Shown here piece after piece: positions 1 to 64,000 of a stretch of 64,000 nucleotides of DNA. The stretch's first letter is position 1. Every line of letters starts with the position of its first letter. The DNA is taken from NCBI GenBank assembly GCA_051251855.1, contig JBPOGI010000005.1, positions 32,001 through 96,000 of the forward strand, given 5' to 3'. This DNA comes from Roseibacillus sp. (GTDB taxonomy: Bacteria > Verrucomicrobiota > Verrucomicrobiia > Verrucomicrobiales > Akkermansiaceae). The position numbers and the translations under genes are program-made. The notes beneath the pieces were generated by a model that was given only the letters and a program-made list of their open reading frames with translations, made no database searches and was not told the origin of the DNA.

Positions 1-2
1 TC

Positions 3-323
3 CAGTATGGTAAGGTTGATCTTCAAAAAAATGGTGCCTTGGGAGCGGAGTATGATGTGCGGAGTATTCCTGATACGCGCATTTTCCATGACGGCAAAGA
101 GATTGGGAAGTTTGTCGGGAGTATGGATGGGGCAAGTGTTGAGGAGTTGGTGAGCCAATATTTGGCTTCGGTAAGGCCGGTGGGTGAGATGAATCCGGCG
201 GGTCCCCGAGTGGATCAGAACGGAAGAGCGCTGCCGCCAGTGGATACAATCCAGCCTGCAATTCGACCAGAACCCGCGATTCGTAGCCTGCCTCCGGGGA
301 TCACACCGCTTCCTGCCTCTTGA
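3..323 (+). CDS. Thioredoxin-family protein, C-terminal part (5' end outside window), with Pro-rich tail
   Basis: Frame is open from position 3: QYGKVDLQKNGALGAEYDVRSIPDTRIFHDGKEIGKFVG. This matches the thioredoxin 'KVD..........Y.V.SIP....F.DG' segment. The active site is not in the window. Confidence 0.7.
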   Translation, partial: QYGKVDLQKNGALGAEYDVRSIPDTRIFHDGKEIGKFVGSMDGASVEELVSQYLASVRPVGEMNPAGPRVDQNGRALPPVDTIQPAIRPEPAIRSLPPGITPLPAS

Positions 324-358
324 TGCGGAGTGGGATCCGGTGTTAGCTACCGCTATCA

Positions 359-1657
359 ATGTTTGAGGTAAGCGAAAAGCCCGACCTAGTGGAGCGGGCG
401 ATGTTAGTGGGGTTCTACTTTAAGAGTGACGAGGAAGAGGAAGCGCGTGCCCTGCTACTAGAGCTGGAGGAGCTGGTGGACACGCTAGGAATCGGTGTAG
501 TGGGGATGGAGCTGATTCGAGTGCGAGCCCAGCACAAGGCCTTCATTTGTGGCACGGGAAAGTCGGATGAGGTGATTGAGATGGCACGCGAGAAGGAGTG
601 CGATTGTCTCATTATCGACAATGGACTTTCTCCTTCGCAGCAGCGTAATTGGGAAGGAAACGCTGGGATCACTGTCATCGACCGTGAGGAGGTGATTCTC
701 GATATCTTTGCGAGTCGGGCTTCGACGAAGGAAGCTCAGCTGCAGGTGGAATTGGCTCGGATGGAGTATGCTCTTCCTCGAATGGCTAAGATGTGGGGTC
801 ACCTTGACCGTGAGGGTGGCGGCGGCGGCGGAAGTGGGGCGGCTTCCCGGGGTATGGGTGAGCAGCAGATCGAGATCGATCGGCGACTGGCTCGGAATAA
901 GATTTCTCGTATTAAGAAAGAGCTGGAAGTGGTGAGACGCCAGCGAGCGACACGGCGCAAGGACCGGGACCGCATGGACGTGGCGGCGGCGGCGATTGTG
1001 GGCTACACGAATGCAGGGAAATCGACTTTGTTAAACAAGCTTTCGGGCTCCGATGTTTTTGAGGCGGACCAGCTGTTTGCCACTTTAGATCCGACAACCC
1101 GTGGGATTGAGCTTCCAGGTGGGCAGCAGCTTCTACTTACTGATACGGTCGGGTTCGTGCGGAATCTACCTCACCGGTTGGTGGAAGCCTTTAAGTCGAC
1201 CTTGGAAGAGGCGGTTTTGGCTGACTTTTTGATTCATGTGCTGGATGCGAGTGACCCTGGGGTGGAGGCGTTCTATCAGACCACTGAAGCGGTGCTTGCG
1301 GAACTGGGGGCGGGAGATAAGCCCACTCTGACAGTTCTCAACAAGGTGGATCGATTGGGAGAGGGGGATAAGTTGACGTGGTTGCGCGAGCGTTTTCCAG
1401 GGGCGATCGAGATTTCTGCTAAGACAGGGTTTGGAATTGAGAACCTCATCCAGGCGGCCGAGAACCAGCTGGCGGACCGAGTTTTGCGTCGGCTTTACCG
1501 GATTCCACAGAGTCGCGGCGATATTACCAATGTTCTTCACAAAGATGGCAAAGTGATTGCTACAGATTTTGAAGGAAATGACGTTCTCGTCACGGCGGTT
1601 GTCTCGCCGACTCTTGATGGACAATTACGAGATTTCTTGGAAGAAAACGCTGACTAG
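359..1657 (+). CDS. hflX: GTPase HflX
   Basis: G1 GYTNAGKST, DQLFATLDPT, G3 DTVGF, G4 NKVD, and N-terminal ILDIFA..A.TKEAQLQVELA. Confidence 0.97.
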   Translation: MFEVSEKPDLVERAMLVGFYFKSDEEEEARALLLELEELVDTLGIGVVGMELIRVRAQHKAFICGTGKSDEVIEMAREKECDCLIIDNGLSPSQQRNWEGNAGITVIDREEVILDIFASRASTKEAQLQVELARMEYALPRMAKMWGHLDREGGGGGGSGAASRGMGEQQIEIDRRLARNKISRIKKELEVVRRQRATRRKDRDRMDVAAAAIVGYTNAGKSTLLNKLSGSDVFEADQLFATLDPTTRGIELPGGQQLLLTDTVGFVRNLPHRLVEAFKSTLEEAVLADFLIHVLDASDPGVEAFYQTTEAVLAELGAGDKPTLTVLNKVDRLGEGDKLTWLRERFPGAIEISAKTGFGIENLIQAAENQLADRVLRRLYRIPQSRGDITNVLHKDGKVIATDFEGNDVLVTAVVSPTLDGQLRDFLEENAD

Positions 1658-1793
1658 ATACGTCACACATTTATACCGCTTGAGGGGGATAAAGATTGCT
1701 CTCTTGCGGAGAGGTAGAGAAAAACTTTTTAGAATACTTTGCCTTTCTTAAATAAATTGTTAATGTTTCTTCCGCTACTGATTCACCTTCTCA

Positions 1794-2795
1794 ATGAAAA
1801 CTTTCTTCTCCCTCCTCTTTTTTCTGACGTCATTTGCCTCCGCTACTGACAAGACCCTAGGTACCGAAAGGGATGCTGCTGTACGTTTGCAGATTCTGCT
1901 GGACCAAAAAATGTTCGGGCCTGGCTTCATTGACGGCAAACCAGGGACGTTTACCACTCGAGCCATTGAAGCCTATAATCGGGCGATGGGGCGTGATGAG
2001 GGTGATCGCACTATTATCCAAGCAGAGGCAGATGATTTGGTGACGAATACCTTTGTGACGACGACCGTGCCGTCGGTGGCGAAAAAATTTGTGAATCCCA
2101 AGCTGCCCTACAAGAGGGTTGAGCAGGCGGAAGAGCGGGCACTCACTTATCGGAGCTACTATGAATTTATGGCTGAGCGCTATCACACCTCGGAGAGTGT
2201 GCTTTATGAGTTGAATGGCAAAAACAAGACGTGGGGAGCGGCACCTGGGCGAACTTTGGTGGTGCCGAATGTGACGCCCTTTAAGATCGAGGATATCAAG
2301 CCCGGGCGCATGTATAAGAGTGGCGAAGGCGCTCTCGGCAAACGGAAGGTGATTATCGACACCAAGGAGCGGCAGATTCAGATTTATGAGATTCTTGATA
2401 AATCGATGGCGAGTACTGGGGCCTTGGCGGTGAGCGGCGAGGACGCGTATCGCTTGGTCGCCAGTTTTCCGACCACTCCTGGACAGGAAAAGTTTATCCA
2501 TCGCGGCACTTGGGAGCTGCGTAATACGATCGAGTGGCCGACTTGGCGCTACGATAAGCAGCTTTTGCAGGAAGGGAAGCGGGGCAAGGAAGCTCTCAAT
2601 ATTCCTGGGGGCCCGAACAATCCGGTTGGTGTTCTCTGGGCAGGATTGAGCAAAAGTGGAATTGGAATCCACGGCACGGATAGTCCTCGCACGATTGGCC
2701 GCGCTCGGAGTTCCGGCTGCTTCCGCCTTGCAAATTGGGATGCAGCTCGCATTCCGCTTGTGATTCGCCCAGGCGCGAAGGTGATTGTGAAGTAG
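1794..2795 (+). CDS. L,D-transpeptidase (YkuD family), secreted, with N-terminal peptidoglycan-binding-like segment
   Basis: Signal peptide, PGGPNNPVG, and catalytic region GIHGT...IGRARSSGCFRL. Confidence 0.9.
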   Translation: MKTFFSLLFFLTSFASATDKTLGTERDAAVRLQILLDQKMFGPGFIDGKPGTFTTRAIEAYNRAMGRDEGDRTIIQAEADDLVTNTFVTTTVPSVAKKFVNPKLPYKRVEQAEERALTYRSYYEFMAERYHTSESVLYELNGKNKTWGAAPGRTLVVPNVTPFKIEDIKPGRMYKSGEGALGKRKVIIDTKERQIQIYEILDKSMASTGALAVSGEDAYRLVASFPTTPGQEKFIHRGTWELRNTIEWPTWRYDKQLLQEGKRGKEALNIPGGPNNPVGVLWAGLSKSGIGIHGTDSPRTIGRARSSGCFRLANWDAARIPLVIRPGAKVIVK

Positions 2796-2814
2796 TCGCC
2801 GCTTTGCGGGAGAG

Positions 2815-3027
2815 CTACTTAAATAGTCCTGCTGCTTCTCCCTCGATGGGAAAACCGCCAGTGCGCTCTTTCTTGTAAAGCAGTTCGCCGTCTTTGCGGA
2901 TTTCGAAGATGCCTCCTTGGCCGGGAATGAGGGTGATTTCCTCGTCGCTGACGGTCTTGATTTCAGCCGACACACGGTCGGCTTCGGGGAGGTAGTTTCA
3001 TTTAGAGCAGTATTCGATCTCGATCAT
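2815..3027 (-). CDS. SelW/SelT/SelH (Rdx-family) selenoprotein, 70 aa, with in-frame UGA read as Sec
   Basis: Manual translation: MIEIEYCSK-U(TGA 3000..2998)-NYLPEADRVSAEIKTVSDEEITLIPGQGGIFEIRKDGELLYKKERTGGFPIEGEAAGLFK*. Rdx motifs I.YCxxU.Y, G.GG.FEI..DG and GFP are present, and a hairpin follows the UGA. Absent from the ORF track. Confidence 0.9.
2965..2983 (-). promoter_or_regulatory. Putative bacterial SECIS element (apical stem-loop)
   Basis: mRNA sense AGCCGAC-CGUGU-GUCGGCU: a perfect 7-bp stem starting 14 nt after the in-frame UGA, with G as the second loop base followed by U. Confidence 0.75.
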
Positions 3028-3077
3028 GGTGAGGAGAAGATGTGGGGCTTTCTGGATTTGGCCAATGAAAAGTTTGC

Positions 3078-3500
3078 TTACCGATGGGACTGCTCTTGCT
3101 GACTGATGAGGCTGGAGTTGATGGTCTCGAGGTCGTTGATGCGCTTGGCAAACGCTCCGTAGCGGACACAGAGCCCGAGGAGCCCGACGATGTAACTGAG
3201 TAGGCTGGCTGCAGTGAGGAGTGCGCCAGCCCCAGAAATCAGAGAATAGGCTCCTAAGTTACCTGCACCTGAGCTCGCGGAGGGTGATGAGGCTATCGAT
3301 GCTGCGATGCTTTGGAAGAGAAGGTAAGAAGCGACGACGGCAGTGGTAGTGCCCAGAATCAAACCGATGCCTCCTCCAAGCATCATCCAAGAGCCCCAAA
3401 ATTTCTTACCGCGATGGGCGATGATTGCAGAGGCGATCATGGCAATCGCGACCAAGACCGCGAGGACCGTAGAGATGAGCGCTGGTATCATAGAAGTCAT
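3078..3500 (-). CDS. Hypothetical 3-TM membrane protein (paralog 3 of a tandem triplet)
   Basis: Likely start MTSMIPALIS at 3500 within the longer 3078..4058 ORF. Three hydrophobic helices, IIAHRGKKFWGSW motif, short amphipathic C-tail. Confidence 0.75.
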   Translation of the reverse strand: MTSMIPALISTVLAVLVAIAMIASAIIAHRGKKFWGSWMMLGGGIGLILGTTTAVVASYLLFQSIAASIASSPSASSGAGNLGAYSLISGAGALLTAASLLSYIVGLLGLCVRYGAFAKRINDLETINSSLISQQEQSHR

Positions 3501-3547
3501 AGAACGATTGAACTGGATTCGGTAGTAAAGGGCAAGTTTTGCTCTTG

Positions 3548-3925
3548 TTAGGCAGAGTCCGAGTGGCGTTGGAGCTCGTCGCGCTCGGCTGCGAGCTGGA
3601 GGGCGAGTTTTTCGAGGTCGGCGGTTTCTTGGCTGAGAGTTTTCCAGTGCATGGTCATGAGGAAAGCGCCAATCCCCAAACTGAAAGCTGAGAGAGTGAT
3701 GAGCCAGCCAAAGAGCGAGAGAATCGAGCCCATGGAGTGAGGGGCGCCAATGAAGCTCAACGCTAAGAGGGCAACAACGGAAAGGAAGTAGCCGCAGATA
3801 GAGATAAGGACGGTCCACGTTCCTTTCGTCGCAAAGCCTCGATGGGCGAGGATGGCGGCAAAGAGAATGAGAAGTCCTAGTCCGAATGGAATGAGGAGAG
3901 CCAGAAGGTTGATAAAAGGGATCAT
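3548..3925 (-). CDS. Hypothetical 3-TM membrane protein (paralog 2)
   Basis: Three TM helices, ILAHRGFATKGTW, C-tail QETADLEKLALQL. Overlaps the upstream gene by 4 bp. Confidence 0.75.
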   Translation of the reverse strand: MIPFINLLALLIPFGLGLLILFAAILAHRGFATKGTWTVLISICGYFLSVVALLALSFIGAPHSMGSILSLFGWLITLSAFSLGIGAFLMTMHWKTLSQETADLEKLALQLAAERDELQRHSDSA

Positions 3926-4329
3926 GAACTAGGGCTGTTTGGGGGGAGGTTGCGTTGAGCCTGTTCTTTTGCTGCGGCGAGGGCGGAGGTGATTTCGAGA
4001 AGTTCCGAGCGCCGTTTGCCAGTGGCGCTCCAACGGGTGCAGAAGCCAAAGAAGGCAATCGGATAGAGTATGGCTCCGAGTATGAACAAAAAGTATGAGA
4101 TGATGAGCAGGCCGAAAGAGTGGGAGGAGCTTTGATCAGTCAGGAAAAACCAAAGTCCGAAGGCGACCATGATGGAGGTGGAAATGACCAAAAGAGTGGC
4201 GCCATATAAAAGGAGCCTGATTGCCCAAAATTGGGTTCCTTTTTGGGCTTTGAGTGCTCCAATGAAGAGGAGAACGACTGTGCTGAGGACTCCTGTTAAG
4301 AGAAGGGAAATGGTGAGCTGTTCGTTCAC
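3922..4329 (-). CDS. Hypothetical 3-TM membrane protein (paralog 1)
   Basis: GTG start, three TM helices, LKAQKGTQFWAI, C-tail KRRSELLEITSAL. Confidence 0.75.
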   Translation of the reverse strand: MNEQLTISLLLTGVLSTVVLLFIGALKAQKGTQFWAIRLLLYGATLLVISTSIMVAFGLWFFLTDQSSSHSFGLLIISYFLFILGAILYPIAFFGFCTRWSATGKRRSELLEITSALAAAKEQAQRNLPPNSPSS

Positions 4330-4564
4330 GAGACTTTGGTTTTAGCGCTTTGCTGGCATTGGGTCACCGAGAAAAATTTGAGTGGTAAGTGGTGTGTGCC
4401 TCTGGCGCTTGGAGATGAATTCAAGCATTCTGCCTGTATGGGCTTAAGTGTGGGTTGAGTGGTAGTCAGCGGCTGGAAGCCCCAGAAACGGACTGTCGTT
4501 GGAAGCGTCAGCTACTTTTCGGAAAGGTCGTTTTTCCGTTTCCATTTTCTGAGCTTGAGGCAAG

Positions 4565-5479
4565 TTGGGAGCCTTGAGCGACGCAGTGTCAGAGGAAGCA
4601 GCAGTTGAGGTCCCCAGTGCGATGGAGGACTTGAAGGTCTTGGTGAAGGCGCGCCTGAATTTGTTTGTGATTATCACGACCTTTTTCGGCTACGCGATCG
4701 CTTGTCGGCATGGGGGCTGGGAGTTTTGGACGTTGTTGCATCTGATTCTGGGGACGACGGCTTGTGCCTTTGGTTCGGCGGTCTTCAACCAGCTTTCGGA
4801 GGTGGATAGTGATGCCTTGATGAAGCGGACCGCGAATCGGCCTTTGCCGTCGCGCCGGATGGGGATTGTGAAGGCGTTTGTGATTGGCTGGGGTCTCTCG
4901 GCGTTCGGAATTGTGCACTTGTCCGCGATGGTGGGCGCTGTTCCTGGGGTGCTGGCGGCGGTGACGATTGCGACTTATGTCTTCATTTACACCCCGATGA
5001 AGAAGTGGAGTTCGGCCAATACTTTGGTGGGGGCGATTCCGGGAGCTTTGCCGCCGTTGATTGGGTGGACTGCAGGCGGTGGGGGGCTGGCGGAGGCTGG
5101 GGGCTGGTATTTGTTTGCTCTCCTCTTCCTCTGGCAATTACCGCACTTTGTCGCCATTAACTGGCTGTGCCGCGAAGAATATGAGCTAGCGGGCTATAAA
5201 ATGTGGTCGAATGGCGATGTCAGCGGAAAGCGGAGCGTGGGCTTGGCGGTGGGTTTTTCGGTGGGGTTGGGAGTTTTGGCGGCAGCTGTGATTCCGTTGG
5301 GGATTGCGAGTTGGCCCTTTGTGGTTCTTGGCTTGGCGCTGGCTGCAATGCTGGTGGCGACGGGTCAGCGGTTTTTGAAGAGCGGGGAGCGAGTGCACTT
5401 TCGTAAGTTTTTCTTGGCTACTTTGCTGTATTTGCCCCTGGTTTTGGTGGCTTTGCTGATTTTTTGGCGGAAGATTTAA
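4565..5479 (+). CDS. ctaB: Protoheme IX farnesyltransferase (heme O synthase)
   Basis: NQ..E.D.DALMKRTANRPLPS, YTPMKK, VGAIPGALPPLIGW, LWQLPHF. Start codon uncertain (TTG at 4565 or 4574). Confidence 0.95.
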   Translation: MGALSDAVSEEAAVEVPSAMEDLKVLVKARLNLFVIITTFFGYAIACRHGGWEFWTLLHLILGTTACAFGSAVFNQLSEVDSDALMKRTANRPLPSRRMGIVKAFVIGWGLSAFGIVHLSAMVGAVPGVLAAVTIATYVFIYTPMKKWSSANTLVGAIPGALPPLIGWTAGGGGLAEAGGWYLFALLFLWQLPHFVAINWLCREEYELAGYKMWSNGDVSGKRSVGLAVGFSVGLGVLAAAVIPLGIASWPFVVLGLALAAMLVATGQRFLKSGERVHFRKFFLATLLYLPLVLVALLIFWRKI

Positions 5480-5494
5480 GAGGGCTTTGAGGCC

Positions 5495-6262
5495 TTGCCA
5501 CTTTGGGAAAAGGCGTTAGCTTCCCCGCACGTGAAAAGTGCTGCCGATGGACTCGAACCTGCGGAGGTGAACCCTGCCCAGTTGCGAAAGACTGCTTTCA
5601 TTCTTGTGGGTGTGATTTTAGTGGGGGCGGTGGCTGTTACGAGCTCCTATATTGCGACGGCCAAGAAGCAGAAGGAGGATTTCCGTCCTGCCTTTGTGAA
5701 TGAATTGAAGGGGCACGTGAAGCTGCAGTTGTCGGACGGCACGGTGGTGGATACTTCCGATATCGAGGAAGATGTTTGGCTCTATTATCAGACTTCTTTC
5801 GAGGAGCGGGATAGCCATAAGGAGCGGGAGAGGGCGCTCGCTCTTTTGCCTGAAGAGGGAGTGAAGCAGGTTGTCTTCTTTGTGGATATGGATCCGAACA
5901 AAGACGAGGATCGAGCGCAAATGGCAACCTTAGAGCGTGAGCCTGGAGTGTGGAAAGTGGCAGCGAAGGCAAAGGTGTTAGAAAAATATTTGAAGGCGGG
6001 GATTCGCTTCGGAACCATTCCTCACATGAAGGATGGGAAGTTGATTTATGATAGTTCGGTTGCTCTCTTGAAACGGGATTATCCGGAAGGGAAGAATCCG
6101 AGAATTCACATCCGAGGAGAGATGTTTGATTTCAAGAAGGCTGAGGAGGAGGCGTTGAATCGTGAGAATCCTCAGGCTGCGGACGGCTATCGCAAGGACT
6201 GGTTCATGCGTGATCACATTAATTTTTTGCTGAACGAAGGCGACCCCACTGAAGAGAAATGA
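5495..6262 (+). CDS. Membrane-anchored SCO-like protein lacking the metal-binding Cys/His
   Basis: N-terminal TM helix. Aligns by eye with the adjacent SCO protein (DVWLYY/KVWIVA; FVDMDPNKD/VSVDPEFD; IYDSSVAL/AHDMGVAV). Contains no Cys. Confidence 0.6.
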   Translation: MPLWEKALASPHVKSAADGLEPAEVNPAQLRKTAFILVGVILVGAVAVTSSYIATAKKQKEDFRPAFVNELKGHVKLQLSDGTVVDTSDIEEDVWLYYQTSFEERDSHKERERALALLPEEGVKQVVFFVDMDPNKDEDRAQMATLEREPGVWKVAAKAKVLEKYLKAGIRFGTIPHMKDGKLIYDSSVALLKRDYPEGKNPRIHIRGEMFDFKKAEEEALNRENPQAADGYRKDWFMRDHINFLLNEGDPTEEK

Positions 6263-6963
6263 ACGACAAAACAAAAATCATTCTGATGTATGCCAGCACG
6301 GTAGTGTTAGCCGTGCTGTTGGTAGGAACCTTTACTTGGTTACGCAAAGCTCAGGAGGCGAAGGAGCGGAAAGCGATTGGGCAGCGGATTGCGACTAATG
6401 TGGGTCGGGAGGAGAAGAAGGAAATGATTCGCTTGGAGAAGGATCTAGTTGCGATCAATCAGGCGGGCGAAGAAGTGAGCCTCTTCGAGTTGAAGGATAA
6501 GGTCTGGATTGTAGCGGAGTTTTTTGCGGAGTGCCCCAATTGTGCAGCACGCAACGGGGACCACCTCGTGAAGCTCTATCAGGCCTATAAAGACAATCCT
6601 GATTTTTATGTCGTTTGTGTTTCGGTGGATCCCGAGTTCGATGACGTGGAGCGCTTGCAGCAGTATGCCACGAATCTAAATGCAGATATTTCGAACTGGT
6701 GGTTCCTAACAGGCCCTCGGGAAAGGCTTCACAGTTACATGGAGGACGAGATGAAGTTCTTGGCGATACGCGAGCGCACCAATGAAGCTGACATCGAGCG
6801 GGAAGGACGTTGGGCTCACGATATGGGGGTGGCGGTCTTTGGAAAAGGGCTAGTGATGAAGGAGAAGAAGGATTTGTTTTTCGCGCGGGAGCAGAGTCAG
6901 GACATGTATGACCACTTTGAAGAGCTCTTGACTTCTGCAATTGAAAAAGCGCTGGCTGAATAG
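6259..6963 (+). CDS. SCO1/SenC family copper chaperone
   Basis: TM anchor, NQAGEEVSL.ELKDKVW, FFAECPNC, SVDPEFD, WWFLTG, conserved distal His (WAHD). Lies next to ctaB. Confidence 0.88.
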   Translation: MNDKTKIILMYASTVVLAVLLVGTFTWLRKAQEAKERKAIGQRIATNVGREEKKEMIRLEKDLVAINQAGEEVSLFELKDKVWIVAEFFAECPNCAARNGDHLVKLYQAYKDNPDFYVVCVSVDPEFDDVERLQQYATNLNADISNWWFLTGPRERLHSYMEDEMKFLAIRERTNEADIEREGRWAHDMGVAVFGKGLVMKEKKDLFFAREQSQDMYDHFEELLTSAIEKALAE

Positions 6964-6971
6964 ATAAGACA

Positions 6972-7535
6972 ATGAGCGAGCGGATGCGATATCTTGGGAA
7001 GCCGTCCAACGACGTCTTGGCCCAGAAGTTAATGAAGGTGGTGTGGGTGCTGACGGTGGTGGTGCTGGGTCTGGTCGTGGCGATGCGTCGGATTAAGTTG
7101 CCGCTACCAGAAGGGGTGGATTTGAGTTTTTTGCCTGCATTGAATGCGGGGCTGAATACGGGAGTGGCGCTGCTGTTGATTGCTGGTTTGGTGGCAGTGC
7201 TCAAAGGGCGCATCACGCTTCATCGGATTTTGATGACTCTGGCAGTCGCCTTTTCGGTGGCTTTCTTGCTGTGCTACGTGGCCTACCACATCACGACGGG
7301 GGAGACGAGTTATGGGGGCGAAGGTTGGGCGAAGACCGTCTACTACATCGTGCTCGCGACACACGTTATTTTGGCTGCAGTGAGCTTTCCTTTCATCCTG
7401 ATGACGTTGGTCTATGCGTGGACGAATCAATTTGGGAGGCACAAGCGGTTGTCGCGTCGCATCTATCCGGTGTGGCTTTATGTTGCAGTGACGGGCCCTG
7501 TCGTCTATTGGATGCTCCAACCCTATTACTCATAA
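6972..7535 (+). CDS. DUF420 family membrane protein (cytochrome c oxidase assembly associated)
   Basis: LPALNA.LN, HR..M, FL.CY..YH, L.THV.LA, HKRLSR...PVWLYVAVTG.VVY. Confidence 0.9.
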   Translation: MSERMRYLGKPSNDVLAQKLMKVVWVLTVVVLGLVVAMRRIKLPLPEGVDLSFLPALNAGLNTGVALLLIAGLVAVLKGRITLHRILMTLAVAFSVAFLLCYVAYHITTGETSYGGEGWAKTVYYIVLATHVILAAVSFPFILMTLVYAWTNQFGRHKRLSRRIYPVWLYVAVTGPVVYWMLQPYYS

Positions 7536-8825
7536 ATGAAGGTCGTTGAACACTCTTCCGAAGGCTATGAGGCCTTTTTGAAAACCTTGGACCGCCGGGC
7601 GATTCCCTCGGATCGGGTGCGTGCGATTGTGACGGGCATCATTGATGATGTGCGTGAACGAGGAGATGAGGCTTTGGTCGAGCTGACGAAGAAGTTCGAT
7701 GGCGCGGACTTGAGCAATGGTCTCTTGGTGACTGAGGTCGAGTGGTCGGAAGCGGAAGCGGCCGTCACGCAGGAAACGCGGGAAGCGATTGCCGCGAGCT
7801 TGCGAAACATTTCGTTTTTTGCGGAAAAAAGTCAGCGGCAAGATTGGTCGGCGCGCAATGAGCAAGGTGCGGAAGTGGGCGAGCGGTTTGTTCCCTTTGA
7901 GCGGGTGGGCTGTTATGTCCCAGGTGGAAAAGCGCCTCTGGTTTCAACGGCTTTGATGACGGCGGGTTTTGCGCAAGCGGCAGGGGTGCCAGAAATTGTG
8001 GCGGCCACTCCTTGTGGTCCGGATGGTAAGGTGAATGCGGCTTTGCTGTATGCGCTGAGAGCGGCGGGAGTCACGGAAGTAATTAAGGTAGGTGGGGCGC
8101 AAGGGGTCGCAGCTCTGGGATTGGGCACGGGTTCGATGGCTCCGGTGCAGAAGATTGTGGGGCCAGGAAACGATTTTGTAGTAGAGGCGAAGCGCCAGTT
8201 GATCGGTGCTATCTCCATCGACCTTTTACCGGGGCCGAGCGAGATTATGATCTTGGCCGATGAAAGTGCGAACTCGGCTTTTGTAGCAGCTGATCTTTTG
8301 GGGCAAGCCGAGCACGGGCCCGATAGCGTGGTGGGCTTGGTGACGACATCTCGTGATTTGTTGCAGAAGGTTCTAGAGGAAGTCGAAAAACAGGCAGCGA
8401 CTTTGAGTCGGGGAGATTATCTTCAGGAGGTTCTTTCGGAGGGGGCATTTGCGGTTGTGGTGGAGTCTTTAGATGAGGGAATTGCGGTGGTGAATGCTTT
8501 CGCGCCGGAGCACCTCTCATTGGTGGTAGTCGATGAGGAGGCGTGGCTGCCGAAGGTTTTAACGGCTTCGGCGATCTATGTAGGGTCTTATTCTCCGGTA
8601 GCGGTAGGGGACTTTTTGGCAGGACCGAGCCACACCCTTCCAACGGGTGGTAGCGGTAAAAGTTTCTCGGGTTTGCGGGCGGATCAGTTTCAGCGTCGTG
8701 TCAGTGTGGTGCGCTTGGATAAAGACGCGGTGGCTAAGTCAGTGGAGGCGGTGGAAGAGTTTTCGCGGGTCGAAGGACTGGATGCTCACGGTCGCTCGGC
8801 ACGAATCCGTGTCAGTGAGCACTAA
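7536..8825 (+). CDS. hisD: Histidinol dehydrogenase
   Basis: YVPGGKA, GGAQ, KIVGPGN, GPSE, QAEH, APEHL, GPSHTLPT, EGLDAH. Confidence 0.97.
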   Translation: MKVVEHSSEGYEAFLKTLDRRAIPSDRVRAIVTGIIDDVRERGDEALVELTKKFDGADLSNGLLVTEVEWSEAEAAVTQETREAIAASLRNISFFAEKSQRQDWSARNEQGAEVGERFVPFERVGCYVPGGKAPLVSTALMTAGFAQAAGVPEIVAATPCGPDGKVNAALLYALRAAGVTEVIKVGGAQGVAALGLGTGSMAPVQKIVGPGNDFVVEAKRQLIGAISIDLLPGPSEIMILADESANSAFVAADLLGQAEHGPDSVVGLVTTSRDLLQKVLEEVEKQAATLSRGDYLQEVLSEGAFAVVVESLDEGIAVVNAFAPEHLSLVVVDEEAWLPKVLTASAIYVGSYSPVAVGDFLAGPSHTLPTGGSGKSFSGLRADQFQRRVSVVRLDKDAVAKSVEAVEEFSRVEGLDAHGRSARIRVSEH

Positions 8826-8867
8826 AGAAGGTTTTCCCTTTCGCCGAGGTAGCGCAGTATTCACCCA

Positions 8868-9476
8868 GTGAAGAAAGGAAAGGGTGAGCGCAAAAAAGTC
8901 TACGCAGCGAAGCGGTTCGCGCGCGGGGCGATGGTGTGCCCATCCTGCCAGTATGTTTTAGAGGAGTCCTCAGAGAAGTGTGGCAAGTGCGGCTTCTCGG
9001 GACAGGTTGCGGTTGAAAAGTTCCCCTTTCCAGCTCCGCCTTTGGCGCCTGTAGTCGATCCGAGTAATTTTCTTTCTGGTGCGGAGAAGAGTTCAATCTC
9101 CAAGAAGGTGGCTAAGTTGCAAAAGCGTCTCCCGCAGGTTCGCTTTCTCAATTGTCTGGTGGCCTTGGGAGACGAGGTTAATTTGCGCGAATTCGGTTTT
9201 TGGCTTTTGAATGCAGGTCAGATGAAGGAGGGCGAGGGTGCGAAGAATTTTGCTGTTTTATTCCTGATCGACCCCAAGGAACGAGCGATGTCGGTGACGG
9301 TGGGTTACGGTTTGGATCCGCTCGTAATGGATACCGAATGGGTGCCTATTTGCGAGGGAAGTCGCGATCTTCTCTATCGGCAAAAATATGGAGAAGGAAT
9401 TGAGTTGTTCCTCAACGGTGCTTTTGACCTCCTTGCGGAACGAGCGTTGGCCCTACAGAAGGAGGTGAAAAAGTGA
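8868..9476 (+). CDS. TPM-domain-like protein with N-terminal zinc ribbon
   Basis: CPSC...CGKC; VVDPSNFLS; VLFLIDPKERAMSVTVGYGLD resembles the TPM/DUF477 'VGYGLE' motif. Confidence 0.75.
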   Translation: MKKGKGERKKVYAAKRFARGAMVCPSCQYVLEESSEKCGKCGFSGQVAVEKFPFPAPPLAPVVDPSNFLSGAEKSSISKKVAKLQKRLPQVRFLNCLVALGDEVNLREFGFWLLNAGQMKEGEGAKNFAVLFLIDPKERAMSVTVGYGLDPLVMDTEWVPICEGSRDLLYRQKYGEGIELFLNGAFDLLAERALALQKEVKK

Positions 9477-10216
9477 AAGCCCTCCGTATTATTCTAGGGC
9501 TTTTGTTTGTGTGGTTTTTGGTGGCTTCCTCGGCGGCGCTCGATCTGAAGACGCCGCCACCAAACGGGATTTATGATCCCAGTAATTTTCTGGGCGAGGA
9601 TTTCATCCAAGATGTAGCCTATCAGATTAGCTATGAAGAGCAGCACCGACAATTTGAGATTTTTCTGATTATTTTTGAGGAAGAGCCTTCTCAAGGGGCT
9701 TCTATTCTAGCGAAGCAAGCAGGCGAAAGCTGGTCTAAGGGAGAATGGTGGGCGGTAATTTACCAAGTGGGGGCCGAAGGGGAACCCGACTGTCTCGCCG
9801 GGGGTAAGTTGGTGAAGCAATTACCAGCTGATACGATTGATCGGACGGTGAAGGCTGCCCGCAATACCGCTCTATTGGTGAGGGCTCCCAAGCGCCGTTT
9901 GGAAGAGATGGTCACTAACCTCGCGGATGGTTTTGGCTTTCTCTATGTCAAAGCCAAGCAAAACTACGAAACGGCAGTAGAAGAATTTGATAAGCGACAG
10001 GAAGCGAAGCGCAAAAAGAAGGAAACGAGAATGGTATACCTGTCCTTGGCACTCGTATTTTTGTTAGCGCTTGCCGCAGTAGGTTTTTCGTTTTGGAAGA
10101 AGCATCTTCGTAAAATGAAGCCGATGGAATTTCCCCAAACGTCACCTCGTCGTCGCCTCGCTGCACCTTTTAGTGGAGGTGGGGATGTGCTGGTGAACTA
10201 TGGGAGAAAGCATTAG
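9473..10216 (+). CDS. Divergent TPM-like membrane protein
   Basis: Signal peptide, IYDPSNFL motif shared with the upstream gene, C-terminal TM followed by RRLAAPFSGGG. Confidence 0.6.
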   Translation: MKALRIILGLLFVWFLVASSAALDLKTPPPNGIYDPSNFLGEDFIQDVAYQISYEEQHRQFEIFLIIFEEEPSQGASILAKQAGESWSKGEWWAVIYQVGAEGEPDCLAGGKLVKQLPADTIDRTVKAARNTALLVRAPKRRLEEMVTNLADGFGFLYVKAKQNYETAVEEFDKRQEAKRKKKETRMVYLSLALVFLLALAAVGFSFWKKHLRKMKPMEFPQTSPRRRLAAPFSGGGDVLVNYGRKH

Positions 10217-10241
10217 CCTTTTCCCGTTACCCCCCATTGAT

Positions 10242-10967
10242 ATGAAGACTGCTTTCCACATGTCGTTGCTGCTGACGGCCCTATTTTTTGCGGCTTGCCG
10301 TGAGAAGACCGAATCACCTAAAGAGTCTTCCATCGACCAAGTGCGCTTTACTCCGCAAGAAGGGGAGAAGTGGGTCTATAAGGTGGAGATTAGCCTCGAT
10401 CCAACCGCGCGAGTCCCTTCGGGGGTGATTGATGCAGGCCCTGAGGGGAGTGAATCTACTTATCAAAAGGAGAGAGTTTATCTAGGGCAGCGGCCTGTAA
10501 AAGAGGGCAGCAAGGAGATGGCCCATTGCTTCGAAATCTCGAAAAATGGTCGGAAGCAGGAACAAGAATTCAGTCTCATTAACGGGGAGGGGATTCTGTC
10601 GCGCGCGTGGCAGGAGGCGGGAAAGGAGCGCATCATTATGGATCCCATTTTGTTGGTGCCAGCGAAGAAGGTTCCTGGAGCGGTGTGGGATGCTAGCTTA
10701 CCAAACCCTAATGATCCGGGAGGGCCCCCGATGTTCTATCGACGGTTTCACTACTACGGAATCGAGGAGATACAGGTGATGGGGCAACCTCGCCGAGCGC
10801 ACCGAGTGAAGGTCCTCGGGAAGACGGGGCCTCTTCAGCTCCAACGTGACTTTTGGTTTGTCGATCAACTGGGATTCGTGAAAGAGCGAAAGGCTTATTA
10901 CTCGGAAGAGAGTCGATTGGCTCTTGTGGAGGAGTCTCTCGTGGAGCATGTGAGGCCAGAGAAGTAA
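10242..10967 (+). CDS. Hypothetical lipoprotein
   Basis: MKTAFHMSLLLTALFFAAC lipobox, beta-rich body, C-terminal WF...LGFVKE. Confidence 0.7.
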   Translation: MKTAFHMSLLLTALFFAACREKTESPKESSIDQVRFTPQEGEKWVYKVEISLDPTARVPSGVIDAGPEGSESTYQKERVYLGQRPVKEGSKEMAHCFEISKNGRKQEQEFSLINGEGILSRAWQEAGKERIIMDPILLVPAKKVPGAVWDASLPNPNDPGGPPMFYRRFHYYGIEEIQVMGQPRRAHRVKVLGKTGPLQLQRDFWFVDQLGFVKERKAYYSEESRLALVEESLVEHVRPEK

Positions 10968-10979
10968 GGGTGCGAACCA

Positions 10980-11921
10980 TTAGGCCAAGTCTCGGGCCTT
11001 TGTCTCCAAGGCTTGGAAAAAGTCTTTTCCGAGGGGGGGGAGATCGAGAGCATCAATAGCAGCATCGTAGTCTGCGAGATTCTTTGCGCCGAGACAGATG
11101 CTATCGTGGGCAGGATGATCGAGCACCCAGCGGATCGCTGCTTGTGCCATGGTGTAGCCCTCGGGCAAATCTTCAGCTAAGGAAGCATAGTGAGAAAGGT
11201 CCTTGCCGGCTAGGTGCTGGCTACGATTGTCATTGGAATCCCACTGGGGCTGTTGGGCAAAATACTTTCCGCTCAAGCGGCCTTGCGAGAGGACTCCGCG
11301 AACTTGAGTCCCGATATCATGGTGTTGGCAGAAGGCGGTGAGTTCGCTCGCAGGTTCGAGGAGGCTGCTTGGAAATTGCAGGACGTCTAGCAGGTCCTCT
11401 TGATGAAGAGCTTTCGTCATTTCGAGGCACCCAGTCGAAATACCAAAAAAGCGAATCTTTCCAGCTTGGCGCGCCCCCTCGAGAATTTCGCGAGCCTCGG
11501 CGAGGTCATCGATATCGGGGGCGCAGTGGTAGAGGTAGATGTCGATGTGGTCCGTTTGTAGACGGTCGAGGGATCCCTCAAGACTCGCTAGGATGGTGGG
11601 TGGGCTGGAGTCATCAATTCGGGTGACTCCAGGCCCGACGCGGTAGCCGAATTTGGTAGAAATGATCCATTGACCACGTTGACCCTTGAGGGCTTCCCCT
11701 GTGCGACGTTCCGCTTCTCCTGCGCCATATTGCTCAGCGGTATCGATAAAGTTGAGACCACGATCACCCAACTCTTGAATCATGCGGATGGAGTTTTCTT
11801 TGCCAGGGTCGGGATGCCCGTCGGGTTTATCGTCAAAGTTCACCGGGCCGGCCAGTTGCCACGTCCCCACGCAAAGGGGAGAGACTTGCAGGCCCGTTTT
11901 TCCTAAGGTTCTTGATTTCAT
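10980..11921 (-). CDS. Aldo/keto reductase
   Basis: Start MKSRTLGKTGLQVS; FIDTAEQYG, ISTKFG, SLDRLQTDHIDIYLYH. Confidence 0.93.
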   Translation of the reverse strand: MKSRTLGKTGLQVSPLCVGTWQLAGPVNFDDKPDGHPDPGKENSIRMIQELGDRGLNFIDTAEQYGAGEAERRTGEALKGQRGQWIISTKFGYRVGPGVTRIDDSSPPTILASLEGSLDRLQTDHIDIYLYHCAPDIDDLAEAREILEGARQAGKIRFFGISTGCLEMTKALHQEDLLDVLQFPSSLLEPASELTAFCQHHDIGTQVRGVLSQGRLSGKYFAQQPQWDSNDNRSQHLAGKDLSHYASLAEDLPEGYTMAQAAIRWVLDHPAHDSICLGAKNLADYDAAIDALDLPPLGKDFFQALETKARDLA

Positions 11922-11973
11922 TGTGGGAGAAGAGTGGCAGGAGAATGGGCTTGGGGAAATAGGGAAAGCGAGC

Positions 11974-12387
11974 TTAGGAAGGTTCCACGTTTTTCTTGAG
12001 GCTGAACCTGCCGAGGATGGTGTAGAGGGCGCAGGGGAGGCCAAAGACGAGAAAGAACATCAGCGCCTCGGCGAGGTCGTTGCTTGAACTCGTTAATGGA
12101 TCGGGGGTGGAGAAGGCTTGTTTGAAAAGGATGTAACCGGTGGTGTAGGCAACGACACCAGTGACGATTCTGATCACGTGGGGCACGCCCCAAAGAGAGA
12201 GGAGGCTAGCGAGTAGAACCGTCTCAAGAAGTGCGGTCCTAGTAAGGTCCATGCCGTCGTTGGAAGGATTGGGATAGGTGCAAGTAGAGGCGAAAAAAAG
12301 CATGAACAAAACCAAAAAGGGAGAGAGCGTCCAGCGAGCAAAGCGACTGGGACCCTTTTCGAAAACGGCTTGGATGGCCCTCATCAT
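11974..12387 (-). CDS. Hypothetical membrane protein
   Basis: Several hydrophobic helices. Translationally coupled to the tsaB stop. Confidence 0.6.
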   Translation of the reverse strand: MMRAIQAVFEKGPSRFARWTLSPFLVLFMLFFASTCTYPNPSNDGMDLTRTALLETVLLASLLSLWGVPHVIRIVTGVVAYTTGYILFKQAFSTPDPLTSSSNDLAEALMFFLVFGLPCALYTILGRFSLKKNVEPS

Positions 12388-13052
12388 CGTTCGAGAAGCG
12401 ATTTGCGTTTGCCGATAGTGATGTGGGGATCGCGAAGGTAGAAGGGTTCTGCAGGAGTTGCTGTGAGAGTCGCTCTTTCTGAGGAAGGCCTTTCGGCAAA
12501 AGACTTCGCTAGTTTTCCAGCCTGCGATTGCCGAAATTGAATTACGGCCTGAAGTTCGTTGCTGATCGGAAAGCGCTCAGGAGGGTCGAAGGAGAAGACT
12601 TCGGTGCCTTCTTGAGCGCATTCGTGAATCCGAGTCGAAAGCTCTTCCGATTCCACGAGTGAAAATTCACCTTCGATACGTCCTCGGACTACTTTCTGTA
12701 GGGAGAAGCTCTTCCGTCTCGCATCGCCGATGGCTAGCGCATTCTCGGTGGCGGGGGTCACTCCTTCGAATGAACAAAGAGGAGCTACTCCGCAGTTGTG
12801 GACCATGGCGATCCCTTGGGCGGCGGCGATGCCGATTCGCGAGCCATTGTAGCTCCCCGGGCCAATGCCCACGATGATGGCGTCTAGGTTTTTGACCTCG
12901 CCCATCACCTCTTCTAACGCGGGCCAGAGAGTGGCTGAGGGCTTTCGACCGGCGAGAAATGTGCGCTCCAGCACGATGCCGCCCTCTTGCCACAGAGCCA
13001 CCGAACCGTTAGCGACACTGGTCTCGATGGCGAGGAAGGAGTCGTTACTCAT
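12384..13052 (-). CDS. tsaB: tRNA threonylcarbamoyladenosine biosynthesis protein TsaB
   Basis: Start MSNDSFLAIETS; VGIGPGSYNGSRIG; DARR; terminal P.YLR. Confidence 0.92.
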   Translation of the reverse strand: MSNDSFLAIETSVANGSVALWQEGGIVLERTFLAGRKPSATLWPALEEVMGEVKNLDAIIVGIGPGSYNGSRIGIAAAQGIAMVHNCGVAPLCSFEGVTPATENALAIGDARRKSFSLQKVVRGRIEGEFSLVESEELSTRIHECAQEGTEVFSFDPPERFPISNELQAVIQFRQSQAGKLAKSFAERPSSERATLTATPAEPFYLRDPHITIGKRKSLLER

Positions 13053-13154
13053 GGGAGGGAAATAGAAGAGAGTGAAAGGAAAGAAAAGAAGAGCTTGAAA
13101 GTCTCGCCAGACTTCGGCATTTTTCTGCCGCACCGTGAGTGACACGGAGCTTAT

Positions 13155-13230
13155 GCAGGCTTAGCTCAGTTGGTAGAGCAACTGGTTTACACCCAGTAGG
13201 TCGGCGGTTCAAGCCCGTCAGCCTGCACCA
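13155..13230 (+). tRNA. tRNA-Val(TAC)
   Basis: 76 nt. Acceptor GCAGGCT/AGCCTGC + ACCA, D-arm AGCTCAGTTGGTAGAGC, anticodon arm ACTGG-TTTACAC-CCAGT, T-loop GGTTCAAGCC. Confidence 0.97.
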
Positions 13231-13354
13231 TTTTTCCTTTTGCGCCAGTGTCGCAGGGGAGCGGGAGTCTGATTTTACAGCTCCTTCTTGCGTGGAATAT
13301 CAGAGAACTCCTGTGATTGGAGCTAGAGCTGATCGTTTTTAGGGGCGACTTGCA

Positions 13355-14425
13355 CTACAGTAGCTCGTCGGGAAGGAAGGCGGAGAGCTTTTTGATGGCG
13401 TCGGCTTGGTGGCGATTGGCCACTAGGAGGGCATCGCCGGTTTGCACTACGATGAGGTCGTCGACGCCGAGAAGGGCGATTTTGATGCCCTTTTGGTCGT
13501 TGAAGACGATGTTGTTCTCAGAGTCGATGAGGGCGAGTTCGCTATTGGTAGCATTGTTGTCACCCTGTTGGGTGAGGTATTTAGCGACTGAGATCCACGA
13601 GCCGACATCGTCCCAATCGAAGTTGGCTTCAATATTGAGCACGCGCTCGGCGTTTTCCATGAGGGCGTAGTCGATGGAGATGGGGGTGAGTTCGGGAAAT
13701 TGAGCAGCGACGGTGGCTTGAATATCGCTCGATTTGCAGAGCTCTTGCACAAAGTGGCGCAATTCGGGTGCGTGCTTTTCGAGCTGAGCGAGGACGGTGG
13801 GAACGGACCAGATGAACATGCCGGCGTTCCAAGCGAAGTTGCCGGCGGCGAGGAATTTTTCAGCGAGGTCGGGTGCGGGCTTTTCTCGGAAGCAGGTGAC
13901 TTCGTAGGGAGTGTTCTCGACATTGCAGCCGGTGACGGTGGCCTTTCCACCTCGCTCGATATAGCCATAGCTGGGGCAGGCCCAAGTCGGCTTGATGCCT
14001 ACGGTGACGAGGGCATCGGTATTGGCAGCGACCTCGACAGCATCGCGCATCACTTGCTGATAGGCGCCGGTGTCTTGGATGAGTTGATCGGCAGGGAGTA
14101 CCATCATAGTGGCCTCAGGGTCGCGGGCGGCGATGAGGCCAATACCGAGGGCAACGGCTGGGGCGGTATCGCGCTTGGCGGGCTCGGCAAAGATGTTCTC
14201 CGCAGGGAGCATGGAGGCCACTTCACGGGTTTTGTCCTCTTGGATGGCATTGGTGAGAATAAAGATGTTTTCGTGGGGGACGAGGCCTTCGAGGCGAGAG
14301 ATGGTTTGCTCGAGCAGGGTGCCGTCGCCGAAGAGATCAAGGAGCTGCTTGGGCTGGCTATTACGGGAAAGGGGCCAAAATCGGGTTCCGGAGCCGCCGG
14401 CGAGGATGAGAGCATAGTTCGACAT
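13355..14425 (-). CDS. manC: Mannose-1-phosphate guanylyltransferase
   Basis: LAGGSGTRFWPLSR..PKQ, EP..RDTAPA, F.EKP, WNAGMF, ISIDYALME, WDDVGSW. Confidence 0.93.
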   Translation of the reverse strand: MSNYALILAGGSGTRFWPLSRNSQPKQLLDLFGDGTLLEQTISRLEGLVPHENIFILTNAIQEDKTREVASMLPAENIFAEPAKRDTAPAVALGIGLIAARDPEATMMVLPADQLIQDTGAYQQVMRDAVEVAANTDALVTVGIKPTWACPSYGYIERGGKATVTGCNVENTPYEVTCFREKPAPDLAEKFLAAGNFAWNAGMFIWSVPTVLAQLEKHAPELRHFVQELCKSSDIQATVAAQFPELTPISIDYALMENAERVLNIEANFDWDDVGSWISVAKYLTQQGDNNATNSELALIDSENNIVFNDQKGIKIALLGVDDLIVVQTGDALLVANRHQADAIKKLSAFLPDELL

Positions 14426-14522
14426 GCGGCGGATACTACAGGAATCCTAAGGATTTTGAAGGCTGAATGTCAGGAGTTATTTTTGAGATTTTGCGAAGCT
14501 CTTTTTTGAAGTAGAGTGCGGG

Positions 14523-14843
14523 ATGGCTATCGAAGAGCAAAGAAAAGTGGTGAGTCCTTGGGCAGAGACAACGGCGGACGTGGGTTCTGCCGTGTTGGGT
14601 GCTGCAGTGGGAATCGTAGTTGGAGATTTGATTAAGGAAGAGGCGCGCAAGCCTGTAGCCTTTGTCGTGGCCTGTTTGGGCATCGCGGCGATTGTACCTG
14701 CAGTCGTTGATGGTGTGAGAGAAGTGGTTGCGGGACCCAATACCCGCCGGGGCGTGAAGCGGACCTTACGCTCTATTCGTGATGCGGGAGTGAGCACGCG
14801 CCAAGGCGACTTGGTGGCGGAAGACGAGATGTTTGTGGGTTAG
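14523..14843 (+). CDS. Hypothetical small membrane protein
   Basis: Two hydrophobic helices and a basic tail (RRGVKRTLRSIRD). Lies directly upstream of rfbA. Confidence 0.65.
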   Translation: MAIEEQRKVVSPWAETTADVGSAVLGAAVGIVVGDLIKEEARKPVAFVVACLGIAAIVPAVVDGVREVVAGPNTRRGVKRTLRSIRDAGVSTRQGDLVAEDEMFVG

Positions 14844-14856
14844 ATTTGCGGACGCC

Positions 14857-15735
14857 ATGATTCGCAAAGGCGTCATTCTGGCAGGGGGGAAGGGAACGCG
14901 TCTCGATCCACTGACGCGGGCGATCTCGAAACAGCTGCTACCGGTCTATGATAAGCCGATGGTTTGTTATCCGCTTTCTTTGCTGATGCGGTGCGGCATC
15001 CGGGAGGTGCTTGTGGTGACGAGTGAGGAGTGGGTGTCCAGCTACCGTCGGGTGTTGGGCGATGGTTCACAGTGGGGGATGCAGATCGATTTTGCGGAGC
15101 AAGAGGAGGCAGTGGGTGTGCCGGATGGTTTGGTGGTGGCGGAGGATTGGCTGGCGGGAGAGGGTTGTTGCTTTATCCTGGGGGATAATTTATTTTTCGG
15201 GAATTTGGATCCGATTCGGAAGGCGATGATGTTACAGGCAGGTGGATGTATTTTTGCGATTCCGGCTCGTGAACCTGAACGGTTCGGGATCGTTGAACTG
15301 GGCGAACAGGGTAAGGTCCTGTCTTTGGAAGAAAAGCCCGAGAAGCCGCGCAGTGATTTGGCGATTCCAGGAATTTACTTTTTTGATGGCTCAGTCGTTG
15401 AGCGAGCGAGGAATCTGGATGTGTCCCCTCGGGGAGAGACGGAGATTTGTGATTTGATGGAGAGCTACCGTAAGGATGGGGAGCTGAATTGTCGGCGTCT
15501 CGGTCGTGGTTTCGTTTGGTTAGACGCGGGTACCACTGAGGCGCTGTTAGAAGCAGGAAATTTGGTGGCGACTCTGGAAAAGAGAATGGGCTTTGAGGTG
15601 GCGTGTCTGGAGGAGATTGCTTGGCGAGAAAACTGGATCAGCGACGAGCAGTTGCGTGAGGTTGCAAACGCGCAGGTTAATCCTCAGCGGAGACGTTACT
15701 TGAAGAGTATTCTGCAAAAGACTTCGTCTCACTAG
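14857..15735 (+). CDS. rfbA: Glucose-1-phosphate thymidylyltransferase
   Basis: GVILAGGKGTRL.PLT..ISKQLLPVYDKPM, LGDNLF, EEKP, SPRGE.EI, LGRGF.WLDAGT. Confidence 0.93.
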   Translation: MIRKGVILAGGKGTRLDPLTRAISKQLLPVYDKPMVCYPLSLLMRCGIREVLVVTSEEWVSSYRRVLGDGSQWGMQIDFAEQEEAVGVPDGLVVAEDWLAGEGCCFILGDNLFFGNLDPIRKAMMLQAGGCIFAIPAREPERFGIVELGEQGKVLSLEEKPEKPRSDLAIPGIYFFDGSVVERARNLDVSPRGETEICDLMESYRKDGELNCRRLGRGFVWLDAGTTEALLEAGNLVATLEKRMGFEVACLEEIAWRENWISDEQLREVANAQVNPQRRRYLKSILQKTSSH

Positions 15736-15748
15736 GCTCTCTCAAGGG

Positions 15749-16618
15749 CTACTCGAGACGCCAAGTGCGCACCCAATCGTATTTGGTGGTGCGTTGTTCC
15801 CAAGTGCCGCTTTCGACCATGCCTCCGTCAGCTGGAAGTGGATTCCAGTCGTAGGTTTCGATAGCCATTTGAATGAAAGCGGGAACATCCCATTCTATTG
15901 GAGCCTTGATAGAATAGACGTATTCGCCATCGAGGAAGAATTGTACTTCGTGCGGTGATTTCCACCAGGCTCCATAGACATAGAAGCGTTCGTGATTCTT
16001 GGTGGAGGTATATTTCTGACCTTGAATCTGAACCTTTTCGGGATTGTGGCGGTTGACACGGTGAATGAGGTTGGAATGAAAAATTTGGTCCCAGTTCTTC
16101 ACCCAGCTCTCAGCATGGGGGCTCATCTTTCCAACACACTCTTGGATGTCGAGTTCGAGCTTCTTCTTGTGGTTACCTTTGGTCATGAGCCAGAAGGTGG
16201 AGGACATTTCGGTGGCATTTGCCTTCATACGGCACTCGAAATACCAACCGAGTTTGCCGGGATGGAGGGAGCGGACAATGGCACCTTGGTGGGTGAAGTG
16301 AGACTTCTTGGTGGAGTAGGGCTTAGGAAGCTTGCTGACGGTCACGTTCATCATGTCGCCTTTGACGACCACATTTTCAGAGCGAAAGAGAGCGGGAGGC
16401 CGCCCAATCCATGTCCATCCATTTCCGGTGGGTTCTGATTGCCATTTTTTTAGGTCCAAAGAGGAGCCACGAAATTCGTCTGAGAGCTCTGGAACCTTCA
16501 CCCAAGTCTTCTGAGATGGTTTGGGGTCGTGCTTCGGTTGGAAGAAAGGCTGGTTTTGGGCGAGTCCTGACTGAAGGGAGACAAAAAGTAAAACGATGAT
16601 GGCAGCACGGTGAAGCAT
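15749..16618 (-). CDS. Secreted glycoside hydrolase family 16 (beta-porphyranase/agarase-like)
   Basis: Signal peptide, LSDEF, SSTFWL, catalytic ELDIQE, VYG.WW, YDWVRTW. Substrate assignment is inferred. Confidence 0.85.
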   Translation of the reverse strand: MLHRAAIIVLLFVSLQSGLAQNQPFFQPKHDPKPSQKTWVKVPELSDEFRGSSLDLKKWQSEPTGNGWTWIGRPPALFRSENVVVKGDMMNVTVSKLPKPYSTKKSHFTHQGAIVRSLHPGKLGWYFECRMKANATEMSSTFWLMTKGNHKKKLELDIQECVGKMSPHAESWVKNWDQIFHSNLIHRVNRHNPEKVQIQGQKYTSTKNHERFYVYGAWWKSPHEVQFFLDGEYVYSIKAPIEWDVPAFIQMAIETYDWNPLPADGGMVESGTWEQRTTKYDWVRTWRLE

Positions 16619-16686
16619 AGTATTTTCGGGAGAAAATTAAGATTTTTGCTAGCTACGGAAGGAGGGTACTTTGTTTTTCATTCGAT

Positions 16687-17682
16687 TCATGACGAGGAGG
16701 CGTTGACGTCAACGACGACGCGTCCACGAGTTTTACCGGCGAGGATGTCTTTCCCTAAAGTGGGAATGTCGCTCAGAGATGCGGAATGAATCATTTCTTC
16801 GAGTTTGTTGAGTGGGAGGTCGGCGGCCAGGCGCTGCCAGGCGGTCTGTCGCCGTTCGAAGGGTTGCATCACGCTATCGATTCCTAACAGGTTCACGCCT
16901 CTCAGGAGAAAAGGCACGAGAGAGGCGGGTAAAGAGGAGCCTGCCGCGAGTCCGACTGCAGCAGCTGAAGCACCGTATTGCAGTTGTCCGAGCACTCGCG
17001 CCAACATATCTCCCCCTACGGCATCGATGCAGCCTGCCCAGGTTGCGGATTCGAGTGGTCTCTTGGAGAGTGAAGCTAATTCTTCCCGGGGGAGAATGCG
17101 AGTGGCTCCCAGATGGGTGAGGTAGTCAGATGAAGCGGGGCTCCCGGTGACGGCCGCGACTTTGTAACCGAGTTTGGCGAGAATGGCGGTGGCAATGGAG
17201 CCAACTCCACCAGTGGCTCCGGTGACGAGGACTTCTCCTTGGGTAGGGGTGAGCCCATGTTCCTCCAGCGCGATGATGGCGAGCATGGCAGCAAATCCTG
17301 CGGTGCCGATGGCCATGGCTTGTCGCGAGGAGAGGCCTTGGGGGAGAGGGACGAGCCAATCGGCGTTGACTCGAGCCTTTTGCGAGAAGCCACCCCAGTA
17401 ACGTTCGCCGACTCCCCAACCAGTGAGAACGACTGAGTCGCCGGATTGGTATCGTGGATCTTCGGAGTGTTCGACGGTTCCTGCGAAGTCGATACCAGGA
17501 ACGTGGGGATAATTACGGACGAGAGGATTGTTAGGTTGCAGGCAGAGCCCGTCCTTATAGTTGAGGTTAGAGTATTCGATGGCGACGGTGACGTTGCCAT
17601 CGGGGAGTTGGTCTTCCCGGAGTTGTTGAACGGTGGCGTTATCGGGGCCGTCTTTTTGAACGAGAATGGCGTTGAAGGGCAT
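16687..17682 (-). CDS. acuI: Acrylyl-CoA reductase AcuI/YhdH (MDR family)
   Basis: LNYKDGL, PGIDFAGTV, AMAIGTAGF, VLVTGATGGVGS, PFLLRGVNLLGIDSV. Confidence 0.9.
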   Translation of the reverse strand: MPFNAILVQKDGPDNATVQQLREDQLPDGNVTVAIEYSNLNYKDGLCLQPNNPLVRNYPHVPGIDFAGTVEHSEDPRYQSGDSVVLTGWGVGERYWGGFSQKARVNADWLVPLPQGLSSRQAMAIGTAGFAAMLAIIALEEHGLTPTQGEVLVTGATGGVGSIATAILAKLGYKVAAVTGSPASSDYLTHLGATRILPREELASLSKRPLESATWAGCIDAVGGDMLARVLGQLQYGASAAAVGLAAGSSLPASLVPFLLRGVNLLGIDSVMQPFERRQTAWQRLAADLPLNKLEEMIHSASLSDIPTLGKDILAGKTRGRVVVDVNASSS

Positions 17683-17721
17683 GGTGAAAAGGAGAAGTGA
17701 GGAGAAAAGATGAAGCGGCTG

Positions 17722-18165
17722 TTAGGCTGGGTTTTCCCAGTGGGAGGCAACTATTTGAGCCTGCTGAGCGAGAGCCGACTTTTCGTCTTCATTGAATTCG
17801 TAGGGTTGAATCATACCGATGCCAAGAGTGCCGATAACGGTTTGGTCTTTTGTGGAAAAAATAGGCACGGCGAGCGAGCCCGAGACCTTGGTGTCTCGTG
17901 CGCCTTCCTTGGCTACGCCGCCGAGGTCTTTTTGAAGGTTACAGAGTTCCACTGGTTCGCGGGTGGCAGCAGCTGCTCCGGCGATTCCTTTGCCAAAGGG
18001 GATATTGTCGATGACGGAGAGGAGGTGCTCAGGGACTCCTAAAGAGGCAATGAGTTGCAGGGTTTCGCTATCTTGGGAGCGATGGAGAGTGCCGGTTTGG
18101 CAATTGAATTGAGTGGCGACTTTGGATAGCCAGGCCGTTGGGTCTTCGGAGGGGGAAGTTTGCAT
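17722..18165 (-). CDS. Stand-alone GAF domain protein
   Basis: IPFGKGIAG.AA..REPV, SLAVPI, GTLGIG. Confidence 0.85.
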   Translation of the reverse strand: MQTSPSEDPTAWLSKVATQFNCQTGTLHRSQDSETLQLIASLGVPEHLLSVIDNIPFGKGIAGAAAATREPVELCNLQKDLGGVAKEGARDTKVSGSLAVPIFSTKDQTVIGTLGIGMIQPYEFNEDEKSALAQQAQIVASHWENPA

Positions 18166-18286
18166 AAAGAGATTAAAGCAGAGGGAAGGTAGGGAGGAAA
18201 GCCGCCTCTTTGCGAGGCGCCCGGGGAGTTGTTGGCACGATTGCTTCGTGAGTGTGGTTAGATAGCAGGGCAGTCTTCAGTTCTCG

Positions 18287-19261
18287 ATGCCGTTGCTTTC
18301 CAGTTCTTGCTACAAGTCGCCTTGGTTTTTACCGGGTGGGCATTTGCAAACCATCGTTCCTTCCTTGACGAGGAAGGTGCCTCATGTGACTGAGGAGCAA
18401 GAGCGGCTAGAGCTTGCTGATGGTGATTTTTTGGATTTGCAGTGGTGTCGTGAAGGAGGTGAAGGGGAGAAGTTGGTGATTCTTTGCCACGGTTTTGAGG
18501 CGGATGCGGGGGCGAGCTATTTGCAAGAGATGGCGGGCGCTCTGAGGGAGAAGGGTTGGGATGTGCTGGCTTGGAGTTACCGAGGTTGTAGTGGGGAGAT
18601 GAACCGATTGCCGCGCTTCTATCATAGTGGAGCCACAGAAGACCTCGGGGCGGTGGTGAATCATGCGCTGAAGAGCCATCGGGCCAACCAGATTGATTTG
18701 GTGGGTTTCAGTTTGGGTGGAAATATGATTTTGAAGTATTTGGGAGAGAAGGCGGAGGAGGTGTCTCCGAGGCTGGGGAGGGCGGCGACGTTTTCGGTGC
18801 CGTGTGACCTCGCTTGCTCGTCGCATGCACTTGATACGGCCTTCAATCGTGAAATCTATATGCGACGCTTCATCAAGAGTTTGGCGGATAAAATTCGACA
18901 GAAGGAGATAGTTTTTCCGAAAGAGATGGACTCGACGGGGCTCGATAAGGTGCGAACCTTTCGAGAGTTTGACTCGCGTTACACGGCGCCACTTCATGGG
19001 TTCATTGATGCCGAGGACTACTGGAAACGTAGTAGTTCACGGCCTTTTCTTGAGGAAATTCGGCTTCCGGCTCTGTTGGTGAATGCGGCGAACGATCCGT
19101 TTTTAGGACCCGGTTGTTTTCCTCGTGAGGAGGCGGTCGCTAGCAGTTTCTTTCATCTAGAAGTTCCAAGCACGGGAGGGCATGTCGGCTTTCCGGGAGG
19201 AGTAAGAAATCAGTCTTGGATGACTCGGCGAGCGCTCCGGTTTTTGGAGAATCTTACTTAA
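18287..19261 (+). CDS. YheT-family alpha/beta hydrolase
   Basis: GHLQT, DGDFLDL.W, HG.E, RGCSGE.N, GFSLGGN nucleophile, NDPF, GGHVGF. Confidence 0.92.
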   Translation: MPLLSSSCYKSPWFLPGGHLQTIVPSLTRKVPHVTEEQERLELADGDFLDLQWCREGGEGEKLVILCHGFEADAGASYLQEMAGALREKGWDVLAWSYRGCSGEMNRLPRFYHSGATEDLGAVVNHALKSHRANQIDLVGFSLGGNMILKYLGEKAEEVSPRLGRAATFSVPCDLACSSHALDTAFNREIYMRRFIKSLADKIRQKEIVFPKEMDSTGLDKVRTFREFDSRYTAPLHGFIDAEDYWKRSSSRPFLEEIRLPALLVNAANDPFLGPGCFPREEAVASSFFHLEVPSTGGHVGFPGGVRNQSWMTRRALRFLENLT

Positions 19262-20462
19262 GGAATTCTCTTCCCAGTTCGGTTTCCGACATCTTGATAG
19301 TTTCGTCTTCGCGGAATTTTTCGACCCAGCTACGAGCAACATATCCTGCCAAGAAGTGGCTCAGGCTGTGAGCGATTTTTTCGTTATTCGTCGCTTGATC
19401 CTTACCGAGTCGGGAGAGGAGGTCCTCCAGATAGTTCTTCTCATTAAAATATGTGGCAAGATTTTCGGCTAGGTAATCTTCTCCTTCCTTCTCATAGAAC
19501 CACTTCGAGTAAGTTTCCATGGAAGGATCGGTGGTTGCCCACTTGAGCCAAAGTTTCATGGGTTCGTAGAGTAAGAAATACTCTCCGAATTTGACGCCGG
19601 CTTTCCGTAAGCGAGCCTCGAGTTCTTCCGTGGTCTCCTCGTCATCCCAGATGTCTGGCGGGATGAACCCAAACGACATGTTAATGAAAACAGGGAGGCC
19701 ATAGCTGTCCTTGGTAACGTCGATACAGGTTTCCACTTTTTCAGGAAAGGGTGGGCGTTCATCAAGGAGGGTTTCATCCGATAGGTCGGTTTCGAGTTTG
19801 AGTAGTTTGAGAGTGCGACGTTCGCCTTTCTCGTTTTCAAGAATCTGTTGCTGCAGAAATCCTGTCTCTCGATTAATACGCACTTTCCCCATTTCCAAGG
19901 TGTCAAATTCAATCGTTTCCTGCCATTTGCGAATGGACTTCGATTTATCGAGATAGAAATTTGCCCAGAGTGTGATGGGTAACGACTGGGTCACTGGACT
20001 GCAATTGATTGAGGTTTTGTCCAAATTAAGCTGGGGAGCAATCTCATACTCCTTGGCGGTGTTTTTACTGTCTGGGAGAATTTCTAATCTGACACGATGA
20101 CTACGCTCACTGATTGCCTTCATGTGCTTCATCCCTTTCACGCACACTCCGTTCATTGATATATAGGCGGTGTCGTCGTCATTGTTGGCTAACCAGTAGA
20201 GGACTTGGTCTCCCTCGTCGGTTTCCACTTCAACTTTGGCCCATAGTTGGGAGTGATCAGAAAGCGAGGTGACGACGGCCCTGAAGTTTTTGTTTCCCTT
20301 CCGGCCGTCATAGGTTGCGCGGTAGCCACCCACCGTCTGAAATTGCTCCTTCAGGCGCTCGCTCCATTCTGCAGCCTCACTCAAAGGTTCTTCCTGGGAC
20401 CAACAAAGAGAGAGTGAGCCGATCAGAAAGAGAATCGAATAGCACCTTAATGAGAACATCAT
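19254..20462 (-). CDS. Hypothetical secreted protein
   Basis: 402-aa ORF with signal peptide. Sequence looks more AT-rich than its neighbours. No recognisable motif. Confidence 0.7.
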   Translation of the reverse strand: MMFSLRCYSILFLIGSLSLCWSQEEPLSEAAEWSERLKEQFQTVGGYRATYDGRKGNKNFRAVVTSLSDHSQLWAKVEVETDEGDQVLYWLANNDDDTAYISMNGVCVKGMKHMKAISERSHRVRLEILPDSKNTAKEYEIAPQLNLDKTSINCSPVTQSLPITLWANFYLDKSKSIRKWQETIEFDTLEMGKVRINRETGFLQQQILENEKGERRTLKLLKLETDLSDETLLDERPPFPEKVETCIDVTKDSYGLPVFINMSFGFIPPDIWDDEETTEELEARLRKAGVKFGEYFLLYEPMKLWLKWATTDPSMETYSKWFYEKEGEDYLAENLATYFNEKNYLEDLLSRLGKDQATNNEKIAHSLSHFLAGYVARSWVEKFREDETIKMSETELGREFLK

Positions 20463-20544
20463 TGGACGATACCTAAATGGTATTAGGTATGTCTAGCTAT
20501 GAATCGGCGAGCTTGGAAGCTGTCTTTGGTGACAAACGAGACGA

Positions 20545-21033
20545 CTATTTTCGATAGGATTTTGTCAGTCGTCTGGCGCATTCGATCTGAGCACCAGTCT
20601 CGAGGCAGCATTTGCGGCGGGCACGGATCCAGTCTACGGGATCTGTTCCTTTGGGGATGAATCCGGCTTTCGCGCACCAAGCGATGATGAATTGGCCTGT
20701 TCGTCCACAGCCTGCGACGCAATGCACCACCACGGGTTCTTCGGCGGCATGGTGTTTATCCATGAGGTTGAGGAACTGCTGGATTTGTTCTTCAGTGGGA
20801 ACTCCATAGTCTGGCACGTTGATGAAGTGATAGTCGAAACGCTTGGGCACATCTTTGCGATTGTCGAACTCGCAGACATTGACCACGGCCTTGACACCTT
20901 CGTCGTCAAAAAGATCGAAGACATAAGGGTCTGGCCACCAAGAGGCGGCGATGACTCCTTCAACGATCCAAGTGAAGGGCTCGGTTCGCTCCGGTTGTCC
21001 GCGTTCAGGCCAATACCAAGGTCGAATAGGCAT
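20545..21033 (-). CDS. Dual-specificity/protein-tyrosine phosphatase family protein
   Basis: VPDYGVP acid loop, P-loop VHCVAGCGRTG (CX5R), ET..Q. Confidence 0.9.
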   Translation of the reverse strand: MPIRPWYWPERGQPERTEPFTWIVEGVIAASWWPDPYVFDLFDDEGVKAVVNVCEFDNRKDVPKRFDYHFINVPDYGVPTEEQIQQFLNLMDKHHAAEEPVVVHCVAGCGRTGQFIIAWCAKAGFIPKGTDPVDWIRARRKCCLETGAQIECARRLTKSYRK

Positions 21034-21108
21034 GGCTCACTGTCGCAGTTACGCGATGCCATGCAATGCTGCTCTGCGTGAGACTTTCGCTTCCGTAGAA
21101 GAGCAAAG

Positions 21109-21846
21109 CTATCGGCGACGACGCAGAGTCACGAGAGCCAATCCACCACTCAAGAGAAGGAGGGAAGAAGGCTCGGGAATCACGGTGTAGGTGATCAGAG
21201 GTCGGTTGGCTACATCTCCATCATTAGCGGTGTTAATGACATAGCCGCTCCGCTCGTCAGTAATGTCAGTGGATCCATCCCGATTGAGACGAAGAAAGAC
21301 GAAGTCGCCAACACTAGCGCTATTATACTGGGCGTTAAGAAAACTTGAGATGTCTACAGACGTTACCAAGCTGGGACCAGCAGTCTCAGGGACAGAGGTT
21401 GGAGTCATAATGCTGTCCTCTAGAAGAGTTGCAGTGGGATCCACGCCATCGCCAACCCAGAAGTCGTCGGCGGGGATAAGGGTGTTTGCAGCCCGGGCAT
21501 CAATTCCGTAAAGGTCAACATTGTAGAGACCGGGAACGTCGTTTCGAATTTCCAGATTGAAGCTCACGGTGGCAGAGGCAAAGGGACTGGTGACTGCTCC
21601 CAGATCTGGAAGTGGAAAAACTAAAACAGCGTTAAAGTTGAAGCCGGTGCCAGCGTCCCAGTTTCCAGCCCGAGCACGTGCATTTGTGGTTCCCTGAATG
21701 GAGGTGGCCCCCCCTCCGGTAGCACCATTGGCTGAGGCCTGAATGATTCCGTCGCCGGCGTTTCCAGCAATGGTAGCAGATTCACAAAGTTGCGTTGCGA
21801 GTGCGATACCTGCGAGGGGCAAAAGTTGTTGAAGTTGAAAATTCAT
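21109..21846 (-). CDS. PEP-CTERM sorting domain protein
   Basis: Signal peptide from MNFQLQ; C-terminus VIPEPSSLLLLSGGLALVTLRRRR. Confidence 0.92.
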   Translation of the reverse strand: MNFQLQQLLPLAGIALATQLCESATIAGNAGDGIIQASANGATGGGATSIQGTTNARARAGNWDAGTGFNFNAVLVFPLPDLGAVTSPFASATVSFNLEIRNDVPGLYNVDLYGIDARAANTLIPADDFWVGDGVDPTATLLEDSIMTPTSVPETAGPSLVTSVDISSFLNAQYNSASVGDFVFLRLNRDGSTDITDERSGYVINTANDGDVANRPLITYTVIPEPSSLLLLSGGLALVTLRRRR

Positions 21847-22082
21847 GCTGTGATTTAGGGGTTCTGGCCATGAAAGAGAAATCTGGGGACTCAACAAGAA
21901 GAAAATCGGATCAAAAAGCTTTTAATGCTCAAAATGAGGCAAGACCGCACTTGTCTTACACATGACTAAACTTTTTATGCTATTGTCTCTGAGGTGAGGA
22001 GGGAGTTCGCCCTTTCGTGAGAGTTCTCGCTTTGCGAACCATTCGTGATGAAAAAGCGACCAATCTACGTCCTACTCTAAAC

Positions 22083-23294
22083 ATGACCGCTATTCGAATT
22101 CTTGTTACCTCTCTTGCCGCAGGGCTTTTCCTTTTCGCGTTCCCTTTGCTGGGGCAGACGGTGCATTTGGTCAAAGATGGAGAAAGTCTGTGGACGATTT
22201 CTAAGAAGACTGGAGTGTCTATTGCGGCAATCAAAACGGCGAACGGGTTGGAGAGTGATGTGATTTGGGAAGGCTCAAAGCTGATTATTCCAAAAGTTGT
22301 TCCTAACCAGACGGCACCGCTAACCAATACGGCTTCGGGGGTGAGGCCTTTGGCGCCTATCGTGGAGCGAAGGCCTATCGTCGAGAGGAGACCTATTGTG
22401 GAAGAAAGGAAGTCTCCGGCAGGTCCCTTGTCCGAAAAGGGTCGTCAAATTCTTCGGCAGCAAGTTCTTCTCGACCGGGCTGGATTTTCTCCCGGAATAA
22501 TCGATGGCTATGATGGCAAATACACGCAGTTGGCAATGACCTTGTGTGAATCTTGGAACCCGAGTGCTCTGCGTTCGACAATATCGACGACGACTCTGGT
22601 AGAGGTTCCTGCGAACTGGAGCTCGTTCGTCAACCCTCGTTTACCGGGGTCGGGGAATTCTCCTGATTTTAAAGCTCTCACCGCAAAGAAGGAGGTAATC
22701 CATTATTACTCGGGCTTGGAGTACCTTGCTGAGCGCTATCATTGTAGCGAAGGCCTCCTGAAAAAGCTCAATCCGAGAATCGACTTCAAGCGACTTCAAG
22801 CCGGTGTTTCCCTTGTGGTGCCCAACGTGGTGCCCTTCAAAATCGAAGATTACTTTAAGCCGAACGGAACGGGGATTTGGTCAAGCGGTTTGGGCAAGGG
22901 TGATACCGAGCATACGATTTATATTTCGGCGCCTGACATGATGTTGACCGTCTGGGAGGGAGCGCAACTCGTCCGGGGCTACCCTATCACGCTCAACTTA
23001 GAAGATAGTCCGCGAGGGCAAAGGGAGCTTGGGGTGATTACCCCGGGGCCGGTCTATATGCGTAAGAAGACGGGGCTGGATTTAAAGGCGGGTCCGAACA
23101 GTCCAGTGGGTATCGTGTGGTGTCCGCTCGGGAATGGCTTTGGGATTCATGGCACGAATAATCCTAACACCATCGGACGGGCTTCCAGTTCGGGTTGTGT
23201 TCGGCTTGCGAACTGGGATGCGGTGCGCTTGGCGGCCCTGGTTCGGAAGGGGACAAAGGTCATGATCAGCGAACGACCTCGCAAGCACAACTAG
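22083..23294 (+). CDS. LysM + L,D-transpeptidase (YkuD)
   Basis: Signal peptide, LysM HLVKDGESLWTISKK...NGL, GPNSPVG, GIHGT...SSGCVRL. Confidence 0.9.
   Translation: MTAIRILVTSLAAGLFLFAFPLLGQTVHLVKDGESLWTISKKTGVSIAAIKTANGLESDVIWEGSKLIIPKVVPNQTAPLTNTASGVRPLAPIVERRPIVERRPIVEERKSPAGPLSEKGRQILRQQVLLDRAGFSPGIIDGYDGKYTQLAMTLCESWNPSALRSTISTTTLVEVPANWSSFVNPRLPGSGNSPDFKALTAKKEVIHYYSGLEYLAERYHCSEGLLKKLNPRIDFKRLQAGVSLVVPNVVPFKIEDYFKPNGTGIWSSGLGKGDTEHTIYISAPDMMLTVWEGAQLVRGYPITLNLEDSPRGQRELGVITPGPVYMRKKTGLDLKAGPNSPVGIVWCPLGNGFGIHGTNNPNTIGRASSSGCVRLANWDAVRLAALVRKGTKVMISERPRKHN
22356..22409 (+). repeat. Imperfect 18-bp coding repeat x3 (PIVERR-PIVERR-PIVEER linker)
   Basis: cctatcgtggagcgaagg / cctatcgtcgagaggaga / cctattgtggaagaaagg. 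Confidence 0.7.
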
Positions 23295-23369
23295 AAGAAT
23301 TCCTCTAGGTTTCTAAACGATTCTCAAGTCTTCTGTGCTTCGCAATGGCATCACCGATGGAAACTGTTT

Positions 23370-24284
23370 TCATTCCTTGGTTTGTTCAAAGAGCCATTCG
23401 TGCATTTTGGTGTCGTTGGTGACATTGCCGATGATGCCATGACCCGCATCTGGGAATTCAGTATACTTGAAGACTTTCGAGCGCTTCAATTCTTCAGCGC
23501 AATTGCGCGCAGAGGCTGGGCTAACGACGTCGTCCTTGGCTCCATGAAATGACCAGATGGGCATCGAACGAAGTTTGCCGACATCGTTCGCTCCCCCTGC
23601 GATAGGGACTCCTGCCGCAAAGAGCTTTGGTTCTTCTTTGAGAAAATGCCACGTACCGAATCCGCCCATGGAATAGCCAATAACGTAGATTCGATTCTCG
23701 TCGATGATGGGCAGGTTTTTAAGAAGATCGTCCAAGAGCGAGAGGGTTTCTTCACCGGGCTCATCATCCCAACCACCACCGGTGGCACCATGGGGTTGGT
23801 AACAGAGAGGTGCGAGGATGAGGCAAGGACGAGCCTCGTAGTTCGAGCTTTCCGCAAACTTTCGAGCAAAGCCAATCTGCAGTCCGTTTTCATTGTTGCT
23901 ACTTTTTCCATGCAACGAAATCACCAGTGGGACTTTCGAGTTACCGTCCAACTGTTTTCCGCCATAGAATGCATAGGGCAAGTTGCCGTGCTCTGCATTG
24001 ACCCATTCGCCAGTGACCAAATGGGCGTAATCTCCCTCAATTTTCTTTGTTTGTTGGGCTGGAGCATCGTCCTGTTCTTCAACAAAGGAATGATCCGCTT
24101 CGACGAGACGTTCGAGGGGAATGGTGAAGACCTTGCCATCTTTGTCCCGCTTGAGGGTGACTTCTGACTCGGTAGCGGAAACAAAAGTGGCTTCGAGAAG
24201 TTTTCCGTCGGTCGAAGTCCAAGTGCGAGCGGTTGCACTCGATAAACTGAGGGCGAGAATGAGGAAGTGATTTTTCATAGCCAA
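23370..24284 (-). CDS. SHD1-like domain + secreted serine esterase/peptidase (alpha/beta hydrolase)
   Basis: RTWTSTDGK..EA...IPLERL...D (SHD1-like); LHG, GYSMGG, FHGAKDDVV, GH. Confidence 0.85.
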   Translation of the reverse strand: MAMKNHFLILALSLSSATARTWTSTDGKLLEATFVSATESEVTLKRDKDGKVFTIPLERLVEADHSFVEEQDDAPAQQTKKIEGDYAHLVTGEWVNAEHGNLPYAFYGGKQLDGNSKVPLVISLHGKSSNNENGLQIGFARKFAESSNYEARPCLILAPLCYQPHGATGGGWDDEPGEETLSLLDDLLKNLPIIDENRIYVIGYSMGGFGTWHFLKEEPKLFAAGVPIAGGANDVGKLRSMPIWSFHGAKDDVVSPASARNCAEELKRSKVFKYTEFPDAGHGIIGNVTNDTKMHEWLFEQTKE

Positions 24285-24394
24285 CCTTAAGTCCTACTCG
24301 AGATATGCCCCTCTTGGACAGCCTTTTTATTCGTGAGGAACGAAAAGTGAAGGGGTTAGCACAGTGAGTGTAACCGTCATGGCTTGTCATTTGC

Positions 24395-27300
24395 TTAGGG
24401 CAGCTCAAGGGCAGAAATTCGGAGTTGGTAGAACTGCTTGGGTGTCGTGGAGATGAAAGCTGGGTCGAGGATAAGGACGGACTCCAGTTCGGAAGAGAGA
24501 ACGGTCAAGTTTTCTTCCGCAGGGGTGGGGGTGGCGTCTAGGTTGGGTAAGCTTGGGCCTGCGAAGAGTTGCCATTGAACGTCGGAGGTGAAGCGGCGGC
24601 GGGTGGTCTGTAAGCCAAGCTGCTGGGTGGCGCCGGTTCCGAAAAATTGAAGGCATGAGGGGAAGTCGTTTGGTACGTTTTCGTTAGTTCCAAGTGCGTA
24701 TTCGTCCCATGTGGTGAGTCCGTCACCATCGACGTCACTATCGGGGTGGCCAGGCATTCCGAGGAGTTGATCGGCAAGGCTGAAGTTGATGGCCTGCCAG
24801 CCGTTGAAGTGAGTTTCGTAACCGCTCCCTACAAGGCCGGGTGAGCCGTTGAGTTCTGGGCTGCTACCCCAGGTCGCGGGGTTGCTATACTCGTCGTAGT
24901 CAGCGGCGATATCGCGGAGAACAAGGCTGGAGCCACTGCCGTCGGAGTTGGGATACCATGAGTCGAGGTAAGTGAATTCGAGAATGTTCTCCCCGATGGG
25001 GTCTTCCAGCTTGAGAGTCTCCCCGAGGTTCTCTAGGAGCCCTGAGTAGGGACCAAGGACAACCACGCCAGGGTCGCCATAGCGGATGTCAAAGGCGGTG
25101 GGGTTCTTAACGAGGAGGAGGCGATCGTTTGCTGCTAGGTCTGTAGAAGCAGGGAAGGTATAATCGATACCAAGGGTGAAAGAAGCGCCGGAAAGGTCGA
25201 GGGTGTTGGGGCCAGTATTCATCAGCTCGATGAATTCGAAGTCGCGGTCCTCGAGTCCAGGTTGGATGAGAAGTTCAGCTGGGGTTGGGTTCGCGGGGTT
25301 GTAATTGATTTCAGAAATCCGCAGGTAGCGCTGCGCATCGGTGGGAGCTCCTGGGTAGGTGTATTCATCGACGAAGGTTCCTGCCGCATTGCGAAGAACG
25401 ATCATCTCTCCTCGTGCAGAAAGCTGTCCGTCGTAGGGTCCTTGCACGAAGCGGAACTCGCCGCCGGTGGGGCCGGTGGAGCGTGACCGAAAGTCAGCCG
25501 GGCTGCGGGCAACGTGGATGAGGCCTTTGTAGTTCGAACCGATGGTTCCGCTGCCTGCTAAGACAACGGTGCCAGCGGGGAAAGTGTAGTCCACTGCGCC
25601 GCTGAGGGTCCAGCCAGTGAGGTCGAGGGAGGAGGATTCGTTGTTCTTGATGATGAGGTATTCTTCGTCTTGATTCCCTGAGTTGGGAAGGAAGTCGATG
25701 GAATCAATGACGATATTGGGAATGGACGGTTGGGTGGGAGGAATGGGGGTGCCGTTGATGTTGGCGCTAAACATAGCCGAGCGATGTCCGGGAAGCCACT
25801 CATTGTATAGGCGCATGGAGTAGGGAAGGCTGGCGAGGTTGTCTCCCCAAGAGCCCCAAGCGGTGTAGTCGAGATCCGAGTCCGAGACGACTCCTGGTGG
25901 ATTGGTCGAGACTTCAATTTCGATGATTTTCTTTCGGACCCAATCCTCTGCGATAGGGGTGCCGTTGGGCTGGAGGAATTCACGACGCAAGGTCTCGAAG
26001 CGTCGGGCATACATCTCTTTGAATTCGGTGGTGGTGTAGATGAGTTGCCAAAGCGAGTTGAAGTTGTCCAGAAGCAGTGGGGTCTGAAGGCTGTCGTCGA
26101 AATACTGTAGCGAGGGTCCACCCCAGCGGTGCCCAGCAGAGAGATCAACATCCCATGGGAGGGGGCGCCATTCTTCAGTTCCTTCCGTATCACGATAGAG
26201 ATAGTAGTTCTTAAGGCCGGTATCGTTGACTCCGATGATGGCGTTGGCAACGAGCTGATTCACGGTGCCTGCGACGTCCAAATAATCGTAAGCGTTTCTC
26301 CGCCGGGTGGTAGTAGAGTTGCTTTGCGACATTTGATTAAAGAAGTCCTGCAAGTCTTGTCGGCCCTCATCTTTACGCGTTTTCTTGTTGGCGGTGTTCA
26401 CGTTTTGCATGGGGTCATACATTTTGTAGAGCGCTCCATCAGGGTCCATGCCAAGGCGTTCGAGGAAGCGATCATCTCCATCTTCAACGAGATCAGAGAT
26501 GGCGAAGAAGGAACCATTACGTTCAACGCGAACAGGGAAGGCATAATGATAGGGGTTGCCCACCTGCTTGTAAGAATCGTAGGCGAAGGTGTTCCGGACT
26601 TTGCTTTTGTCGGCCCAATTGGAGAGGAGATTGATGTCCTTGGCCTTGATTTCACCTTCTTTCCAAGTGAAGCGATTGCCGCGATTGAAGTCTAGATCGT
26701 AAGATTTTTTTGGGAAGCTGAGGCTGGTCTGACCGTGTAAATCCATCTGAACGTTGTCATAGAATTCTCCAAGGTAGGAGACGGAAATCCGGTCGCCTCC
26801 CGAGGTGTCAACGGCAGCGGCGTTCTCAACAAAAAGTTGTATCACGGGGAGATTGGAGGTCGTTAAATCAGGATCGAGAGCGACGGTGCCATAATAGCGA
26901 TCAGAATCGAGAGGGTCGTTGTAAGGAGGAGAAGTCCGCGCGTTGTTGCTAGAGTCTACGGCTTCGAATCGCCAGCGGAGCATCTCTCCGGGGCTGATTT
27001 GGCTAGTGGGAATTTCCCCACTATAGATGCCGTCTGCGGCCAAAGCGTCAGGGGCGATACCATCGTCTAACAGGATGAGCGATGATTCGGCTGCGAACAT
27101 GGTCCGGTAGAAGGCGGTCACGGTTGCGACCGAGTCGGTGCCTTCGCGAACGGTGGCAGTGACGAGGAGGTTCGGGCTCGTTGGGCTGCCTGTTGGCTGG
27201 GTGGGAGCTGACTCGGTGATTTCTTCGAAGAGGGGAGCGAGGTCTACGCTTCCGCTTCCGTTTGCTGAGCCTGGGGAGGGAGTGGTGAAGTAGGAATGCG

Positions 27301-28330
27301 CTCCGCTGCTCGCCAATCGAGTGAGAACAAGCTCTGCTTGAATGAGGAAGTCTGAGCTACCTGCAGTTTGATTGAGACCGTGAATCGCGAGGAGGTTATC
27401 GCCTCCGTTGAAAGACGCATTCCCAAGGTCAATCGGGAAGTTGGTGAGTTCCTCATTGAGCTCTTCGATTCGAATACCGTCGGAGGCGGAGTCCCACGAG
27501 AGGTTTGCGGGTTTGCGGTGCTCCGCGATTTCATCGCCGTTTAGATAGGCGACAAAGCCGTCATCCCAACGCATGCGCAGTGAGGCAGAGGTGACTTCGC
27601 TGGGGTTGGCTATGCTGAAGGGAATGCGAAAGAAGGCGGACGCGTTTTGATTATGCATTAGGGCTTCGATATCACCTCCGGTGCTGAGCCATGAGCCGTA
27701 GGGAACGCCGCCGGTATTGGTTTCGTATCCCGCTCCGAAGGTGACCGCCTGCCAACGGTTTCCAGTGAAGCTACCATTGAGGCTGGTATTCCATCCGCTG
27801 AATTGGGAGTTAAAGTTTGCTAGCGAGGTGGGTACGCCTGCGCGACCTGAGGCGTTGAGCGGGACGGCGGTTTCCTCCGAAATACCCTGTTGAGGACCGA
27901 ACGAGACATCGGGAGCTTGGGGTGGAAAGCTGGGTGCGAACTCAGTAGCGGCGATGCTCCCACCTGGTTCGAACAAGGCGAGATACTCACCCCCTTTGCT
28001 GAGTGAAAAATTGGTGTGCAAAGGGAGCCCGGGAACGGAGCGGTCTTTGTTCGAAGCAAAGACAACCAAGAATTCGCCCGGCGCCATGGTGACCGCAGGG
28101 AAGATCCACTTTTGTGAGTTGTCCGCCTTGTCGGTCAGACTCCAACCATCGAGATCGACGAGGGCACTTCCCGTGTTGTGCAATTCAATCCAGTCTTTTC
28201 GATCTCCGTTTTCGTCTTCGATACCGGAGTCATTGGAGGCCAAAAACTCAGTAATCACGACCTGACCTGGGCTCAGGGCCGAGAGACCAAACAGGATGGT
28301 GAAAAGGGTGCGGGTGAGGCGGCTGCACAT
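24395..28330 (-). CDS. CotH kinase-family protein with lamin-tail domains, a DDG..PD..ADGIY module and a C-terminal DGDG module
   Basis: VVITEFLASN/DWIELHN, LRISEINYNP/EFIEL (lamin-tail domains); FPKKSY, KNYYLY, PWDVDLS (CotH). Confidence 0.88.
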   Translation of the reverse strand: MCSRLTRTLFTILFGLSALSPGQVVITEFLASNDSGIEDENGDRKDWIELHNTGSALVDLDGWSLTDKADNSQKWIFPAVTMAPGEFLVVFASNKDRSVPGLPLHTNFSLSKGGEYLALFEPGGSIAATEFAPSFPPQAPDVSFGPQQGISEETAVPLNASGRAGVPTSLANFNSQFSGWNTSLNGSFTGNRWQAVTFGAGYETNTGGVPYGSWLSTGGDIEALMHNQNASAFFRIPFSIANPSEVTSASLRMRWDDGFVAYLNGDEIAEHRKPANLSWDSASDGIRIEELNEELTNFPIDLGNASFNGGDNLLAIHGLNQTAGSSDFLIQAELVLTRLASSGAHSYFTTPSPGSANGSGSVDLAPLFEEITESAPTQPTGSPTSPNLLVTATVREGTDSVATVTAFYRTMFAAESSLILLDDGIAPDALAADGIYSGEIPTSQISPGEMLRWRFEAVDSSNNARTSPPYNDPLDSDRYYGTVALDPDLTTSNLPVIQLFVENAAAVDTSGGDRISVSYLGEFYDNVQMDLHGQTSLSFPKKSYDLDFNRGNRFTWKEGEIKAKDINLLSNWADKSKVRNTFAYDSYKQVGNPYHYAFPVRVERNGSFFAISDLVEDGDDRFLERLGMDPDGALYKMYDPMQNVNTANKKTRKDEGRQDLQDFFNQMSQSNSTTTRRRNAYDYLDVAGTVNQLVANAIIGVNDTGLKNYYLYRDTEGTEEWRPLPWDVDLSAGHRWGGPSLQYFDDSLQTPLLLDNFNSLWQLIYTTTEFKEMYARRFETLRREFLQPNGTPIAEDWVRKKIIEIEVSTNPPGVVSDSDLDYTAWGSWGDNLASLPYSMRLYNEWLPGHRSAMFSANINGTPIPPTQPSIPNIVIDSIDFLPNSGNQDEEYLIIKNNESSSLDLTGWTLSGAVDYTFPAGTVVLAGSGTIGSNYKGLIHVARSPADFRSRSTGPTGGEFRFVQGPYDGQLSARGEMIVLRNAAGTFVDEYTYPGAPTDAQRYLRISEINYNPANPTPAELLIQPGLEDRDFEFIELMNTGPNTLDLSGASFTLGIDYTFPASTDLAANDRLLLVKNPTAFDIRYGDPGVVVLGPYSGLLENLGETLKLEDPIGENILEFTYLDSWYPNSDGSGSSLVLRDIAADYDEYSNPATWGSSPELNGSPGLVGSGYETHFNGWQAINFSLADQLLGMPGHPDSDVDGDGLTTWDEYALGTNENVPNDFPSCLQFFGTGATQQLGLQTTRRRFTSDVQWQLFAGPSLPNLDATPTPAEENLTVLSSELESVLILDPAFISTTPKQFYQLRISALELP

Positions 28331-28481
28331 TTATGCAATCTGCAGTAGGAGTTCGTTGCTGTCCAATTCCGAATTACCAATATGAACGAGCGTGAGAGTA
28401 GGCGCGTTTCGCACAGGGAGCGAAGCTAAGGAGGATACAGAATGTGTTTTTTCATTTCCCTTCTCGATAAGGCTGCGATCC

Positions 28482-29270
28482 TTAATGTGCGACTTTCCCC
28501 GGTTGCCCCACAAAACGCTGGTAGTTGGCTGCCAGTTTTTCTTTTAACTCATTTTCTGGTGTTTCTAGCAGACGGGCAAGTGGAGGGAGAAAGAGGGGCT
28601 GGTTGGCAGGATGGTTTTGCTTGTTGGGTAGGGGGATGGAGATGAATTCTTGAGGCGGGAGCATGGAGGGGGCGTCTGTTTCGAGAAGCAATCGGTCGGT
28701 GGGGATGATTCGGAAGGTTTCGCGGACGGAGCCTTTGCGGTCGTGTAGGAAGTAGCCGTTGAAGGAGAAGTAGGCTCCGAGTTTGGTGAAGGTGGGAACC
28801 ATTTCGGTGCTGCCGGAATAGGCGTGAAGAAGAATGGGTGGTAGGTCTGGTTCGTCTTCTAACAGTTCTAAGAGGGGTCCCCAGGCTTTCAGGCAATGAA
28901 TGGTGAGAGGGCGTTTGAGTTCGCGGGCGAGATGGATTTGAGCGCGTAGGCAGTCGATTTGGTCGGAGAGGTCGAAGGGTTTTTTCCAGCGGTCGAGCCC
29001 GCATTCCCCGATAGCGGCGTGGCGGTTTTGGAGGAGGAACTCTCGCAATGTTTGGAGCCAGTTCTCTGAGCGGTCTGGCACGTTCCACGGGTGAAGACCA
29101 AAGGAAGGAGTGAGCTGGTCGGGGTGCGTTGCACAGAGTCGGGCGACTTGGGGCCAGTCTTGCTCACTGGTGCCGTTGACGAGCATGTGGGTGACTCCTG
29201 ACTCGGTGGCTTGGTCGAGTATTTTTACCGGATCAGAGAATTGCTGCAGATGGTTGTGAGCATCAATCAC
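28482..29270 (-). CDS. TatD family DNase/hydrolase
   Basis: GTG start overlapping the selU stop (GTGA); IDAHNH, GLHPW, IGECGLD, TIHC, LHAY, LLETDAP. Confidence 0.92.
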   Translation of the reverse strand: MIDAHNHLQQFSDPVKILDQATESGVTHMLVNGTSEQDWPQVARLCATHPDQLTPSFGLHPWNVPDRSENWLQTLREFLLQNRHAAIGECGLDRWKKPFDLSDQIDCLRAQIHLARELKRPLTIHCLKAWGPLLELLEDEPDLPPILLHAYSGSTEMVPTFTKLGAYFSFNGYFLHDRKGSVRETFRIIPTDRLLLETDAPSMLPPQEFISIPLPNKQNHPANQPLFLPPLARLLETPENELKEKLAANYQRFVGQPGKVAH

Positions 29271-30313
29271 AAGCTGAGGAGGGTTTGAGTCGCTTCTTGA
29301 AAGGAGTGGTCGCTGTGGTCGGCGATTTCGAGAGTCTTCTGCGGGCTCTGGTAGTTGGAGCCTTCGTTGCCGACCGGTCGGTAGCAAAGGTCGTAGTGGT
29401 CGCGAAGGATGGACTGGAGGAAGGCGGGCCAATCTTGGGCAGCGATAAGTTGGTGCCACTGATCGACTTGCTTGTGACCGCGCAAGGAGCGGAGCTTGTC
29501 GAGGAGTTGGCAGAGGTCGTCGGGTTCGTTGAGGAAGCGGGGGTAGTCGTCGAGGAGGAGTTGGGCGCGACTGGGAAGGGGTAGGCAAACTTCAGTGACG
29601 GTGGCGGTGGCGAGCTTCTTCCACAGGGGAGCGGGGAGGCTGCGGGCACCGATGCGGTTGGACTCGGCTTCGACGAAGACGGTTCGCTCAGGGTCAAAGG
29701 CTTGCATCGCTTGGTGGATGGAGCTTTCGAAAAGTTTTTGGGAAGGCTGGGGGCCGACGTTGCCCAAGAGTGAGCCGCGGTGGTTGGCGAGGGCTTCGAG
29801 GTCGAGGACTTGAGCTCCCGATTGTTGGAGGTGGTGAAGGAGACGGGTTTTTCCAGTACCTGTGAATCCGGCGAGGACGTGGAAGTGGGGCAGGGGATCG
29901 GAAAGACGTTTGGTGAGGTCTTGCAGGACGAATTTGCGGTAGCTCTTGTAGCCGCCCTCAAGAACGCGGGCACGCCATCCGATGGAGCGCAGGATGTGGG
30001 TGAAGGAGCGGGAGCGGAGTCCGCCGCGCCAGCAGTAGAGAAGGGGGTGGTGCTTGCTGTCCCAGATTTTCTCTAAGGTGAGCAGGTGGTCTGCTGAATT
30101 AAGGGAGATATAGCGGGCGCCAAGAACACGGCCTGCGAAGGGATTCTCTTTGTAGAGGGTGCCGACCTCGACGCGCTGTTCATTGGTGAGAACGGGAAGA
30201 TTGATAGCGCCGGGAAGATGGTCTTCCTCGAACTCGAGGGGGGTTCTGACATCTATGATGCTGGAGAATTCCTCCAAGGGATGGGGGAGGGAAATGGTTT
30301 CGAGGTCCTGCAT
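29267..30313 (-). CDS. selU: tRNA 2-selenouridine synthase
   Basis: Rhodanese IDVRTP.EF..DH.PGA.N.P, VGTLYK, YCWRGGLRS, GGYK.YR; P-loop G.TGTGKT; DLE.LA.HRGS; EAES.RIG. Confidence 0.95.
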   Translation of the reverse strand: MQDLETISLPHPLEEFSSIIDVRTPLEFEEDHLPGAINLPVLTNEQRVEVGTLYKENPFAGRVLGARYISLNSADHLLTLEKIWDSKHHPLLYCWRGGLRSRSFTHILRSIGWRARVLEGGYKSYRKFVLQDLTKRLSDPLPHFHVLAGFTGTGKTRLLHHLQQSGAQVLDLEALANHRGSLLGNVGPQPSQKLFESSIHQAMQAFDPERTVFVEAESNRIGARSLPAPLWKKLATATVTEVCLPLPSRAQLLLDDYPRFLNEPDDLCQLLDKLRSLRGHKQVDQWHQLIAAQDWPAFLQSILRDHYDLCYRPVGNEGSNYQSPQKTLEIADHSDHSFQEATQTLLSL

Positions 30314-30366
30314 CGGGTTGGGAAACTTGTGCCATGGAACGGGAGCGAAGCCAACCTCTCCTCGCT

Positions 30367-30408
30367 AAATAAAGGCACCCGGAGAGTCCGAAGACTCCAC
30401 CGGGTACC
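30367..30408 (-). terminator. Rho-independent terminator downstream of the LysM gene
   Basis: Minus-strand GGTACCCGGTGGAGTC-TTCG-GACTCTCCGGGTGCC followed by TTTATTT. Confidence 0.8.
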
Positions 30409-30446
30409 ATCTCTGCCTTGCCGTTAGAGAGTGTCTAAAAGGTGAA

Positions 30447-31256
30447 TTAAATGCCGGGCACGTAAATCTCTGAGCCTTTGGCTAAGATGGTGGTCGGCTT
30501 GAGGCTCCAGCCATTGAGCTCGTTGAGCTGTTTGGTGGAGGTGCGGTGTCTGCTGGCAAGAGCTCCGAAGGAGATTTCCTTGCTGACCATAACGGAAGAT
30601 ATGGCGGAAGGGACCTCGGTCTTCTTCTCGGCGATGAGGTTAGGCTTGGCCTTGGGCTCAGAAACAGGGGTGCTGAGTGGGGCTGGGGTTGGTTTGGCGG
30701 CCGCCTCAGTTTTTGGTTTGGCTGCCGGAGGAGTCGTTTTGGCGATGACGGGCATGGGCTTGGCTGCCTTGGGCTTTGGAGTAGCCTTGGGTTTAGCAAC
30801 TGTCTTTGGCTTCGGAGTGGCCTTGGGCTTGCTGTTGACAGCTCCCTTGGTCTGAATTTTTTGTCCCACAGACAACTGAGAAGGATTAAGACCGGGGTTG
30901 AGGCTGGTCAACTGAGAGACGGAGAGACCGTGCTTGCGAGCGATGGAGTAAAGAGTCTCTCCAGCTTTCACCGAGTAGTTACCGGTGGTTTTTGAGGGAG
31001 TGGACTTCGCCTTTGGCTTAGAGGAGGTGGTTGGCTTTGCGCTCGAACTACTGACCTTCAAGACTTGGCCAATTTTGAGAAGGTTAGGATTAGAGATTCC
31101 ATTATCTCTCATCAGCTGGCTGGAGGTGGTGCCGTTTTTGCGGGCAATAGATGAAAGGGTGTCACCAGATTGAACCTTGTAGGTGCTGGCGGCTTGGAGG
31201 GATGCTGCCAAGAGGGGCAACAGGGCAAGTTGGAGAAGCTTTGGCAAGGCGTTCAT
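30447..31256 (-). CDS. Secreted multi-LysM peptidoglycan-binding protein with Lys/Pro/Ala-rich linker
   Basis: YKVQSGDTLSSIARK, YSVKAGETLYSIARK, a degenerate third LysM at the C-terminus, KPKATPKPK repeats. Confidence 0.9.
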   Translation of the reverse strand: MNALPKLLQLALLPLLAASLQAASTYKVQSGDTLSSIARKNGTTSSQLMRDNGISNPNLLKIGQVLKVSSSSAKPTTSSKPKAKSTPSKTTGNYSVKAGETLYSIARKHGLSVSQLTSLNPGLNPSQLSVGQKIQTKGAVNSKPKATPKPKTVAKPKATPKPKAAKPMPVIAKTTPPAAKPKTEAAAKPTPAPLSTPVSEPKAKPNLIAEKKTEVPSAISSVMVSKEISFGALASRHRTSTKQLNELNGWSLKPTTILAKGSEIYVPGI

Positions 31257-31523
31257 GACAGAGAAGGTTATGACAAAAGTGCGGCCTTTGGTCAAATTAA
31301 TTTTTAACATTTCCTAACTAATTTCAAAAAGTTTTATGTCCGCGAGGCTCAATGCCTTGTAGGATAGGAATTTCGTTGTTGGATGGCAAAGGGGGCGGAA
31401 GATGCGGAGAGCCCTGCCATTGCTCAATAAAAACAAGGGGGAAAGAGTGTCTTAGCGTGCTCGCGGCGTTGCTAACCCCTCTGAGATCGCCGTTCTAAAG
31501 GTGGTTTCAGTTGAGAATGGAGG

Positions 31524-32057
31524 ATGTCGGGTTACCTTGAATTGATGCTTAAGGCCTATTGTCCTCGTCCTCTCGTTCCTGCTGCTATTTTTATTTTGTT
31601 GGCTGGTGCCGTTTTTTGCAAGGAGCCTAAAAACGCGAATCCAGCACTCACCATTGAAGAGGCAAAGTTCCAAATGGTGCAGCTCTATTTGGCGCAAGAG
31701 AACCCAATGCCCAAGTTGAGAACGAAATATCCCGAACTGAGGGCTGCGGATAAGGCGTCGCTTGCGGCTGGGAGAGAGTTGCGGGAGGCTGCTCAAGCTC
31801 ACCCTCAGCTTAAAGAACGCTTCGAGGCGATTGCTGATTCGGAGGCATCCATCCCTGAGAAGATGAAGCTTTGGCAACCGCTCTTTGCTGAAGCGGAGAA
31901 GATTGCCGACTTGAAGGACTTTCAGAGAAAATATGATCACGCCCGAGTGGGCGCCTTGAAGGCTGAAATGGAAGCGATTCGGAAGGAGGGCTTTGTTGAG
32001 CTCGCCCAAAAGATGAAGGATATTTTGGCTCAAGTTGAGGGCCAAGAGAAGAAGTGA
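31524..32057 (+). CDS. Hypothetical secreted helical protein
   Basis: Signal-like hydrophobic stretch followed by a charged all-alpha sequence. Start uncertain (31524 or 31545). Confidence 0.65.
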   Translation: MSGYLELMLKAYCPRPLVPAAIFILLAGAVFCKEPKNANPALTIEEAKFQMVQLYLAQENPMPKLRTKYPELRAADKASLAAGRELREAAQAHPQLKERFEAIADSEASIPEKMKLWQPLFAEAEKIADLKDFQRKYDHARVGALKAEMEAIRKEGFVELAQKMKDILAQVEGQEKK

Positions 32058-32208
32058 GAAGGAAGAGGCAAGCAATAGTGCTGTTGTCGCCGTTGGGTCG
32101 ATGTGATGGTTGAGGGGTGAGATGGCGAACTCACCGGAGGTGGAGGACTTAAGTCGACCCTCCTATCTTGAAGAAGCGTGGCCTTCCCTGTTAGAGACGC
32201 TTTTTAAG

Positions 32209-32361
32209 TTAGAGAAGCGGGCGGTCGAGGCCTTGAGTGCGAATGGTTTCGTTGAGCATCTCTCGCTCCATTTCGCTCATTGGTGAAGTCGCTTCGTCTT
32301 TTTGGGATGAGCAGGCTGCGAGGGTGAGGATAATCGGTAGTAGAAGTAGAAGAGATTTCAT
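32209..32361 (-). CDS. Small lipoprotein, 50 aa (not in ORF track)
   Basis: MKSLLLLLPIILTLAAC-SSQKDEATSPMSEMEREMLNETIRTQGLDRPLL*. Canonical LAAC lipobox. Co-oriented 37 bp after the EEP gene. Confidence 0.7.
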   Translation of the reverse strand: MKSLLLLLPIILTLAACSSQKDEATSPMSEMEREMLNETIRTQGLDRPLL

Positions 32362-32398
32362 GAGAGCAGTCGGAAGACTAAGGTATTAGGAACTATTT

Positions 32399-33157
32399 TC
32401 ACAAAGGAAAATCCTTGTCTGAGAGAGAGAGTTTGGCAGAGAGGCCGAAGTGATCGGAAGGATAGTCGGTTTGCCCTTTTTCGTTGTGAACTTTGGTTTG
32501 CTCGGCGGACCAGTGGTTTGAGATGAGGATGTGGTCGAGGGTGCGCAGGGGAAGTCCTCGAAAGTGAAAGGTGGCTTCTTTGTCGGTGTGGGTAGGACGG
32601 AGACCGATGTCTTGGAGGCGTTGTATGGCGGGCCAGTGGGCTGGGCAATTAAAGTCACCGGTAACGATTTGGGGATGTGTGATTGTTTGGAAGGTCTTTG
32701 CGAGAAGGTCAGCCGCCTTGATCTGGGCGTAGGGATGGAGTTGGAGGTGGAGATTGTGAACGTCAAAGAGGGTGCTAGTGTCGTGATCTTGGAGTTGGAC
32801 TGAGCTACAGATACGTGGAAAGGCTTCGCCCCATCCTTTGCTGGGAACCTCTGGGGTGGGGCTGATCCAGAAAGTGTTTTTGCCCAAAAGTTGAAAGCGT
32901 TCTTTTCGGAAAAAGAGGACGCAGTGTTCACCCTTGGATTGGCCGTCTTCTCTTCCGACCCCGTAGGATTGGTGGTGGGGGAAGAGTTCTTGAAAGAAGA
33001 GAAGTTGATTGGGAAGGACCTCTTGAAGACAGATGAGGTCGAAGTTGGTTGAGTGGAGAAGTTCGTGAAAGGCGGCGCTTCTTTTAGTCCAATGGTTGGT
33101 GAGAAGTCCGGTGTTTTCGCGAAGGATATTCCAAGTCAGAACAGACAGAGAACGCAT
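32399..33157 (-). CDS. Endonuclease/exonuclease/phosphatase (EEP) family protein
   Basis: TWNI, DLICLQE, GR.DG...GE, TGDFN, LDHI, PSDH. Confidence 0.92.
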   Translation of the reverse strand: MRSLSVLTWNILRENTGLLTNHWTKRSAAFHELLHSTNFDLICLQEVLPNQLLFFQELFPHHQSYGVGREDGQSKGEHCVLFFRKERFQLLGKNTFWISPTPEVPSKGWGEAFPRICSSVQLQDHDTSTLFDVHNLHLQLHPYAQIKAADLLAKTFQTITHPQIVTGDFNCPAHWPAIQRLQDIGLRPTHTDKEATFHFRGLPLRTLDHILISNHWSAEQTKVHNEKGQTDYPSDHFGLSAKLSLSDKDFPL

Positions 33158-33160
33158 GCG

Positions 33161-33871
33161 CTACTCCTCCTCGAATTTGGGAAGGCGCCAAGGGGGAGTT
33201 TCTTGATAGCAATTGATAGAGGTGCGTCCGTTGCGAGTGTTTTTGTAGGCGATGGCGAGATTCCGTAGATTGGGCAGGGCGCGCCAAGTCGTTGAGGAAA
33301 CGGCGCGCCATTTGCGCTCGCCTTCGATGGGAACGTAGATGCGGGCGGTGGCCTGATTGAGGTCGTTGACCTTGGTTGCGATAGGGAACTTCTGAATTTT
33401 TCCGGGAGCGACAGTCTTGTCGTGTTCGCCCAGGGTGATGCGCGTGTTCTCGGGAGAGAGGTTGACGATCATGGTGGAGCCCATGGGAAAGTTTTGTTCA
33501 GACTCGTCTATGACCAAGACGCGATAGGGCATCTCTTTATTGCCAGACGGAATGAAGATGGCGGCTAGGCGATTGCCGCTGGGGAGCTTGCCTACGCCGA
33601 TGGTGCGGTAGGATGTCTCGCCAGTGGGGCTATCGCTTGGGATGGCAAAGGTGAGTTTGTCGCCGACGACTTGAGCGGGGATTTCGTCGGAGTAGATGGA
33701 GAGGTAGAGGGGAACGGCCAGAGGCACGGGGCTCTCTGGGTTTCCGGTCATCAACATCACTTCTTTGTCGGAGCCGACTCGCTTGAAGCAGAGGGTGCGC
33801 AGTGAGATTTTACGAGGATCTTGAGCGCCAACGATAGTGGCGAGGAGAAGCAGGAGGCAGAGAATACGCAT
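33161..33871 (-). CDS. Hypothetical secreted protein coupled to the giant pseudopilin
   Basis: Signal peptide, beta-rich, FP.GS..IVNLS motif. Lies directly downstream of the pseudopilin gene. Confidence 0.7.
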   Translation of the reverse strand: MRILCLLLLLATIVGAQDPRKISLRTLCFKRVGSDKEVMLMTGNPESPVPLAVPLYLSIYSDEIPAQVVGDKLTFAIPSDSPTGETSYRTIGVGKLPSGNRLAAIFIPSGNKEMPYRVLVIDESEQNFPMGSTMIVNLSPENTRITLGEHDKTVAPGKIQKFPIATKVNDLNQATARIYVPIEGERKWRAVSSTTWRALPNLRNLAIAYKNTRNGRTSINCYQETPPWRLPKFEEE

Positions 33872-33922
33872 AGAGAAAAGGTGTGTGAGAGAGGTCGCCG
33901 GGTCAAACGTCCTCTTGAGAAC

Positions 33923-36900
33923 TTAGAGCCAACGGAAGGATCGGACGACAAAGCGGCGACCAAAGCGCTCGTTGACTTCGTTTTCGATCGCGTATTCACC
34001 ATCTTCTAAAGTGCCATCGGTGGGAGTCGGTTTGGCTGCTAGGTTCTTCTCGGGGGCAAGGTAGTCGGGGAGCCGTTGTACGACGGCTTCGCAGGAGGCA
34101 GTGGCGAGAATACGGCCGGACTTGTCCTTAAAATCTCCATAGGCTCGAACGACGAAGGTGTCGCCCCGCACGGTGAGGGAGTTGCCGATGACGCCGAGGA
34201 GGTCGGCTTGGCTGAGGTAGGCTGCGGCGGCTGCTTCGGTATCGCCTTCGGCAGCCTCGGGGAAGGCGTATTCGATATCGGTAGCTTCTGCCTTGGTGAT
34301 TTCGCGATCGGGTTGGATCTGATCGTTTACCCCCGCATCGATGATGGCTTGTTCGAGAGCTCCACGCAGAGCGAGGGGATCGGTGCTGGTGGTGAGCTGA
34401 CGGTTGAGGAATTCGGACATCGAGGTGAAGGGGCCGCGCTGGCGAACGTTTTGGACAATGCTCTCAGCGAGGGTCTGTGCCTGTGCTTGGTCCAGTTCGC
34501 GGAAGCCGGTCCAGCGGACTTGGTTTTCGATGAAGCCGGCATCGACGTCGATGAATCCCGAGGGGGAATCGAGCGAGCGGGGAAAGGCGGTCGCGGTGGA
34601 GTTGACGGTCGAAGCTTCTAAATCGAGAGGATTGAAAAGAGGGATTTCTGCTCCGGTATGGGAGAGGAGGAGGGCTTTCCATGCTTCGACAGAAGTGGAG
34701 TTGACGTTAAAGGGCCCTCGGAGCATTTGGAAGGCGGCTGTGGTGTTCCAGCCTTCGCTACTTTGGTAAAGAGTCTCGGCTGACGTGTTGGATTGGCCTT
34801 TAGGGAGGTAGCTCTCAGAGCGGGAATTGTAGGGGACGGGGTCGCCATCGAGGAAGAGGGCGAGTTCACTGCTATCGCGTAAGCCTGAGAGGTAGAAGTG
34901 ATCGAAGAGGGAATTGTTCGCCATCCACGAGTGGTCGAGGGTCTGATACTCGAAGGCATTGGAGCTGCCTCCCAGGGCGTCACCAAGGGCGCGGTCAGAA
35001 GGCAGGAGAGGGTGAGCATGGGAGCTTCCAACGGTGAGACCGGGCATGGGGAGGTGGCCAGAGGAGGCGAGGTTGGCATTACGGAATTGCACGAGGTTGG
35101 TCACGGGGGTGCGAGGGACCTCAATGCTCGTGTAGTTGGTGAAGCCTTTGTCGAAGGACCAACCGGAGAAGTAGGGGGTGCGCGGGTCACTATCGCTCAC
35201 AACTTCGATAGAGCCCACGTTGCCCGTGGATCCGCTACCGGCGAGAACGGGCAGGAAGGAGAGCTCCATCGGCATCTGGGCGGGGTGAGCTTCGGTAATG
35301 TCCATATCGAGAACGTTGTGAACGAAGGAGGTGTCCTGACCTGGTTTGGTGGGGAAGAGGGAGTCGTGAGAAGTACGAGTCGATAGCGAGAATACGGCAA
35401 ACTGCTTGGGGCCAGTCCACTGCTCGACTGGGGTAGAGGTTACGGCTGGTTGGTAGAGTTCGCGGAAGGAGAAGGCCTTCTCTCTCTCGTAAGGGTAACT
35501 GATTTGGCCAAGTTCGGGATGCTCTCCGAGCTCGAAGGCTTCTTGAAGACGAGCTTCGGCTTGAGCGGTTGAGTCACCTGCTTCGGCGTAGGTATATCGG
35601 TAGGCCCCGATTTGTTGGGGACGGTTGCTTCCGTTCACGGAGGCTGAAATGCTGACTGAAAAATTGGTCATGGCACTACCGCGACTGTTGGTGGGAACAG
35701 AGGGGGTAATCGCCACATTGATGTTATCGTTTCCGCGGGTGCCGAATACGTTGGTGTATGCGTCGGCGGTCCGACTAGCACTGTTGGGAATGAGCCAATC
35801 GACAAGGAAACCTGAGTTTCCGTCGTTATAACCGGGGGCGGTTGTCATATCGAGGGTCTTGCTAGTACCTGCTTGATCAGCGCGCCAAAGATAGTTGGTC
35901 ATGTTAGACCAACGAGTGCCCGGAGGATGATTGACGCCGAAGACGCGTGATTCACCGGGACCGAGCTCGACCGGCATTTGGGAGCGTTGGCTTTCATCTC
36001 CGGTGAGGGTGGCTTGGAATTCATCATCGAAGGAGCGATCTCCGTCGTAGTAGGAGTGGAGTTGGGAGAGGAGGCCAAACTCCGAGGTCTGGGCGACACC
36101 GTTTCGGTAGAATTTGAATCCTAAGGGGAGGTGCTTAAAGGAGACCGTCATGTTCTCGACCTTGATGGGAGAATTGTAGGGATTGTAGAGGGTGACGACG
36201 GGGGTGTAGATGAGGTAGACCATCTGGTTGCGCTGGCGGTCGCCGCTCTTGTTTGGGATGGTGGTCGCCCAGTGACCGTGGGCCTCGCGTCCAATGAGAG
36301 AGAAGACTAGATTGATGCGAGAGACGATGGGGGAAACTACCACGCCATCGACGGGAACCGGCACAGGGATGCTATCGCGGGTGCGTCGATCGACCTCAAA
36401 GGGCTCGTAGTCTTCAGGGATAGAGACCTCCATCTCGGTCTTCGGGTCGGAGTAATCTTGATAAAGTTGGTAGTAGCCGCGCAGGGTAGAGAGGTAGGGT
36501 TCGCCTGGTGCTAGGGCGGTCTTCGACTGGGAATAGAGAAAGAGGTCTGCCGTGGGGTCGGAGTTGCTTTCGAAAGCGGTGGTGAGGTCTCGCTTCAGTC
36601 CACCATCGACGGTATTGGAGAGAACACCGAGAGACCAAGGGGTGATATCGTGGAAGTGGGACAGGAAATCCTTGGGGGAGCCTCCGAGTGAAAGGGCGCC
36701 AGTTTCGTAAGAAGCGATTTTTGCTGATTCGTCTTCGGTGAAGGCCTTTCCGACGCCTTCGATGTGCTCGACTCCGCTGCGCTCGGGATTGCGAATGCGG
36801 TCGCGTTGAATATTTTCTATGGAGACGTTTTCAATACCTGCGACAGTCGTCTTAGGAAGGTCGAAGCGCGCTTTGACGCTTTCGTCGATGGTTGCCCAAG

Positions 36901-37459
36901 CAATACCCCCAGTGCCGCCATTGGTAGAAAGAACGGTGGCGGTAACATCGCTGTTGTCGTTGTTGTCGGGGATTTCGAGCAAGGTCACGATTTGCTCGGC
37001 GGCGATGTCGGAGACTCGGGAGACTGAGGGCTGGTTGCCGTAAGAGTCCGAGTTGAGCCAGGTGACAAATTCGCCGTCGGGATCGTTGCTACTTTGGCTG
37101 CGAGTCTTGGAAGTTGTGAGATTCTGGCCCCCTTGGGGAAGGAGGGCAAGCGACTCCCAGACGCCGGTGATTGCTGAAGAAGAGTTGATGTTTTGAGCGA
37201 GGATATTGGCAGGAGCGGTGACTCGTTGGTCGGGACCTGCTGCTTTTTGGAGTTGTCCAATAGCGAGATTGAGAGCGAGGCGGGCATTGGCGCGGGCCTC
37301 TAATTGAGCTCTTGCGGTTCCACTTGAACGCAGGACTGTGGAGGAGAGAGAAAGGAGTCCGACCGCGATGAGGGAGAGGAGAATCATCATGGTGACCGTT
37401 ACGATCAGGGAAAATCCCGCCTTGTTTGAATGTTGGGCGAGTGGAAGGCAGGGTTTCAT
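33923..37459 (-). CDS. Giant PilX/GspK-like minor pseudopilin (Verru_Chthon cassette protein A-like)
   Basis: Class III signal K-A-G|FSLIVTVTMMILL; ARANARLAL..AIGQLQ..AGPDQRVTA; FNVNSTSVEAWKA; RGPF.SMSEF.NR; RGDTF.VRAYG; FGRRF.V.SFRWL. Confidence 0.8.
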   Translation of the reverse strand: MKPCLPLAQHSNKAGFSLIVTVTMMILLSLIAVGLLSLSSTVLRSSGTARAQLEARANARLALNLAIGQLQKAAGPDQRVTAPANILAQNINSSSAITGVWESLALLPQGGQNLTTSKTRSQSSNDPDGEFVTWLNSDSYGNQPSVSRVSDIAAEQIVTLLEIPDNNDNSDVTATVLSTNGGTGGIAWATIDESVKARFDLPKTTVAGIENVSIENIQRDRIRNPERSGVEHIEGVGKAFTEDESAKIASYETGALSLGGSPKDFLSHFHDITPWSLGVLSNTVDGGLKRDLTTAFESNSDPTADLFLYSQSKTALAPGEPYLSTLRGYYQLYQDYSDPKTEMEVSIPEDYEPFEVDRRTRDSIPVPVPVDGVVVSPIVSRINLVFSLIGREAHGHWATTIPNKSGDRQRNQMVYLIYTPVVTLYNPYNSPIKVENMTVSFKHLPLGFKFYRNGVAQTSEFGLLSQLHSYYDGDRSFDDEFQATLTGDESQRSQMPVELGPGESRVFGVNHPPGTRWSNMTNYLWRADQAGTSKTLDMTTAPGYNDGNSGFLVDWLIPNSASRTADAYTNVFGTRGNDNINVAITPSVPTNSRGSAMTNFSVSISASVNGSNRPQQIGAYRYTYAEAGDSTAQAEARLQEAFELGEHPELGQISYPYEREKAFSFRELYQPAVTSTPVEQWTGPKQFAVFSLSTRTSHDSLFPTKPGQDTSFVHNVLDMDITEAHPAQMPMELSFLPVLAGSGSTGNVGSIEVVSDSDPRTPYFSGWSFDKGFTNYTSIEVPRTPVTNLVQFRNANLASSGHLPMPGLTVGSSHAHPLLPSDRALGDALGGSSNAFEYQTLDHSWMANNSLFDHFYLSGLRDSSELALFLDGDPVPYNSRSESYLPKGQSNTSAETLYQSSEGWNTTAAFQMLRGPFNVNSTSVEAWKALLLSHTGAEIPLFNPLDLEASTVNSTATAFPRSLDSPSGFIDVDAGFIENQVRWTGFRELDQAQAQTLAESIVQNVRQRGPFTSMSEFLNRQLTTSTDPLALRGALEQAIIDAGVNDQIQPDREITKAEATDIEYAFPEAAEGDTEAAAAAYLSQADLLGVIGNSLTVRGDTFVVRAYGDFKDKSGRILATASCEAVVQRLPDYLAPEKNLAAKPTPTDGTLEDGEYAIENEVNERFGRRFVVRSFRWL

Positions 37460-37877
37460 GGTTCTCAATGTAAAGACGGCTTTTAGTAGTAACTGCGTTA
37501 ACAACAGATTTTTTGCAAAGAAAATCAAATTAACTGACTCTGAATATACATTGTAAACTTTCCAATGCGAGTTTTAATTTGGTTGAAGTAAGGGCTGGGA
37601 GGTCGATTTCGCTGATGGTTGTTGGTCTAGCCCTGATCCAAAAAAGGAGGACGTTTTTTAAACACTTCGTATGAGAGAGTTCTCAACAGCAGTCGAAGAA
37701 CGGACCTCCCTTCACTCGTTAGGCTTGTTGTTAGTCATTTGAAATGGGCTCGATAGCAAAAGCTGAAACTGTGCTGCGGCTTCTATTTCGAAGCGAATCT
37801 CGCTTGCAAGTCTCTGCCGCGAAGCTCCGTAGACTTGTCTCGGGATATTACGCGTAATAGCCTGAATCAGCATTTCT

Positions 37878-38885
37878 ATGAGTGATAATGATAAAGCAGC
37901 GGTTGAGAAGTTGCATGAGACCTATCAGCAGATGAAGGCGGGGGTCGGACAAGTGATTGTGGGGCAGGAGGAGGTGGTGGAGCAGACGCTGATGGCGATT
38001 TTTTGTCGAGGCCATGCCTTGTTGGTGGGGGTGCCGGGTTTAGCGAAGACACTGCTGGTGTCGACTTTGGCGAAGACGTTGGATTTGGGATACAAGCGGA
38101 TTCAGTTTACGCCTGATTTGATGCCGGCCGATATTACGGGGACGGATGTGCTCGAAGTGGACCCGGAGAGTGGGCATCGGGGCTTTCGATTCGTGAATGG
38201 GCCTCTTTTTTCGAATCTGGTGTTGGCTGATGAGATTAACCGCACACCGCCGAAGACGCAGGCAGCGCTGTTAGAAGCGATGCAGGAGCATCATGTGACG
38301 GTAGGGGAAAAGACAATGGACTTGCCGAAGCCGTTCTTTGTCTTGGCGACGCAGAATCCGATTGAGCAGGAGGGAACTTATCCGCTACCGGAAGCGCAGT
38401 TGGACCGCTTTCTTTTTAATATTGTGGTGGGTTATCCATCGGCGGAGGAGGAGCGGGAGATTATTCGGCGGGTCACGAATCCGGGCGCGGCGGAGGTGGA
38501 GGCGTTGATGACGGGGGAGGATATTCTACGGATTCAAGAAGTGGTGCGGCGGGTGCCGGTGGGAGATCATGTGATCGACTTTGCGGCGCAGCTGGCACGA
38601 GGGACACGGCCCGATAGCGAGGAGGCTCCCGACTTTGTGAAGGAGATGGTGAGTTGGGGTGCGGGACCGAGGGCGGGGATTAGTTTAATTTCGGCGGCGA
38701 AGGCGCATGCGGTTTTGAAGGGGCGTTTCCATGCCACGACGAGCGATGTGGCGGCGATAGCGAAGCCGGTGTTACGGCATCGGGTGCTCACAACGTTCAA
38801 TGCGGAAGCGGCGGGTGTGAGTAGTGATGAGATTATTGTGCGTTTGGTGCAGAAGTTGGCACCGAAGGAGGAGATTGCGCTCTAA
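37878..38885 (+). CDS. moxR: MoxR family AAA+ ATPase
   Basis: GVPGLAKT, RIQFTPDLMPADITG, LADEINRTPPKTQAALLEAMQE, ATQNPIEQEGTYPLPEAQLDRF. Confidence 0.96.
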   Translation: MSDNDKAAVEKLHETYQQMKAGVGQVIVGQEEVVEQTLMAIFCRGHALLVGVPGLAKTLLVSTLAKTLDLGYKRIQFTPDLMPADITGTDVLEVDPESGHRGFRFVNGPLFSNLVLADEINRTPPKTQAALLEAMQEHHVTVGEKTMDLPKPFFVLATQNPIEQEGTYPLPEAQLDRFLFNIVVGYPSAEEEREIIRRVTNPGAAEVEALMTGEDILRIQEVVRRVPVGDHVIDFAAQLARGTRPDSEEAPDFVKEMVSWGAGPRAGISLISAAKAHAVLKGRFHATTSDVAAIAKPVLRHRVLTTFNAEAAGVSSDEIIVRLVQKLAPKEEIAL

Positions 38886-38891
38886 TCTGCG

Positions 38892-39803
38892 ATGAGCGAT
38901 TCTTTGAAATTGCCGGACTGTCTTTCGCTGTTGCCCGAGGAGACGATGGCGGCGTTGCGCCGGTTGGAGTGGCATGCGCGCAAGCGTAAGCAGGGGACGT
39001 TGACGGGGCGGCATGTTTCGCCGGATAAGGGGGCGTCGGTGGAGTTTGCGGAGCACCGCGAGTATGCGCCGGGGGATGATCCGCGTAACCTGGATTGGCG
39101 GGTGATGGCGAAGAGTGATCGGAACGTCATCCGGCAGTATGTGGAGGAGACCAATCTGCGCGCGCATCTGGCGGTGGATGTTTCGGGCTCGATGAATTAT
39201 CAGGGAGAAGAGGCGGCGCTTTCGAAATTGGATTATGCGAAGCAGTTGTCGGCGGCGTTGGCGTATTTGTTTGTAAAGCAAGGAGACGGGGCGGGGTTGG
39301 TGACTTTTGATTCGGAGGTGAGGTCGTTTTTACGGAGTGGAAGTCGGCCGAGTCAGGTGCGGCAGATTTTGGAGGAGCTTTATGGGACGGAGGCGGGTGG
39401 CGACACCAACCTGGGGACTGTCTTGCATGAGGTGGCGGAGCGAATTCCGAGGCGTGGGTTGGTGATCTTGGTGAGCGACCTCTTTGACGATCCGGACAAG
39501 GTGGTGGAGGCGCTGCATCACTTTGATTATCGTCAGCATGAGTTGGTGGTCTTTCATTTGATGGCGGAGGAGGAGCTGTCTTTTCCGTTTAAGAAGTTTC
39601 AGCGCTTTAAGGATCTGGAGGGAGTGGAGGAGATGTTGCGGATTGATCCGCAGGCAGTGCGGGCGGCGTACCTGGAGCGCTTGCGGGAGTTTGTGAAACG
39701 CATCGAGGGGACGTGTGGCAAGATGCGGGCAGATTATGTGGCTGTGAATACGAGCACGCCGCTGAGTGAGACTTTGTTAGGATATTTTGGAGGGAGAAAG
39801 TAG
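38892..39803 (+). CDS. DUF58 (vWA-like) MoxR partner
   Basis: G.SVEFAEHREY.PGDD.R.LDW, YVEET, DVSGSM, ILVSDL. Confidence 0.93.
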   Translation: MSDSLKLPDCLSLLPEETMAALRRLEWHARKRKQGTLTGRHVSPDKGASVEFAEHREYAPGDDPRNLDWRVMAKSDRNVIRQYVEETNLRAHLAVDVSGSMNYQGEEAALSKLDYAKQLSAALAYLFVKQGDGAGLVTFDSEVRSFLRSGSRPSQVRQILEELYGTEAGGDTNLGTVLHEVAERIPRRGLVILVSDLFDDPDKVVEALHHFDYRQHELVVFHLMAEEELSFPFKKFQRFKDLEGVEEMLRIDPQAVRAAYLERLREFVKRIEGTCGKMRADYVAVNTSTPLSETLLGYFGGRK

Positions 39804-39809
39804 CGGCAG

Positions 39810-42602
39810 ATGTTGTTCTTGAGTCCATGGTTGTTGTTAGGGTTGGTGGGGGTGGGGATTCCTATTATTATTCATCTCGTGCGACAGCAGGCGGCGAAGC
39901 CGATTGATTGGGGGGCGATGCGCTTCTTGTTCGATACCGTGGCGGTGCGGCAGCGTCGCATTGAATGGGAGGATTGGTTGTTAATGGCGACGCGCTGTTT
40001 GTTGCTCGCGCTGGCGGCGCTGGCGGTGGCGATGCCCTTCTTGCCGCCAGACTCGCAGGTGCCTTGGTTGTTTGTGTTGCCGATGCTGTTGGTGGGAGTG
40101 GCGCTTTTTGGGGGCTCCTTTGTGGTGGTGAAAGCGCGCTGGCGTTGGTTGTTAAGGTTGGTGGGTATTGCTTTGTTAGTGGGGGCGGTGTTCCTAGGGT
40201 GGATGGAGAATGTGTTCAATCTGAACCGTTTTCAAAGCAGTGAGCGCCGTGATGTGGCGCTGGTGATTGATGCTTCGACTTCGATGGCATTGAGGCAAGG
40301 AGGAGCGAGTTCTTTTGAACGGGCGGTGGAGGAAGCGCGAGAGGTGGTTCGTAAGGCGCCGAAGGGGACGTCCTTTACGGTGGTCTTAGGTGGGCCTGCT
40401 CCCGAGGCGGTGACGGCAGAACCGTTGACCCATCGGGCGGATGTCCTGGGGGTATTGGATGAGCTGCGTGAGGTGGGAGGGAGCTTCCGGGCTCATGAAG
40501 CGCTGGGGATGGCGACTTTGGCGCTGGCGGAGGGAAGGAGCGGGAGCAAGGAGATCATTGTTTGGACCGATGAGCAGCGCCACGGTTGGCGGTTAGAGAA
40601 TCCCAATGCGTGGGATGGACTGGCGGAGGCTTGGGAGACTTTGCCGGCGCCGCCGAAGTTGATTGTGCGCAATCTAGGGAAGCCGGAGATTTTTCGGAAT
40701 GTGGCGGTGGAGGGGTTGGCTTTTTCGAGAGAGGTGGTGGGGACGGATCGGGCGGTAGGGATTTCGTTGAGTGTGACAAACCGAGGTGCGGAGGCGATGA
40801 CGCCGGGACGAGTGACTTTGCGGGTGGAGGATAAAGTGGTGGGTGAGAGGCCGGTGGGATTGTTGCTGGCGGGTCAGACGGCGCAGATTGATTTTCAGTA
40901 TCGTTTTGAGGAAGCGGGTCCGGTGGCCGTTGAGGCAAGGTTGGAGAGTGATGATGACCTGTTAGAGGACAATCGTTTGGCGAAGGTGTTGGTGGTTCGT
41001 AAGGGGTTGCGGGTTTTGATTGTGGACGGCAATCCTTCGGCAGGATTCTTTGAGCGGGCGAGTGGATATTTGGCGTTGGCATTGGCGCCAGGCAAAGATC
41101 GCAATTTGATGGACCCGGAAGTGGTGCCCGTGACGCAGCTCAAGAATGAGGATTTTCAAGATCATGATGTGGTGGTGTTGGCGGATGTCTCGCGCTTGCC
41201 GGTGGATTTGGCGACGGGGTTGGGGCACTTGGTGAGTGGAGGAGCAGGGCTGATGGTGATTGCGGGCCCACGCACGGAGCAGGAATTTTTCAATGGTTGG
41301 CAGGGAGGGGAGGGCTTGGTGATGCCGGCTTTATTAGAGGGTGAGCGGGTGGATGCAGAAGGGGTGATGCCGGCGGCGGTGACATTTTCTCATGAGAGTT
41401 TACGCATTTTTCGGGAGGAGGGAGACCTTTCGCAGGCGGTGCTGAACCGGTGGTTTGGGGTGAGCGAGGAAAAGTCTGATGGGGTTGTTGGAGCGACTTT
41501 GGGAAATGGGGACCCTTGGTTGGTGTCGCATGGTTATGGGCAAGGACGAGTGCTCTTGGTGACGACGGCCTTGGATGCGCGATCGGGGAATTTGCCGGCG
41601 AAGGCGAGCTTTGTTCCGTTGGTGCATGAAATGGTGATGTGGTTGAGCGGAAGGGGGGCTCAGTTGAATATGGAGGCGTCGTGGAGCCCGCGGTATCGCT
41701 TGGGTCGGCCGCAGGCGGGCTTGCAGGGGGAATACATGAAGGGGAAGAAGAAGGAGCTGGTTTTTAGTCGGGTGGATGCCGTGATTGATTTTAATTGGAA
41801 GAATGAGCGACCAGGGCAGGCGATGCCGAGTGATCGGTTTTCGGTTCGTTGGCAGGGAAAATTGGTGGCTCCGGTGACGGGGGAGTATCGCTTTGCGGCA
41901 GAGGTGGACGATGAGGCGAGTGTGCGCATTGGGGAGGGATTTCGGGGGCGGGCGGAGATAGGACAGCGTTCGTTGGGGAGTTGCGAGTTGGTAGCGGGGC
42001 AGGCGGTTGATTTTGAATTGAACTTTGAGGAGGAGGGGGGTGATGCGTATGTGCGTTTCTATTGGACGCCACCTGGGGAGAAGGAGCAGTTGGTGCCGGC
42101 GTCGGCTTTTCGGTTGGGTGGGGGACGGAGCGAGAAGTTGTCGGTGAGTGATCCGAGGGGGTTGCCACGGACGGGGGTGGTGAAATTTGGGGCGGGTGGG
42201 CAGGAGTTGACGATTGAGGGGGCGTCCGTGCCGGGGCTTTATGAGGTGAATGTAGGGGCGTTGGGGGAGCAGTGGTTTCCGGGGTGGCAGGGCGAGACCT
42301 TGCCGGTGGCGGTGACGGCGGATGCGGAGGAGAGTGCCTTTGCGCCCTTTGTTGAGGAGGATTATGAGTTGATGCGGAAGCATACCGATGTGGTGCTGCC
42401 GATGTCGGTGGGGGATGCTTTGGCGGTGCTGGAAGGGAAGGGTTTTGGGCGTGGGATTTGGCGATGGGTGGCGGTGGCGGCCTTTGTGTTCTTTTTGTTA
42501 GAAAGTGCGCTGGCGCGCTGGGTGTCGAAATCGCGTCGGAGTGCGGAAAGTGTGCGGGTGGACTTTGGAGAGAGTCCGGCTTGGAAGGAGGGTGGGCGAT
42601 GA
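39810..42602 (+). CDS. BatA N-terminal + vWA + Ig-like + PA14 domain membrane protein
   Basis: PIIIHL...WGAMRFL (BatA), MIDAS DASTSM, SRVDAVIDFNW/FSVRWQG.L.AP.TGEY.F...DD (PA14), C-terminal TM. Confidence 0.88.
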   Translation: MLFLSPWLLLGLVGVGIPIIIHLVRQQAAKPIDWGAMRFLFDTVAVRQRRIEWEDWLLMATRCLLLALAALAVAMPFLPPDSQVPWLFVLPMLLVGVALFGGSFVVVKARWRWLLRLVGIALLVGAVFLGWMENVFNLNRFQSSERRDVALVIDASTSMALRQGGASSFERAVEEAREVVRKAPKGTSFTVVLGGPAPEAVTAEPLTHRADVLGVLDELREVGGSFRAHEALGMATLALAEGRSGSKEIIVWTDEQRHGWRLENPNAWDGLAEAWETLPAPPKLIVRNLGKPEIFRNVAVEGLAFSREVVGTDRAVGISLSVTNRGAEAMTPGRVTLRVEDKVVGERPVGLLLAGQTAQIDFQYRFEEAGPVAVEARLESDDDLLEDNRLAKVLVVRKGLRVLIVDGNPSAGFFERASGYLALALAPGKDRNLMDPEVVPVTQLKNEDFQDHDVVVLADVSRLPVDLATGLGHLVSGGAGLMVIAGPRTEQEFFNGWQGGEGLVMPALLEGERVDAEGVMPAAVTFSHESLRIFREEGDLSQAVLNRWFGVSEEKSDGVVGATLGNGDPWLVSHGYGQGRVLLVTTALDARSGNLPAKASFVPLVHEMVMWLSGRGAQLNMEASWSPRYRLGRPQAGLQGEYMKGKKKELVFSRVDAVIDFNWKNERPGQAMPSDRFSVRWQGKLVAPVTGEYRFAAEVDDEASVRIGEGFRGRAEIGQRSLGSCELVAGQAVDFELNFEEEGGDAYVRFYWTPPGEKEQLVPASAFRLGGGRSEKLSVSDPRGLPRTGVVKFGAGGQELTIEGASVPGLYEVNVGALGEQWFPGWQGETLPVAVTADAEESAFAPFVEEDYELMRKHTDVVLPMSVGDALAVLEGKGFGRGIWRWVAVAAFVFFLLESALARWVSKSRRSAESVRVDFGESPAWKEGGR

Positions 42603-44995
42603 AGGTGTTGGTTCGGATTGTTTTGGTTTTTGGAGTTGTTTGGGGGATTCTGGTAGGGCTTTCCCAGTTGGTGAGAGTTGCGCCGGATTGGCCCTTGTGG
42701 GCGGTGGGGCTCGGGGTGGCGCTGGCAGTGGAATTGATTCTGGGGCTTTATCGTTATGAGTGTTCGGGATTGGCGGTGAAGCGTTCTCGGTGGTTAGTGG
42801 GATTGCGGTTGGCGGCTTTGGCGGTTTTGGTTTGGATTTTGATTGAGCCAACTTGGGTTCGAAAGGTAGTTCGTGAGCGAGAGCAGGAGATTGTGATTGT
42901 GTTGGATGATTCGGCTTCGATGTCGTTGAAAGATGAGGGGCAGGAGTTGACGCGGCGTTTTTTGGCGGAAAAGGCGCTGTGGGATAGTAAGTTGGTGAGT
43001 GAGTTGGAGAAAGACTTCAAGGTGCGCACGGTGCGGGCGGCGCGGAGTTTGCGTGAGCGTGATGAAGCGGGGGATGAGGGCTGGAAGCAGGCAACGGATT
43101 TAGCAGCGGCGCTAAGTCAGGTTTTGGATCAGGTGGCGCCCGATGACCTCGGAGGGGTGGTGCTTTTGAGTGATGGTCGTCACAATCGTCCTGCGCGGGT
43201 TGAGGAGGTGGCGCGGCGGTTTGGGATTTTGGATGCGCCCATTGCAAGTGTGGCGATGGGTGATGCGCGGCCTCCTCGTGATGCGGCGGTGATACGGGTG
43301 GACGCTCCGGAGGCGATTCATTTGGGGGACCGGATGCGGGTGAGTGCGGAGCTGAAATTCGATGGCTACAAAGGTCAGAAAGCGAAGGTGAAGTTGATGC
43401 GGGCAGGAGAGTTGTTAGAGGAGCAGGTGGTGGCGATTCCGCAGGAGAATCATCGTGAGGAAGTGCGTTTTGCACAGGTGCCGGAGGCGGGAGGAGTGGG
43501 CGACTTTCGGATTGAGGTGGAGGCTCTAGAGGGGGAGCGGTTTGCGGAGAATAATGGTTGGGATTTTGAGACTTCGATTACCGATGCGCGCACGAACGTG
43601 TTGTTGATTGACCGGCATCCGCGTTGGGAGTTTCGGTATTTACGGAATTTGTTTTATGGGCGGGATAAGTCGATTCACTTGCAGTGGTTGTTGTTGAATC
43701 CGGATGTGGTTGCGGGGCAGGCAGTGGTGAGGGTGCCGGCTTCGGCTGGGCGTCCGTTTGGGGAGGCTCAGGCGACGGCGTTGCCGGAGAGTGAGGAGGA
43801 GTGGCGGAAGTTTGATGTTATTATTCTGGGGGACCTTTCGGCGAGTGAGTTGGATGACGAGACGTGGGATATCATTGGGAAGTGTGTGAATGAGAGGGCC
43901 GCGATGCTGGTTTTGGTAGCGGGGCCGGAGTCGATGCCGCATGCGCTTTCGGAACGGGCACGGGCGCTCGTTCCGGCAGAGGTGGATTGGGGGCGACAGA
44001 CTTACTATGGGACTGGTGGGGCACCGTTTCGATTTGGGGTGGCGGCAGCAGGGGTGGGCCATCCGATTGTGCGGCAGGCGGAAGGGGCGGCGAGTGATGC
44101 GGCGATGTGGGTCGGTTTTCCGGAGGTGAGATGGAGGCATCCGGTGAATGGTTTGAAGGAGGGGGCGGAGGTGCTGTTGGTGGCAGATGATGGGAGGGAA
44201 GAGCAGGCGATGGGTGAGGAGGGTTTGCAGGAGGCTTTGAAGGGATTGACGGAGCGTCGCCAGAAGGAGGCGGAGTCGGCGTTGTTGGTGACGCGGCAGA
44301 CGGGGCGCGGGAAGGTGGCGTTGCTTTTAACGGATCGGACGTGGAGGTTGCGGGAAGGTTCGGGCGATGTGTATCACCATCGCTTTTGGGGAAATCTGAT
44401 GCGCTGGGGAGCGGGTCCGATTTTGAGGGCGGGGACGCCGAAGGTACGGTTGGGAACCGACCAATTGACCTACACGCCGGATGATGTGGTGCGGTTGCAG
44501 GCGCGCTTGCGCGAGGAAGACTTGGGGCCTGTTTTTGATGAGGGACTGCAGGCGGAGGTTTCGAGAGAGGGGAAAGTGGTGGCGACTTTGAATCTGGCTG
44601 CGGACAAGGATTCGAATGGGCTGCATGAAGGGAGCGTGGGTCCGTTTGCGGAGGCGGGTCTTTATGAGGTGCGATTGGTGGGAGGGGAGGTGGATCGATT
44701 GTTGGAAGAAGATGAGGTAGTGGTTGGCTTTCGGGTCGTGGGTTCGCGGGGGCCAATCGAGTTGGCGGATACGACTTTGAATTTGCCTCTGCTACAGACT
44801 TTGGGGGAGTTGTCAGGAGGGAGGGTGGTTTCGCCGGGTGACCTTTCGTCTTTGCCGTCACTGTTTTTGGAGGGGAAGACGGAGCGCGAGGAATTGAGGG
44901 AGACTTCGCTGTGGAGTCAGTGGCCGGTGTTGGTGTTGTTTTTCGGTTTGTTGACGGTGGAGTGGGTTTTGAGAAGAGGGGCGGGATTGCCGTAA
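42599..44995 (+). CDS. vWA + glutamine-amidotransferase-like membrane protein of the MoxR operon
   Basis: ATGA-coupled start MKVLVRIV; DDSASM, LLSDGRHN, PRWEFRYLRN, TWR.R...GD.YH.RFW, terminal EW.LRR..GLP. Confidence 0.85.
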   Translation: MKVLVRIVLVFGVVWGILVGLSQLVRVAPDWPLWAVGLGVALAVELILGLYRYECSGLAVKRSRWLVGLRLAALAVLVWILIEPTWVRKVVREREQEIVIVLDDSASMSLKDEGQELTRRFLAEKALWDSKLVSELEKDFKVRTVRAARSLRERDEAGDEGWKQATDLAAALSQVLDQVAPDDLGGVVLLSDGRHNRPARVEEVARRFGILDAPIASVAMGDARPPRDAAVIRVDAPEAIHLGDRMRVSAELKFDGYKGQKAKVKLMRAGELLEEQVVAIPQENHREEVRFAQVPEAGGVGDFRIEVEALEGERFAENNGWDFETSITDARTNVLLIDRHPRWEFRYLRNLFYGRDKSIHLQWLLLNPDVVAGQAVVRVPASAGRPFGEAQATALPESEEEWRKFDVIILGDLSASELDDETWDIIGKCVNERAAMLVLVAGPESMPHALSERARALVPAEVDWGRQTYYGTGGAPFRFGVAAAGVGHPIVRQAEGAASDAAMWVGFPEVRWRHPVNGLKEGAEVLLVADDGREEQAMGEEGLQEALKGLTERRQKEAESALLVTRQTGRGKVALLLTDRTWRLREGSGDVYHHRFWGNLMRWGAGPILRAGTPKVRLGTDQLTYTPDDVVRLQARLREEDLGPVFDEGLQAEVSREGKVVATLNLAADKDSNGLHEGSVGPFAEAGLYEVRLVGGEVDRLLEEDEVVVGFRVVGSRGPIELADTTLNLPLLQTLGELSGGRVVSPGDLSSLPSLFLEGKTEREELRETSLWSQWPVLVLFFGLLTVEWVLRRGAGLP

Positions 44996-45107
44996 GGCTG
45001 AGAGCTCAGGTCGAAGGCAGGCGCTCCCAGTGACGGTTCTTGAGGACAGTTTTTTGATGAAAGGTCGCTACCAATTTTCGATGGGATCGCTAGGGTGGGG
45101 GAAAGCA

Positions 45108-46769
45108 ATGAGTGATTTACCGATGTGGGCCAGCGAGGTCATTAGTGGATATGAGAGTGGGGTTGCGGGGTGTTTTGTGCTGCATGGGAATACGGGCGAC
45201 CGTCAGTTGATGCCGGGGGGAGAGAATTTTCCTGGGGGGGAGCGGTTGGGGTCGTTGCGTGATTTTTTGGGTGAGGTGCTGTTGCCACGGTTCGAGATTG
45301 TGCTGGTTTATGATTTGGGTGAGGGACTTCGGGTTCAGCGTGGAGAAGAGAAGTTCGAGGAGTGGGCGGGTGAGCGGGAGGTGCCGAGTCAGCCGCTGGC
45401 GACGATGCGTTACGTGGGGAAGTTTTTGCGCTATCAGAGAAACACACGGGCGCTGACGGGCAAGAGCCCGCGGGTAGCGGTGGTGATTCGGGAGGCGCAC
45501 TTGGTTTGTCCCGCACTGCCGAATGCGTTGAATTATGAGCTCAATGCCTTGGCGAGTTTGTTGCGAGGTTGGGCGGCGGGTGGTCTTTTACAGGAAAATG
45601 ATCAGGCGATTTTCTTGGTGGCAGACCGCTCTTCGAATTTACATCCCTTATTAGTAAGGGAGCCGGCGATTCAGACGCTGGAAGTTCCGCTGCCGGATGC
45701 GGAGGAGGTTTCGCGCGGGCTCTTGGCTTTGGCACCGGAGGCGGGGGTGGCTTTGAAGAATTTTGAAGGTCGGTTGCCGGAGTTGGGGCAGGCCTTGCGG
45801 GGAGCAACTTTGGGTTCGGTGGAGACGTTGGTGCGGCAGCGGCAGTTTGATGGGCGTCCGCTGGAGGACGATGATGTGGGGCGCTTGAAGCGGGAGCTGG
45901 TGGAGAAGGATTGTGAGGGGCTGATTGAGTTTATTGAGCCGGACCGCGACCTTTCGAAGGTGATTGGTTTGGAAGCAGTGAAGTCGTGGCTGCGGGATGA
46001 CTTGGCGCTTTGGAAGAGGGGGGAGTTGGAGGCGATGCCGATGGGTTATCTTTTCTGCGGGCCAGTAGGGACGGGGAAAACTTATCTTGCGGAGTGTCTT
46101 TCGGGGGAGGCTGGTGTGCCAATGGTGGTGCTAAAGAACTTTCGCGACAAGTGGGTGGGCAGCACGGAGGCGAATTTGGAGAAGATTTTCGCGCTCTTGC
46201 ACGCGCTGGGTCGCTGTTTGGTCTTTGTCGATGAGGCAGATCAGGCGCTTGGCAAGCGACAGGGGGGCAGTGGTGATAGCGGGGTTTCGAGCCGCGTCTA
46301 TTCGATGATGGCGGCCGAGATGTCGGACACGCGCAATCGGGGGAAGATTGTATGGGTGTTGGCATCCAGTCGGCCGGACTTGATTGAGGTGGACTTGAAA
46401 CGGCCGGGACGGGTGGATGTGAAGATTCCACTGTTCCCGAGCACGAATCCGGAGGAGGGCTTTGCATTGCTGCGGGCGCTGTGTGGTTCGCGTGGGGTGA
46501 CAATCGAAAAAGATTCGTTTCAGAGTTTGGAGAAGTTGATTCCTAATCTGCTGACTCCAGGGGCTGCAGAGGCGATTGCAGTGAAGGTTTTTCGTGGAGT
46601 GAAGGCCAAAGGGCTCTCTGCGGCGGAGGCTTTGGAGGGCGCTTTGACCGGTTACCTGCCCCCAATCGACCCCGAAATTTTGCGTCATCAGATGAATTTA
46701 GCAGTCGCTGAATCTACCGAGCCAGGGTTCATCGATAAGGAGGTTCGAGCCTTGCTGGGCCTAGAGTAG
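45108..46769 (+). CDS. AAA+ ATPase (degenerate N-terminal AAA module plus active C-terminal module)
   Basis: Walker A GPVGTGKT, Walker B FVDEAD, SRH SSRPD....LKRPGR.D. Confidence 0.88.
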   Translation: MSDLPMWASEVISGYESGVAGCFVLHGNTGDRQLMPGGENFPGGERLGSLRDFLGEVLLPRFEIVLVYDLGEGLRVQRGEEKFEEWAGEREVPSQPLATMRYVGKFLRYQRNTRALTGKSPRVAVVIREAHLVCPALPNALNYELNALASLLRGWAAGGLLQENDQAIFLVADRSSNLHPLLVREPAIQTLEVPLPDAEEVSRGLLALAPEAGVALKNFEGRLPELGQALRGATLGSVETLVRQRQFDGRPLEDDDVGRLKRELVEKDCEGLIEFIEPDRDLSKVIGLEAVKSWLRDDLALWKRGELEAMPMGYLFCGPVGTGKTYLAECLSGEAGVPMVVLKNFRDKWVGSTEANLEKIFALLHALGRCLVFVDEADQALGKRQGGSGDSGVSSRVYSMMAAEMSDTRNRGKIVWVLASSRPDLIEVDLKRPGRVDVKIPLFPSTNPEEGFALLRALCGSRGVTIEKDSFQSLEKLIPNLLTPGAAEAIAVKVFRGVKAKGLSAAEALEGALTGYLPPIDPEILRHQMNLAVAESTEPGFIDKEVRALLGLE

Positions 46770-46897
46770 GGGCTTTCCAAAATGTTCGAAAAAATGTGAC
46801 ATTTCCTGAAAGATCGCGAAATCCGAACAAAAAAAGGGTTTACTCCCCCCGATTTTCCCGCATTTTGGCGCAGGTTTCGATTCGTTAAGGATTCTTA

Positions 46898-47602
46898 ATG
46901 AACGTCCTCCTAACCAAATCATCTATGAGAATTATTAAAGCCGCGTTCGCTCTTGTAGCCGGACTCACCGTCGTTTCTCTCTCTAGTTGCTCTTCGAGCG
47001 CAATCGCCAAAGCCCCCAAGACTCCGGCTTCTGCCTGTGCGACTTGGAGTCATACAGTTGGTAAGAATCTTCCAGCGGAAGCGAATGTTGCCCTTCTGAG
47101 TGAGGTGGCTCACCTTCCCAAGGACAAGCATGGCTTTCCTAGCTACACAGACGACCAGACCCATCGGGTGGTGCGTGCTACAGCATACTCTCATATGCAA
47201 AACGAGCCGGGTGCTCCTGGCCGCATGAACGCAGCAGGCGGTATCCTCAAATGGGGACAGGTTCGCAGTGCGGCAGCTGACTGGTCCAAGTATCCTGTTG
47301 GAACCAAGTTCCGCATCAAAGGCCTTCCATATCTCTATGTGGTTGATGACTACGGTTCCGCTCTTGCTGGTACCAATACCATCGACATTTTCCATCCTAC
47401 TTTGGGAGGCATTAAAAACTGGGGCCTTCGCACCATCGAGATTGATGTGATTCAGTGGGGTTCTTGGGACCGCACCCTCTCTCTCCTCAAGGGGCGTCAG
47501 CATCGCTGGCACACACGTCAGATGTATGCCGATGCTAGCCGAAAGGTTCAGAGTGGCCAAGCAGTGGCAGGGTTGAGCAATCCTTATGGCCCACAGGGTT
47601 AA
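46898..47602 (+). CDS. 3D-domain lipoprotein (lytic transglycosylase-like)
   Basis: LSSC lipobox, VRATAY, SAAADWS.YP.GT, YVVDDYG, TIDIF. Confidence 0.85.
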   Translation: MNVLLTKSSMRIIKAAFALVAGLTVVSLSSCSSSAIAKAPKTPASACATWSHTVGKNLPAEANVALLSEVAHLPKDKHGFPSYTDDQTHRVVRATAYSHMQNEPGAPGRMNAAGGILKWGQVRSAAADWSKYPVGTKFRIKGLPYLYVVDDYGSALAGTNTIDIFHPTLGGIKNWGLRTIEIDVIQWGSWDRTLSLLKGRQHRWHTRQMYADASRKVQSGQAVAGLSNPYGPQG

Positions 47603-47623
47603 TTCACTTTTAATTGCCCCCTG

Positions 47624-48277
47624 ATGCTGAAGCAGGAACGGGCTGACTTTATTCTCAGGCGTCTCGAGGAGTTATATCCTGAGACGCCTGTTCCGTTGGA
47701 TCATAAGGACCCATTCACGTTGTTGGTGGCTGTATTGCTGTCGGCGCAGTGTACAGATGCGCGGGTGAATTTGGTGACTCCGGGATTGTTTGCGCTCGCA
47801 GATGAACCAGAGGGGATGTCGCGGCTAGAGGTGCCGGTGATTCAGGAAGCGATCAAGTCTTGTGGTCTCGCCCCGAAAAAGGCGAAGGCGATTAGTGGGT
47901 TGTCTCAGATTTTGATGGATCGTTTCGGGGGCGAGGTGCCGAGGACTTTGGAGGAGTTGGAGACCTTGCCGGGGGTGGGTCACAAGACGGCTTCGGTGGT
48001 GATCGCACAGGCGTTTGGGGTGCCGGCGTTCCCAGTGGATACTCATATCCATCGCTTGGCCCAGCGGTGGAAGCTGACTTCGGGACAAAACGTGGTCCAA
48101 ACCGAGCGTGATTTGAAAAAGGTTTTTCCGCGCGAGAGTTGGAACAAGCTTCACCTACAGATTATTTTTTACGGGCGCGACTATTGCTCCGCAAGGGGTT
48201 GCGATGGGACTGTTTGCGAGATTTGCCAAACGCTTTTTCCTAAGAGAAAAAATGGGGTGCAAACGCGCAAAAGCTGA
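47624..48277 (+). CDS. nth: Endonuclease III
   Basis: LLVAVLLSAQCTD.RVN, HhH LPGVGHKTA, PVDTHI.R, C-terminal four-Cys cluster. Confidence 0.95.
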   Translation: MLKQERADFILRRLEELYPETPVPLDHKDPFTLLVAVLLSAQCTDARVNLVTPGLFALADEPEGMSRLEVPVIQEAIKSCGLAPKKAKAISGLSQILMDRFGGEVPRTLEELETLPGVGHKTASVVIAQAFGVPAFPVDTHIHRLAQRWKLTSGQNVVQTERDLKKVFPRESWNKLHLQIIFYGRDYCSARGCDGTVCEICQTLFPKRKNGVQTRKS

Positions 48278-48312
48278 CTTGCCAGCGCTGAGGGAACGGC
48301 TAGAATTACAGC

Positions 48313-48492
48313 ATGAGTTTGAAGATGATTCTTGGTTCGGTTGCCGCGCTTGTTTTGACATTTGGTTTTGCGAGCTGTGCGGTGGAAGAAGAGCGCAAGG
48401 TTGTGCTCCCGCAATCTGATGAGAGCGAGCTCCCTTGGAATCGCATGCAAGAGGGCGAGGGTTTGGGGCAGTTTGGAGCATTCCAACGGTAG
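48313..48492 (+). CDS. Small lipoprotein, 59 aa (not in ORF track)
   Basis: MSLKMILGSVAALVLTFGFASC-AVEEERKVVLPQSDESELPWNRMQEGEGLGQFGAFQR*. FASC lipobox. Fills the nth-GNAT gap. Confidence 0.72.
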   Translation: MSLKMILGSVAALVLTFGFASCAVEEERKVVLPQSDESELPWNRMQEGEGLGQFGAFQR

Positions 48493-48514
48493 GGTGGATG
48501 AATAGCCTCAGAAT

Positions 48515-48925
48515 ATGAGCCTCGAGTTGACATCTGAAGCCACTAGGGAAGATAAGGCTGCGATAGTCGATGGTACTCGAGCGCACAATCGACTTCATCT
48601 GCCGAAGGACGTTGAGTCCCTTTGCGTATTTGATCGTCTCGATAGCGGTGAAATCGTTGCTGGCCTCACAGGGAAGACTTATTGGAATTTTCTAGACATC
48701 GGTTACCTCTGGGTTTCCGAATCTTATCGGGGGCTAGGTCGAGCAACTGCAATCATGAAATTGGCGGAAGCCGAAGCAGTGAAACGAGGGTGCAACAATG
48801 CTCTACTAGATACTTACAGCTTTCAAGCACTTGGCTTCTACCTGAAGCTTGGTTATCGGCAATTTGGCGAAATTGATGATTTTTCAGGGGAGCACATCCG
48901 TTACTATCTTCGCAAACAACTCTAA
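48515..48925 (+). CDS. GNAT family N-acetyltransferase
   Basis: LWVSE.YRG.G, AEAEA.KRGC, LDTYSFQA.GFY.KLGY. Confidence 0.92.
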   Translation: MSLELTSEATREDKAAIVDGTRAHNRLHLPKDVESLCVFDRLDSGEIVAGLTGKTYWNFLDIGYLWVSESYRGLGRATAIMKLAEAEAVKRGCNNALLDTYSFQALGFYLKLGYRQFGEIDDFSGEHIRYYLRKQL

Positions 48926-49028
48926 ACGAATGATGGCGAACAAGACGCCGCACCCTATCTTGAATCGAGCTAAAGAGTCGGACCTTGGGTGGGAAAGGTG
49001 AGCTGGCAGAGGTTGGTAAGGGGCTCAG

Positions 49029-49316
49029 ATACCATTCTCACAGTTAAATCGATGTAATGGTTTTATTTTTGGTCCTAAGAAAAGCGCTGCGCGAGCACTC
49101 AGAAAGTCGGGCCAAGTTTCCCAATACCCGCGTTGCTTGCTGCTCCCCCCCGGTCGCACCCTTCGGGTTGCCTTGGCAGGCAAGCTATCTCGCTCCGCTT
49201 GTTTCTTGGTCAGAGTGCACCCAAGGGGCATACCACTAGCACTCCTCCCTCGGCGCGCCTTGGTCTTGGAAAGCCTGACTCCGACCATTACACCAATTTA
49301 ACTGCTCAAATGGTAT
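49029..49316. mobile_element. Non-autonomous MITE/ERIC-like palindromic element (~288 bp)
   Basis: 32-bp imperfect terminal inverted repeats (49029-49060 vs 49285-49316; 26/32 match), plus an inner inverted pair and an internal TTCG hairpin. No credible ORF. Confidence 0.6.
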
Positions 49317-49369
49317 GACTCTCTAGAAACGGGTGTGCCGTGAAAGGTCTCCCAAAAAAGCCTGCTCGC

Positions 49370-52300
49370 TTAGAAGCCGTCGCCGTTGTCGTCTTCGACT
49401 TCGATACGCACGCGAGCGTAGCAGCTTTTGATTCCCGAACTGGTTCCGCCGATGATGACTGTCACTTCTTCCCAGAACTCGGTAATCTCGACGACTTCGT
49501 CGGGCTCAGCGGGAGTGAAATTGACGGCGTCGGGGCTGATTTCGGTGATGTAGATGACCTTAGGATAGGAGTCGGTGCGACGAAGATATTGATACTTGGT
49601 AACGGAGGCTCCGGTGATGGGATCGGTTTCGATTCTCAGGACAGGAAGTCCGTAGGGCTCGCCATTGGCTGGGAGAAGTTGCCCAGGAACATAGTCGGGG
49701 GTCGCGGTGACGGTGGGGTTCAAGTTGAAGGCGTATTCAAGGAACATTCCAATGCCATCGTTGTCACCATCTGACTCAATGGCGCGCTCTGCAGTAGGGA
49801 GTCCATAGCTGTCTCCGAAGTCGTCGAGCACCGAGTCGTCGTTCACAATGGTGAGTGCGACGGTGGAGTTTCCAAGAATTAGTCCGATGGGATTGAACAA
49901 GGTCATCGAGAAGTTCTCGTTAGGCTCAATGACTGCATCATCAACGAGTGTTAAAAAGATGGTTTGGCTTGTCTCTCCAGCCGAGAAGGTGACGGTGCCT
50001 CCCTCCCATGGGATAAAGTCCTCCAAGGGGTTGGCGGGAGCTAAGGTGGAACCTGCGACTCCAGGCACCAAATCAAAGCGGACGCTCTGACTGCCGACGG
50101 CGGGTTTGGAGAGGGTGAAGGTCACGGGATAACCGATGAGTCCCTCGTTAATAGGGTCGGCGGTGACGGTCACCACCGCAAAATCTGCTGGGTCGGGAGC
50201 GTCGTCGTTGAGAATGGTGAGCGTCGTATTTGGCTGAGGAACGTAGAGTCCTACTGGTTGGGTAATCGCGAGCGAGAAAGTCTCGTCTTGCTCGAAGAGA
50301 GCATCATCGATGATGGTGAGGACGAGGGTTTGGCTCGTTTCGCCAACCGCAAACTCGATGATTCCTCCGGGGTAGTCAATGTAGTCAACATCGGCAATGG
50401 CAGTTCCCGAAGGAAGGGAGAAATTGAAGCGTTCTCCACCCACAGCAGGGGAAGCCAAGGTGAAAGTGACGGGCATACCGATGATGCCCTCATTGATTGG
50501 TGGGGCCGTGGTGGTCAGCTCGATGAGACCGACTCCATCGGGAACAGCTTCGAAGACGCTGGCTGGGAGTCCGGCTGCATTCACGAGGTTGGCTGAGGTT
50601 GGGTTTTGAGCCCAAGCATAACGAATGGCGGTCGGAGCAGAGACTCCAGTTGCGGAGACCACCACTGTCTGGCCACTCAGCACGGCAGTCGCAGGGACCC
50701 AGATTCCGCCATCTCCCTTCAGCTCGAATCCGCCGGGTGCCAGGCTATCGCGGGTGGTGAGTCCGGCACTGTAGTCAAACTCGACGACGACGGATGCTCC
50801 TTGAATTGCGGAGCTTACATAAAGGGGACCCGATGGAACGAGCGTGGTCTGTCCGTATTCATTGGCAAGGGACCAGAGTGCGAGGCGGTCTGCGAAATCG
50901 GACTTGTTAGCAGGGTGGATATCGTTGGGATTTCCAATATCATTTCCTACTACCATTCCGCTGTTAGGAATCATCCCAAGAGCGCGACGTTGCGCATCCT
51001 GAACATCGACCCAGAGAGGTCTGTCCGTCGAGACGAAGTTAGGAAGCTGCATGAAGTAGAAAGGAAGCTCCTCACCCCAGCTGCTTCGCCAATCGGCGGC
51101 GAGCGCTTGTAAGAGGGCAGCATAGTCGCTGGTGCTAAACCAAAAGGTGTTGGCCTCTCCTTGGTTCCAAAGAATTCCTCGCATCCCGTAGCCTGCGATG
51201 GGGGCGACCATTCCGTTGTAGATTTGAGCGCCGAGATTGGCCTCGAATTGAGGGTCCGTTTCGTTGAACACTGGCTCGGGTCCGACGGGGTTTGCGACCC
51301 AAGCTGCATGAGCAATTTCGAAATCAGCAAGTGCTTGCTCATAGAGTCCATAGAAGTAGGCTTTGGTGCCCAAGGCATCGATTCCTTCGGGAAAGGTCTC
51401 TAGCTTTGCTTCTGAGATGAAGCCTTCGATAGGCTGGCCTCCCCAAGCGCACTCAAGAATGGCAACGGGCACTCCGAGTTCGGCGCGGAGCTTTTTACCG
51501 TAGTAGTAAGCGAGGGCGGAGAAGTCTGGCAGGTCTCCTGGAGTAGCAGACAACCAATCACCATCGACGAGGACCTGAGGATCACGTCGCGCTTGTTCGA
51601 TTGGAACGTAGATGCGCAATAGAGGATCATTGGCGGTGGCGATTTCGTTGTCGTTCTCGGGAGAAGGGAGGAAGTTAAGGGGAAAGTCCATATTCGACTG
51701 ACCGGCTCCCATCCAAACTTCACCGACAAGGACGTTGGTAATCGTTTGAGTCACTCCTTGGCTGGTGACCACTAAAGGTCGGCCAACGGATGAAGCGGTG
51801 AGATTATTGAAGGTCACTTCGAAGCGACTGTTTGCGTCTGCCGTTGTTTGCAGGCTTTGTCCTGCGAATTGAACGGTGACTGCGCTTCCGGGTAATGCGT
51901 AGCCCCAGACCGCAGCGGCTTTTTCGCGCTGAAGAACCATGCCGTCTGAAAAGAAAGAAGGCATCACGATTCCGCTGTCGTCACTGGTGATGGTGTGCGT
52001 CGAGGTGGGGTTGGTCAGGGTGAGACCTGCGGGTTGCGAAAGAACGAGCTGGAAGGTCTCGTTGAGCTCAGGAAGGGTGTCGTCTACCAAGCCAATGGTG
52101 ATCGTCTTCGTAGTTACGCCTGCTTTAAGTACGATGGGGGTCGTAGACAGAGGCTCGAAGTCGATAGCGCTTGCTGTGCTTGGAGTGAGAGTGGCGACAA
52201 AGCTTTCTCCTCCTACCGCAGGGGTGGTGAGAGTGAGATTGATATCAAGAGTCAGCAGGCTCTCGCTGGTCGGCACGGAGCTGACGCTCACCGCGGGCAG

Positions 52301-52375
52301 GGTAGTCGCAGTCGCTGAAAGGGCACAGCAGAAGAAGCCAACGGTGAAGGGGATGAGGGGAACAAGTTTCTTCAT
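49370..52375 (-). CDS. Secreted sialate O-acetylesterase-like (SGNH) enzyme with Calx-beta domains and C-terminal DGDG module
   Basis: FSDGMVLQR, VGEVW..AGQSNM, WNQGEAN, DIHP.NK; three Calx-beta-like repeats (DD...E.NETF.L.LS.P). Start at 52375 or 52393. Confidence 0.88.
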   Translation of the reverse strand: MKKLVPLIPFTVGFFCCALSATATTLPAVSVSSVPTSESLLTLDINLTLTTPAVGGESFVATLTPSTASAIDFEPLSTTPIVLKAGVTTKTITIGLVDDTLPELNETFQLVLSQPAGLTLTNPTSTHTITSDDSGIVMPSFFSDGMVLQREKAAAVWGYALPGSAVTVQFAGQSLQTTADANSRFEVTFNNLTASSVGRPLVVTSQGVTQTITNVLVGEVWMGAGQSNMDFPLNFLPSPENDNEIATANDPLLRIYVPIEQARRDPQVLVDGDWLSATPGDLPDFSALAYYYGKKLRAELGVPVAILECAWGGQPIEGFISEAKLETFPEGIDALGTKAYFYGLYEQALADFEIAHAAWVANPVGPEPVFNETDPQFEANLGAQIYNGMVAPIAGYGMRGILWNQGEANTFWFSTSDYAALLQALAADWRSSWGEELPFYFMQLPNFVSTDRPLWVDVQDAQRRALGMIPNSGMVVGNDIGNPNDIHPANKSDFADRLALWSLANEYGQTTLVPSGPLYVSSAIQGASVVVEFDYSAGLTTRDSLAPGGFELKGDGGIWVPATAVLSGQTVVVSATGVSAPTAIRYAWAQNPTSANLVNAAGLPASVFEAVPDGVGLIELTTTAPPINEGIIGMPVTFTLASPAVGGERFNFSLPSGTAIADVDYIDYPGGIIEFAVGETSQTLVLTIIDDALFEQDETFSLAITQPVGLYVPQPNTTLTILNDDAPDPADFAVVTVTADPINEGLIGYPVTFTLSKPAVGSQSVRFDLVPGVAGSTLAPANPLEDFIPWEGGTVTFSAGETSQTIFLTLVDDAVIEPNENFSMTLFNPIGLILGNSTVALTIVNDDSVLDDFGDSYGLPTAERAIESDGDNDGIGMFLEYAFNLNPTVTATPDYVPGQLLPANGEPYGLPVLRIETDPITGASVTKYQYLRRTDSYPKVIYITEISPDAVNFTPAEPDEVVEITEFWEEVTVIIGGTSSGIKSCYARVRIEVEDDNGDGF

Positions 52376-52908
52376 TCGCCGCGGAGCCTTCATTTTTTTT
52401 GAACTTTTCCCAAGAAACTTCCAAAAAAATCAACAAATCATGATTTACTGTAGTCGGAAACTATTGTGTAGCCCTTATTTTTCAATGATTCTTTCAGAAT
52501 TGATTTTTCATCTACCAATAAAATAAGAAAAGCCAAACCTCTAAGGTTTCCTAGCTAAAGCTCAAAAATTTATAAAGAATGCTTAATAGAATGAAATGAG
52601 AAGGGGGATGCTGGAGGGTTTCACCGCCAACAAGGAGGTTGGTTGTTGTAGTGAAAGGCTTTCACTCAATCGATCAGTGGGAAGCGTTCAGAGGAGGTTC
52701 GTCAATCGCGGAGCAATGAGAGCACAAGACTCTGTGTAAATTCTGTGGGAAATTGAAGATAAACGAATCTTATCGTGTAGCTTGGCTGATTTTCCGTGTT
52801 AAGAAATTAAGAAGCCTACTGCGCGTAGAAAGACCGATTCTTCAAAAGCTTGTAAAGAGGGCCTTGGGCAGTAATCACCTAAAAAATTCCAGAAACCAAA
52901 GAAAGACC

Positions 52909-55344
52909 ATGACTTCGAAATACTTGATTTTCACTGCGGCCTCGATAGCCGCTTCAATGACAGCGCTCCAAGCTGCTGATTACGTTAAGGGATACAACAA
53001 AGGATCGGGAAGCCAGTTGCTCTTGGCGAACGGCGGGGCAGGTGCGGTGACTTTTGTGGATGAGGCCACTACGGGAGGCGGTGATATGTCCGCTAATGCA
53101 GGAAATCCGACGTGGGGATGGGAAATTGATGGTACTTGGGCTTTAAACGATGCCGTTGAATTCACGGGCATCGCGATGCCTATTTGGGCGAACGAGCCGA
53201 CTACTGATGCGACGGGTAATACCCAGAACGCGACCCATCGAATCAAGTTCTATAGCTGTGGTGCCAATGATGCATTCGATGGCACGGCGAACGACACTCT
53301 GCTGGGAACGGTGGATGTTAACTTTACTTCGGCTGATGCTGGGGTGGACGAGTATTACGTCAACTTTGACGCGCCTGTGGTCTGGGCTGCAGCGGATTCG
53401 ACCAAATTTTATTTTCATATCCAAGCGCTGGAGCTTCCTTCGACGGCGCGAGCGATGCGGTTCAAGACTGGGCCAGCCAATTCTGGCGCTGCGGTGATCA
53501 AGAGACGTACCGACGGAACTACTCAAAACGTTGCCGGATCATCTACCACCTATTTAACTGTTGCAGGGTCAGTGAATCAAAAAGTGTGGCACGGTGATGC
53601 TGGAGCAGATGGCACGGCTGATTGGGACGCGATTTCTTCGAACTGGGACGGAGGGGGAACTCTCTTCACTGATGGAAGCACCGCCTTCTTTAACGAGGCC
53701 TTTGATGGTGATAGCAGCCTAGTCAATCTGGTTGGGAGCTTGAGTCCTGCTGCAATTGTGATGGAGAACACTTCCATAGGAGCGGTGCCTGAGTATGAGT
53801 TTACGGGAACGGGGAGTCTTACTGGTGTGACGAATTTAGGTCGATTCGGTGACGGCACGTTGACCATTAGCAATGTGGGACCAAACGACTATACGGGAGG
53901 CACCGCGATTGGGGAGGGAACGATTAAGCTCGGAGTGGCCGATGGCATTTCGCCTGCAGGGTCGCTTACCATCGGTGGTCAGTCAGGAATCTCGACCCTG
54001 ATGCTGAATGGATTCGACCAGTCTGTTACGGACTTAAATAGTGCGGGAGCAAATATCGCTGAGGTTGTTAATGGTTCATCTGACGCGGTAGTTTTGACGG
54101 TGAGCAATGGAGGGGTCTTTTCTGGAGAGTTAGGTAATTCGACCTTAGCAATAGACGATGATGCTAACAACTTTAGAGTAGTTAAAGAAGGAGCGGGGAC
54201 TTTAAACTTGGTTGGCGCAAATAATAGTTATAGCGGTAGTACTACCGTGACTGGGGGAGCTTTCATGATCAGCGGAGATGGAGCGCTAGGTGGTGCTCCC
54301 GTCGTCCCTACTGCCGACTCCATTGTTCTCGATGGAGGAACTCTTCGAGCACACATGGCTGTTGGAACTGGCGGCAGCTTTGCTGTTGACCCAAATCGTC
54401 TTATTACTTTGGGGTCAAATGGGGGGACCATTCAGACGACGACCCCGAGCGGGGCATGGACCGTGACCTACGACGGAGTGATTTCCGGTTCTGGTTCTTT
54501 GACAAAAGCATCGGCGCAGACTCTCGTCTTGGGAGGTGAAAATACTTACACTGGAGCGACCACGGTGACCTCTGGTTCTTTGAGGTTAACAGGTAGTCTC
54601 GTTTCCGATGTCACTGTTCAGGCCGGGACTTTTAGCTCAGGGACCGCAGGGGTCGGGAGTGGCAGTGTGGCAGGTCTTACTTTTGGGAGTGGAGGCAACT
54701 TGCAGTACTTCTTTGATAGCTCAACGCTTTCTGGAGCATTGACTACGGTGACAGGGGCGGTGGCGATCGACCCCGGAGCGAATCTCGCTCTCGTCGATGT
54801 GGCAGGTTCTCCTGTCGAATTGGCCTTGGGAGAAAAGGTCACTGTTCTCGATTACACTGGCGGAACACTTACCGGTAACTTCTTAGGCCTGCCCGAGGGT
54901 GGCAGAGTTTTGGTGGGGTCGAATACCTTTGCCATTTCCTACGACGACGATAGCAAGGTGACTCTGACTGCTGCTGACGCGGACGTTTATGCTGCTTGGG
55001 CCGTCATCAATATTACAGGCGGTGCTCCAGCAGGCTTCGAGGATGATGCTGATGGTGATGGAATCGAAAATGGAATCGAGTTCATTCTAGGTAGCAATCC
55101 TCTAGTTGCGGATTCTTCTAATTTGCCAACCTGCGTGATGGATGCGACCAACCTCACGATTGCCTACACTCGCACGGGAGAGTCTGTTTCTGCTACCACT
55201 CAGTTTGTGGAGTGGTCGGTGAATCTGGAGGACTGGAACCCCATCGAGGTGACAGATCCTTCGACTACCGTGAGTGTTGATATTCCTCTCAGCAATGCGG
55301 TCGACGGGAAACTGTTCGCGCGACTACGTGCGACGAACCCCTAG
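52909..55344 (+). CDS. Secreted autotransporter-associated beta-strand repeat protein without beta-barrel
   Basis: Signal MTSKYLIF...; repeats K.G.GTL.L.G.N.Y.G.T.V..G.L; C-terminal DADGDG..EF.LG.NP...LFARL. Confidence 0.85.
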   Translation: MTSKYLIFTAASIAASMTALQAADYVKGYNKGSGSQLLLANGGAGAVTFVDEATTGGGDMSANAGNPTWGWEIDGTWALNDAVEFTGIAMPIWANEPTTDATGNTQNATHRIKFYSCGANDAFDGTANDTLLGTVDVNFTSADAGVDEYYVNFDAPVVWAAADSTKFYFHIQALELPSTARAMRFKTGPANSGAAVIKRRTDGTTQNVAGSSTTYLTVAGSVNQKVWHGDAGADGTADWDAISSNWDGGGTLFTDGSTAFFNEAFDGDSSLVNLVGSLSPAAIVMENTSIGAVPEYEFTGTGSLTGVTNLGRFGDGTLTISNVGPNDYTGGTAIGEGTIKLGVADGISPAGSLTIGGQSGISTLMLNGFDQSVTDLNSAGANIAEVVNGSSDAVVLTVSNGGVFSGELGNSTLAIDDDANNFRVVKEGAGTLNLVGANNSYSGSTTVTGGAFMISGDGALGGAPVVPTADSIVLDGGTLRAHMAVGTGGSFAVDPNRLITLGSNGGTIQTTTPSGAWTVTYDGVISGSGSLTKASAQTLVLGGENTYTGATTVTSGSLRLTGSLVSDVTVQAGTFSSGTAGVGSGSVAGLTFGSGGNLQYFFDSSTLSGALTTVTGAVAIDPGANLALVDVAGSPVELALGEKVTVLDYTGGTLTGNFLGLPEGGRVLVGSNTFAISYDDDSKVTLTAADADVYAAWAVINITGGAPAGFEDDADGDGIENGIEFILGSNPLVADSSNLPTCVMDATNLTIAYTRTGESVSATTQFVEWSVNLEDWNPIEVTDPSTTVSVDIPLSNAVDGKLFARLRATNP

Positions 55345-55373
55345 GTTGCGCACCTAATTCTAGACCTTTTTCG

Positions 55374-55414
55374 AAACCCTCGGCTGGCATGTTCAAGCGA
55401 GGGTTTTTCTTTTT
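55374..55414 (+). terminator. Rho-independent terminator
   Basis: AAACCCTCG...CGAGGGTTT followed by TTCTTTTT, ~30 bp after the stop and between convergent genes. Confidence 0.7.
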
Positions 55415-55456
55415 GGGAGGACGGAAGCTCCGTGGCGGCGCGGCTGCTATTGGCTG

Positions 55457-58400
55457 CTATTCCCAAAATGCTCGGTAGAATTTTCGAGTCTGCAGCCCAT
55501 CGGAATCGGTGAATCGAATCGTGATTTGTGTTGTGCCCGTCAGTGGACTGCTATTGCGCTCGATCTCTTGGTAGCTGGTGGCTTGGAGTGGGGACCATGT
55601 TTGGAGGTCGCTGGACGTTTCTACCAACAGAACACAATCCTCGGATTCGAGCGGATAGGGGGAGGAAAAATCAACGGTGATGGTTTCTTCCGCCACCACG
55701 ATGCAGGAGGTGAGGTTGGGGAATGAACTGGCAGCGCGAGGGTCGGTCTGGAAACGGAACTCTTGTTCGTTACTGAAACCATCGCCATCAGGATCGGCCC
55801 CGTCTCCCGAGATGGCTGGGTTGGTGAGTTCGGTAGCGTTGAAGTGCGCCTCTAACCAAGTGGCTTTGTTTGCAAAGACAAGGACGGTTGCTTGGGCTTG
55901 GATGGAGCCATTGAGGGTCAGGGTGTAGGTGGTGTTAGAAGTAGGCGAGACAAGGAGATGACCAATCCCATTGACGGTGTGGGAAGCGACTTCGCCGACT
56001 CCATTGTCGATGGTGAGAGTGGCAACGGATTCGGTATTCCATTGCAGGATGGTGGAATCTCCCGAGATGATGGAGGGGTGGAGGGCGTTGAAGGAATGGA
56101 TGGTGGCCGGTCCTTCCACGCTAGCGATTTGGCCCAGTCTGACCTCTGAGACAGGATCGTCGCCGTAGGAGATTTCCACGCGATAGCTGGTGCTATTGTC
56201 ATAGACGGGAGGACGAACAAGGTTTCCAGGGAAGCGCATGGAATAGATGAGCTCGTCGGTGTTCTCATCGTAGACCGAGACCACAGGGGTCTTTTCAGAC
56301 AGGGTATCAATGACGGAGAGGAATCCCGTCGGCGTGCGGCCATCATTGTCGGCTTGGTTGATAGTGACGGGCCAGTCTGCGAATTGGGTGCCGGTTTGAG
56401 GAAACTCGGGGTCGGCATGAAGTGGCCAAGACTCGAAGGTGATTTGGCGAGTGGTTTTGTTGATGCGAACCATTCCGTAACCAGCACCACGGTCATGAAG
56501 GTTGGGAGGGTGAATGTTCGTTGATTGGTTATAATACTCGAGAGGGTTGGCGGCTCCTACGACGCGAAGGTGTCCGGGAAAGTCGGAGTTCAAGTTGGGC
56601 TCTCCGGTGGGGAGGGTGCCGTTGCCATCGAGGTAGAAGTCGCCTTTGTAGGGGCTGACGGCGAGCGTCGTGCCGCCGGCATTGTGCACGGGATCCCAGA
56701 CCCGAGGGAAGAAGTTGGCGATGGCAGGGGAGGCGAATGAGTATCCGGCATCGGCTGGACCATCAATACCATGGTGAACGAGGGTCGAGACGTGCTGGTC
56801 GCCGGCGAGTTGGAAGCTGCGTGAGAGACGGAAAAGCTCCCAAGCCTCGAGGCGGCGTTGAGGGGGCCAACCGTTGGAGTCGCGGTCGTTGAGGAAGAAG
56901 CCGTATCCCGAACTGCCGTGGGTATGGATGTTGCCCATGGGGGATTGGGAGACCACGCACTTGACGCATTGTCCTACCCAATCCGTTGACCAAGATTTGA
57001 GGAAGTCCTTTTGTCGTTGGCCTAGAAGAACGAGTTGTTCTGGGTCGCTGGGTGCATTGGTTGGTCCTGTTTTGAATTTTCGATCTTCCAAGACCCCGAA
57101 GCCGACTTGCCCGTAGCACATGCCGGTGAAGTAGATGGAGATGCCTTGTGCAATGGGAGGTGCTGGTTGAATCGGATTGTATGGGTCAGGGGCTGGCAGA
57201 TGGCTGGCCTGGGTGCGCTCCACGAGCCGAACCCAGGAGGCGGGTTCCTCGTATCCTCCAGTGGTTTGATCCGTTGTTGAGATACCGCCTTCGCCCCAAA
57301 GGTTGCCCTGATAGATATCGTGGTCATCTGGGATGGAGATGGTGGGCATGTCTTTGGCGAGGTCGCGGGCTTGAAGAAGCCAGAGATACCATTTGTAAAG
57401 GTAATCATACTGGCGATTGAAGGTGGTTCCGCTGTCCTCAGGAGTGGGCTGCCCCTCATAGATTTGGTCTCCTAAGGCGAGGAGGACATCGGGTTCGTGC
57501 TTGGCAATATGAGCGTAGGCGAGGTTGTGGGGGTGCCAAATTTTGGTGGGGGTCCAGTCGGTGCCATTGTTTTGGACGTTGCCGTCGGCGATGCGCTGGC
57601 AGGAGGTGTTGGCGACGACAATTTCGTTTTTCTCAAGAGGATCGCGCCTGACCGTGCCTTCCCAATAGTAGGTGGCTCCGTCGACAAGGATTCCGACACG
57701 ATAGGGGGTGTCGACGGTGTCGTCCCATGGGTTGACGGTGAAGGTCGCGGTGTAGGAGGAGAGGTTGTCGGTGTTGTCGATAGCGGCGGTGGCGATTTGG
57801 TTCCAAGTGGATCCGTCCCAGGTTTCCAGGGTGATGGGAGGGGTGGTGGTGAGGTCAACGGGGGGAAGATGAGCGGTCATTTTGAGCTCTCCCCAGTTCA
57901 AGCTGTGAAGGGCACCGATGATAGCAAGATGGCGATCGGGCTCTGGCTGAAGAGCTGCTCCGGTGCCGGAAAAATCATCGAACCAGTATCGTGCTTGGCT
58001 GGAGCCACGATGAGAGAGAAGACCAAAAGAACCGAGCACGCGATCCGAGGGGACGCTGGTGGAGGCGGTGGAGAGCAAAACGTTCGAGGTATTGTAGACT
58101 TCCAGAGTGAGGTCGTAGTTTTTGCTGGTGGCATTGTAGACGGCATTGAGCTCGAGCTTGGCGTCGCTGGGAAAGCCTCCTGCGGCATTCGAGCCTGAGG
58201 CGACCTGCACGATGGCTCCTTGAGAGAGATCCTCAATCACGGCGGCGCCATTGTTGTTGATTCCCAAGAAGGTTCCGAAGTCACGCCCTAAGCCGCTGTG
58301 AACGAGTAACGAGGCGCGCCAATCGAGGTTGGGGCCCGCTCCAATGAGAAAGCCGGTTCTAGCGGTGCTGCTATTGCTGCCCGCGTGTAAGCCAGTGCGA

Positions 58401-60289
58401 ACCGAAAGGGTAAAGTTTTCGCCGTTGCCGCGGATGGAGGTTCCTACCCGGTGGAGGGTGCGTCGGTCGCGGCTGCCAAGGATGCAATTGATGCGGCCAT
58501 TGCGGACTTCCCAGTCGGCGAGACGATTTCCCCAATAGCCGGGACCAGGCCAGACCCGATTGGGAGAGGAGTTCCAGTCATTTGCGAAGGCACCATCAGC
58601 GGCACCAGAGGGGTAGCAGTCGAGGCGGATGTTGTCGACGGATTGAGTGATGCCCATCGCGTTGTTCGCTCCTCGGAATTGAAGGCCAATATTTTGCCCA
58701 GAGAAAGAATCGAGTGTACCCGCTGGAATGATGAAGTGATGGTGTTTCCACTGGCCTAGATTGGTGCCTAGCTGCGGGAAGGTCTGGCTGGCGATGACCT
58801 GTGGAGTTCCTGCGTTATCGACATAGGCTTCAACAATGAGGTCGGCATCGGGAGCGGTGGCGGTGGGCTCAGGAATGGTGGGGTTGGTATCATTGACCGA
58901 AAGGAGAAAGTTTTCCACCCGCCCATAACCAATAGGATTCGAGTCTCCATCCACGGGTTGAAAGGAGACGAAGAGTCGCTTGCCGTTGGCTGAGGCTGGA
59001 ATGGGAGCAAAGTTTGCGGAGAAGCTTTCGTAGGTATTGTTCGAAGTTGAGGTGGGCGTTTGGAAGGTCTGAATCGTGGTTGGACTCCCTGTAATGATAT
59101 CGTTGGCAGTGGTGAAGAGAGAAACCGCGACCCGGTCGGAGGCATCAGCCCAGTTGAAAGCATCGCGCCAAAGGAAGGAAACGGTGAGGACGTCTCCGGT
59201 GATGAGGTTGTAGCCAGTATCGTTTCCGAGAACGGCAGGGTTTCCGTTGTTTTGATAGAGAACTGCGTTGCGCGTGCCGTCGAAGAGAATATTGGTGCGA
59301 GTGGCTTCGGCGGATTGGGCGGTGGTGAGGTTGGTCCAGAAGGGAGTGTCGTCAAAGGTGCGGGAGTCGGCCACAGTGACGTCATCATTGAAGTCTCCGT
59401 TGCGGGTGTAGGGGCCAATCAGGAGCGACGAGAATTGTTGGAGAGAGAAGTTGTCGAGGCGAGCAAAGCCTGTCGAGCCGTTGTCGCCATCCACGCCCTC
59501 GAAGAAGATAAAGAGGCGTTTGCCAGCGGCGGAAGCTGGGATGGCGGGGAACAAGCCTGAGAATTGTTCAAAAGTTGCGGTGACGGTGGGGGTGCCCGAC
59601 ATAAGTGTGGCTAGGTCGGTGCGGACTCCGGTGGGGGTGTTGTTGCTGGTCGTGAAAATGGTAACACGAATCTGGTCGCTCGAATCCCAGCCAGAGGCAT
59701 CACGCCATTGATAGGAAAGTTGAAGAACTTCTCCCTCAGTGAGATCGTAGTTGGTATCGAGGGCGTATTTCTTAACACCGCTATCCGAGACGACCGCATT
59801 GCGGGTGCCATCCAAGAGGACGTTGGAGGGCGTGTTGCGGGTCGCGTCTTGACCTTGAGAGCCGTCGAGATTGAACCAGTCCGGAGTGCTTGCGAAATCT
59901 CGGCTATCAGTGGTGGAGATATCAGAATTGAAGTCTCCATTGAGAAGCGAGCCACCCACGATGAGACCCTCGATTTGGGGTTCAACGTCTGAGCTGAGGA
60001 CGGCGTCTAACCGAATCGAGTAGGCGGCCCCGGTTTGAATTTGATGGCTGGTCAATTGGCGAACCGTTTCCGTTTCTTCGAAGCTCAGTTTCCAGCGGCC
60101 GTTGCCATAGTCATTGTCACCTTCTTGTAATTTACCCGTGCCTTCCCAGCCGAGAAGAGAGGCCTCCGCTACCGATGAACCATTAGTATTGCCATTAATC
60201 TCTGCAGAAGGATTGACGAGCAGAATGGGCTCGGCCTGAGCTAGAGAAAGGCAGAGGCTTCCGCAAAGGAGTGGGAGACGGGAGGGCAT
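55457..60289 (-). CDS. Large secreted PhoD-like metallophosphatase with N-terminal CBM-like repeats and C-terminal DGDG module
   Basis: Metallophosphatase motifs GDQIY, PDDHD, EDRKFK, LLG.RQ, GDQH. Confidence 0.85.
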   Translation of the reverse strand: MPSRLPLLCGSLCLSLAQAEPILLVNPSAEINGNTNGSSVAEASLLGWEGTGKLQEGDNDYGNGRWKLSFEETETVRQLTSHQIQTGAAYSIRLDAVLSSDVEPQIEGLIVGGSLLNGDFNSDISTTDSRDFASTPDWFNLDGSQGQDATRNTPSNVLLDGTRNAVVSDSGVKKYALDTNYDLTEGEVLQLSYQWRDASGWDSSDQIRVTIFTTSNNTPTGVRTDLATLMSGTPTVTATFEQFSGLFPAIPASAAGKRLFIFFEGVDGDNGSTGFARLDNFSLQQFSSLLIGPYTRNGDFNDDVTVADSRTFDDTPFWTNLTTAQSAEATRTNILFDGTRNAVLYQNNGNPAVLGNDTGYNLITGDVLTVSFLWRDAFNWADASDRVAVSLFTTANDIITGSPTTIQTFQTPTSTSNNTYESFSANFAPIPASANGKRLFVSFQPVDGDSNPIGYGRVENFLLSVNDTNPTIPEPTATAPDADLIVEAYVDNAGTPQVIASQTFPQLGTNLGQWKHHHFIIPAGTLDSFSGQNIGLQFRGANNAMGITQSVDNIRLDCYPSGAADGAFANDWNSSPNRVWPGPGYWGNRLADWEVRNGRINCILGSRDRRTLHRVGTSIRGNGENFTLSVRTGLHAGSNSSTARTGFLIGAGPNLDWRASLLVHSGLGRDFGTFLGINNNGAAVIEDLSQGAIVQVASGSNAAGGFPSDAKLELNAVYNATSKNYDLTLEVYNTSNVLLSTASTSVPSDRVLGSFGLLSHRGSSQARYWFDDFSGTGAALQPEPDRHLAIIGALHSLNWGELKMTAHLPPVDLTTTPPITLETWDGSTWNQIATAAIDNTDNLSSYTATFTVNPWDDTVDTPYRVGILVDGATYYWEGTVRRDPLEKNEIVVANTSCQRIADGNVQNNGTDWTPTKIWHPHNLAYAHIAKHEPDVLLALGDQIYEGQPTPEDSGTTFNRQYDYLYKWYLWLLQARDLAKDMPTISIPDDHDIYQGNLWGEGGISTTDQTTGGYEEPASWVRLVERTQASHLPAPDPYNPIQPAPPIAQGISIYFTGMCYGQVGFGVLEDRKFKTGPTNAPSDPEQLVLLGQRQKDFLKSWSTDWVGQCVKCVVSQSPMGNIHTHGSSGYGFFLNDRDSNGWPPQRRLEAWELFRLSRSFQLAGDQHVSTLVHHGIDGPADAGYSFASPAIANFFPRVWDPVHNAGGTTLAVSPYKGDFYLDGNGTLPTGEPNLNSDFPGHLRVVGAANPLEYYNQSTNIHPPNLHDRGAGYGMVRINKTTRQITFESWPLHADPEFPQTGTQFADWPVTINQADNDGRTPTGFLSVIDTLSEKTPVVSVYDENTDELIYSMRFPGNLVRPPVYDNSTSYRVEISYGDDPVSEVRLGQIASVEGPATIHSFNALHPSIISGDSTILQWNTESVATLTIDNGVGEVASHTVNGIGHLLVSPTSNTTYTLTLNGSIQAQATVLVFANKATWLEAHFNATELTNPAISGDGADPDGDGFSNEQEFRFQTDPRAASSFPNLTSCIVVAEETITVDFSSPYPLESEDCVLLVETSSDLQTWSPLQATSYQEIERNSSPLTGTTQITIRFTDSDGLQTRKFYRAFWE

Positions 60290-60516
60290 ACTTAGAAATT
60301 AAAATTCGGGTTTTAAGGATTTGCGGCTAATATTTTAGGGGGATCGAAATTAGCCCTTTTGGGGAGATGTCGCAAAGGCCTATTTTTGTGCAGGAATGCT
60401 CGGGAATACCGGCTGGTTCTAATTCCAGTTCGGAAGTGGGGTATAGAGATTGATTGAGAGACGGTTCGTGCACCGCAGCTCTGCTGACCTAGTGTTCGTA
60501 TGCTGGTATAGCCATT

Positions 60517-61950
60517 CTACTGAATGGGGGCGAGCAGTCTGGCGAGCTTTGCTCCAAGCTTGAAGTAGAGTGGCTTTTCTAAGAACTCATCACGGTTGAC
60601 TTCGCGTGCTTTGTCAAAGTCCTCAGTGAACATGCCAGCCACTTCGTAGACGTGCTCTTGAGCGGTAAGGATCGCGGTGATTTCGAAGTTGAGTCGAAGG
60701 GAGCGGTTATCGAGGTTGCCGGTTCCAACGGCGGCGACCTGGTTGTCGATGAGGAAAGCCTTCTGGTGCATGAAGCCGTCTGAGTAGCGGAAAAGGCGAA
60801 TGCCATAGGGGAAGGTCTGGCGGTAGTAGGTGAAGGAGGAGAGCCATACCAAGAGATGGTCGGGTTTTTCTGGAAGAAGAATGCGCACGTCGACCCCACG
60901 GAGGGAGGCTGCTTGGAGAGCTGTTATGATTCCGTCGTCGGGCACAAAGTAAGGGGAGGCGATCCAGAGCTTCTCGCGCGCAGTATTGGCGGCTTCGGCC
61001 ACGAGAAGTTGGAAAGAGGGGCGCTCGTCGCTCGGGCCGGTGGGAATGATGGCGATGGAGGCGTCTTCTTTTTCATGCCGACAGGTCCAATCCAACGAAG
61101 GAGTGCTGTGGGTGGCCCAATACCAGTCTTCCAAAAAAACAAGTTGCACTGCTTGGACTGAGGGGCCTTGCAGTCGGAGGTGGGTGTCGCGCCAATTGCC
61201 GAACTTTTCGCTTCGGCCAAGATATTCGTCGCCGATGTTGGCTCCTCCAATGAAGGCGTCGTTGCCATCGATAACGACGATCTTGCGGTGATTGCGAAAA
61301 TTGAGCTGGAGACGTGACCACCACCGACGGGTACGTCCAAAGGGCTGACATTCTATGCCGGCGTCCCGAAGGGCCTTGAGGTATTCGTTAGGTAGTTTGT
61401 GTGAGCCAAGCTCGTCGAACAGGAAGTAGACTCGGACACCCGCTTGGGCTCGCTCGATAAGAGCTTCTTTGAATCGAGTTCCAACTTTGTCGCCCTTGAT
61501 GATGTAAAAGTGGATAAGGATGTAGTCTTGAGCCTGAGCGAGTGACTCAAAAATACGTTCGAAGATTTCTTCTCCGTTGATGAGGAGGTCGGCGTCGTTC
61601 CCACGCGTAACGGGCATGCCTCCGAGACGAACCGCGGTCTTGAGAAAGGGGGACGCGGGCTCAAGGCGATGGGGCTTAATGGAGGTCTCGAGCGCATCGA
61701 CTTGGGAATTAAGAAGTTGATCGTCCGAGCGCCGCGCTTGGACATAGCCAGTTAGGGTATTGCGGCCAAAGACCCAGTATAAGGGAATGGCAACCCAAGG
61801 AAAAGCGAGCAGAGAAATAATCCATGCGATAGTGGCGCTGGGTGTGCGCACGCGAAAGAGGGCGTGCAAAACGTGAGCGGCCCCGATGATGTGCAAGGCT
61901 ACGATGCCTAGGAAGATGTATGGTTGCGGAATATCCACGAACGCTACCAT
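60517..61950 (-). CDS. cls: Cardiolipin synthase
   Basis: Two N-terminal TMs and two HKD motifs (RNHRKIVVID, HQKAFLID..GTGNLD.RS). Confidence 0.95.
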   Translation of the reverse strand: MVAFVDIPQPYIFLGIVALHIIGAAHVLHALFRVRTPSATIAWIISLLAFPWVAIPLYWVFGRNTLTGYVQARRSDDQLLNSQVDALETSIKPHRLEPASPFLKTAVRLGGMPVTRGNDADLLINGEEIFERIFESLAQAQDYILIHFYIIKGDKVGTRFKEALIERAQAGVRVYFLFDELGSHKLPNEYLKALRDAGIECQPFGRTRRWWSRLQLNFRNHRKIVVIDGNDAFIGGANIGDEYLGRSEKFGNWRDTHLRLQGPSVQAVQLVFLEDWYWATHSTPSLDWTCRHEKEDASIAIIPTGPSDERPSFQLLVAEAANTAREKLWIASPYFVPDDGIITALQAASLRGVDVRILLPEKPDHLLVWLSSFTYYRQTFPYGIRLFRYSDGFMHQKAFLIDNQVAAVGTGNLDNRSLRLNFEITAILTAQEHVYEVAGMFTEDFDKAREVNRDEFLEKPLYFKLGAKLARLLAPIQ

Positions 61951-62029
61951 CTGTCGAAGCAGGAAAATTACAAGGTTTGTCGATCCGAGAGCATACCGAA
62001 TCCCTTTTTCAGTACTCCTCTGTCAGGCT

Positions 62030-62057
62030 CTAGCCTACTAGCCTACTAGCCTACTAG
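62030..62057. repeat. Intergenic 8-bp tandem repeat (CTAGCCTA)x3.5
   Basis: ctagcctactagcctactagcctactag, upstream of cls. Confidence 0.7.
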
Positions 62058-62189
62058 GTGTTCGTCTGATGGTCGCTCAAAGCCCCAGTGGTATGTGACC
62101 AGATTAAGAAGCATTAGGTCCAATGCTGATCGAGAGATGATTCGTTCGGCGACCATTCCTACGATGGACGCCGTCTTTATTTTCTCTTT

Positions 62190-64000
62190 CTATACTCCGT
62201 CGCCATTCAAATCTTCTGCCTCAACACGAACCCGAACGAAACATCGAGGTGAGCCATTGGTTGACGTTCCAATGATGACTTGGACTTCTTCCCAGAACGG
62301 TGAAATCACGGTGACAAAGTCTGGTTCGATTACGGTGAAGTTGACTGCGTCTTCGCTTACTTCTGTGTGGTAAATCACCTTTGGGTAGGAATCGGTTCGG
62401 CGAATGTAGGTATACATGATGACCTTCTCGCCAGTGATGGGATGGACCTCGCTGCGAAGGACGGGTTGGCCAAAGGGTTCGCCGTTTTCCAAGGTTTGGC
62501 CTCGAACATAGTCAGGAGACTCTGCTTTCGTGGGATTGAGATTGAAGGCGTATTCGATGAAGAAGCTGATGCCGTCGCCATCTCCATCTGAATCGATGAG
62601 TCTCTCTTCTGGTGGAAGCCCGAACGAGTTGCCGTAGTCATCCAATACGGTGTCGTCGTTAATAATCGTGAGAGAGAGAGATGACTTGTTCAGCACAACC
62701 CCGTTGGGATGAGAGAGGGCTAAAGTAAAGGTCTCGTCAGGTTCCGTGATGGCATCATCGAACATGGTAAGATAGATGGTTCGGCTGATATCTCCGGGGG
62801 AGAATTCGAGTGAACCGCTTGTCCATGGAAGGTAGTCCTCCAGAGGGTTAGCCATGTCGAACTCTCCTTTCTCGGTCGAGAATCCAATGCTTTCGCCGCC
62901 TAAAGCCGGAGCCGAAAGCGTGAACGTGACAGGAAGACCGATGAGTCCTTCGTTGCGTGGCTCGGTGGTCACAGTGAGGATGGGGGGCTCGGGTGAACTC
63001 GGGTCATCATCAAGGATGGTCAGGGAAATGGACGTCTGCGCGAGAGTGAGATCTGTTGGATTAGAGATAGCGAAGGTGAAGAATTCGTCATCTTCCGCTT
63101 TCGCATCATCGAGAACGGTGAGGAGAAGAGTTTGACTGGTCTCTCCGGGGGCGAACTCAACGAAACCGCCGTTCCAGTAGAGGAAGTCCTCTCCGGCAAT
63201 CGCTGTTCCATCCTGAAGCTCGAAGTAGAAGTTCTCGCTGCCAGTAGCGGGTCGAGATAGTGACAGATTCACGGTGAGTCCGATAAAGTTCTCATTAATA
63301 GGGTTAGCAGAAACGGTTAGGACCGCTGGCTCGGTGACGACAGGCGCATCATCATCGAGGATGGTGAGAGTGATAGCACTTTGGGAGAGAATGAGGTCCG
63401 TGGAATTGGCCATGGCGAAAGTGAAGGTCTCTTCATCTTCAGCGCTCGAATCATCGAGTAAAGTGACGAGAAGAGTTCGGCTGGTTTCGCCCGCTTCGAA
63501 TTCAACAAAGCCACCGTTCCAATAAACGAAGTCTTCTCCCGCAACTGCGGTTCCATCTTCAAGCTCGAAGTAGAAGTTCTCCGTTCCGGTAGCAGGTTTG
63601 GAGAGCGTCAAGTTGACGGCAAGTCCGTTAGCGCTTTCGCTTGTCGGGTCAGCAGAAACGGTTAGGACCGGTGGCTCAGTGACGACAGGCACATCATCAT
63701 CAAGGATGGTGAGAGTGATGGCACTTTGGGAGAGAATGAGGTCCGTGGAATTGGCCATGGCGAAAGTGAAGGTTTCTTCATCTTCAGCGCTCGAATCATC
63801 GAGTAAAGTGACGAGAAGAGTTCGGCTGGTTTCGCCCGCTTCGAATTCAACAAAGCCACCGTTCCAATAAACGAAGTCTTCTCCCGCAACTGCGGTTCCA
63901 TCTTCAAGCTCGAAGTAGAAGTTCTCCGTTCCGGTAGCAGGTTTGGAGAGCGTCAAGTTGACGGCAAGTCCGTTAGCGCTTTCGCTTGTCGGGTCAGCAG
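62190..64000 (-). CDS. Calx-beta repeat surface protein, 3' part (5' end outside window), with C-terminal DGDG module
   Basis: Frame is open to the window edge. At least four Calx-beta repeats (DGTA.AGEDF....G..EF..GET.......LDD...E..ETF). Confidence 0.88.
   Translation of the reverse strand, partial: ADPTSESANGLAVNLTLSKPATGTENFYFELEDGTAVAGEDFVYWNGGFVEFEAGETSRTLLVTLLDDSSAEDEETFTFAMANSTDLILSQSAITLTILDDDVPVVTEPPVLTVSADPTSESANGLAVNLTLSKPATGTENFYFELEDGTAVAGEDFVYWNGGFVEFEAGETSRTLLVTLLDDSSAEDEETFTFAMANSTDLILSQSAITLTILDDDAPVVTEPAVLTVSANPINENFIGLTVNLSLSRPATGSENFYFELQDGTAIAGEDFLYWNGGFVEFAPGETSQTLLLTVLDDAKAEDDEFFTFAISNPTDLTLAQTSISLTILDDDPSSPEPPILTVTTEPRNEGLIGLPVTFTLSAPALGGESIGFSTEKGEFDMANPLEDYLPWTSGSLEFSPGDISRTIYLTMFDDAITEPDETFTLALSHPNGVVLNKSSLSLTIINDDTVLDDYGNSFGLPPEERLIDSDGDGDGISFFIEYAFNLNPTKAESPDYVRGQTLENGEPFGQPVLRSEVHPITGEKVIMYTYIRRTDSYPKVIYHTEVSEDAVNFTVIEPDFVTVISPFWEEVQVIIGTSTNGSPRCFVRVRVEAEDLNGDGV
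63311..64000. repeat. Near-identical 345-bp tandem duplication (115-aa Calx-beta unit)
   Basis: 63311-63655 vs 63656-64000 differ at about 6 positions by manual comparison. Confidence 0.92.

What the first reader, a model, noticed from the sequence alone, without database searches (positions are those of the whole stretch)
2815..3027. Hidden selenoprotein gene: SelW/Rdx family with CxxU motif and SECIS hairpin
Seen: a minus-strand frame from ATG at 3027 reads MIEIEYCSK, then TGA, then 60 more codons of typical Rdx sequence (NYLPEA...PGQGGIFEIRKDG...GGFP) to TAG at 2815. The UGA sits exactly at the second position of the redox CxxC/CxxU motif. A perfect 7-bp stem with a CGUGU loop starts 14 nt downstream. 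Established: SelW/SelT/SelH proteins use CxxU, and bacterial SECIS elements are stem-loops just 3' of the UGA with a G near the start of the apical loop. Inference: this organism recodes UGA as selenocysteine. Gene callers will truncate or miss the gene, and the ORF track does miss it.
Basis: partly seen in the sequence, partly recalled or inferred. Interest (0 to 1): 0.85.

Follow-up and report, generated by a model that had tools for sequence, protein, structure and literature searches.

The report
SelW-like selenoprotein gene, known family
The apparent stop codon inside this small gene of a Roseibacillus-like bacterium is very likely read as selenocysteine, giving a predicted redox protein of the SelW family known since 2005, which gene finders cut short: real, but ordinary.

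Summary
Confirmed and ordinary. The minus-strand frame 3027-2815 encodes a 70-residue Rdx/SelW-like protein with TGA at the second position of CxxU (Pfam PF10262 61.7 bits, cut-off 22.6). The genome has selA, selB with SECIS-binding wings, selC and selD. An Rdx gene with TGA at this codon occurs in 20 of 61 genomes searched, this one included. All 20 carry selA; none of the 31 without selA has an Rdx match. The hairpin meets the published bacterial SECIS rules and is conserved beyond protein constraint: 38 of 40 third-position pairs are kept, against 14 +/- 3 after synonymous recoding. The predicted fold matches bacterial SelW-related structures (TM 0.90). Selenium incorporation, expression and substrate are untested. 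The family was the most abundant selenoprotein family in the Sargasso Sea survey (PMC1088965), and Sec use was already listed for Verrucomicrobia (PMC5029168 supplement). The scan found this kind of gene before on other DNA (387 notes match the keywords). Side note: the lineage's tRNA-Sec is of the 12-bp type (27 of 27), a variant described in other bacteria.

The parts
2815..3027 (-). SelW-like (Rdx family) selenoprotein gene, 70 codons plus TAG
   Evidence: PF10262 61.7 bits, TIGR02174 43.9 bits over cut-off 34.2; start supported by in-frame stops within three codons upstream in some orthologues and no upstream conservation
3007..3009 (-). Cys7, first residue of CxxU
   Evidence: invariant in 26 of 26 aligned rows
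2998..3000 (-). in-frame UGA, predicted Sec10
   Evidence: TGA in 20 of 20 orthologues including this one; aligns with the second Cys of CxxC in PDB 2fa8, 3dex and 2ojl
2965..2983 (-). SECIS hairpin: 7-bp stem (6-bp conserved core 2982-2966), loop CGUGU 2976-2972, invariant G at 2975
2899..2916 (-). GGIFEI, the Rdx tGxFEI(V) signature
   Evidence: G39 and F41 invariant in 26 rows; motif as given in PMC10650576
2815..2973 (-). 52-aa fragment from the GTG inside the SECIS loop, the form that gene callers report; an annotation artefact

Best explanation
This gene likely encodes a 70-residue selenoprotein of the Rdx/SelW-like family, with its in-frame UGA likely read as selenocysteine and the product predicted to act as a small thiol-selenol oxidoreductase. 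Decoding (inferred from the E. coli model): SelD makes selenophosphate, SelA converts Ser-tRNA-Sec to Sec-tRNA-Sec, and SelB binds the hairpin 21 nt behind the UGA through its winged-helix domains and delivers Sec in competition with release factor 2. Catalysis (inferred, about 0.65): Sec10 sits in the loop between strand 1 and helix 1, attacks a protein disulfide or oxidised thiol, and Cys7 resolves it to a selenenylsulfide. Re-reduction would more likely come from the thioredoxin system than from glutathione. The protein has no N-terminal extension before strand 1, so it is likely cytoplasmic. The substrate is not known, and gene context gives no lead.
For: Shown: (1) family and motif; (2) selA TIGR00474 455.6 bits, selB TIGR00475 331.1 bits with SelB-wing_2 and wing_3, selD 375.9 bits with its own in-frame TGA and a GGUCU-loop hairpin, tRNA-Sec RF01852 63.9 bits with UCA anticodon; (3) TGA at the same codon in 20 of 20 orthologues from 61 genomes; all 20 genomes have selA, 19 of 20 have tRNA-Sec at E <= 1e-9, and 0 of 31 selA-negative genomes have an Rdx match; (4) stem conserved with compensatory changes, 117 of 120 cells paired in the 6 core pairs against 83.9 +/- 4.7 after synonymous recoding; third-position pairs 38 of 40 against 14.3 +/- 3.0; loop G followed by U or G in 20 of 20 against 7.1 +/- 2.1, kept across Arg, Gly and Ser codons; slid controls pair 8-51% against 91%; (5) in a GTDB scan, 22 of 25 examined loci have TGA with 5-6 of 6 stem pairs, and the 3 TGC loci keep only 2 of 6 (some of these genomes are probably the same as); (6) AlphaFold model pLDDT 94.1, TM 0.90 and rmsd 1.1 to PDB 2fa8, TM 0.66 to mouse SelW 2npb; (7) thioredoxin reductase over its cut-off, no glutathione synthetase over its cut-off. 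Established: the bSECIS rules and the family listing (PMC13188914).
Against: There is no direct proof of selenium in the protein and no expression data. The hairpin alone is only moderately unusual. The orthologues are related, so the recoding controls overstate significance, and they use this genome's codon usage for all rows. The loop CGUGU does not have the N1-N2 closing pair of the commonest published pattern. Ten of 30 selA-positive genomes have no match to the gene, so it is dispensable. The model was folded with Cys in place of Sec. Which residue attacks first rests on my recall of mammalian SelW trapping work, not on a call. The glutathione inference rests on one HMM (TIGR01380), and other synthetases were not searched.
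Confidence: 0.92

Rival explanations
1. The gene is a pseudogene with a nonsense mutation, or the TGA is a sequencing error in a Cys codon.
For: TGC/TGT to TGA is one base change, and 93 of 149 aligned distant homologues have CxxC. No raw reads were available.
Against: The same TGA stands in 19 other genomes down to 39% identity, with an intact frame after it. The gene occurs only with selA, and the hairpin is under RNA-level selection.
Confidence: 0.01
2. UGA is reassigned genome-wide to Trp or Gly (tables 4 or 25), so the motif is CxxW or CxxG.
For: 35 of 149 database homologues read CxxW and 2 read WxxW; P0003 has W at this site.
Against: TGA ends 327 of 1569 long ORFs in this genome, release factor 2 is present, and the only UCA tRNA at ARAGORN's default threshold is the Sec type. 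One CxxW row (P0026) is nearly identical to locus L081, which has TGA and the hairpin, so the W rows are probably gene-caller read-through. I did not check their DNA.
Confidence: 0.01
3. Sec is inserted, but the protein is not a catalytic oxidoreductase: it binds a metal or metalloid, stores selenium, or acts as a redox-switched adaptor.
For: The functions of bacterial SELENOW-like proteins are described as largely uncharacterised (PMC13188914). Mammalian SelW binds glutathione and 14-3-3 proteins (PMC10650576). No redox partner is conserved next to the gene.
Against: Thioredoxin-like fold with both Cys7 and Sec10 retained in every orthologue; Cys homologues keep CxxC; no metal-resistance gene among the 23 neighbours scanned.
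Confidence: 0.25
4. The real product is the 52-aa protein that starts at the GTG behind the UGA.
For: 12 of 13 database homologues are 51-53 aa long.
Against: That fragment lacks strand 1 and the redox motif of the fold. Residues 1-18 are conserved, with Cys7 invariant.
Confidence: 0.01

Closest known systems
Bacterial SelW-like (SELENOW-like) selenoproteins, Pfam PF10262 Rdx, NCBIfam TIGR02174 CXXU_selWTH (PMC1088965; PMC13188914 table, 'predicted with high confidence')
   Same: CxxU motif, GxFEI motif, small size, in-ORF bacterial SECIS, selABCD-positive host; both profiles passed over their cut-offs.
   Different: Only the lineage: it falls in a group of 16 rows, mostly Roseibacillus and other Akkermansiaceae/Verrucomicrobiaceae records (SH-aLRT 97 in a quick tree). 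I found no paper on this lineage's SelW.
NCBIfam NF041051 SelTWH_Campy
   Same: Best-scoring profile, 77.5 bits over residues 2-68.
   Different: Below the curated cut-off of 88 bits, so not a member of that equivalog.
Cys-type bacterial Rdx proteins with solved structures (2fa8 Agrobacterium, 3dex Streptomyces, 2ojl Bordetella, 2p0g Vibrio, 2oka and 2obk Pseudomonas)
   Same: Same predicted fold, TM 0.85-0.90, 27-39% identity.
   Different: CxxC without SECIS; longer C-terminal tail; they sit on the other side of the main split in the quick tree, judged from Cys-type loci L079, L080 and L083.
Mammalian SELENOW and MIEN1/Rdx12
   Same: Fold (TM 0.66 to 2npb, 0.74 to 2ljk) and CxxU in SelW.
   Different: SECIS in the 3' UTR (established knowledge); the 14-3-3 partners are eukaryotic only; identity 17% and 31%.
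12-bp (7/5) bacterial tRNA-Sec (PMC5330540)
   Same: 12 nt between T-loop and G73 in 27 of 27 tRNA-Sec genes from this order, with one extra nucleotide at the base of the 5' acceptor strand.
   Different: Verrucomicrobia are not named in that paper's main text or held text supplements; its figures S1 and S2 were not visible.

Membership tests
Rdx / SelW-like (PF10262, TIGR02174) | Profile score over the curated cut-off | tested here: met
   61.7 vs 22.6 bits; 43.9 vs 34.2 bits (scored with C for U); 53.3 bits on the DNA with the stop read through
Rdx / SelW-like (PF10262, TIGR02174) | CxxU or CxxC after the first strand | tested here: met
   C7-S-K-TGA10; strand 2-7, helix 13-24 in the model
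Rdx / SelW-like (PF10262, TIGR02174) | tGxFEI(V) motif | tested here: met
   GGIFEI at residues 38-43
Rdx / SelW-like (PF10262, TIGR02174) | Rdx-type thioredoxin-like fold | tested here: met
   predicted model, pLDDT 94.1; TM 0.90 to 2fa8
Rdx / SelW-like (PF10262, TIGR02174) | Thiol-based redox activity | not testable with these tools
   needs an assay; reviews also call the family's function unknown
NF041051 SelTWH_Campy | Score of 88 bits or more | tested here: not met
   77.5 bits
Bacterial SelB/SECIS selenoprotein gene | selA, selB, selC and selD in the genome | tested here: met
   all over their cut-offs
Bacterial SelB/SECIS selenoprotein gene | bSECIS: loop 3-9 nt, stem 4-16 bp, G in the first two loop positions, 16-37 nt from UGA, MFE <= -7.5 | tested here: met
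   loop 5 nt, stem 7 bp, G second and followed by U, 21 nt, -11.5 kcal/mol
Bacterial SelB/SECIS selenoprotein gene | UGA aligned with Cys in homologues and conserved as UGA with the hairpin | tested here: met
Bacterial SelB/SECIS selenoprotein gene | Selenium in the expressed protein | not testable with these tools
   needs 75Se labelling or mass spectrometry
Canonical 8/5 bacterial tRNA-Sec (the genome's selC) | 13-bp acceptor plus T stem | tested here: not met
   12 nt between T-loop and G73 in 27 of 27; fits the 7/5 variant of PMC5330540

The most novel reading that the evidence does not exclude
In Verrucomicrobiales this Rdx is a selenium-obligate redox protein: the gene is lost rather than converted to cysteine when the Sec machinery is lost (0 of 31 selA-negative genomes carry any Rdx), and it is decoded by a lineage-wide 12-bp tRNA-Sec. 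Cultured relatives (Roseibacillus persicicus KCTC 12988, Oceaniferula spumae NT6N) would then be direct models for the open question of what bacterial SelW does and why it needs selenium.
Probability: 0.4. Interest if true: 0.4.

Novelty: new member of a known kind. Interest (0 to 1): 0.2.

Why it matters
It is an annotation fix: the gene and its orthologues are stored as 52-residue fragments without the active site, or with Trp in place of Sec. It adds a common selenoprotein to a lineage for which a 2016 survey counted only 1-4 selenoproteins per genome (PMC5029168 supplement file 3). The function of bacterial SelW-like proteins is still open, and two named cultured strains carry the gene with TGA and hairpin. 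Nothing here changes how Sec decoding or the family is understood.

Tried and rejected
1) Expression: no RNA holder was listed; this says nothing for or against expression. Only contigs could be laid: X4 matches the stretch without differences but may be the source of this DNA, and the other three runs gave short pieces from relatives, so no raw-read test of the TGA was possible. 2) One search compared backgrounds at -11.5 kcal/mol while the hairpin scored -10.4 by that script; the counts were redone at -10.4 and only those are used. 3) ARAGORN at a lowered threshold gave 962 tRNA calls, mostly noise; not used. 4) Gene context as a guide to function: the L,D-transpeptidase gene lies downstream in 7 of 21 loci and the small membrane-protein genes upstream in 6 of 21, all within the genus; beyond the genus the 23 neighbours scanned vary. 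Rejected as a functional link. 5) No sigma-70 promoter match in 2600-4600, and no terminator match at the gene's 3' end on its strand. 6) The tree is the quick one, with 84 of 135 inner branches open; no donor or order of events is claimed. Rows over 130 aa or without the motif were left out (139 rows kept). 7) The names that public sources give these proteins could not be looked up, so how RefSeq annotates the orthologues stays open. 8) 16S motifs gave no usable rRNA gene; the placement rests on named relatives. 9) Locus L084 (match to residues 30-55 only) was left out. 10) Paper searches with no relevant hit; the library lacks most subscription papers, so absence from print is not shown. 11) No complex prediction was sent, as no partner is claimed.

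Full report
Observation. On the minus strand, ATG at 3027 opens MIEIEYCSK, TGA follows at 3000-2998, and 60 codons run to TAG at 2817-2815. Read with TGA=U the product has 70 residues. The ORF list misses it. The hairpin AGCCGAC-CGUGU-GUCGGCU lies at 2983-2965, 14 nt behind the UGA, with its loop 21 nt behind it and an energy of -11.5 kcal/mol.

Is the hairpin more than chance? Alone, only moderately. On 47-100 nt windows 8-14 of 200 shuffles fold as well. A hairpin that fits my simplified SECIS rule and is at least as stable follows 6 of 327 terminal TGA codons, 18 of 1242 TAA/TAG stops and 25 of 7482 Cys codons in long ORFs of this genome, and arises in 151 of 20000 synonymous recodings of the downstream peptide (one search used a mismatched threshold and is superseded). 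The case therefore rests on comparison with relatives.

Family. The protein scores 61.7 bits on Pfam Rdx PF10262 (cut-off 22.6) and 43.9 on TIGR02174 CXXU_selWTH (34.2); NF041051 SelTWH_Campy scores 77.5, below its 88. In PDB sequence hits the TGA aligns with the second Cys of CxxC. An AlphaFold model built on 26 sequences, with Cys for Sec, has pLDDT 94.1 and matches 2fa8 at TM 0.90, rmsd 1.1, and mouse SelW at TM 0.66. It is the only Rdx match in the genome.

Machinery. The genome (13 contigs, 95.4% complete) has selA on C1, selB on C7 with SelB-wing_2 and wing_3 domains, selD on C7, and tRNA-Sec with anticodon UCA on C1, all over their cut-offs and not clustered. selD has its own in-frame TGA (SSCAG-U-ASK) with a GGUCU-loop hairpin 32 nt behind it. 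UGA is still a stop: it ends 327 of 1569 long ORFs and release factor 2 is present.

Relatives. Of 61 genomes searched (this one, 8 of the genus, 28 more of the family, 24 of the order), 20 match the protein; each has TGA at codon 10 and an open frame after it, down to 39% identity. One genome also has a Cys-type paralogue. The family profile finds the same 20 genomes. selA matches in 30 of 61: all 20 gene carriers are among them, 10 selA-positive genomes lack the gene, and none of the 31 selA-negative genomes has an Rdx match. tRNA-Sec was found at E <= 1e-9 in 27 of 61, including 19 of the 20 carriers. These genomes are kin, so the counts are not independent trials, and some are incomplete. 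A GTDB scan returned 26 loci; of the 25 examined, 22 have TGA with 5-6 of 6 stem pairs and 3 have TGC with 2 of 6. The closest named records are Roseibacillus (87-89% identity), which places the window in or near that genus of Verrucomicrobiales; the runs that hold the stretch are labelled seawater metagenome and may be its source.

SECIS under selection. In the 20 orthologues the 7-pair stem is 91.4% paired, against 8-51% for slid versions, and 4 pairs show changes on both sides; the outer pair is unpaired in 9 of 20, so the core is 6 bp. Because the stem encodes the conserved peptide ADRVSA, I recoded each row synonymously 5000 times. Observed against recoded: two third-position pairs 38 of 40 vs 14.3 +/- 3.0 (maximum 26); six core pairs 117 of 120 vs 83.9 +/- 4.7 (maximum 99); loop G followed by U or G 20 of 20 vs 7.1 +/- 2.1 (maximum 14). 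The loop codon is CGT, CGG, AGT or GGT and never CGC, the commonest Arg codon in this genome at 40%. The control ignores relatedness and uses one codon table, so it overstates significance, but GCC/TCG versus GCT/TCA swaps inside an unchanged peptide are what RNA-level constraint predicts. The element meets the four bSECIS constraints in PMC13188914 (section 5 read), though its loop lacks the usual N1-N2 pair.

Annotation. Of 13 close database homologues, 12 are 51-53 aa long; the 9 of these that I aligned begin at the GTG inside the SECIS loop, and the 13th has Trp at the Sec site. Among 149 of 150 distant representatives aligned, 93 read CxxC, 35 CxxW, 16 lack the region and 5 are other. I take the W rows as read-through artefacts; one is nearly identical to a TGA locus, the rest were not checked.

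Mechanism. Shown: codon, hairpin, machinery, co-occurrence, predicted fold. Inferred from the established bacterial pathway: SelB bound to the hairpin delivers Sec-tRNA-Sec to the UGA. Inferred with less certainty (about 0.65): Sec10 in the loop after strand 1 is the nucleophile and Cys7 resolves (the order is recalled from mammalian SelW work, not from a call), and the thioredoxin system recycles it, since thioredoxin reductase passes its cut-off and TIGR01380 glutathione synthetase does not. The main rival is a non-catalytic binding or switch role. The neighbourhood gives no substrate: the gene converges on an L,D-transpeptidase gene 19 bp away and follows three small predicted membrane-protein genes, an arrangement seen only within the genus.

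What is known. SelW-like with CxxU was the most abundant family, 48 genes, in the Sargasso Sea survey (PMC1088965, passages). PMC1794560 (passages) notes that SelW-like has few Cys homologues in Sec-using organisms. PMC13188914 (abstract, sections 5 and 10, passages) lists it as predicted with high confidence and functionally largely uncharacterised. PMC10650576 (passages) gives the Rdx motifs. PMC5029168 (passages and supplement rows) counts 35 organisms with SelW-like and lists Rubritalea marina and two single-cell Verrucomicrobia genomes as having 1-4 selenoproteins, without naming the families in the rows I saw; so Sec use in this phylum is on record. PMC5330540 (passages, held text supplements) describes the 12-bp tRNA-Sec; its supplementary figures were not visible and might list this lineage. 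PMC7609411 and PMC4807772 (passages) added nothing on this point. Searches pairing Roseibacillus, Akkermansiaceae or Verrucomicrobia with Sec terms found nothing relevant, in a library that lacks most subscription papers.

Earlier scan notes, unchecked: at least seven other candidate selenoprotein genes in this genome, 387 notes matching the SelW/Rdx/CxxU keywords in at least 376 genomes, and one on the short-arm tRNA-Sec in Verrucomicrobiota, which agrees with my own count of 27 of 27.

Verdict. A real, hidden selenoprotein gene, a new member of a known family. Confidence in Sec decoding about 0.97, in the oxidoreductase role about 0.65; interest 0.2.

Noticed in passing
G000:C1:329166-329259 (L008) and L032-L057: tRNA-Sec has 12 nt between T-loop and G73 in 27 of 27 genomes (7/5 type). 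The 5' strand reads GGAGAG-U-N, and N often covaries with position 66 (G:C or U:A), which suggests a bulged U; the T-stem has one or two mismatches in 25 of 27.
   Followed up: partly
G000:C7:93121-94050 (L005): selD is itself a predicted selenoprotein gene, with in-frame TGA and an fdhF-like GGUCU-loop hairpin 32 nt downstream.
   Followed up: partly
G000:C1:1810543-1811745 (L001): SelA matches TIGR00474 only to about position 408 of 455 here and in several genomes of the genus, while other genera match to 453-454; the C-terminus may be diverged or shortened.
   Followed up: no
window 3078-4329, minus strand: Three tandem small hydrophobic ORFs (about 149, 125 and 135 aa) upstream of the gene; weakly paralogous (E 7e-11 and 4e-4), no Pfam or NCBIfam match; nearest Atlas clusters are Verrucomicrobiota hypothetical proteins.
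   Followed up: partly
G000:C1 + strand near 1403243; C6 + strand near 417091 and 420847: Long ORFs that end in TGA followed by a GGUCU-loop or similar hairpin and an open frame; possible further selenoprotein genes.
   Followed up: no
G000:C10:114076-115599: Array of 10 tRNA genes, mostly second copies, as in phage or island tRNA clusters.
   Followed up: no
G000:C1:686953-687039: Second tRNA-Trp(CCA) call of 87 nt, longer than the 76-nt one at C1:1605262 and about 2.4 kb from prfB.
   Followed up: no
L031 (G019:C31:204094-204318): One relative carries both the UGA-type gene and a CxxC-type Rdx paralogue.
   Followed up: no
L081, L082: Two Gammaproteobacteria records carry the UGA gene with the same CGUGU-loop hairpin sequence as the Verrucomicrobiales genes, at 46% protein identity.
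   Followed up: no
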